64,000 nucleotides of DNA from NCBI RefSeq assembly GCF_009914755.1, contig NC_060944.1; one strand, 5' to 3'. The translations under genes and the position numbers were made by a program. The DNA is from the human T2T-CHM13v2.0 reference genome, Homo sapiens. The notes under the pieces are model-generated. The model saw nothing but the letters and a program-made list of their open reading frames with translations. It did no database searches and was not told the DNA's origin. How positions within the stretch are numbered: the first letter of the stretch is position 1; every line of letters begins with the position of its first letter. This document shows positions 1 through 64,000 of this stretch, in pieces.

Positions 1-29
1 AGCATTCTTGGCTTTCTACAACAAAAACC

Positions 30-35
30 TTTACT
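30..35 (-). terminator. E2F1: Candidate distal poly(A) signal (AGTAAA variant) of E2F1
   Basis: tttact on + = AGTAAA on -, about 1.2 kb past the stop codon; the cleavage site would fall at the window edge. Confidence 0.5.
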
Positions 36-228
36 GGATCTGCTTTTGAGTTAGGACCAAAACAGCGAGGAAGCTGACCTTTCTTCGAGTTATGAGGCTC
101 AAATCAAATCGGGCACGGACAGGGAGAAGGGAAGTGGAGAATGGGCATTTCCCCAGCAACCTTGGCCTCTCCCGCCCCGAAATGTTCCCAACAGAGTCCC
201 AAAACCCGGCCCAAACGTCATCAAAATA

Positions 229-234
229 TTTATT
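229..234 (-). terminator. E2F1: Canonical poly(A) signal AATAAA in E2F1 3'UTR
   Basis: tttatt on +; followed on - by GT-rich sequence (TTTGGGCCGGGTTTTGGG). Confidence 0.65.
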
Positions 235-276
235 AAAACCAAAGCAGGAGGGAACAGAGCTGTTAGGAAGCAAATC

Positions 277-283
277 AAAGTGC
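277..283 (-). promoter_or_regulatory. E2F1: miR-17/20/106 family seed match (GCACTTT), distal site
   Basis: aaagtgc on +; E2F1 repression by miR-17-5p/miR-20a through two 3'UTR sites is established. Confidence 0.8.
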
Positions 284-869
284 AGATTGGAGGGTGGGGC
301 AGAGCAGTGGGGAGGCAGGCGCTTCAGACACTGCAGGAGGGACCACAGGGTCTGGGCTGGGGGAGGCCTTCACCACCCCTCCTGCCCACATCAGTGAAGG
401 TCCCCCACTCACCTCTCCCATCTCATATCCATCCTGGGGGGCAGCTGGGGCCCTGAACTGGCCCCCTGGAGAGGGCCCACCCCACCATCTGACCACCCAT
501 GGCTGTCAGTCAGTCTGTCTCCCTCCCTCACTTTCCCAATAAATAAATCACCCAGGCCTCAGTTCCTTCAGTATGGGGCAGAAGAACAGCTCAGGGACCC
601 CTGCCCTTGCTCAAGGGTAGAGGGAGTTGGGGTATCAACCCCACACCCCTCCTCCCCTTTGCTGATTCCCCAGGCTCACCAAAGAGGCCTCGATAAATAA
701 ATAACGCTCCATTAAAGCTTCAATCAGAAAAAACCTTTAAGACAGAAGTGCTCTCACCGTCCTACACGCCCAGCCAGCCAAAGCCTCCCCACCTGGCCTG
801 GTCAGAGCACCAGATTCTGGGAGCAGGCACTGCCCTGGGCCTTGTGGGACCCCCAGAGCAAAAGGGCCG

Positions 870-876
870 AAAGTGC
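870..876 (-). promoter_or_regulatory. E2F1: miR-17/20/106 family seed match (GCACTTT), proximal site
   Basis: aaagtgc on +. Confidence 0.8.
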
Positions 877-1262
877 AGTTAGAGCCCCCCCACGCGCACA
901 CATGGACTCATGCACACACATGTGGACACACTGGGGCGTGTCTGCAGTGCACACACAGAGGTGTATGTTCACCTTCATTCCCCGGTACATGCACACACAC
1001 ATGCTCACACACATTCACCCCCGGTACACACGTGTGGGTGTAGGCTGCATGCACATACACACCACACAGACTCCTTCCCTTCCTGGCTTGCTCAGCCTCC
1101 TAGCGGTAGCCAGACCCCAGAGCTAGAAGCTTCTGGAGACAGAGGAGAGGGGTATAAATTAAATGTTTCCAAACAGGCTGGGAGGACGGCCAGGGACAGG
1201 GGGCTCCAGGGCTGCAGAGACAAGGTGAGCATCTCTGGAAACCCTGGTCCCTCCAAGCCCTG

Positions 1263-1510
1263 TCAGAAATCCAGGGGGGTGAGGTCCCCAAAGTCACAGT
1301 CGAAGAGGTCTCTGATGCCCTCGCCCTCCTCGAGGCCGAAGTGGTAGTCGAGGGCCTCGTGGGGTGGGGAAAGGCTGATGAACTCCTCAGGGAGGAGGCC
1401 GGAGAAGTCCTCCCGCACATGCTCCAGGAGCGAGTCGGCCGCCACCAGCGGGGACAGGCGGTCCTCGTCCACGGGAGCCCGCAGGCTGCCCATCCGGGAC
1501 AACAGCGGTT
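1263..1510 (-). CDS. E2F1: E2F1 exon 7 (transactivation / pRB-binding domain, stop)
   Basis: CCCCAG|AACCG acceptor; encodes LDYHFGLEEGEGIRDLFD pocket-protein binding motif, ends TPLDF*. Confidence 0.98.
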
Positions 1511-1635
1511 CTGGGGAGACGGGGAGCATCACAGGCCGGGGATGCCCCAGCAGGGAGGAAGGCAGGGGCTGTCGTGCCTGCCCACCCCCCAGAAGAGGGG
1601 CCCTGCCCCACCCCACCCACCTACCCATCACCCAC

Positions 1636-1861
1636 CTTGCTCCAGGCTGAGTAGAGACTGGCTGGGATCTGTGGTGAGGGATGAGGGGGGAGATGATGGT
1701 GGTGGTGACACTATGGTGGCAGAGTCAGTGGCCCTGTTCTCCTCCTCAGAAGTGACCTCCTGGGATGGGGTCTTCCCAGGGCTGATCCCACCTACGGTCT
1801 CCTCAGGGCACAGGAAAACATCGATCGGGCCTTGTTTGCTCTTAAGGGAGATCTGAAAGTT
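1636..1861 (-). CDS. E2F1: E2F1 exon 6 (marked box)
   Basis: CCCAG|AACTTTCAG acceptor, CAAG|GTGGG donor; NFQISLKSKQGPIDVFLCPE. Confidence 0.97.
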
Positions 1862-1956
1862 CTGGGTGGAAGCAGCAGGCAGGGTAAACTGAGGCCCAGG
1901 TGACCACCAGCCCAGCCCAGCCCAGCCCAGTTGGGCCCGGAGTTCCCAGATCTCAC

Positions 1957-2071
1957 CTCCGAAGAGTCCACGGCTTGGAGCTGGGTCTCAGGAGGGGCTT
2001 TGATCACCATAACCATCTGCTCTGCAGGGTCTGCAATGCTACGAAGGTCCTGACACGTCACGTAGGCCAGG
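1957..2071 (-). CDS. E2F1: E2F1 exon 5
   Basis: LAYVTCQDLRSIADPAEQMVMVIKAPPETQLQAVDSSE; AC acceptor, GAG|GTGAGA donor. Confidence 0.97.
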
Positions 2072-2731
2072 GTTGGCAGAGTCAAGGACCACATGACCTT
2101 TGACTTCTAGGGGGTCACTCACTCCAACAGCTCACAAGGCAGGGCTCACACCTGCCTAGTCACTCCTGTCCTCCCAACCTCCTACCCACTCAAAACCTAC
2201 CTCACGCCTGAGTTTCAAGTTCCACATCTGTATAATGAAATCACTCTACCCATTGAATCCCAAGGTAATAATGGCTACCGGGAACGATTCCATGTAAAAT
2301 GTTCAACACAACTCCAGGCCTGGTGCTGGGAATTTATTTTTTAGAGGCAGGGTCTCGCTATGTCACCCAGGCTGGAGTGATGTGGCTCAACCAGAGCTCA
2401 CTGCAGCCTCAAACTCCTGGGCTCAAGTGATCCTCCCACCTCAGCCTCTTGAAGCACTAGGATTACAGGCATGAACCACCGCACCTAGCCACTTTTCTTT
2501 TTTAATCTGTACAATTTCAGAATTGGATATTATTATTCCCCTTTTATAGATAAAACTGAGGCCAAGAGGTTAAGCAATTTATCCAGTGTCACAACAGTGA
2601 GAAAATGCTGAGCCAGGACTTGCAACCAAAATCAGAGCTCTCTCTTAAATCCAAGCCTCTCTAGTCCCACTTGGGTGGAGCCCCTGCCTGCTAAGCCTGC
2701 CTTCCACACCCTACGGCCAATCCAAGGATAT
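2072..2731 (-). other. E2F1: U12-type (minor spliceosome) AT-AC intron 4 of E2F1
   Basis: 5' end ATATCCTT (2731-2724), branch TCCTTGAC (2088-2081), 3' end CCAAC; these boundaries keep the reading frame. Confidence 0.95.
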
Positions 2732-2884
2732 CGCTGGCTGTCAGTGTCCTCGGAGAGCAGGCGCAGCTGCGTAGTACAGATATTCATCAGGTGGTCCAGC
2801 TGCTGCTCGCTCTCCTGCAGCTGTCGGAGGTCCTGGGTCAACCCCTCAAGCCGTCCGCCGACGCCCACTGTGGTGTGGCTGCCC
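2732..2884 (-). CDS. E2F1: E2F1 exon 4 (coiled coil / DP dimerisation)
   Basis: GSHTTVGVGGRLEGLTQDLRQLQESEQQLDHLMNICTTQLRLLSEDTDSQR. Confidence 0.97.
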
Positions 2885-3202
2885 CTGTGGGGAGGCACCA
2901 GGGAGGGTAGGGTTAACAGCGATTGGCCCCTCTGGCCAGGAGCCCTGGGCCTCAGGACAGAGTCTGCTGTTGCCTCTGTTCTGTGAGGCCTAGGCAAGCC
3001 CTTGCTTCTGTCTGGGTCTGGCTCCTCAGCTGGGCTCCAAATCAGAGTGTCATGGGCTTGAAGTCTGGCCCGAATATAAACACCTACATGTCCCTCAACC
3101 AGGGCGGGATAAACAAATGATGGGACTGACATGCCACGAAATATTACACATGCACACACACATGCATTTCCAAGACATGCTGTCAAATGAAAAAAAAAAA
3201 AA

Positions 3203-4136
<934 letters not shown>

Positions 4137-4285
4137 CTATCATCTCAGGGAAGCTACCTCTCCTCTCTGAGCCCGTTTCCCCAGCTATAAGATGGGGATG
4201 CAGGCAGCCACAGTGGGTATTACTACCAGCTCCTCCAGGCTGGCATGGGCAGGTGTGCCTGCCCTCCTGTGTGGCCGGTACCTAC

Positions 4286-4505
4286 AGCCACTGGATGTGG
4301 TTCTTGGACTTCTTGGCAATGAGCTGGATGCCCTCAAGGACGTTGGTGATGTCATAGATGCGCCGCTTCTGCACCTTCAGCACCTCGGCAGCCCAGTTCA
4401 GGTCGACGACACCGTCAGCCGAGTGGCTCAGCAGCTCCAGGAAGCGCTTGGTGGTCAGATTCAGTGAGGTCTCATAGCGTGACTTCTCCCCCGGGGATTT
4501 CACAC
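4286..4505 (-). CDS. E2F1: E2F1 exon 3 (winged-helix DNA-binding domain)
   Basis: [14 protein letters not shown]...[14 protein letters not shown]; canonical AG/GT ends. Confidence 0.98.
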
Positions 4506-4856
4506 CTGTGGGGGTGTGGTCAGGCAAGACAGGGCCCTTCAGCATCCACCCCCACCTCCAGCCAGGCCTGCCACTCTGGCAGTGCAGGGCAGCAGGATGA
4601 TGGGGGCTGGGGGACAGCCAGCTCCTTCCCCTTGGCGAGGCCAACCACAGCATTCTTCTTCTGGCTGGGGAACTCCTCACCCCTCAGGGCCTGGAGAAAC
4701 CAAGCCAGGTGGCCACTCCAACTGCCCATCAGGGTCCTCAGAGGCCTGGCTCAAGCCCGACAAGCCAGACGTTAGCTTGCAAGCATGTTTGTCTGTTCAC
4801 ATCCCTAACCTGGGCCTGGTCACAGGGGGTCTGCCCAGCCCAAGCTCCATAGGTAC

Positions 4857-4947
4857 CTTTTCCTGGATGGCGGCCTCTGCCCCGAGCTGGCCCACTGCTC
4901 TCGGCCAGGTACTGATGGTCAGTTTCCAGGTCCAGCCTCCGCTTCAC
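4857..4947 (-). CDS. E2F1: E2F1 exon 2 (cyclin A-binding KRRL / NLS)
   Basis: VKRRLDLETDHQYLAESSGPARGRGRHPGK; CAG|GTG and AAAG|GTAC. Confidence 0.97.
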
Positions 4948-5152
4948 CTGTGGCGAAAACGGGAGGATGCCCAGTAACCAGGAGTGAGGCCAGAAGAGAC
5001 CTGGCTTAAGGCTGGGTGCCTCTGGGCTACCCTCGCCTCAGTTTCTCTAGCAGGATGCCTGAGTGTGTGACTGAGGGAGATCAGAGGGGACATAGCCTGA
5101 GAGTCACAGTCCTACCACACAGGACATTCCATTTTCACCACTTCTCTGGGGT

Positions 5153-5884
<732 letters not shown>

Positions 5885-7692
5885 TAGGTCCCTTGGCTAA
5901 ATCACCTTCTCTCTGGTTTTTGACTAATCTATACGCATGGTAGCAGCTGGTGCTCATCAAGTTCCTTGCATCCATTAGTTCATTCCATTCAACGGACTGG
6001 CTGTATAAAAATGGCCCCATTTTCCAGATAAGGCAACTAAAGCCCAGGGAGGCCCAGGAAGTGGTAGAGTCAGGATTTGTACCCAAGACGGTCTGAGGAA
6101 GAACCCAAGCTCTAAGCACTCTGGCTTAGTTCAGACACTCCAGGATTGGGACTGTCCTGGAGGTCTCACAGGCTGCTCAAAAGTACCCGGACCAAAACCA
6201 GACTGATCTTCCCCTCCACCATCCACAGGGTTTCCTGAGCTAGAGTTCCTGACCTGTCACCCTCCTCACATGCAGCTACCAAGAACTGCTCATCACCACG
6301 GCGATCACCACCTTCCCAGTGGGCTGCTGAGCAGACTCCACACTGGTCTCCCTGCCTCTGCTGCAGCCAGTCCTCCTACAAACCTTACCATGCCGCCGCC
6401 CCTGCTTAAGGCCTTCCTCCAGCTCCCCATTGCCTTTGTACTCTCATCTGCCACTGCTTCTCTAGAGGAACCCGAGTCACGTTTTCCCAGAAATCTAGAC
6501 TGCCCTTGCATCCCTCCCACCCTCCCCACTTCACGCCTGCTCCCTCTACCTCTGTGGGCAGAAACCTTACGCATCAGCTAGGAGGTGTCACCTCTTCTCC
6601 CTCTGAACTGCCTCAAACCCAACCTTTTGCCACATTCTGTCTCTCCCTACACATTTCTGCAGATGTATCTATCTCACCCTCAGAGGTGTCTGAATCACTT
6701 GAGAATCTATAGTGTCTGCCATGGAGCCTGGCATCAACAAATGTTTGCTGAATGAACCCCCCCCATGCTGATGAACCACTCCCTCTTGTGCACATTCACT
6801 GACTTTTGAAGGCACCCAGGGGAAAGAAGAGCTGTTGTGCTCTAAGCACTGTGTACTCAACTGCTTCCCCTGCAACCCTCCGGCCACCTTTTGGCAGGTG
6901 CTATGATGGCCTCCACCTGAGAGAGGCCACACAGTGAGAGGTGGACCCAGGACTTGCACCCTAGTTGGCTGGTACAGAGCCCACACTCATACCCGCCACG
7001 TGCCCCACCTCCCCAGAACCCAGCCAGAATGTATCCCCCTCCATACTCGCCCCTGGGGCCCAAACCCTAGCATGCTTCTGCCATCTGCACCCCTTGCCTT
7101 CTCCCTGGGATCCCCACCCTTGTCCACCCCTGAAGGCAGGTCAGTGCCACGCCCTAAAACAAAGGCTTGAGTGGATGCCATTTCTGCCACTTCTCCCTAG
7201 ATAAACACTGGCAGAGGGGCCCCGAAACGCAGGGGTGAAGACATTCACTGCTGAAAAAATCTGGATGACTCGAACACCCATCCATGAAGGGGGTCACGAA
7301 AGCTGTGCTTTGTTTAGCCCCTTGAACACCACGCAGCTGTCAAGGACCGAGGCAGGTTGACAAGAATCCCCTCACACATACAGACAAGCAAAACACTGTC
7401 ACAGGGCGATATATTTATATGATCCCTTTTGGATTAAAAAGCTCATGAAACTTTTCTCTGGTTCAGTTTATATTATTATAGAATACATTTCGGGGCAGCC
7501 TCTGGAAGGACTGTGGGAGACCAGTGCCATATCTGAATGGTGTGAATGATACAGGAAAAACTACAATTTTTAAAACTTTAAAAAACAAAAACTGTCACAA
7601 CCACCACAAACAAAAATAGCCTTAGGGAAAAAAAGGAAAAAAATGAATAGGGCTGGGATCCTGCCGTCAACTTTCTAGTTTCTTAAGAGTTA

Positions 7693-8330
<638 letters not shown>

Positions 8331-10534
8331 AAGTTAAGTTTTCTACATTAAACATGTATTATAGTTATAATACTTGAGTTTGTGGAAGTGGACAGGCAGG
8401 GCCAAGAGGAATGGCTGAATTGCAGAGCCTTGTATACAGAATGCCTGCTGGTATAGAAGCTAAGCCTGTAGCTTATTTCAAGGACTGTGCCAGACAAATG
8501 CCAGTGCAGAGAGGCCAAAAGCCAAACCTGTGGACTTTCTGGACTTCAGTTCCAGAATGGTGCCAGCCTCCTGGCCCTTAAGTACACTGGGGGCCAGGGC
8601 TCCTTGTCTCTGGGCCTAGTGCCTCCTGGGCATTCACTAACTCAACAACTGTTGAATGAATGGAATGCCCAGGCCAATGAGCCTGCCCCTGACAGGTGGA
8701 GTGGAGGGCATTTTTCTTTGCCCCTGTCCCTCCCTTTGATCCTAGAACCCATAATCCTGTTCAGATCTTTGAGGACAAGACCCTCAGGTTGTTAGATTTC
8801 CGCAGACCTGAGCCTTCTATAATGCTTGTCACACAGCTGAATGGAAGATGCTTGCCCAGGTCCCAAGTGGTACCCACAGGAACAGGCCCCTGGAGTACAG
8901 GAGACAGGCCACCTGGCCCACCCCTGGTACAACCCCCTCCCACCCACTCATTAAGAGGGAGGGCCCCTAAAAGCCCTTCTTGCCCTTTCTTCAACCTGTA
9001 TCAGCATCCCCAGAAAGCAAGGCATCCCAGAGGTCAACCTCAGAGGAAACGCAGACTGCTCTCCCCACTCAAGAGCAGAATGACATGGGAAGATTCTAAC
9101 ATCTCTAGGCCTCAGCTTCCCAATCTGTAAAAAGGGACTGCTGCTGATGGGGTTAAATGAGTTAATTAAGTAAAGCGCTTGGCACAGAGCCTGGCACACA
9201 AGACATCCTCAAAACAATGGTGGCTGCTATTGTTATTATTATTAGCATTGTGGTGATTCCGGAAGGCAGCACTGGGCATGGGGCCAAGGGGGTTGGGGGA
9301 GCCTCCTCAGGATGCCTCAGGGACCAGCTGCCACCCACACCCCCATCAGCAGTTAGGCAGCTTCTACCTCCTTGTCCTGAGTCCTGCCTCACCCCTCCCA
9401 CTTGCTCCAAGTTCCCTGCTGAGACCCCATCCTGCCTGGCCAGACCCCGCCTGCACACCAGAGCCCCACCTTCACCCATAGGCTGCGCCAGTCAAACTGG
9501 TCTCCACACCCTGCCCTGTGCCCCACAGTTCCCAGCTCCAGGCTTCTACGCCTCCAATCCCTTCTCCCACTGGAATTCAGCCGCCTCTTCTGGGCCCTCC
9601 AGTCTGAATTCGTCTTGAGCTCAGCGATCAGGGAGGGCTTTATTAAAGGATCTCCCTGAGACATTTTCTCTCCTGGCACTGGGGGCCTCCTCTCCAGCTC
9701 CCAGAGGCCCAGCCCACCTAGTCCTTCTACAGAGACTCAGGGGTCGGCCTGCCTGATTAATGAGGTTCCATGGCAACCAGGGCCTGGGAGGGTGGAGGGT
9801 GGCAGATGGAAGGACAGGCAGAGGGAGGGGATCAGCAGCTGGTCCAGCTGCCCCGCCCCTGCAGAGAAGGCCTCCCAGCCAGGAGGGCTGTCCCCAGAGG
9901 CCTGGCCGGCCAGGCCTGCACCTGGCAGTCAGCATCGAGGCAGGAAGGAGGGTCTCCTCAATGGCTCACCAACGGTTAGGCCCCAGGACTTTCCTCCGCC
10001 CCGCCTTCACTTCCCCTAGCAGCTGTGCTCACTACCGAGATGCAAATTCTGAGCTGAAGCCAGCAGGCCTCAGTTCAAATCCCAGCCCCACCACCTGCAG
10101 CCGTGTGACCAGGGGCAAGTCACTTTCCCTCTCTGGGCCTCAGTTCCTCCTCCGTCAGATGGGCACAGTGACAACACAGCTCACAGCGGGGTTGTGAGTT
10201 TTAGCTGGCTTGAAGTCGCCCAAAGGCCTGGCATGCAGTAAACGCCAGTTGAATACACGTGGGCTATTATTATCACTGAGTCCGACGCTGGGGAGGCTCC
10301 GGTGAGGAAGCTGAGGCGCAGAGCACAGAGCAGCAAACAGGGACCGGCCCGAGGTCACCCCGCACCCCAGGGCGGGGCCCGGAGGCCCAACCCCGGCTCT
10401 GCACCGCCCAGCCTGGGCGCCTCAGTCAACCCCTCCCCCGCCCCCTGCCGCCTCCAGGCCAAACACGGCGCCCTCCCGGGTCTGCGCGGGGGGCACAGGC
10501 GGCGCTGTCGGCGCGGCGTCCCTGGGGTCCGTAC

Positions 10535-10795
10535 CGGCGGGCGGCCGAGCGCGGGCCGCGGCGCACTGGGTGTGGGCCGGGGCGCCTGCGGTGTGGCGAA
10601 GAGCAGCAGGTCAGGGTCGCAGGGGCCGGCGGCGGGCGCCGCGGGGCCGGTGGGAGCCGGCGGGGCGCTGGCGTCCTGCGCGGCGGAGATGATGACGATC
10701 TGCGAGGAGTCGAGCAGCCGCAGCGCGCCGGCCCCGAGCAGGGCCTCCAGCGCCGGCGCGCATGGGCCGCCCGCAGGGGCCCCGGCCAAGGCCAT
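10535..10795 (-). CDS. E2F1: E2F1 exon 1 coding part
   Basis: ATG at 10795, MALAGAPAGG...ALGRPP, CCG|GTACGG donor; the seven exons sum to 1314 nt = 437 aa + stop. Confidence 0.98.
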
Positions 10796-10800
10796 GACGC

Positions 10801-10851
10801 TCACGGCCCGCGCGGCCCGGGTGACAGGCGGCGGCGGCGGCGCGGGCCCAT
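10801..10851 (-). other. Upstream ORF in E2F1 5' leader (MGPRRRRRLSPGPRGP*)
   Basis: GCCGCCATGG context at 10851; TGA at 10803-10801; translation not shown. Confidence 0.55.
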
Positions 10852-11654
10852 GGCGGCAGGCCTCGGCGAGGGCTCGATCCCGCTCCGCCCCCGGCCGCCG
10901 CTGCCTGCAAAGTCCCGGCCACTTTTACGCGCCAAATCCTTTTTGCCGCGAAAGAGCCACGAGCCGCCGAGCGCCGCCACAATTGGCTGCCCCGGCCGTG
11001 ACGGGAACAACGGCGGCGGTTCCTATTGGCTTTAACGCGCCGGACCCGGCGGCGAGGGGCGGGATGGGGCGGCGGCGCGGGGCGGTACGGCCAATGGCGG
11101 GGCGGGGCGCGCGCAGGCTTTGTCCGGATGGTACCAGGCGCGGTCTGACTCCCCGCCCCCAGCCCGGGCGTCCCCTGCTGGAGGCGTGGGGACACGGGAA
11201 CATAGGCCCCGCCCCGCCCCGACGCTCCCGCATCCCACTGACCTTTCTATAGTGCAGGTTCAGAACAGAGCCTCTCTTCTGCACGTGACCCTCAACCTGT
11301 AGCCCCCAACAGCCTCAGCTTAGATTTCCAGAGACTGTCCCCTCTTCTTTTCAGGATCATCAGTTCCACAGCCCAGCCATCAGCCACCTCTTCCATCCTC
11401 AACTTGCCTCACCCATGACATTATCCTAATCCTGCACCCAGCCCTATCCCGCTCACCCAGAGCCCAAGCTGAAGAGCGGTGCCTGGAAATGGCGAGGGGG
11501 ACGTCGGGCTTTCCTGCAAGTCCCATTTTAGCCAAAATCTCCAACAGCCAACGTATAGCATCTGCTTGAACTCATTCATTCCCTCACTCATTCAACAAAC
11601 GTTTGGAGAGCTTGCTCTGTGCCCCATCCTCAATTCGTGGCCCTAAGGAGCTCA

Positions 11655-12132
<478 letters not shown>

Positions 12133-15004
12133 TCAGTAGCGACTCCTCCCAACACTGGTCTGGCCCAGAGCAGGCGCTGAGAAAGGTTATGAAAGAAACA
12201 GAGGCTAAGCCAGAGGCTGCCTAGACTGTGACAAGGAGACCACGGTTCTGCAAGGGTGGTCCTTAGGCCACTGGCTTCAGAACCACGTGGTCACTTGCTA
12301 ATTTTGGGCCCACCCTGGCCCTGCCAATTTAAAATCTCTAGGTGCCCAAGAATCTGCATTTTAACAATGCCATGTCCCCTTTCCAGGTGATATTTGTTAT
12401 TCTTTTTCTTTTTTTTTTTTTGACACTTAGGGAATTAGAAAAGCCAGTATCTTATTTTTTTTTTCCTATTTATTTTATATAGACGAGGTCTCACTATGTT
12501 GCCCAGGGTAGTCTCAAACCCCTGGGCTCAAGAGATCCTCCCGCCTCAGCCTCCAGCATAGCTGGTACTCCAGGTGACTGCCACCTCACCAAGCTTCCAG
12601 GTTATTTTTATGCATACTCACATTTGAAAGCAAACTGGTGTACCAGCATAATCAAAATGAGTGGTGCAGCCTCAAATCACAGCTCCTGAGGATGCTTCTC
12701 ACCCTTAGTTTCAAATGGGCACACAGACCTTGCCCTGGCCCCTTCCAGGGTTGCCAGGAGAATGAAAAGCATAAGGAATTGGAAAGTGTTTTACAAACTA
12801 TGAGGTGGTTTAGGAAATCAGGAGTTGTTTTCCCCTCCAATGAGTAGTTTCTGAAATTACTCATTGCAAATCCTAGAATGTATCATAGCTAGAAGGGACC
12901 ACAGAGACCACATAAGCCTCTTGCTGTATGGATAGGAAAACTGAGGCCCTTTCAGGAGAAAGTAACTGTGAAGCCAACCAGTGACCAAATTGGGCCTACA
13001 CTGCATTCCCAGCCCTGAGGTCTGCCTGTCCCCCTTCCCCATCCCCTCTCCATAAAGAAGCTGAGGGGTAGGTCCCATTCTAAACAACCAACGCAGGTGC
13101 TGGCAGAGAGCAAGAGAAACCAGCACATTCCCATTCCAGATGGAAAGAGTGTCCTTTCCCTGCACCTTCCCACAGGGTCCCAGTAACACTAACATTCATT
13201 TGTGTGAAGCCCTCTCAAACCCAAGTCATTCAACAAACACTTATTAAGCACCTATTATATACCAAGCACTGTGCTGGTTTAACTGTGGTGGCTGGCAAAG
13301 AGAGATGTCTATTATTATTGCTCCATTTTATGATGAGGAAATTTGAGGCCAAAAGGGCCTGAGTTTACCAAGTAGATGAAAAGGTTATTTTTCAGGCTTG
13401 GTGAGGCTGAGGTTGGGGGTTTTCCAAAGTCCTGCCCGCCCCAGAGTATTCAAGTACACATCCAGGTAGAAGTAGGCGCCCTCCGTCCCACAATCCTTCA
13501 GGTCCTGCTGAAGCAGAAAGGAGTGAAGACCAGCATTCCTAGCATGAAACTGAGGAAGAGATAAGGGCCTTCTGTACCTATTAATACCTACTTGAAAGCA
13601 GAAAAGCCTGATAGATGAGGCCCCTTGGCCCTAAGCCTGGCAGCTCCTGATAAGGCTGTTCTCAATGTCAACAGTTTTCAAAAAACAGTTTCCAAAAAAT
13701 CCACAGTCACTGGGCAGCCACTTCCATTGATGATCTCCTTTCAACCCCATAATCCCGTAAGTAAGCTTGTTTATCCACATGGTGCAGGAAGGAAGAGGCT
13801 CAGAGAGGGGCATTCATAGCTCAAGGTCACACAGCAGAACTGAGATGAGAACTTCACTTGTCCCACTGCAAAACCCAGGACCTGCCCTTGCCACCCTCTG
13901 TAAATACCCCAAAAGCCAGGCTCAGGGCTGTCAAGATTATAAAGTGTAGTTTCTAAAGGGTATTATGGTGGATAGTGGCTTGGTTCATAGGTGCTTATTT
14001 CCATCACCACCTTCACCAACCAAACTAGAGGAGTTCGAGGGGATGCAATCTGTTGGGCCCACAATCCTGTGCCTGGAGACCTCTTTCCCTTGGTTCTTTC
14101 CAAGAAGCAGAGTGGTGTAGAGGTGATAGCATGGGCTTCTAAATCAGGTGGGTGTAATCAGAAATCTTGGTCAACATGACCTTGGACAAGTCAATTCACT
14201 TCATTCAATCCACAGATATTTACTGAGCACCTATTATGTGTCAGACATTGTGCTAGGTGCTGGGGACACAGTTATAAGTAAAACAGACCCCTGGAACTCA
14301 CAGTCCAGTGGGAAAGTTAGGAATTATTTCTCTGTCACTGCACAGTATGCTTGTTAAGAAGTTTGACAAGTGACACAAATAATTTAAACCTATTTATTCC
14401 ACAAACAGCACCTCCCCTAAGCATACATTCTTAGCTTACAAAAAAACAAAAATTCACCAAACATGAATATCCAGTCATGATAAGGAATGCATAATTGGGA
14501 GAAAAGATTCTGTGATGACTTAATTTTATGAAGGGCACAGAGATGTCCATTGTTGAGTTGTGGCAGAGGGAGGTGGGGAGTTTTGCATCTGCAACAATCC
14601 CTCAATGCTACCCTGACTGACAGTTTACTGTCCCTGGAGATATTCTGTCACTGTGCCAGTTCTGGCTATATCTGAACAGACCTCTTGCCCATCCAAAAGG
14701 CAGTCTAACATAGAAACAAGCCTTTGGAGTCGGGTGGCCCCCAACCCTGTGGCTTCCCGCCTCTGTGATCTTGGGGAAGTGATTCACCCTCTTGAAGAGC
14801 TTTGCTTGCCTCATCTGCAGAACAACAGATAACAGCTTCTTTACACGATGCGTGTCAAAGTTTAAGAAAACAAAACAAGCAGAGTTTGCAAACTGGCCCC
14901 CAGATATAACTCAATTTGCCCATAGAAGATTTTTCTTGAATTATGAATTTGTTTTAAGATTTGAGGAAATTGGAAAATACCATATAAAAATTAACATGTC
15001 TGGC

Positions 15005-17653
<2,649 letters not shown>

Positions 17654-19434
17654 TTAGGCTGCAGAATAGCAGAATTTTCATGAAGCAATTCCTGCACTGC
17701 CTCCCACATTCTATTAGCCACAAGGAGGAAAAAAAAAAAACTATGTTTGGAGGGCAACGAAGCGTGTAAAATGAAATAATACCATATTCCATTGATTCTG
17801 ACACCTTTTCTTTCATATTTTAACCTCTCTGAAATTGAGGTGCATCCTAGGATCAGTGGAATATCCATTTGTAGTCAGTAACTATTTTTCTTAGGGGCTC
17901 AAAACGGCATATCTCATATTGGATGGCATCTTAGAAGTGACAAGCTGTGGTGTACAAAAAGTGCCAGGCTCAGGGCCCGCCACGTCACAGGCCCTCAGGT
18001 TGTCCTCATGACCTTCAGCATCCCCAGCACATTCGAGGCTGGTCATGGTGGAGTGATCAGCTTTTCTTTCTTTTTGTCATTTTCTCACTGACACCTGCTG
18101 ACCTGCATTTGGTCCCCGGCTTGACAGGCACATGGCAAATGCAGTCAGGGAGGCATATGGGGAGGGCTCAGGATGGGAAGAGAAAGACTTTTTATAATAT
18201 ATTAAGATATTCAAAGAGGAGGAGCCAGAGATTCTTTTTTTAAAAAACAAACAAACAAACAAAAAAATCCCCGCTGGAAGCCAGAGTTATATATATGCCA
18301 CACAGGCCAGGAAACCCAGCAGGCCTCCTGGAGCTGGCAGCAAACCGAAACAGGGGTATTGTGTCCAGGCCACTGGCTGGCTGAGGGACATTGTTAGGGC
18401 CTTGCCCTGTCTGGGAAAAGGGGGGTGGCGGGGCAGGGGGAGTGTGTTCCCATGACTCCCTGGGGAGTAACAACAATTGGGCCAGCTGGGAAGCCGGGGA
18501 TGCCAGGGGCCCAGTGGGCAGGAGGTAGGCCCCCGAGGGGCCATGGAGGGCACTGCGGAGGCTGAGGAGGTGGGGTGCGGGGGAAGGAAGGTCAGGGTCT
18601 GTTTCTTAGCTGGGAGGCAAGGCCTAGGAGGGGAAACATGGGCGTCCTTCACTACACCCCTCCCTCACCCCCTCCAAAGCCCTGGGCCACTGTGTCTCTC
18701 TCGAAAGTGCACCCCAGATGTGCCCACTCTTCTCTACCTCTGTCGTCACCCACCCTGGTCTCCCTGCAGGACCACCACGTGGCTTCCTCACTGGGATGTA
18801 TGCCACCGGCCTGGCTCCTACACTCTGTTCTATACATGAACTAGAAGGATCTTCCCCCAACATAACCCACATCACGTCACTCTCGTCTATACCTGCCACA
18901 GGCTGCCCGCCACACTTAGAAAAAAAGCCAGACCCCTTGCCCTGGCCCATGAAGCCTGCCTGGTGGATCCAGCTGGCCTCCGGCTTCATCTCCAGTGAGC
19001 CCCACCCCTGCACTCAGTCAGCCAGGCTGGCCCCTTCCCAGCCTTGGAATGCCTTGGCCTGCTCCCTCCTCAAAGCCTGTGCACTTGCAGAACTCTTGAT
19101 TGGAACGCTCTTCCTCCAGGCTTGCAGAGCTCCCCCCTTGGTATTCAGGGCTCAGAGCAAACATCACCTCCTCAGAGAGGCCTTCCCCGGAAAACAGCCT
19201 CCCATTCTCTCCTCCCAAGCCCCCTCTATCACACTGCCCTGTATGACTTCATGGCACCCCCCACCCTCCAAAGTTCTGGAATGTGGTCATCATTGGTCAG
19301 TCTTCCCTCCTTAGGCTATGAGCCCCACGTGGGAACTGCTTTCTTTTGTCACTGAATCCTGGCCTCCACCACCACCTGGCACTTTCTAAGAACTCAGCCA
19401 ACATTAGCTAGTATTTGTATGATTCCTGTGCTCA

Positions 19435-21070
<1,636 letters not shown>

Positions 21071-22318
21071 CTAAAGGAGCTGATGTGGTCTGGCCCTGAT
21101 CCTTCTCCCAGCTGACATCCAGCCCACAAGGAGAAGCTGGAGGGAGAGGCCAGAAGAGCAATGAGAATGAGGTTTCTGTCGCAGACACTGGGACCCACAC
21201 TTGCATTCCGCCTGGCTTCTGTCTTGTTTATTAAATTATGACATCTGCAGCAGCTTTGAGCACAGAGTCCCAGCACAGAAAACAGGTCCCCTCCGTTCAG
21301 AAGCCCTTTCTCAGAACAACACTCAGAAGAGAGCTCAGCTCTCCCTCTGTCTTCTTTATTTTTTAATTAATTTCATTTTTATTTTTTATCTAAAGGATTA
21401 CATGATCATCATCTCCCTCTGTCTTCTATCTGGGCAGCACGAGAGTGGGTCCCACTCTACAGGGCACCCTCTGCTGAAAATCAAAACTTGCTCACCCCAA
21501 ATGCCCTTCAAGGCTGAACTAAGACAAACTCTCCCCCTGTGAATCTGGAACGAGACAAGCGGAGGAAAAAAAATTTATTTTTATAAAGATCCTCAAATTT
21601 GTCATAGAAAGCAACCCATCTGAAGTCACAAATTGTGGTGACGTGGGCTTCGTTTTGAGAGGTTGAGTACAGCATGGTGTTCTGGTTTAGGAGAGAGCCA
21701 CGTTCAAAGTCTGATTCTTATACACCCCAAATGCACTCATGGAGAGGTAAAAGTGAACAATGTGGAAGGAAACACTGTCACTAGAATCCCTTCTGCAGCT
21801 TCAGTGTGGAAGGCTGCAGCGGCGAGCATCAAACAAGGCAGCTTCTTGGCGTCTGGGCCTGTGAGTCACCGCGCTCACATGGGTTCACTTAGCATCTCTA
21901 ATTTGGGAGCAGAGCAGCAGAAGAGGCCCAAATTAACTTGAGTTTTGTCCTTCCCCTTTTACTTGGAGTTCTGTGGGCCTGAATGCTTGGTGTCATCTAC
22001 TGTAAGGCTCAGGACACCTGGGGCCATCGTCTTCACACTGATCACGGCAAGGATCTGCCCAAGATATTTGGGAGAGGAAGCTGTCAGGGGCGTAGGGGGA
22101 AAACAGGCTCAAAGAAAGGACTCACTTTTATATTGGATTATTGATCAAAGAGATCGCCGAACACACAGAGGACAAGGAAGAAATGCCAAAGAGTTGAGAT
22201 GACATTGCAATGTAAAAGTTTCTTTTAAGATAAAAATAGGTGGCTGTGCATAGAATATTCCAGGAAGGCTGTATGAGAAAGTGCTAACAGTGGGTGCCCC
22301 AGCAAAGGAAGGGCCTAG

Positions 22319-22943
<625 letters not shown>

Positions 22944-23005
22944 TATCAACTTTTTATAACTTTGAGTTTTGTACTATGTGTAGTATTGATTTAAAAATAT
23001 TTTTT

Positions 23006-25067
23006 CTGCTCTCGCTCTCGCTCTCGCTCTCCCTCTCCCTCTCTTTCCACGGTCTCCCTCTGATGCCGAGCGGAAGCTGGACTGTACTGCTGCCATCTAG
23101 GCTCACTGCAACCTCCCTGCCTGATTCTCCTGCCTCAGCCTGCCGAGTGCCTGCAATTGCAGGCGCGCGCAGCCACGCCTGACTGGTTTTCGTATTTTTT
23201 TGGTGGAGACGGGGTTTCACTGTGTTGGCCGGGCTGGTTTCCATCTCCTAACCGCGAGTGATCCGCCAGCCTCGGCCTCCGGAGGTGCCGGGATTGCAGA
23301 CGGTGTCTGGTTCACTCAGTGCTCAATGGTGCCCAGGCTGGAGTGCAGTGGCGTGATCTCGGCTCGCTACAACCTCCACCTCCCAGCCGCCTGCCTTGGC
23401 CTCCCAAAGTGCCGAGAGTGCAGCCTCTGCCCGGCCGCCACCCCGTCTGGGAAGTGAGGAGCGTCTCTGCCTGGCCGCCCATCGTCTGGGACGTGAGGAG
23501 GCCCTCTGCCTGGCTGCCCAGTCTGGAAAGTGAGGAGCGTCTCTGCCCGGCCGCCATCCCATCTAGGAAGTGAGGAGCGCCTCTTCCCGGCCGCCATCCC
23601 ATCTAGGAAGTGAGGAGTGGCTCTGCCCGGCCGCCCATTATCTGAGATGTGCAGAGCGCCTCTGCCCCGCCGCCCCGCCCCGTCTGGGATGTGAGGAGCG
23701 CCTCTGCCCGGCCACAACCCCGTCTGGGAGGTGAGGAGCGTCTCTGCCCAGCCGCCCCGTCTGAGAAGTGAGGAGACCCTCTGCCTGGCAACCGCCCCGT
23801 CTGAGAAGTGAGGAGCCCCTCCGCCCGGCAGCCACCCCATCTGGGAAGTGAGGAGCGTCTCTGCCCGGCAGCCACCCCGTCCGGGAGGGAGGTGGGGGTC
23901 AGCCCCCGCCAGGCCAGCCGCCCCGTCTGGGAGGGAGGTGGGGGGGGGTCAGCCCCCCGCCCGGCCAGCCTCCCTGTCCGGGAGGGAGGTGGGGGGTGTC
24001 AGCCCCCCGCCCGGCCAGCCGCCCCGTCCGGGAGGGAGTTGGGGGGGTCAGCCCCCCGCCCGGCCGGCCGCCCCGTCCGGGAGGGAGGTGGGGGGGTCAG
24101 CCCCCCGCCCGGCCAGCTGCCTCGTCCGGGAGGTGAGGGGCGCCTCTGCCCGGCCGCCCCTACTGGGAAATGAGGAGCCCCTCTGCCCGGCCAGCCGCCC
24201 CATCCGGGAGGGAGGTGGGGGGGTCAGCCCCCCGCCCGGCCAGCCGCCCCGTCCAGGAGGGAGGTGGGGGGTCAGCCCCCCGCCTGGCCAGCCGCCTCGT
24301 CCGGGAGGTGAGGGGCGCCTCTGCCCGGCCGCCCCTACTGGGAAATGAGGAGCCCCTCTGCCCGGCCAGCCGCCCCATCCGGGAGGGAGGTGGGGGGGTC
24401 AGCCCCCCGCCCGGCCAGCCGCCCCGTCCGGGAGGGAGGTGGGGGTCAGCCCCCCGCCCGGCCAGTCGCCTCGTCCGGGAGGTGAGGGGCGCCTCTGCCT
24501 GGCCACCCCTACTGGGAAGTGAGGAGCCCCTCTGCCCGGCCACCACCCCGTCTGGGAGGTGTACCCAACAGCTCATTGAGAACGGGCCATGATGACAATG
24601 GCGGTTTTGTGGAATAGAAAGGGGGGAAAGGTGGGGAAAAGATTGAGAAATCGGATGGTTGCCGTGTCTGTGCAGAAAGAAGTAGACATGGGAGACTTTT
24701 CATTTTGTTATGTACTAAGAAAAATTCTTCTGCCTTGGGATCCTGTTGATCTGTGACCTTACCCCCAACCCTGTGCTCTCTGAAACAGGTGCTGTGTCCA
24801 CTCAGGATTAAATGGGTCGGTGCAAGATGTGCTTTGTTAAACAGATGCTTGAAGGCAGCATGCTCGTTAAGAGTCATCACCACTCCCTAATCTCAAGTAC
24901 CCAGGGACACAAACACTGCGGAAGGCCGCAGGGTCCTCTGCCTAGGAAAACCAGAGACCTTTGTTCACTTGTTTATCTGCTGACCTTCCCTCCACTATTG
25001 TCCTATGACCCTGCTAAATCCCCCTCTGCGAGAAACACCCAAGAATGATCAATAAAAAAAAAAAAAA
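23006..25067 (+). mobile_element. SVA retrotransposon 1 (full length, unedited)
   Basis: (CGCTCT/CCCTCT)n hexamer 23006-23045, antisense Alu-like ~23046-23430, GC-rich VNTR ~23430-24560, SINE-R ~24561-25056 ending AATAAA + poly(A). Confidence 0.97.
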
Positions 25068-25092
25068 GAATTTAAAAAAAAATATATTTTTT

Positions 25093-26697
25093 CCTCTCCC
25101 TCTCCCTCTCCCCACGGTCTCCCTCTCCCTCTCCCCACAGTCTCCCTCTCCCTCTCTTTCCACGGTCTTCCTCTGATGCCGAGCCAAGGCTGGACTGTGC
25201 TGCCGCCGTCTCGGCTCACTGCGGCCTTCCTGCCTGGTTCTCCTGCCTCAGCCTGCCGAGTGCCTGCGATTGCGGGCCGCACCGCCACCCCTGACTGGTT
25301 TTCGTATTTTTTTGGTGGAGACGGGTTTTCGCTGTGTTGGCCGGGCTGGTCTCCAGCTCCTGACCGCAAGTGATCCGCCAGCCTCGGCCTCCCGAGGTGC
25401 CGGGATTGCAGACGGAGTGCTCAGTGCTCAGTGGTGCCCAGGCTGGAGTGCAGTGGCGTGATCTCGGCTCGCTACAGCCTCCACCTCCCAGCCGCCTGCC
25501 TTGGCCTCCCAAAGTGCCGAGATTGCAGCCTCTGCCTGGCCGCCACCCCGTCTGGGAGGTGGGGAGCGTCTCTGCCTGGCCACCCATCGTCTGGGATGTG
25601 AGGAGCCCCTCTGCCTGGCTGCCCAGTCTCGAAAGTGGGGAGCGTCTCTGCCCGGCCGCCATCCCATCTAGGAAGTGAGGAGCGGCTCTGCCCTCCCGCC
25701 CATCGTCTGAGCTGTGGGGAGCGCCTCTGCCCTGCTGCCCCGTCTGGGATGTGAGGAGCGCCTCTGCCCGGCCGCGACCCCGTCTGGGAGGTGAGGAGTG
25801 TCTCTGCCCAGCCGCCCCGTCTGGGAAGTGAGGAGCCCCTCCGCCCGGCAGCCGCCCCGTCTGAGAAGTGAGGAGCCCCTCCGCCGGGCAGCCACCCCAT
25901 CTGGGAAGTGAGGAGCGTCTCCGCCCGGCAGCCACCCCGTCCGGGAGGGTGGTGGGGGTCAGCCCCCGCCCGGCTGGCCGCCCCGTCCGGGAGGGAGGTG
26001 GGGGGGTCAGCCCCCCGACCCGGCCGGCCGCCCCGTCTGGGAGGGAGGTGGGGGGGTCAGCCCCCCGCCCGGCCGGCCACCCCATCCGGGAGGTGAGGGG
26101 CGCCTCTGCCCGGCCGCCCCTACTGGGAAGTGAGGAGCCCCTCTGCCCGGCCGCCACCCCGTCTGGGAGGTGTGCCCAGCGGCTCATTGGGAACGGGCCA
26201 TGATGACAATGGTGGTTTTGTGGAGTAGAGGAGGGGGAAGGGTGGGGAGAAGATTGAGAAGTCGGATGGTTGCTGTGTCTGTGTGGAGGGGGGTGGACAT
26301 GGGAGACTTTTCACTTTGTTCTGTGGTAGGAAAGGTTCTTCTGCCTTGGGATCCTGTTGATCTATGACCTTGCCCCCAGCCCTGTGCTCTCTGGAACATG
26401 TGCTGTGTCCACTCAGGGTTGGGTGGATTGAGGGCGGTGCAGGATGTGCTTTGTTGGGCAGATGCTTGAGGGCAGCATGCTCGTTGACAGTCATCACCAC
26501 TCCCTAGTCTCGGGTGCCCAGGGACACAGACACTGCGGAGAGCCGCAGGGTCCTCTGCCTGGGAAGACCAGAGACCTTTGTTCACTTGTTTGTCTGCTGA
26601 CCTTCCCTTCACTGTTGTCCTATGACCCTGCGGAATCCCCCTTTGCGAGAAACACCCAAGAGTGATCAATGGAAAAAAAAAAAAAAACAAAGAAAAA
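25093..26697 (+). mobile_element. SVA retrotransposon 2 (full length, A-to-G hypermutated)
   Basis: (CCCTCT)n 25093-25160, Alu-like to ~25530, VNTR to ~26170, SINE-R to ~26670, poly(A); pervasive A>G relative to SVA 1. Confidence 0.97.
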
Positions 26698-26698
26698 A

Positions 26699-26799
26699 GG
26701 AACAGAAGCAAATGTGGCAACATCTTGATAACTGTTGGAACTGGACGTTGGGTACATGGGGTTCATTAAACTCTTTTCTCTAAAAAAAAAAAAAAAAAA
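26699..26799 (+). other. Probable SVA-mediated 3' transduction with second poly(A)
   Basis: ~83 bp non-SVA sequence, ATTAAA 26765-26770, A18 at 26782-26799, then AAAAATATTTTTT matching the 5' target site. Confidence 0.75.
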
Positions 26800-26809
26800 T
26801 ATTTTTTTA

Positions 26810-27122
<313 letters not shown>

Positions 27123-28364
27123 TTATTTATTTATTTTAGTCTTACATGTCAAAAGAATTAACAGGATTGTAGCAGGTGTTTAGTAAGTAGAGGTTAAACC
27201 ATTCTATTTCAGGAACTAGCATTTAGGAAGCATAGCACTTACTGTGCAACAAGAGCCCTCTGGCCATCCCTGTTTTACAGGTCTTAGAGAATGGAGGGCA
27301 GCTAGGAAGGAGCCAAATGGGACTCCTCTCAGATCTGCTGGAAGGCAGAGCCCTGCTCCCCGGCACAGACCACACTGCCTTCCTCCCTGGAGTGTGCAGT
27401 TGGAAGCACCAGATGCTCTAGCAGCATCCAGAGAGATGCCATCTGTGAGGGAAACCTATTCTTAGAGAGCAGAGACAGTCGGTAGCGGAGTTGGCCAACC
27501 CCCAGCAGCAGTGGCGGGACTTCAGGAGGGCAGGCGGCCAAGGTTTCACCTTCAGCTGGGGGCAGGACAGGCTAAAAGCAGGGTGTGCTCAGTCCTCAGG
27601 GGCACACTTCCTCTACATTTGGATGCTCTTAGAAATAACAGCATTTATTGGGGACTCACTTTAACTGTGTCATATTCTTTAACCCTCCACACCACTCGAT
27701 GAGGTGTGTGCTACGACAACGCCTACTTTATCAATGAGGAAATAGAGGCACAGAATGGCTCAGTCACTTGCCCAAGGAAACTGTGGGGCCAGGGCTTGAG
27801 CCCAGGCACTCTGGCTCCAAAGCCTATGTCCCTGACCACCATGCTATATTGCCTCTCAACCTGCTGTACAGAGGCCAGTTTTAGTTTGGGTTCCCCCAAT
27901 AGCAGACTCTAAGACAAGGGTTTGAGTGCAAGTGGTTCATATGGGAAGTGGTCCCAGGAAGCACTGGTAGGGGCATGAGGAAGGGAGATGGGGAGGGTGT
28001 TTGAGGCTCAGCCCTGCTGGGCGGCCCTGGGAGTCAGTGTGGAGCACGCACCTCTGAGTTATCCCACCCGAGGGGTGAGGGATGCGGGCTGTGGGAGTGG
28101 GGGTATTTATCAGTCATTGGTTGAAGGTTGCTCCAAGGATGTGTTCATTCTCCAGCCCTTCAGGCCTGCCAGAGGCTGGCAAAGGAGGCACCAGTGACAA
28201 GCTAGAGTCCTCAGGCAGAAAGACAGAGGGGCGGCCACTGGCAAAGCTGGCTAGTGTGCACCAGAGTCGTTATTTAGAGGAGCTATAGGCAGGGCACCCC
28301 CACCATCTGCTATAAAACCTGCCTGGTGATGGCCCAAGCCCTCTGCCCTCCCCAACCCCTAGAG

Positions 28365-28881
28365 CAGCAGTCCCCAACCTTTTTGGCACCAGGGACCAGT
28401 TTTGGGGAAGATAATTTTTCCACGGACCACTGGGGAGGGGACGTGGTTTCAGGATGATTCAAGCACATTGCATTTACTGTGGATTTTATTTCTATTATTA
28501 TTACCTTGTAATATATAATGAAATAATTGTACAACACACCATAATGTAGAATCAGTGGGAGCCCTGAGTTTGTTTTCCAGCAACTAGACAGTCCCATCAA
28601 GGCGTGACGGGAGACAGTGACAGATCATCAGGCATTAGATTCTCATAAGGAGCATGCAACCTAGATCCCTTGCATGCGCAGTTCACAATAGGGTTTGCAT
28701 TCCTACGAGCATCTAATGCCACCACTGATCTGACAGAAGGCAGAGCTCAGGTGGTAATGTGAGCAGTGGGGAGTGGCTGTACATACAGATGAAGCTTCGC
28801 TAGCTCACCCACCTTTCAACTCCTGCTGCGTGGCCTGGTTCCGAACAGGCCATGGACCGGTACCGGGGTTGCGGACCCCTT
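28365..28881 (+). mobile_element. MER1A (hAT-Charlie) DNA transposon
   Basis: CAGCAGTCCCCAACC...GGTTGCGGACCCCT terminal inverted repeats; flanking c(c/t)ctagag 8-bp TSD-like repeat. Confidence 0.8.
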
Positions 28882-29345
28882 ACTCTAGAGCTCATTCAAC
28901 CTCCACAGCAAGTTAAAGGAACTTCATAATTACCTACTCCAAGTTTGCAGTAAATGTTGTGGCTGAAAACACAGCTTACAGAATCAGACTGATCCCACCT
29001 CAATTACCTAAGGGCTCTGTGACTCATTTGTCAGATGGGATAATAATGGACGGCTCCATATCATTCCCCACCCCCTTGTTACTCAGAGCAGCACCACTGG
29101 CAGCACCAGGGAGCCTGGGAGAAATGCAGACTCTCAGGCCCCACCCCAGCTCACTGAATCAGAAGCTGCATTTTAATAAGGTCTCCAGTGACTCCTGCAT
29201 ACATTTCTACTAGTAACTTCTAAAATATAGAAAGAGTGATGGAGTAAGTATATTAATGAAAGTGTATCTACCAGACCAATGGTCTCAAATTGGTAGCCCA
29301 TGGACCAGATTTTCCTGGAGACTTGTTTGATTTGTCCAGGATTGT

Positions 29346-31535
<2,190 letters not shown>

Positions 31536-32061
31536 TTCTTTTTTGTAATGCAGCTACTAGAAACATTTTAATTACATATATGGCTCACGTGTTTCTATTG
31601 GACAGTGGGAATCTAGAACTTCTCCAGTAGAACAGCATCTGAGATAAGGAACTTAGTGTTTTTTAAAAAGTATTTACAACCCACTGCCCACCAGCAAGGA
31701 GCCCTCTGTGACATAAGAACAGTTGAAGAATGAACATACCCACCGGAAAGAGACCTCAGGGCCCTCCTCTGAGCTCCTTGACCCCTGAGGCCTAGAGAGT
31801 AGTGTGGCTGGCCCCAGTCTCACAGAAGTCAGCTGCACAGCTGGAACCAAGCCGTAGATTCCTCAGCCTGATTCGGCCACTTGTGCCACCATACAAAGGT
31901 ACCCACTGGGATTTTAAAATCAGTGTTTTTACTTCAGCAAACGGAACCCTGGGATAACACCAGTTGGAGTCTGAGGCCTATGATCTTGAGAAGGCAGTAT
32001 CCTTTGGGAGGGTCTGCATGGGGCCAAATCTTGAGCCACAGCCAGACACCTCAGGGCTGCA

Positions 32062-32325
32062 TTAATTGGAGGGACGGCTCTTGTTATAGACGAGGAAGTC
32101 TGAGATGTCGTGCCATACATTGCTGTCCTCATAGAGGTAGGTCATGGAGGACTGCAGCGAGGGCTGCAGGGTGGATCGGTGATACTCAAAGAGCCACAGC
32201 ACCAGCCCCCACACCACCGCAGTGAGCAGCGGGAACGGGTCCCACCTGGGTTCAGGGATGTAGCCCTTCTCTACAGCCAGGCGGCTCAGGGCAAACAGGA
32301 CGCGTGACAACAGGTACATGTTGAT
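32062..32325 (-). CDS. PXMP4: PXMP4 exon 4 (stop)
   Basis: TTTGCAG|ATCAAC acceptor; INMYLLSRVLFALSRLAVEKGYIPEP...NKSRPSN*. Confidence 0.96.
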   Translation of the reverse strand: MNMYLLSRVLFALSRLAVEKGYIPEPRWDPFPLLTAVVWGLVLWLFEYHRSTLQPSLQSSMTYLYEDSNVWHDISDFLVYNKSRPSN

Positions 32326-33020
32326 CTGCAAAGAGGGAATGATGGGAATTACTGGTGATCAATAGTGATGTCCCTCTTTTGTTTTTGATATTAATAATTT
32401 GTTTCATTTCTCTTTTTTTCTTAGAGAGCCTGGCTAGGGGTTTATTTATTTTAATTATCTCTTCAAAGAATCAACTTTTGGTTTAGGTCCTTTTCTCTAT
32501 TGATTTCCTGTTTGCAATTTCATTGATTTCTGTACTAATTTTTTTTTTTTTTTTCTGAGACAGAATCTGGCTCTGTCGGCTAGGCTAGAGAGAGTGGGCT
32601 TACTGGATCTCGGCTCACTGCAACCTCCACCTCCTAGGTTCAAGTGATTCTCCTGCCTCAGCCTCCGGAGTAGCTGGGATTACAGGTGGCGCCCACCATG
32701 CCCAGCTAGTTTTTATATTTTTAGTAGAGATAGGGTTTCAATGTGTTGGCCAGGATGGTCCTGAACTCCTGACCTCAGATGATCTGCCCACCTTGGCCTC
32801 CCAAAGTGCTGGGATTACAGGTGGGAGCCACAGCATTGGCCTGATTTCTGCACTTATTTTTATTGCTTCTTTTCTTCAGCTTACTTTGGATGTAGTTAAA
32901 AAAAAAAAAAAACTTTAGAGATAGGGTCTTGGTCTGTTGCCCTGGCTGTCTCAAACTCCTGGCCTCAAGCAATCCTCCTCAGCCTACCAAAGTGCTGGGA
33001 TTATATGTGACAGCCAATAA

Positions 33021-33246
<226 letters not shown>

Positions 33247-33430
33247 TGAGCCACCATGCCTGGCCTAAAAATTATTTTTACAATTTAAAAATATTTAAGA
33301 AATTTGAGGGAGGCAAGTAGAGAGAGGCTGCCAACTTTTCAGGTTTCCAAAGAACATTAAAAAACAACTAGCATTCTGCCAGGTGTGGTGGCTCACGCTG
33401 CACTTTGGGAGACCAAGAGGGGGTGCATCA

Positions 33431-33682
<252 letters not shown>

Positions 33683-34020
33683 CTAGCTTTTAGTCTCTTA
33701 TTCATCATCATTTCATAACAAAAGCGAAGTTTAACCCAGAAAAAGGACAAGTCACAGAATGAGAGACAGTTTTTAGAGTGTATTAAGTTTTCTTTTATGA
33801 AAACCTTACTTCAGGGTCATTTTTTTCCCTCATTTCACTACAGAGTGATTTTTAAAAACAATCTTTGCCCCAGAGAGCAGCACATGCATTGATTTTTGGG
33901 AACCATGAAATTACAGATGGAAAAACTGAGAGGAAAGTGACCTTCCCAAGGTCACAGAGGGACTGGTGAGTCACAGAACTCAGACATGCAAAAGAGCCAA
34001 GAGCTTATCATCTTAATCAC

Positions 34021-34884
34021 CTCCACCCCAACCTCTATACAGAACCAGGGCCCCCTCCTCTAGCCCCACCTCTATACAGAAACACGCCCCTCCACCCACC
34101 CCTACCTCTAGAATAAACCACGCCCCTCCCCACCCCCACCTCTACACTGAACCACGCCCCTTCACCCACCCATACTTCTACACTGAACCACGTCCCCTTC
34201 CCCCACCCCCACCTCTACACGGAACCAGGCCCCTTCCCCCACTCCCACCTCCACACTGAACCACGCTCTTTCCCCACTCCTAACTCTACACTGAACCACG
34301 CCCTTTCTCCCACTCCTACCTCTATACAGAACCACGCCCTTCTGCCACTCAAAACTCTACACTGACCCACACCCCTTCCCCCACTCCTACCTCTACACTG
34401 AGCCACGCCCTTGTCCCCACTCATAACTCTACACTGAACCACACCCCTTCCCCGACTCCCACCTCTATCCAGAACCACGCCCTTCCCCCACTCCCACCTC
34501 TATCCAGAACCACGCCCTTTCCCCACTCCTACCTCTATACAGAACCACACCCCTTCCCCCACTCCCACCTCTACAATGAACCACGCCCTTTCCCCCACTC
34601 CCACCTCTATCCAGAACCACGCCCTTTCCCCCACTCCTACCTCCATACAGAACCACACCTCTTCTCCTACTCCTACCTCTACACTGAATCACGCCCCTTC
34701 CCCCACTCCTACCTCTATACTGAAACAAGCCCTCTTCCCCAACCCCCTCCTCTACACTGAACCACGCCCCCTTCCGTCACCACCTCTGTACTGAACCACG
34801 CCCCCTTCCATCACCCCCACCTCTGTACTGAACCACGCCCCCTTCTGTCACCCCCACCTCTGTGCTGAACCACGCCCCCTTCAC
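34021..34884. repeat. ~36-bp minisatellite (VNTR), ~24 copies, PXMP4 intron 3
   Basis: Unit approximately CTCTACACTGAACCACGCCCCTTCCCCCACTCCCAC; 12-aa periodicity in the ORF track. Confidence 0.93.
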
Positions 34885-34910
34885 TACCCCCATCTCGGGA
34901 GGATCTTTAC

Positions 34911-35109
34911 CTGGCTGTTGATGTTATTGTTTTCTCCAAACACCAGGATACCCCCGAGGAAGGCCGCCAGGAATGCGTGTGCTGGGTAGGTCTTGCCTTG
35001 TATGTAGGACTGCAGGGCACGGAGACCCTTGTAGGTGAACACAAACCGTGCCAGGTTCCAGGAGTGGATATATGTGGCCTGCAGTATGGCCCACAGCTTC
35101 TCCTGGAGG
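34911..35109 (-). CDS. PXMP4: PXMP4 exon 3
   Basis: TGCAG|CCTCCAG and CAG|GTAAAG; LQEKLWAILQATYIHSWNLARFVFTYKG...NNNINSQ. Confidence 0.96.
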
Positions 35110-36043
35110 CTGCACAAACACAGGTGCCCCTGCCATGAGTGCAGGCTCAGCAGCCCCAAAGGGCTTTTACGCACTGGGCATGCCTAACAACCAGCCAAGG
35201 AGCTCGGAGTAATGCTCATTCAGTCACCGGCCTCTACCCTTCATGTTCTCTCCCTTGATTCAGGCCTTGACTCAGTGCCACCTCCCCAAGGAGACCCTCC
35301 CTGATCACCCTACAGAACAGAATACCCATCACATCCTGTCCTGACCCTAATTTTCTTTTCCTTCCTAGCTATGGTCACCAACCGACATTTATGTGCTTGT
35401 TTATTATCTTCCCTCACCCCAGTAGCAGCTATAGGAGGGTGGTGTCTGGATCTGGCTTGTTCATCTGCAGGGCTTGGCACGTAGTAGGTGCTTAATAAAT
35501 GTTTTTTTGAGTAAACATGTGAAGGAGTGAGTGTCTGCCATGTGCTGGATGTGGGGGTACGATTCTGAGAAGAAACAGATCTGCTCGCCACCCTCAGGGG
35601 CTTATGATCTACTGGGAGAGGAAAATGTTAAATAAATAATCACAAAAAGAACTTTGACCTTGACAAGAGATGGCGCTGGGATCTTCCCGATGAGGAGGTC
35701 AAGAGGGGAGGAGAGCCACATCCCAGGCAGAGGGCTCAGCACGTGCCACGCCCGGAGGAGGGTCAGGGAGTATGAGGAAAGGAGCAGAGAGAAGCCACCG
35801 TGGCCATGGGCAGAGAACCAGAGAGTTTGTGGGGAGGGTGCAGGGCAAAGACAGTGGGGCCATGCTGAGTTTGGTCTTTATCCTGAGAAGTGAACATTTA
35901 GATAGAGGAGGCTATTCTTTTTATCTCTTAAAAATCACTAGAGGCCAGGTGCAGTGGCTCACACCTATAACCCCAACACTTTGGGAGGCTGAGCTGAGAT
36001 GGTGCCACTGCATTCCAGCCTGGACGACAGAGACTCTACCTTA

Positions 36044-36199
<156 letters not shown>

Positions 36200-36650
36200 T
36201 TAGCCAGGTGTGGTGGCACACGCGTGTAGTTCCTGCTACTTGGGAGGCTGAAGGAGGAGGTTTGCTTGAGTCTGCAGTGAACTGTGATTGTGCCACAGCA
36301 CTCCAGTCTGGGTGACAGAGACCCTGTCTCTAAAAATTAAAAAAAAAAAAAAAAATCACTAGGGGGCAGGAAGGATAACACAGAGAAGGAGCAGAGTCTA
36401 CTCCTCCCAATTCAGGAATGGCAAACTCAGGTGCTCTTAAGGCTAGACGAAGACCCTAAATGAGTGAGAGGGTCCACGGGGAAATCTTCCAGGTGACTGG
36501 GGACAGCCGGGAGCAGATGGCTCTCACCCCGCGCAAACACAGGCCCCAGTGTTGCCAGTTCTAAGGCAGGAAAGCTGGATTTCCATGTGGAATCTACCAG
36601 TTTTTAAATGTTGGCACTAACCCTGCCTTCAAAATGTGTCTAGAGACTGA

Positions 36651-37221
<571 letters not shown>

Positions 37222-39029
37222 TGATCTGCCTGCCTCGGCTTCCCAAAGTGCTGGGATTACAGGCATGAGCCACTGTGCCCAACCTAATCTTTGTATTTTT
37301 CAGTAGAGACAGGGTTTTGCCATGTTGGCCAGACTGGTCTCGAACTCCTGACCTCAAGTGTACCACCTCGGCCTCCCAAAATGTTGGGATTATAGGCGTG
37401 AGCCACTGCGCCTGGCCTAGCAGCAAATTCTTAACTCTCACGCTGTTAACACATAAGTCAAATAATGGTGCAGCCCTGCTCAAAATCTTACAACAATTTC
37501 CCATTGCACTTAAAGGAAAAGCCAAATTCCTCTCTATGACCCAAAGCTGGAAAGGACCAACCCAGGTCAAGCTGTGACCCGCCTCTCTGTCCTCTCTCCC
37601 CTTCAGCCCCTCTGCTCCAGCCTCCTCACACTTATCAAGCAGGATCCTATCTCAAGGTCTTTGCACTGGCTATGCCCGTGGCCTGGAACACTCACTCTTT
37701 CCCCTCATATCCACCTGGACAACTCTGTCTCCTTCAAGTCTTTACTCCAATGTCACTTTCTCATAGCGGCCTTCCCTATTTAATTCTGCAACCTGTCCCC
37801 TCAGCACTTCTGATGCCCTTTCCCTTTTTCCCTGCTCTAATTTTGCTTTTCCATAACCATAGCACCTTCTAACATACCACAGACTCTCCTTACTATGTTT
37901 ATTTTCTGCCACCCCCTGCTAGAATGTCAGCAGGAGTCACTGTCCGTTTTGTTCACTGCTGTATCCCCAGTACCTAGAACAGTGTCTGGCACATAGCAGA
38001 TGCTCAATAAATATCTGCTGAATGAACACATGAGTTCAGTTTTTCAAAAAATGACTTGGAGGACAACAAAAACAAAATAGAAAAAAATAAATAAGATAAA
38101 AATACAAAATGAGCACATCTTGCAAGTTGGATTTGGCCTGGAGGCTGCCAGTGCATGATTCCTGTATGTTCCACATGAGCCTATATGCATTAAACACTAG
38201 ACCGCAACCCGTTTTCTGAGAAGTGCCTTGAGGGAAGAGCTACGGGAGATGACAGGAAGGTGAAGATGCTTCAGCGAGAGACAAGAGATCAGGGAGCTTT
38301 GAGGAGGAAGTGATCCTCAGAGAACTGGTCTGGATTGCCAGGAGGGAAGTAAAGGTGGAGTGCGAGCCAAAGGCACTCCTGGCGGGGGTGCTGCGTGAGC
38401 AGATGTGTGCAGGTGGAGCTATACACATGGCATGTGCATGGAATGGCAGCGAGTTCTGTGTGCCAAGGGCACGCCAGGGTGGACACAACGGGGGTCAGCT
38501 GAGGCCAGACTGCAGAAGGCCCTGAAGGCCAGGCCTGGAAGCTGGGCTTCCTTGGAGGGCACAGGGAGTTTTCAAGCAGGGATAATGGGATCAGAGTTGG
38601 ACTTTAGGGCCGGGCACGGTGACTCACACCTGTAATCTCAGCACTGTGGAAGGCCCCTGAAGTCAGGAGTTCAAGACCAGCCTGGCCAATATGGTAAAAC
38701 TCCATCTCTACTAAAAATACAAAAATTAGCCAGGTGTGGTGGTGGGTGCCTATAGTCCCAGCTACTCAGGAGACTGAAGCAGGAGAATCGCTTGAACCCC
38801 AGAGGCGGAGGTTGCAGTGAACCGAGATCATCACCGCACTCTGACCTGGGTGACAGAGAGAGACTCCATCTCAACAACAACAACAACAACAACAACAAAA
38901 CACAACAAAAAAAGAGTTGAACTTTAGAAGGCGTGATGGGGGGACAGGGTAGACCCAGCTAAGAAGCTATTACGACTGTCCTGGCACTGAGGGCTGACCA
39001 CATTCTCTCCCAGTTTGAGGGATGTGTAC

Positions 39030-39092
39030 CTGCCATTCCGGAAGAGAAAGGTCATGACCAGCGCGTGAGGGGCCCGGATTTTGGCTCCATAG
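39030..39092 (-). CDS. PXMP4: PXMP4 exon 2
   Basis: TACAG|CTAT and AG|GTAC; YGAKIRAPHALVMTFLFRNG. Confidence 0.96.
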
Positions 39093-39451
39093 CTGTAGAA
39101 ACAGAAGAAAACAGTTACTATAATGTCACTGTGTCGCACTTTCTTTTTGGGCTGTCCTTTTGACCCCTTGTTCTCTCCCCCCATCCCAAATTCTAACACC
39201 ACTTTGGGAGGGGAAATCATGCTGGATGCAAATCCTGGCTCTGATACTTCCTGGTAGTATGGTCTCAGGCGCGTCCTTTAACTTCTCTCAGACTCAGTTT
39301 CCGCACCATAAAAAGGGATGTTTATTTTTAATTATTTAGCGACAGAGCCTCACTTTGTCTCCCAGGCTGGTGTGCAGTGGTACGATCATAGCTCACTGCA
39401 GCCCTGAACTCCTGGAATCCAGCGATCCTCCAGCCTCACCTCCCTGAGTAG

Positions 39452-39797
<346 letters not shown>

Positions 39798-39800
39798 TGA

Positions 39801-39970
<170 letters not shown>

Positions 39971-40116
39971 TAAGGTTTCTCCATGTTGGCCAGGCTGGTC
40001 TCAAACTCCTGAGCTCAGGTGATCTGCCCGCCTTGGCCTCCTAAAGTGCTGGGATTACAGGCGTGAGCCACTGTGCCCCGCCCCATAATTTTGATGGAAG
40101 GAGATGGTACATGTAA

Positions 40117-40560
<444 letters not shown>

Positions 40561-41250
40561 TAACACCTTTCCACTACTCACAGAACAAATTCCAAGCTCT
40601 TCCCTGCAGCCTTGAAAGTGCTATAGCCTTGGCCCCTGCTCACTGCTCCTACCTCACCCCAGGGCCCTCCTCTGCTGCTCCAGCCACACTGTCCTTCCTG
40701 GACTGCATCTGACACATCAGGTTCTTCTCTGCTCCTGGCTTTGGCCTGGCAGTTCCTACTACCTGGCGTGCTCCTCCCCAGCCACCTTCCCTCAGCCTTC
40801 CGGTCTCAGCTGGGCCCTCTGCAAAGGCCTCCTGATGCTCCAGCCTAGGTTTGAGCAATTTTTCATTGCCACAGATCCCAAAACTTCTCTCCAGCACTTC
40901 ATCTTCCCAATTTAATGACTCGGTTATTCAGTATTTATTCTATTATAATGATCTCTTTCCTGTGCTAGACTGTGGGCTCTGTGAAGACAGGGAATGTGTC
41001 TGGCTTGTCATCTGCATAGTCCCTAGCATAGTACCCCACATGGTACCTGACATATAACATGTGCTTGATAAATAACTGTTGACTGACCGATGCCAGAACA
41101 CCCCTTACCCATGACAATGTCATTTCTAGAAGGTTCTGTCTTCAGCTTAGCTCATCTTAAAGTTAACAGATTCCCTAAAACAGCTGTTAGGTAACACTGT
41201 ACCTATTCAAAATGTACCTCTTTCTAACTATTATACAAAGAAGGACCTCA

Positions 41251-41646
<396 letters not shown>

Positions 41647-41680
41647 TTAAACTTTTCTAGACTTCCAGAATTATCTATGA

Positions 41681-42103
<423 letters not shown>

Positions 42104-42760
42104 TCATTTAGGGATCTAGGAATGACGTGAACAAGACCATGTTTACTTTCATTGTTTTAACTATACTCAGATGAATAGTAGAAAGACAGTGGTATTTGGG
42201 CCAAAGCCCTGCCATGTTTTGCTATGTGAGCTTGGATAAATTAGTTAACCTCTCTGAACCTCCCTTTTCCCATCAACAAAAGGTATTCTCCATTTTACAG
42301 AATGGCTTTTGGCAGTTACGCACATATAAAAGTTCCTAGGTCAATCAATATTAGTGTCTCTTCTTTTCTTACTCTTCTTTATTGGACACCTCCACCCCTA
42401 CCCCTATCCCTAAGTTCTCCAGGTACCCAACCCTGGTCTTACCAGGCTACAAGGTCTAAAAATCCTGACAGCCTCCTTGAGACAATGGTCATGAGCCACA
42501 TACTATTGTCTCCCCAAATATACATGAATGTTCACTGCAGGCTTGTTTGAAAAAACAAAAGACTGGAATCAAACCTGTGTCCAAGGCTGGGTGTGGTGGC
42601 TCACGCCTGTAATCCCAGCACAATGGGAGGCCGAGACAGGCCGATCACGAGGTCAGGAGATCGAGCCCATCCTGGCTAACACGGTGAAACCCTGTCTCTA
42701 CTAAAAATACAAAAAAATTAGCCGGGCGTGGTGGTGGGTGCCTGTAGTCCCAGCTACTCA

Positions 42761-42973
<213 letters not shown>

Positions 42974-43228
42974 CTACCTGACTCTTGAGTGTCCATGGGA
43001 GCCAAGAGCCTGGCACTGGTGCCAGGCATCCTTGGGTTTGAATCCCGGCTCCAACCGTGACCAAGTGCTGTGGCCACGAGCAATGGGTCTACCTCTGAGC
43101 TACAGCCTTTTCATCTGGAAAATGGGGACAATGGCAATTCTGATCTTGCACACTTATTCATTCATTCAATAAATATTTCAGAAACTACTAAATACCAGGT
43201 GCTAGTAATACACCAAGGAACAAAATAG

Positions 43229-43464
<236 letters not shown>

Positions 43465-44329
43465 TAGTCTCGAACTCCTGACCTCAGATAATCCGCCTGC
43501 CTCGGCCTCCCAAAGTGCTAGGATTACAGGTGTGAGCCACCGTGGCCAGCCTGTGCTAAGCATTTCACACATATTGACTCAATCCTGATAGTATAAGTAC
43601 TAGTACCATGCCCATTTTACAGATATTGAGGCTTAGAGAGGCTAAATGACTTCCTCCAGATCACACGGGTAGGTGGGGCCAGGGTTCAAGCCAAGGCATC
43701 CACATCCTTCCCACCATCCCACGTTGCCACTAGGATGCCAATTCTGGGGGACACAAACCACTTTCTCTGGTTTGTTCTCTGCTTTGTCCCCGGTTCTGGC
43801 ACTGTAGGCCCTCAATAAATGGTGGCTGTTATGCACTAGGTTTAAAGGAGACTGAGCTCCCCTCTAGGCACCAGCCAGGGCAATGACCCCAAGACCTCTC
43901 TTGCAGGTAAGATGCCAGGATAGTTGCAGCTTCTTTTACATTCATTGTCACGTCCCAGGAGCCCCCTGAGCCGAACGGGACTTAGCGCTGGAGTCCTACA
44001 GGTGAGAAGTGAGAAGCAGGATGCAAGCCCATGGGCAAGCTTCATGGGGACAGAATAGACAGGAGGCATCCGCCTGCCAGCTAGAGGCCAGAGTCCAGTT
44101 CCCCATTGTGCAGATGGGGCCGTTGAGGCCCAAAGGCACACAGAGAGGTGAGGTGAACTGAACCCAAATGAGGGGATACAGAAGCTGGCATGGGAGGAGT
44201 CAAAGCAAGAGGGCCAGGCTGCAAAGGTTGGAAGACCCAGAAAATGTGCAGTGGGAGCCCCAGTTCAGAGCTGGGAAGGCGCGCAAGCCAAAATCCAGCT
44301 CCCATTGCACAGATGGTGACCTCCGAGAC

Positions 44330-44850
44330 TTAGAGACACACGAGGACTGCTCCAGGGCAAACAGCACCGCGGCATCGGACTTCGAACTCGCGCCTCTGAC
44401 CCCAGGCAGGACATCCCTCAGCCCCAGCCCGGCCCGACGGCCCCACTCACACAGCCCCGTTCCGGAAGCCCTTAAGCACGGCCAACGCAGCGTGGTAGCG
44501 GCGCTTGCGCAGCAGTGCGTTGACGACTACGAGCAGAGCCCTTAGCTGCGGCGGGGCTGCCATAGTGCGGGCTGCGCGCAGGGTCGGGGTTAGGAACTGT
44601 AAGCGCACTGACAGCCGGAGGTTCCAGCTGCGCGCCCACAGCCCCTCGGTAGCGCCGCCGACTCGTGGCGTCTATAGGCTGTTTCTGCGTCACTCATGCA
44701 TGGAAGACCAATCAGAGAGCGTACTTGTCTCATGGGACAATAGCACTCATCGAAATAGTTGTCTGACTGGAAGAGAAAGGAAAGCTTGTAGCCAATCACA
44801 GTGGGCTCCGCCCAAGGTCACACACGATTTGTCCAATCAGAAGGCACTTT
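44330..44850 (-). promoter_or_regulatory. PXMP4: PXMP4 CpG-island promoter with three CCAAT boxes
   Basis: CpG-rich; CCAATC at 44708, 44792 and 44833; TGCGTCA CRE-like site near 44686. Confidence 0.75.
44451..44563 (-). CDS. PXMP4: PXMP4 exon 1 (peroxisomal membrane protein 4 / PMP24)
   Basis: ATG 44563, MAAPPQLRALLVVVNALLRKRRYHAALAVLKGFRNGAV, GT|GTGAGT donor; the four exons sum to 639 nt = 212 aa + stop. Confidence 0.96.
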
Positions 44851-45084
44851 CCCTTGGGCCATGTTGGGTTCACGAGTGGGTTTGGAAGGAGGCGTGTACT
44901 TGGAAGGAGGGCTCCTGAATGAGGAGTGGCCCTGCTTAGAGATGGGATGGGCGACAGGTGATGATACAGGGAGGAGCAGGGCCCCATCTTTATGCGAGAT
45001 AGTTCTGACTGGGATATCCTTTACCATAGCGATCTTCCCAGAGTGTCAGTCACATGGCCCCTCAATGGCTTCCATGTACGTATG

Positions 45085-52427
<7,343 letters not shown>

Positions 52428-52599
52428 CAGGTTGGGTTTTCTGTGGGGAACATTTGCTCAGGGCTCACTGTGCAGGGGGGAATGGGAAGGGAAATGGAGG
52501 TAAGGGGGTAGCAGTGGTGTGCACAGGGGTGGTGTTCAGGGAAGTACAAGGAGTTCACCGGCAGAAATGGGCCTTGAGGGGGTAAATAGGCAGAGAGTC

Positions 52600-53062
52600 T
52601 GTGAGGCTATTCTGTGAAAGGGCCATATATACAAAGTGGTCCCCAAATGCCAACGGAGCCAAAAAACCAAGGAATGAGGCAGACAAATTCAGTTTGTCAG
52701 TAAAGGGTGTTTTAATGGGGGATCTTAAAAGCAGCATGGGCTTGGGCGGCAGCAAGACAGGAGATCTCTCCCTCTGTTACCCCAAGACTTAGGCCTTATA
52801 TTCCACAGGGAAAGAGTTTTAAGTGCTCTCTGCAAGACAATTAAAGGAAACTTCCAGAGCAGACAAGAATGCTGTATGTTTCATAGCTTATAATTTATGC
52901 AATAACATCAGGGCGGCATATAGCTTATAATTTGTGCAATAACATCAGGCTGACTAGGGACAGTAAATAAAGTAGGAATCAGGAGGCATTCACGGGACTG
53001 GGGCTAATCAGAAGTCAACATGGGGGATTAGCATCCAAGATGGAGTCACTTTTGTCTCCACA
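52600..53062 (-). mobile_element. Solo ERV1-class LTR (LTR15-like)
   Basis: TG...CA termini on - (TGTGGAGACAAAAGTGACTCCATCTTGG...), near-TSD gagtc/gagac; family by recognition only. Confidence 0.6.
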
Positions 53063-53432
53063 GAGACAACTTGTCAGGAACAGTGGCTAGCAGGGTTCCC
53101 CAAGGGGAGAGGAACTTTGAAAAAACAATTTTAAAAAATTGTAGTTCACAGGTCTCAAACTCCTGGGCTCATGCAGTCCTCCTGCCTTGGCCTCTCAAAG
53201 TGCTAGGCTTAGAGCAGTGCGCCACCATGCCCAGCTGCAAACAAATAATTTTTAATTGTAGGAGTTATATAGTGAATACAAGAAAATGAAAATTATGATA
53301 TTTGTTATTTATTTAGCTGAGGCTAAAATAGGTATTTTAGTAAAACCAATGAGAACATTTAGAGTCCAATCCATGGTTGTCCCGTTGTATGACGATGTGG
53401 CCATGATCATGGGAGAGATTCATGATTGATGG

Positions 53433-54622
<1,190 letters not shown>

Positions 54623-54793
54623 CTAAACTCTTGCTTGTTTCCCAAGGGTACTTTGAAACCACTATCACACATTGATTATTGAGAAAGGGTCTCACTCTGT
54701 TGCCTAGGCTTGAGTGCAGTGGTGAGATCATAGCCCACTGCAGCCTCTACTTCCTAGGCTTAAGCAATTCTCCTGCCTCAGCCTCCTGAGTAG

Positions 54794-54973
<180 letters not shown>

Positions 54974-54987
54974 TAAATAACCTTTAA

Positions 54988-55275
<288 letters not shown>

Positions 55276-56089
55276 TGAGCCGCCGCGCCTGGCCTAATGT
55301 CGGTCTTTCTTCCCACCTCTAACTCCATGGGAAAGGACCACCATGTCTCTAGAGCTATTACGGGACTTGGTGCATAGCAGGCCGTTAATAAGCAGTTGAT
55401 GGAGGATGAATGAAGATGAGAGGGGTCTGTGTGTGTAGGGGAAGTCCCAGTGAGGAGCACCTCTCATTCTGTGAGACCTGGATAGGACCCCTCGGAGGCT
55501 GGGCTAGGAGTGGCTGGGGTGGGTGTTGGGGGTTTATGTGACAGAAATGGGGTCCCAACAAGCAGGGATGGAGGGTGAAGAGATGGAGTTACTTAAGAGA
55601 TAATGGGATCCCCAGCACGGAGACCCACGCCTGTAATCCCAGTGCTTTGGGAGGCCGAGACGTGAGGATCGCTGGAGGCCAGAAGTTGACACCAGCCTGG
55701 ACAAAATAGTGAGACCCTGATCTCTACAAAAAAATAAAAATAAAAATTAGTAGGACATGGTGGCGTGTGCCGGTAGTCCCCGCTACTCTGGAGGCTGAGG
55801 CGGGCTCCCAACAGGCAGAGTTGAGCAGGGTAGTAGGGGCGGGAAGTCTCTAATAGGGGATGAGGGATGGGAATCTATGTTGTACAGCCTGGAGATCCCT
55901 GTGACAGTTGGGTGGTCTGGGTGAGATGGGATAGGGGTCATGGTTTGTTGCAGAGTCGGGGTATACTGTGCTCAGCGGAAATGGGGTCCGTGCAGCAGAC
56001 CTGGAGGACTCACGTGCTGTGGGAATGGGGGATTCTGTGTCAGAGCTGGGGGGTCGGGTCCGGTGAGATGGGGATGCGGATTTAGATAA

Positions 56090-57100
56090 TAGGGATGGGA
56101 AGTTCCGCGTGTGCGGCGGATATAAGGTCGGTGTAGACTTGGTCGTTCAAGTGAGGCGGGGTCCACACTCGGTGGCCCGGTGACTGGGTTATCGAGTGGA
56201 GCCAGGGCAGCCCAGAGATGCTGGGGTCCCGCGAGCCTAGGTTGGGTTTCCAGGGCTGGGGGCTCGGCGGCGGCTCCTGGGCGCCCCCTGGCGGCCCCGA
56301 CTCAACCGCCACGGCTCCCACAATGCTCGCGTAGCCGGGCTTCGGTTCCTGTGGCGGCGACGGCGGCGGCTCCAAGATGGCGCAGGCGATCTTTGAGGCC
56401 CTGGAGGGTGAGCGGCGGCGGGGCCGGCGGAGGCGGCTGTTCCGCGCTGCGCCCCCTCCCGCCGCGCCCTCGCAGCGCCCGGCCTAGGGCGCGCAGCGGC
56501 CGCGGGGCGGAGGGCGCCGGGGCTGGAACAGCCGCGGGGCGGGAGGGGCGCGGGCGGGAACAGCGCGGGAGCCGAGGCCCGGCGGGGGAGCTCCGGGGCC
56601 GGAACAGCCGGGGAGAGCCAGGCCGGCGGGGAGGGGGCTCGGGTCCGGAACAGCGCCAGCCTGGGCGGCCTTGGGCGGGCGCGGGAGGGGCTCCCTGCAG
56701 GGAACTGCGCGGGAGGCGACGGCGGGGCGGTCTGGAACAGCCGCGGCCAGGGAGGCGGCTTGGCGGCGCGCGGGGCCCGGGACGGGGGTGCGGTCGCAGC
56801 TGCGGGCAGGAGGGCCTCGGCGGCCTGACCACGAAGAACTTCTGCGGAGCGGACTGTATGCCTCGTGCTAGGACGTAGTCTCAAAATCAGACCACAGCAG
56901 CAGAGGCGCCACCTGTGTGCACAGCCTGGACTCAGAGCTTAGGGACCCAAGCCAGCAAACACCTGGCGCCTGCAGTGCGCACCGTGGCCGGTGCAGTTTT
57001 ACAAATTAAACTGACACCGTGGGTGCTGGCGCGGTGTGCCCGGCCGGGACGCGGTGTTCCCAGACCCAGGCCAGCAAACGCTGGGTGCCGACAGACTGTT
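56090..57100 (+). promoter_or_regulatory. ZNF341: ZNF341 CpG-island promoter / intron 1 regulatory region
   Basis: High CpG density; YY1-type CAAGATGGCG over the start codon; repeated GGAACAGC. Confidence 0.85.
56377..56407 (+). CDS. ZNF341: ZNF341 exon 1 coding part (MAQAIFEALE G); gene continues beyond the window
   Basis: AAGATGG Kozak, G|GTGAGC donor, recognised N-terminus, E2F1-PXMP4-ZNF341 synteny. Confidence 0.9.
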
Positions 57101-57366
57101 CCGTGCTCTGCAAGAACCTGGGATGGGGTTGGTGCTCAGGCTCAAAACTGTGGGCTTTGGAGACAGCAAACACTGAGCACCTCCATGTGTGCATCTGCTG
57201 GGCGTCGGGGAGGAAGGGCAGCCTTAGCGACTCGGGGCCATGGCGCAGAATAGATATTGTGGGAAATACAGACCAAGAATGGTCTTGGAGGAGTGGGATG
57301 AGATGAGTATACAGATAGGGTGCAAACTCGAAGTACTGGACTGGCGGGATGAAGCTGAAGCTTTGA

Positions 57367-59972
<2,606 letters not shown>

Positions 59973-60426
59973 TGCATTTGTTTAAATTTTTTTATTTTGA
60001 AATCACTTTTTCTGTAGATTCACATGCAGTTGTGGGAAATGATAAAGAGAGATCCCACGTGTCCTTGACCCCATTTCCCCTGGTGTAACATTTTGCACAA
60101 CTACAGTGTGTTACCACCAGTCAACATACAGAACAGGGGCATCACTCCAAGGAGTTGCCCTTTTATAGCCACACCCTAAATCCTCCCCTTCTCCCACCAT
60201 CCTTGATGCCTGGCAACCACTAATCTGTCTCCATTTGTAAAATTTTGTGATTTCAAGAATACTATATAAATGAAATCATAAAGTGTATACCATTGAGATG
60301 GGCTTTTTTCACCCGTCATAATTCCCTAGTGATTCATCCAAGTTGTTGTGTATAGCAATAGTTTGTTCCTTTTTATTGCTTAGTAGTATTCCATAGTATG
60401 GCTATTTCACCATTTAACCACTCACT

Positions 60427-60527
60427 GAAGAACATCTGAACTGTTTCCAGTTTTTACTATTTTTTTTTTTAGACCCTGTCTCAAAAAAAAAAAAAAGTAA
60501 AAACTGGAAACAGTTCAGATGTTCTTC
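60427..60527. repeat. ~100-bp near-perfect palindrome with 32-bp identical arms
   Basis: 60427-60458 is the exact reverse complement of 60496-60527. Confidence 0.95.
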
Positions 60528-60537
60528 TGAACCATTT

Positions 60538-61151
<614 letters not shown>

Positions 61152-61482
61152 TAGAAGATTCACTGAAGCTTGTTCAGGAGAGCTTGAACCCCAGGCTTGA
61201 AACTCCAGATATTGGAAGGAAGTAGACTGGGGTGAGTGAGACTGCCCAGGGACAGCATGAGAGGCAGAGGTGAGAGAGTCCAGACAAAGGAACAAAGGAC
61301 AAAGTGTTTCCTCAAAATGGAAACACTTAGGGGGTGGCCAGGAGAAGAGAGTAAAGGAGGCACAGAAAGGTAGAGAAGACCCAGGAAGGCTGTGCCCTGG
61401 AGCCAAGAACAGAGTGTTTCAGGGAGTGGCAGGTGCTGCCAGATGGTCTTTGGTGATGATGGGGAAAGTGTTTTGGTGGAAC

Positions 61483-62981
<1,499 letters not shown>

Positions 62982-63314
62982 GATAGTGGAGGGCTTAAGT
63001 CCCACTAGAGTGGGGAAGGAGAACTGGAAGGTGGTAGAAGAGATAGAGGGTGTAGGTGACCCTCATGGGATACTTGCCATTGAAGGGAGGAGAGATGGAA
63101 ACATGAATTTGCAGGAGGGCACTCTGGAGAGACTGATCGTGTGTAGCTGTGGATGGTTCCCAGGCACAGTGTGGTGAGAGTTGGTGGAGAGTGGCTTCTG
63201 AGGAGCAGGAGGAGATGGAGGGGAGGGCTGCGCTGGCAGCGTCAGGAGGGACACAGCCTGCATTGTGACAAGGGAAGGCATGGATTCAGTTTGGCTGCAG
63301 TAGCTGATGGTTTC

Positions 63315-63622
63315 AATTTTTTATTTTATTTTATTTTATTTTTGAGACGGAGTCTCACTCTGTCACCCAGGCTGGAGTGCAGTGGCGCCATCTCCGCTCA
63401 CTGCAACCTCCACCTCCCGGGTTCAAGCAGTTCTCTGCCTCAGCCTCCCTAGTAGCTGGGATTACAGGCACCCACCACCATGCCCAGCTAATTTTTGTAT
63501 TTTTAGTAGAGATGGGGTTTCACCATCTTGGCCAGGCTAGTCTTGAATTCCTAACCTCGTGATTCACCCGCCCCTGCCTCCCAAAGTGCTGGAATTACAG
63601 GCGTGAGCCACCATGCCCGGCC
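63315..63622 (-). mobile_element. AluS element
   Basis: Alu consensus. Confidence 0.88.
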
Positions 63623-64000
63623 AGAGATAACTGGTCTGATGGTTTCAATTTGCATTGCAGTTAGAAGCTGGGGAAGACATCCCAGTAAAAGCTGAGAGGT
63701 TGGAGGCAGAGCATCGGCTGTGGGGTCATAGAGAGGAGGCACCATCTGGGTCTTTTGGGAGTGGCACAGTGTGCCTTGGTGGCCACTGAGATGTGAGGAG
63801 GCCTGTCATCCGGCTAGTGACATGGCCAGACAGTGTACTACTGTGAACTTCAACTGTGATAACTGATTAGAAAACATGGAAGAAGTCAGTTTCTCGATCC
63901 CCCAGCCACCAATTCAGAGTCTATTGTTTATTGCAGAACAAAAAAGATAGACACACATTGAGAAATAAGGAAGGCAAGGACGCCCGCGTGCACACAGATT

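What the first reader, a model, noticed from the sequence alone, without database searches (positions are those of the whole stretch)
25093..26697. SVA with genome-fixed, strand-specific A-to-G hypermutation: an ADAR-hyper-edited RNA retrotransposed into DNA
Seen, comparing the SINE-R of SVA2 (26171-26673) with neighbouring SVA1 (24561-25056): about 45 A>G changes in ~500 bp by manual count, against roughly 10-15 other differences and almost no T>C. Examples: GTACCCAACAGC>GTGCCCAGCGGC; AGAAAGAAGTAGAC>GGAGGGGGGTGGAC; GTTAAACAG>GTTGGGCAG; CTAATCTCAAGTACCC>CTAGTCTCGGGTGCCC; AATAAA>AATGGA. The Alu-like part shows the same (TGCAACC>TGCGGCC, CTGATT>CTGGTT, CTACAACC>CTACAGCC). Only ~3 changed As have a 5' G, and in GAA runs the first A is usually spared (GAAT>GAGT, GAAA>GAGG). 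Established: depletion of 5' G and clustering are the ADAR hyper-editing signature; reverse transcriptase reads inosine as G; the A state matches the HERV-K LTR-derived SVA consensus, including its poly(A) signal. Inference: an SVA transcript duplexed along its whole length was hyper-edited and then inserted by L1 ORF2p in the germline. That would make RNA editing a heritable DNA mutagen, distinct from the better known APOBEC3 G>A editing of retroelements. I cannot tell whether this copy has been reported before.
Basis: partly seen in the sequence, partly recalled or inferred. Interest (0 to 1): 0.95.

Follow-up and report, generated by a model that had tools for sequence, protein, structure and literature searches.

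The report
RNA-edited jumping gene fixed in DNA
A human SVA retrotransposon copy next to PXMP4 differs from its relatives by about 70 one-way A-to-G changes with the neighbour preference of the RNA-editing enzyme ADAR, so it was likely edited as RNA and then copied into the germline genome, which would make RNA editing a source of inherited DNA change.

Summary
Observation confirmed. SVA2 (25093-26687, +) differs from neighbouring SVA1 in the SINE-R by 46 A>G and 1 T>C, and from 17 of 17 closer copies by 43-49 A>G and 0-3 T>C. A is the shared state elsewhere. The changed fraction by 5' neighbour is T 14/19, A 27/52, C 3/31, G 3/38, close to the ADAR order U>A>C>G (PMC3113232). No A>C or A>T accompanies them. 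Best reading (0.85): ADAR hyper-edited an SVA RNA, then L1 machinery inserted it. The duplex partner, the parent and a clean target-site duplication were not found, and local clustering is not significant. No daughter copy turned up. Other SVAs carry smaller clusters of the same kind: 2 clear cases among 48 copies sampled without regard to A>G, plus a five-copy group sharing 6-7 A>G. ADAR marks in integrated DNA are published for retroviral proviruses. For SVA, ten searches found no report, but Carmi 2011, which I recall may mention such copies, is not held. New variant of a known kind.

The parts
25093..26687 (+). SVA2, full-length SVA with sense-strand A>G hypermutation (72 A>G over the whole element against one real relative, L008)
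25093..25164 (+). CCCTCT hexamer region
   Evidence: period 6, 11 copies, 25093-25156
25165..25530 (+). Alu-like domain; 6-16 A>G against 1-4 T>C in 14 full comparisons; private 7-8 bp deletion near 25418 found nowhere else
25528..26172 (+). VNTR (40- and 50-bp units); weaker A>G excess, alignment noisy
26171..26673 (+). SINE-R; about 47 of 140 As changed to G (34%)
26668..26673 (+). poly(A) signal position reading AATGGA; SVA1 reads AATAAA at 25051-25056
26673..26687 (+). 15-A tail, unchanged
26688..26808 (+). 94-bp old repeat fragment (L1M-like, label recalled) with ATTAAA at 26765-26770, A18 at 26782-26799 and TATTTTTTT at 26800-26808; native flank or 3' transduction, unresolved
23006..25067 (+). 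SVA1, unedited neighbour of another subgroup, directly upstream; flanked by AAAAATATTTTTT (22993-23005) and an expanded copy (25074-25092); internal control, not the parent

Best explanation
SVA2 carries A-to-G changes at about a third of its SINE-R adenosines, on the sense strand only and in ADAR's neighbour order, so it is likely the DNA copy of an SVA transcript that ADAR hyper-edited while the RNA was likely paired with an antisense SVA sequence, and that L1 reverse transcriptase likely then inserted in the germline, reading inosine as G. Shown: the spectrum, strand, polarity, context, spread over all domains, a symmetric A>G/T>C spectrum in the flanking Alu, and no daughter copy found. 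Inferred: the enzyme; the partner (an inverted SVA in the same pre-mRNA, or an antisense transcript at the source locus, since the SVA's own fold does not explain the sites); the insertion route; and an age before the human-chimpanzee split. The changed poly(A) signal suggests that editing followed 3' end formation, or that the source's genomic A tract served as tail (inference).
For: 47 A>G, 0 T>C, 0 A>C, 0 A>T against L008 in the SINE-R. 43-49 against 0-3 in 17 of 17 subgroup copies. 32-47 against 0-4 in 29 of 29 best-scoring copies. 5' neighbour T 14/19, A 27/52, C 3/31, G 3/38, with T/A against C/G at p 3.3e-10; human ADAR1 and ADAR2 prefer 5' U>A>C>G and edit up to 50-60% of As in long duplexes (PMC3113232, passages). 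Only 3 of 47 changes create CpG, so reversed CpG decay is excluded. Edits occur in all eight 200-nt bins, 12-38% of As. The adjacent Alu shows 1-14 A>G against 2-12 T>C with 12 window Alus. The same signature appears in other SVAs: L053 (15 A>G, 1 T>C, Alu-like), L063 (10:0, SINE-R), L013 (7 A>G as the only differences from sibling L015). Inosine is read as G in reverse transcription (PMC5224506). ADAR-type A>G clusters are seen in integrated BLV proviruses (PMC8025556).
Against: No duplex partner found: no inverted repeat longer than 311 nt in the window, and the self-fold of L008 gives no higher pairing at edited As (0.41 against 0.45; SINE-R 0.35 against 0.47; longest helix 11 bp). No parent sharing the private deletion. 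No clean target-site duplication around SVA2 alone. No local clustering beyond context (p 0.35). The 3' G preference is weak (13/30 against 34/110). C and G are about equal as 5' neighbours in the SINE-R. No editing was seen in over 2.5 kb of L1 RNA in cell assays (PMC5224506), and hyper-edited RNA is described as retained in the nucleus (PMC9148063). Only one assembly was examined.
Confidence: 0.85

Rival explanations
1. ADAR edited the RNA, but the edits entered the genome by RNA- or cDNA-templated conversion of an SVA already sitting here, not by a new insertion.
For: No clean target-site duplication. No parent with the private deletion elsewhere. PXMP4 ends about 430 bp downstream on the minus strand, so read-through would give an antisense partner at this locus (annotation supplied with the task).
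Against: SVA1, directly upstream and under the same read-through, has 0 rare A>G in its SINE-R. The changes span 25199-26672, hexamer side to tail, as for one full transcript. The same signature in dispersed copies with daughters is simpler to explain by retrotransposition.
Confidence: 0.05
2. A DNA-level process made the changes: ADAR acting on the DNA strand of an RNA:DNA hybrid, or an error-prone polymerase such as Pol eta, whose hotspot is A after A or T (both recalled from general knowledge).
For: The T/A 5' preference is also the WA motif (41/71 against 6/69).
Against: No A>C or A>T accompanies 47 A>G, whereas Pol eta gives all three (recalled). A rate of 34% of As is far above polymerase error. 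Deamination of first-strand cDNA would read as T>C on the sense strand, the opposite of what is seen. The flanking Alu is symmetric.
Confidence: 0.05
3. The Gs are an assembly or sequencing artefact, or are private to the CHM13 cell line.
For: Only one assembly was available. No second copy supports the sequence.
Against: A base-calling error would not follow the element's sense strand across copies on both genomic strands, nor ADAR context. SVA2 also has 8 private non-A>G changes against a mean of 4.3 in 48 copies, as expected of an old insertion. Four copies on four chromosomes have identical SINE-Rs with a shared A>G set.
Confidence: 0.03
4. Polarity is reversed: G is ancestral and the other copies became A through APOBEC3 G>A editing or CpG decay.
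For: Carmi 2011 is cited as finding editing in 20% of SVAs, read as APOBEC G>A (PMC4982230; PMC9706992).
Against: A is the majority state at all 46 sites across several subgroups. Only 3 of 47 sites are CpG. SVA2 otherwise groups within one subgroup and not outside the family.
Confidence: 0.02

Closest known systems
ADAR-type A-to-G hypermutation in integrated retroviral proviruses (BLV; HTLV-2 and STLV-3 cited there) - PMC8025556, passages
   Same: Sense-strand A>G clusters that reach DNA through reverse transcription of edited RNA.
   Different: Those are somatic proviruses with 7 or more changes in about 70 bp of U3. Here the element is a non-autonomous, L1-mobilised retrotransposon in the reference genome, with about 70 changes over 1.5 kb.
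APOBEC3 'DNA editing' of retrotransposons (Carmi, Church, Levanon 2011; seen only through PMC4982230 and PMC9706992; method seen in PMC4866542)
   Same: Many same-type substitutions written into one retroelement in a single retrotransposition round, then inherited.
   Different: Opposite direction (G>A), cDNA substrate, different enzyme. I recall, unverified, that the 2011 paper also mentions one or two A>G (ADAR-like) SVAs; the paper is not held.
Ultra- or hyper-edited human RNAs (PMC3197674, passages)
   Same: Dense A>G with 5' G depletion, arising in long duplexes of inverted repeats.
   Different: Those are RNA-versus-genome differences, mostly in Alu; the text has no occurrence of 'SVA' or 'retrotranspos'. 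Here the change is in the DNA.
ADAR1 restriction of L1 (PMC5224506, passages)
   Same: ADAR meets retrotransposon RNA.
   Different: Restriction there is editing-independent and no edits were found in L1 RNA; this copy implies catalytic editing of a transcript that still inserted.

Membership tests
SVA retrotransposon | CCCTCT hexamer, Alu-like, VNTR and SINE-R in order | tested here: met
   domain list from PMC4859970
SVA retrotransposon | poly(A) tail | tested here: met
   15 As at 26673-26687
SVA retrotransposon | target-site duplication at an L1 endonuclease site | tested here: inconclusive
   No duplication directly after the tail; an A(n)TATTTTTT match appears only if 26688-26799 is a transduction, which searches do not support
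SVA retrotransposon | subfamily A-F by diagnostic sites | not testable with these tools
   No labelled consensus available; SVA2 groups with L008, L021 and L025, apart from SVA1
ADAR hyper-editing footprint | A>G dominant on the transcribed strand, no T>C excess | tested here: met
   47:0, p 2.9e-14
ADAR hyper-editing footprint | 5' neighbour U>A>C>G, with G depleted | tested here: met
   74%, 52%, 10%, 8%; C and G not separated in the SINE-R alone
ADAR hyper-editing footprint | 3' G preferred | tested here: inconclusive
   G 13/30, A 19/53, T 8/28, C 7/29
ADAR hyper-editing footprint | edited fraction within the 50-60% ceiling of long duplexes | tested here: met
   about 34% of SINE-R As (ceiling from PMC3113232)
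ADAR hyper-editing footprint | long double-stranded partner | tested here: inconclusive
   None in the window or in the self-fold; the source locus is unknown
ADAR hyper-editing footprint | local clustering beyond sequence context | tested here: not met
   21 against 19.6 close pairs, p 0.35
ADAR hyper-editing footprint | inosine in the RNA, dependence on ADAR | not testable with these tools
   ancient event; needs an assay
APOBEC3-edited retroelement | sense-strand G>A clusters against the ancestral state | tested here: not met
   1 G>A against 47 A>G
Pol eta WA mutagenesis (features recalled) | A>C and A>T alongside A>G | tested here: not met
   0 A>C and 0 A>T in the SINE-R against L008

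The most novel reading that the evidence does not exclude
ADAR editing is a recurring, heritable mutagen of the whole SVA family. SVA2 is the extreme case, several per cent of copies carry local footprints, edited copies have served as source elements, and part of the diagnostic sequence of a young clade of at least 116 copies arose by editing of its founder. Some of the SVA 'editing' earlier read as APOBEC G>A may be these A>G events read backwards.
Probability: 0.45. Interest if true: 0.85.

Novelty: new variant of a known kind. Interest (0 to 1): 0.68.

Why it matters
It is a fossil of RNA editing written into the human genome. A 2016 review says that roles for ADAR editing in Alu subfamily evolution and in suppressing retrotransposition by mutation have 'not yet been determined' (PMC4982230), and cell assays found L1 RNA unedited (PMC5224506). 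SVA2 and its lesser relatives make the question directly testable by a strand-aware scan of all SVAs and polymorphic insertions. They imply that heavily inosine-containing RNA can reach ORF2p in the germline or early embryo. They also matter for practice: such copies inflate divergence-based ages, distort subfamily calls, and can pass as RNA editing when reads from them are mapped to a paralogue.

Tried and rejected
SVA1 as parent: rejected, the two differ at subgroup sites and by private deletions. Daughters or parent of SVA2: best other copies reach 90%, 93% and 91% identity (40 scored of 1945, 5076 and 975 candidates). A 30-nt edited stretch with up to 2 mismatches found one other place, which shares two of its Gs; the deletion junction with up to 3 mismatches found only SVA2. 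3' transduction caused by the lost poly(A) signal: attractive (ATTAAA 11 nt before a second A run, then a TSD-like stretch), but the 94 bp has no source elsewhere, and the flank upstream of SVA1 continues the same old repeat in 1 of 6 paralogues (L035, 0 of 200 shuffles). I lean to native flank; unresolved. Self-folding as the duplex: not supported. Local clustering: not supported. L038 as outgroup: it has A at 31 of 32 covered sites but is an unlabelled truncated piece, so I did not count it as an outgroup. In the unbiased Alu-like sample total A>G (32) does not exceed T>C (33), p 0.074 after base content; the signal there is overdispersion (variance 8.4 against 0.77) driven mainly by L053. 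One search gave nothing (index slip), repeated. Literature: ten searches found no report of an ADAR-edited SVA insertion. Carmi 2011 and Knisbacher and Levanon 2015 are not held, so prior report stays open; their supplements could list this copy.

Full report
Anatomy. The window holds two SVAs head to tail on the + strand, just beyond the 3' end of PXMP4: SVA1 (23006-25067) and SVA2 (25093-26687). [quoted passage not shown] SVA1 is flanked by AAAAATATTTTTT (22993-23005) and an expanded copy (25074-25092). The two belong to different subgroups, so SVA1 is a control and not the parent. Subfamily letters could not be assigned.

Observation. Against SVA1 the SINE-R of SVA2 shows 46 A>G, 1 T>C and 14 other substitutions; the Alu-like part shows 13 A>G and 2 T>C. 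Against the 29 best-scoring other copies it shows 32-47 A>G and 0-4 T>C; that set is biased towards copies sharing Gs. Against 17 copies of its own subgroup it shows 43-49 A>G and 0-3 T>C. Against L008 it shows 47 A>G, 4 C>T, 1 G>A, 3 transversions at C or G, and no T>C, A>C or A>T; p 2.9e-14. Over the whole element there are 72 A>G, 18 G>A, 17 C>T and 8 T>C, with A>G in every 200-nt bin at 12-38% of As; the VNTR share is noisy.

Unbiased sample. A 24-nt SINE-R motif has 1020 exact matches in the genome. I took the first 50 of the 100 listed, all on chromosome 1; 48 had a full SINE-R and 2 partial ones were dropped. The motif misses copies that vary inside it (about 2,700 SVAs exist, PMC9706992), so some subfamilies may be absent. 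At SVA2's 46 scored sites A is held by at least 90% of these copies at 36 sites, by at least 70% at 44 and by at least 50% at all. G is therefore derived.

Context. Changed fraction by 5' neighbour: T 14/19, A 27/52, C 3/31, G 3/38; by 3' neighbour: G 13/30, A 19/53, T 8/28, C 7/29. Human ADAR1 and ADAR2 prefer 5' U>A>C>G, the 5' base matters most, and 50-60% of As in long duplexes can be edited (PMC3113232). The first A of GAA is spared in 13 of 15 cases and only 3 of 47 changes make a CpG. Against the reading: no clustering beyond context (p 0.35) and only a weak 3' G preference. The Alu just downstream is symmetric against 12 window Alus, so the flank does not share the bias.

Mechanism. 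Shown: a one-way, sense-strand, ADAR-context A>G load across one transcript-length unit. Inferred: ADAR deaminated the RNA in a long duplex, reverse transcriptase read inosine as G (PMC5224506), and L1 ORF2p inserted the copy. The partner is not the SVA's own fold: in the relative L008, pairing at edited As is 0.41 against 0.45 at spared As and the longest helix is 11 bp. No inverted SVA lies in the window (longest inverted arms 311 nt). Since the SINE-R is edited, an inverted SVA or an antisense transcript at the unknown source locus is the likely partner. The first two As of the A tract are changed, destroying AATAAA, while the tail is intact. SVA2 has 8 private non-A>G changes in the SINE-R against a mean of 4.3 in the sample, which suggests an old insertion that apes should share.

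3' junction. After the tail come 94 bp of an old repeat, ATTAAA, A18 and TATTTTTTT. This looks like a 3' transduction ending in a TSD, but the 94 bp is unique in the genome and the flank before SVA1 continues the same repeat in one of six paralogues. If the stretch is native, SVA2 has no clear TSD. Unresolved.

No offspring. No other copy exceeds 90-93% identity among those scored, and whole-genome pattern counts found no copy sharing the edited stretch or the private deletion.

Family-wide signal. In the 48 unbiased SINE-Rs, rare A>G total 71 against 33 T>C (p 0.01), with 5' T 20, A 33, C 14, G 4 (p 6.7e-5 for T/A against C/G). Clear clusters: L063 (10 A>G, 0 T>C) and L053 (15:1, Alu-like, among 29 with that domain). 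Borderline: L047 (6) and L077 (5), a level that CpG-type changes also reach. No copy has more than 4 T>C. Among copies found through SVA2: L003, L006, L007 and L020 have 14-19 A>G against their nearest quiet copy, L009 has 14 in the Alu-like domain, and L013 differs from its sibling L015 by 7 A>G and nothing else in 370 bp. L010, L011, L013 and L015 have identical SINE-Rs and L047 differs by one base; they share 6-7 A>G beyond their clade, so an edited copy likely acted as a source. Their clade shares five A>G within 19 nt at the SINE-R start, with 116 exact matches in the genome; it may be SVA_E or SVA_F (recalled, untested). That founder cluster is weaker evidence: 7 A>G among 16 differences, two after G.

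Literature. All papers were seen as keyword passages, none whole, no supplements: PMC8143547, PMC4982230, PMC5224506, PMC4866542, PMC5640379 (no hits for editing terms), PMC2873906, PMC3197674, PMC8208052, PMC3113232, PMC9148063, PMC8025556, PMC9706992, PMC4859970. ADAR-type A>G clusters in integrated BLV DNA are published. Carmi 2011 is cited for editing of 20% of SVAs, read as APOBEC3. I recall, without being able to check, that it also notes A>G-edited SVAs; I put the chance that this copy or its kind was mentioned there at about one half. Ten searches found no such report in the held library, which lacks most subscription journals.

Verdict. Real feature. ADAR-edited RNA retrotransposed into the genome, 0.85. 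New variant of a known kind. Interest 0.68, held down by the proviral precedent and a possible earlier mention, held up by the extremity of this copy and the testable family-wide signal.

Noticed in passing
L053, L063 (=L005), L003, L006, L007, L009, L020: Other SVA copies with local sense-strand A>G clusters of 10-19 changes and T/A 5' context, mostly confined to one domain; L006 also shows many A>G by eye in its Alu-like and VNTR parts.
   Followed up: partly
L013 with L088 (G000:C17:28151591-28155890): A young copy whose Alu-like domain differs from sibling L015 by 7 A>G and nothing else in 370 bp; the cleanest single-round case.
   Followed up: partly
L010, L011, L013, L015, L047: Five dispersed copies with near-identical SINE-R sharing 6-7 A>G beyond their clade, suggesting an edited source element.
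   Followed up: partly
L007, L010, L075 and others; start of SINE-R: A clade with five shared A>G in 19 nt; 116 exact matches genome-wide. Possible edited founder of a human-specific subfamily.
   Followed up: partly
window 22993-23005, 25074-25092, 26782-26808: Two SVAs and an Alu sit at near-identical A(n)TATTTTTT stretches, suggesting repeated use of one L1 endonuclease target.
   Followed up: partly
window 24222-25644: Two RefSeq enhancer annotations cover the 3' part of SVA1 and the 5' part of SVA2 (annotation supplied with the task).
   Followed up: no
G000:C19:20275689-20275959 (+) and C19:20289553-20289823 (-): Two SVA SINE-Rs 14 kb apart in opposite orientation, both among the best matches to SVA2's edited 3' half; a possible inverted pair or local duplication.
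   Followed up: no
window 24813-24818: SVA1 has a private 6-bp deletion in its SINE-R relative to SVA2.
   Followed up: no
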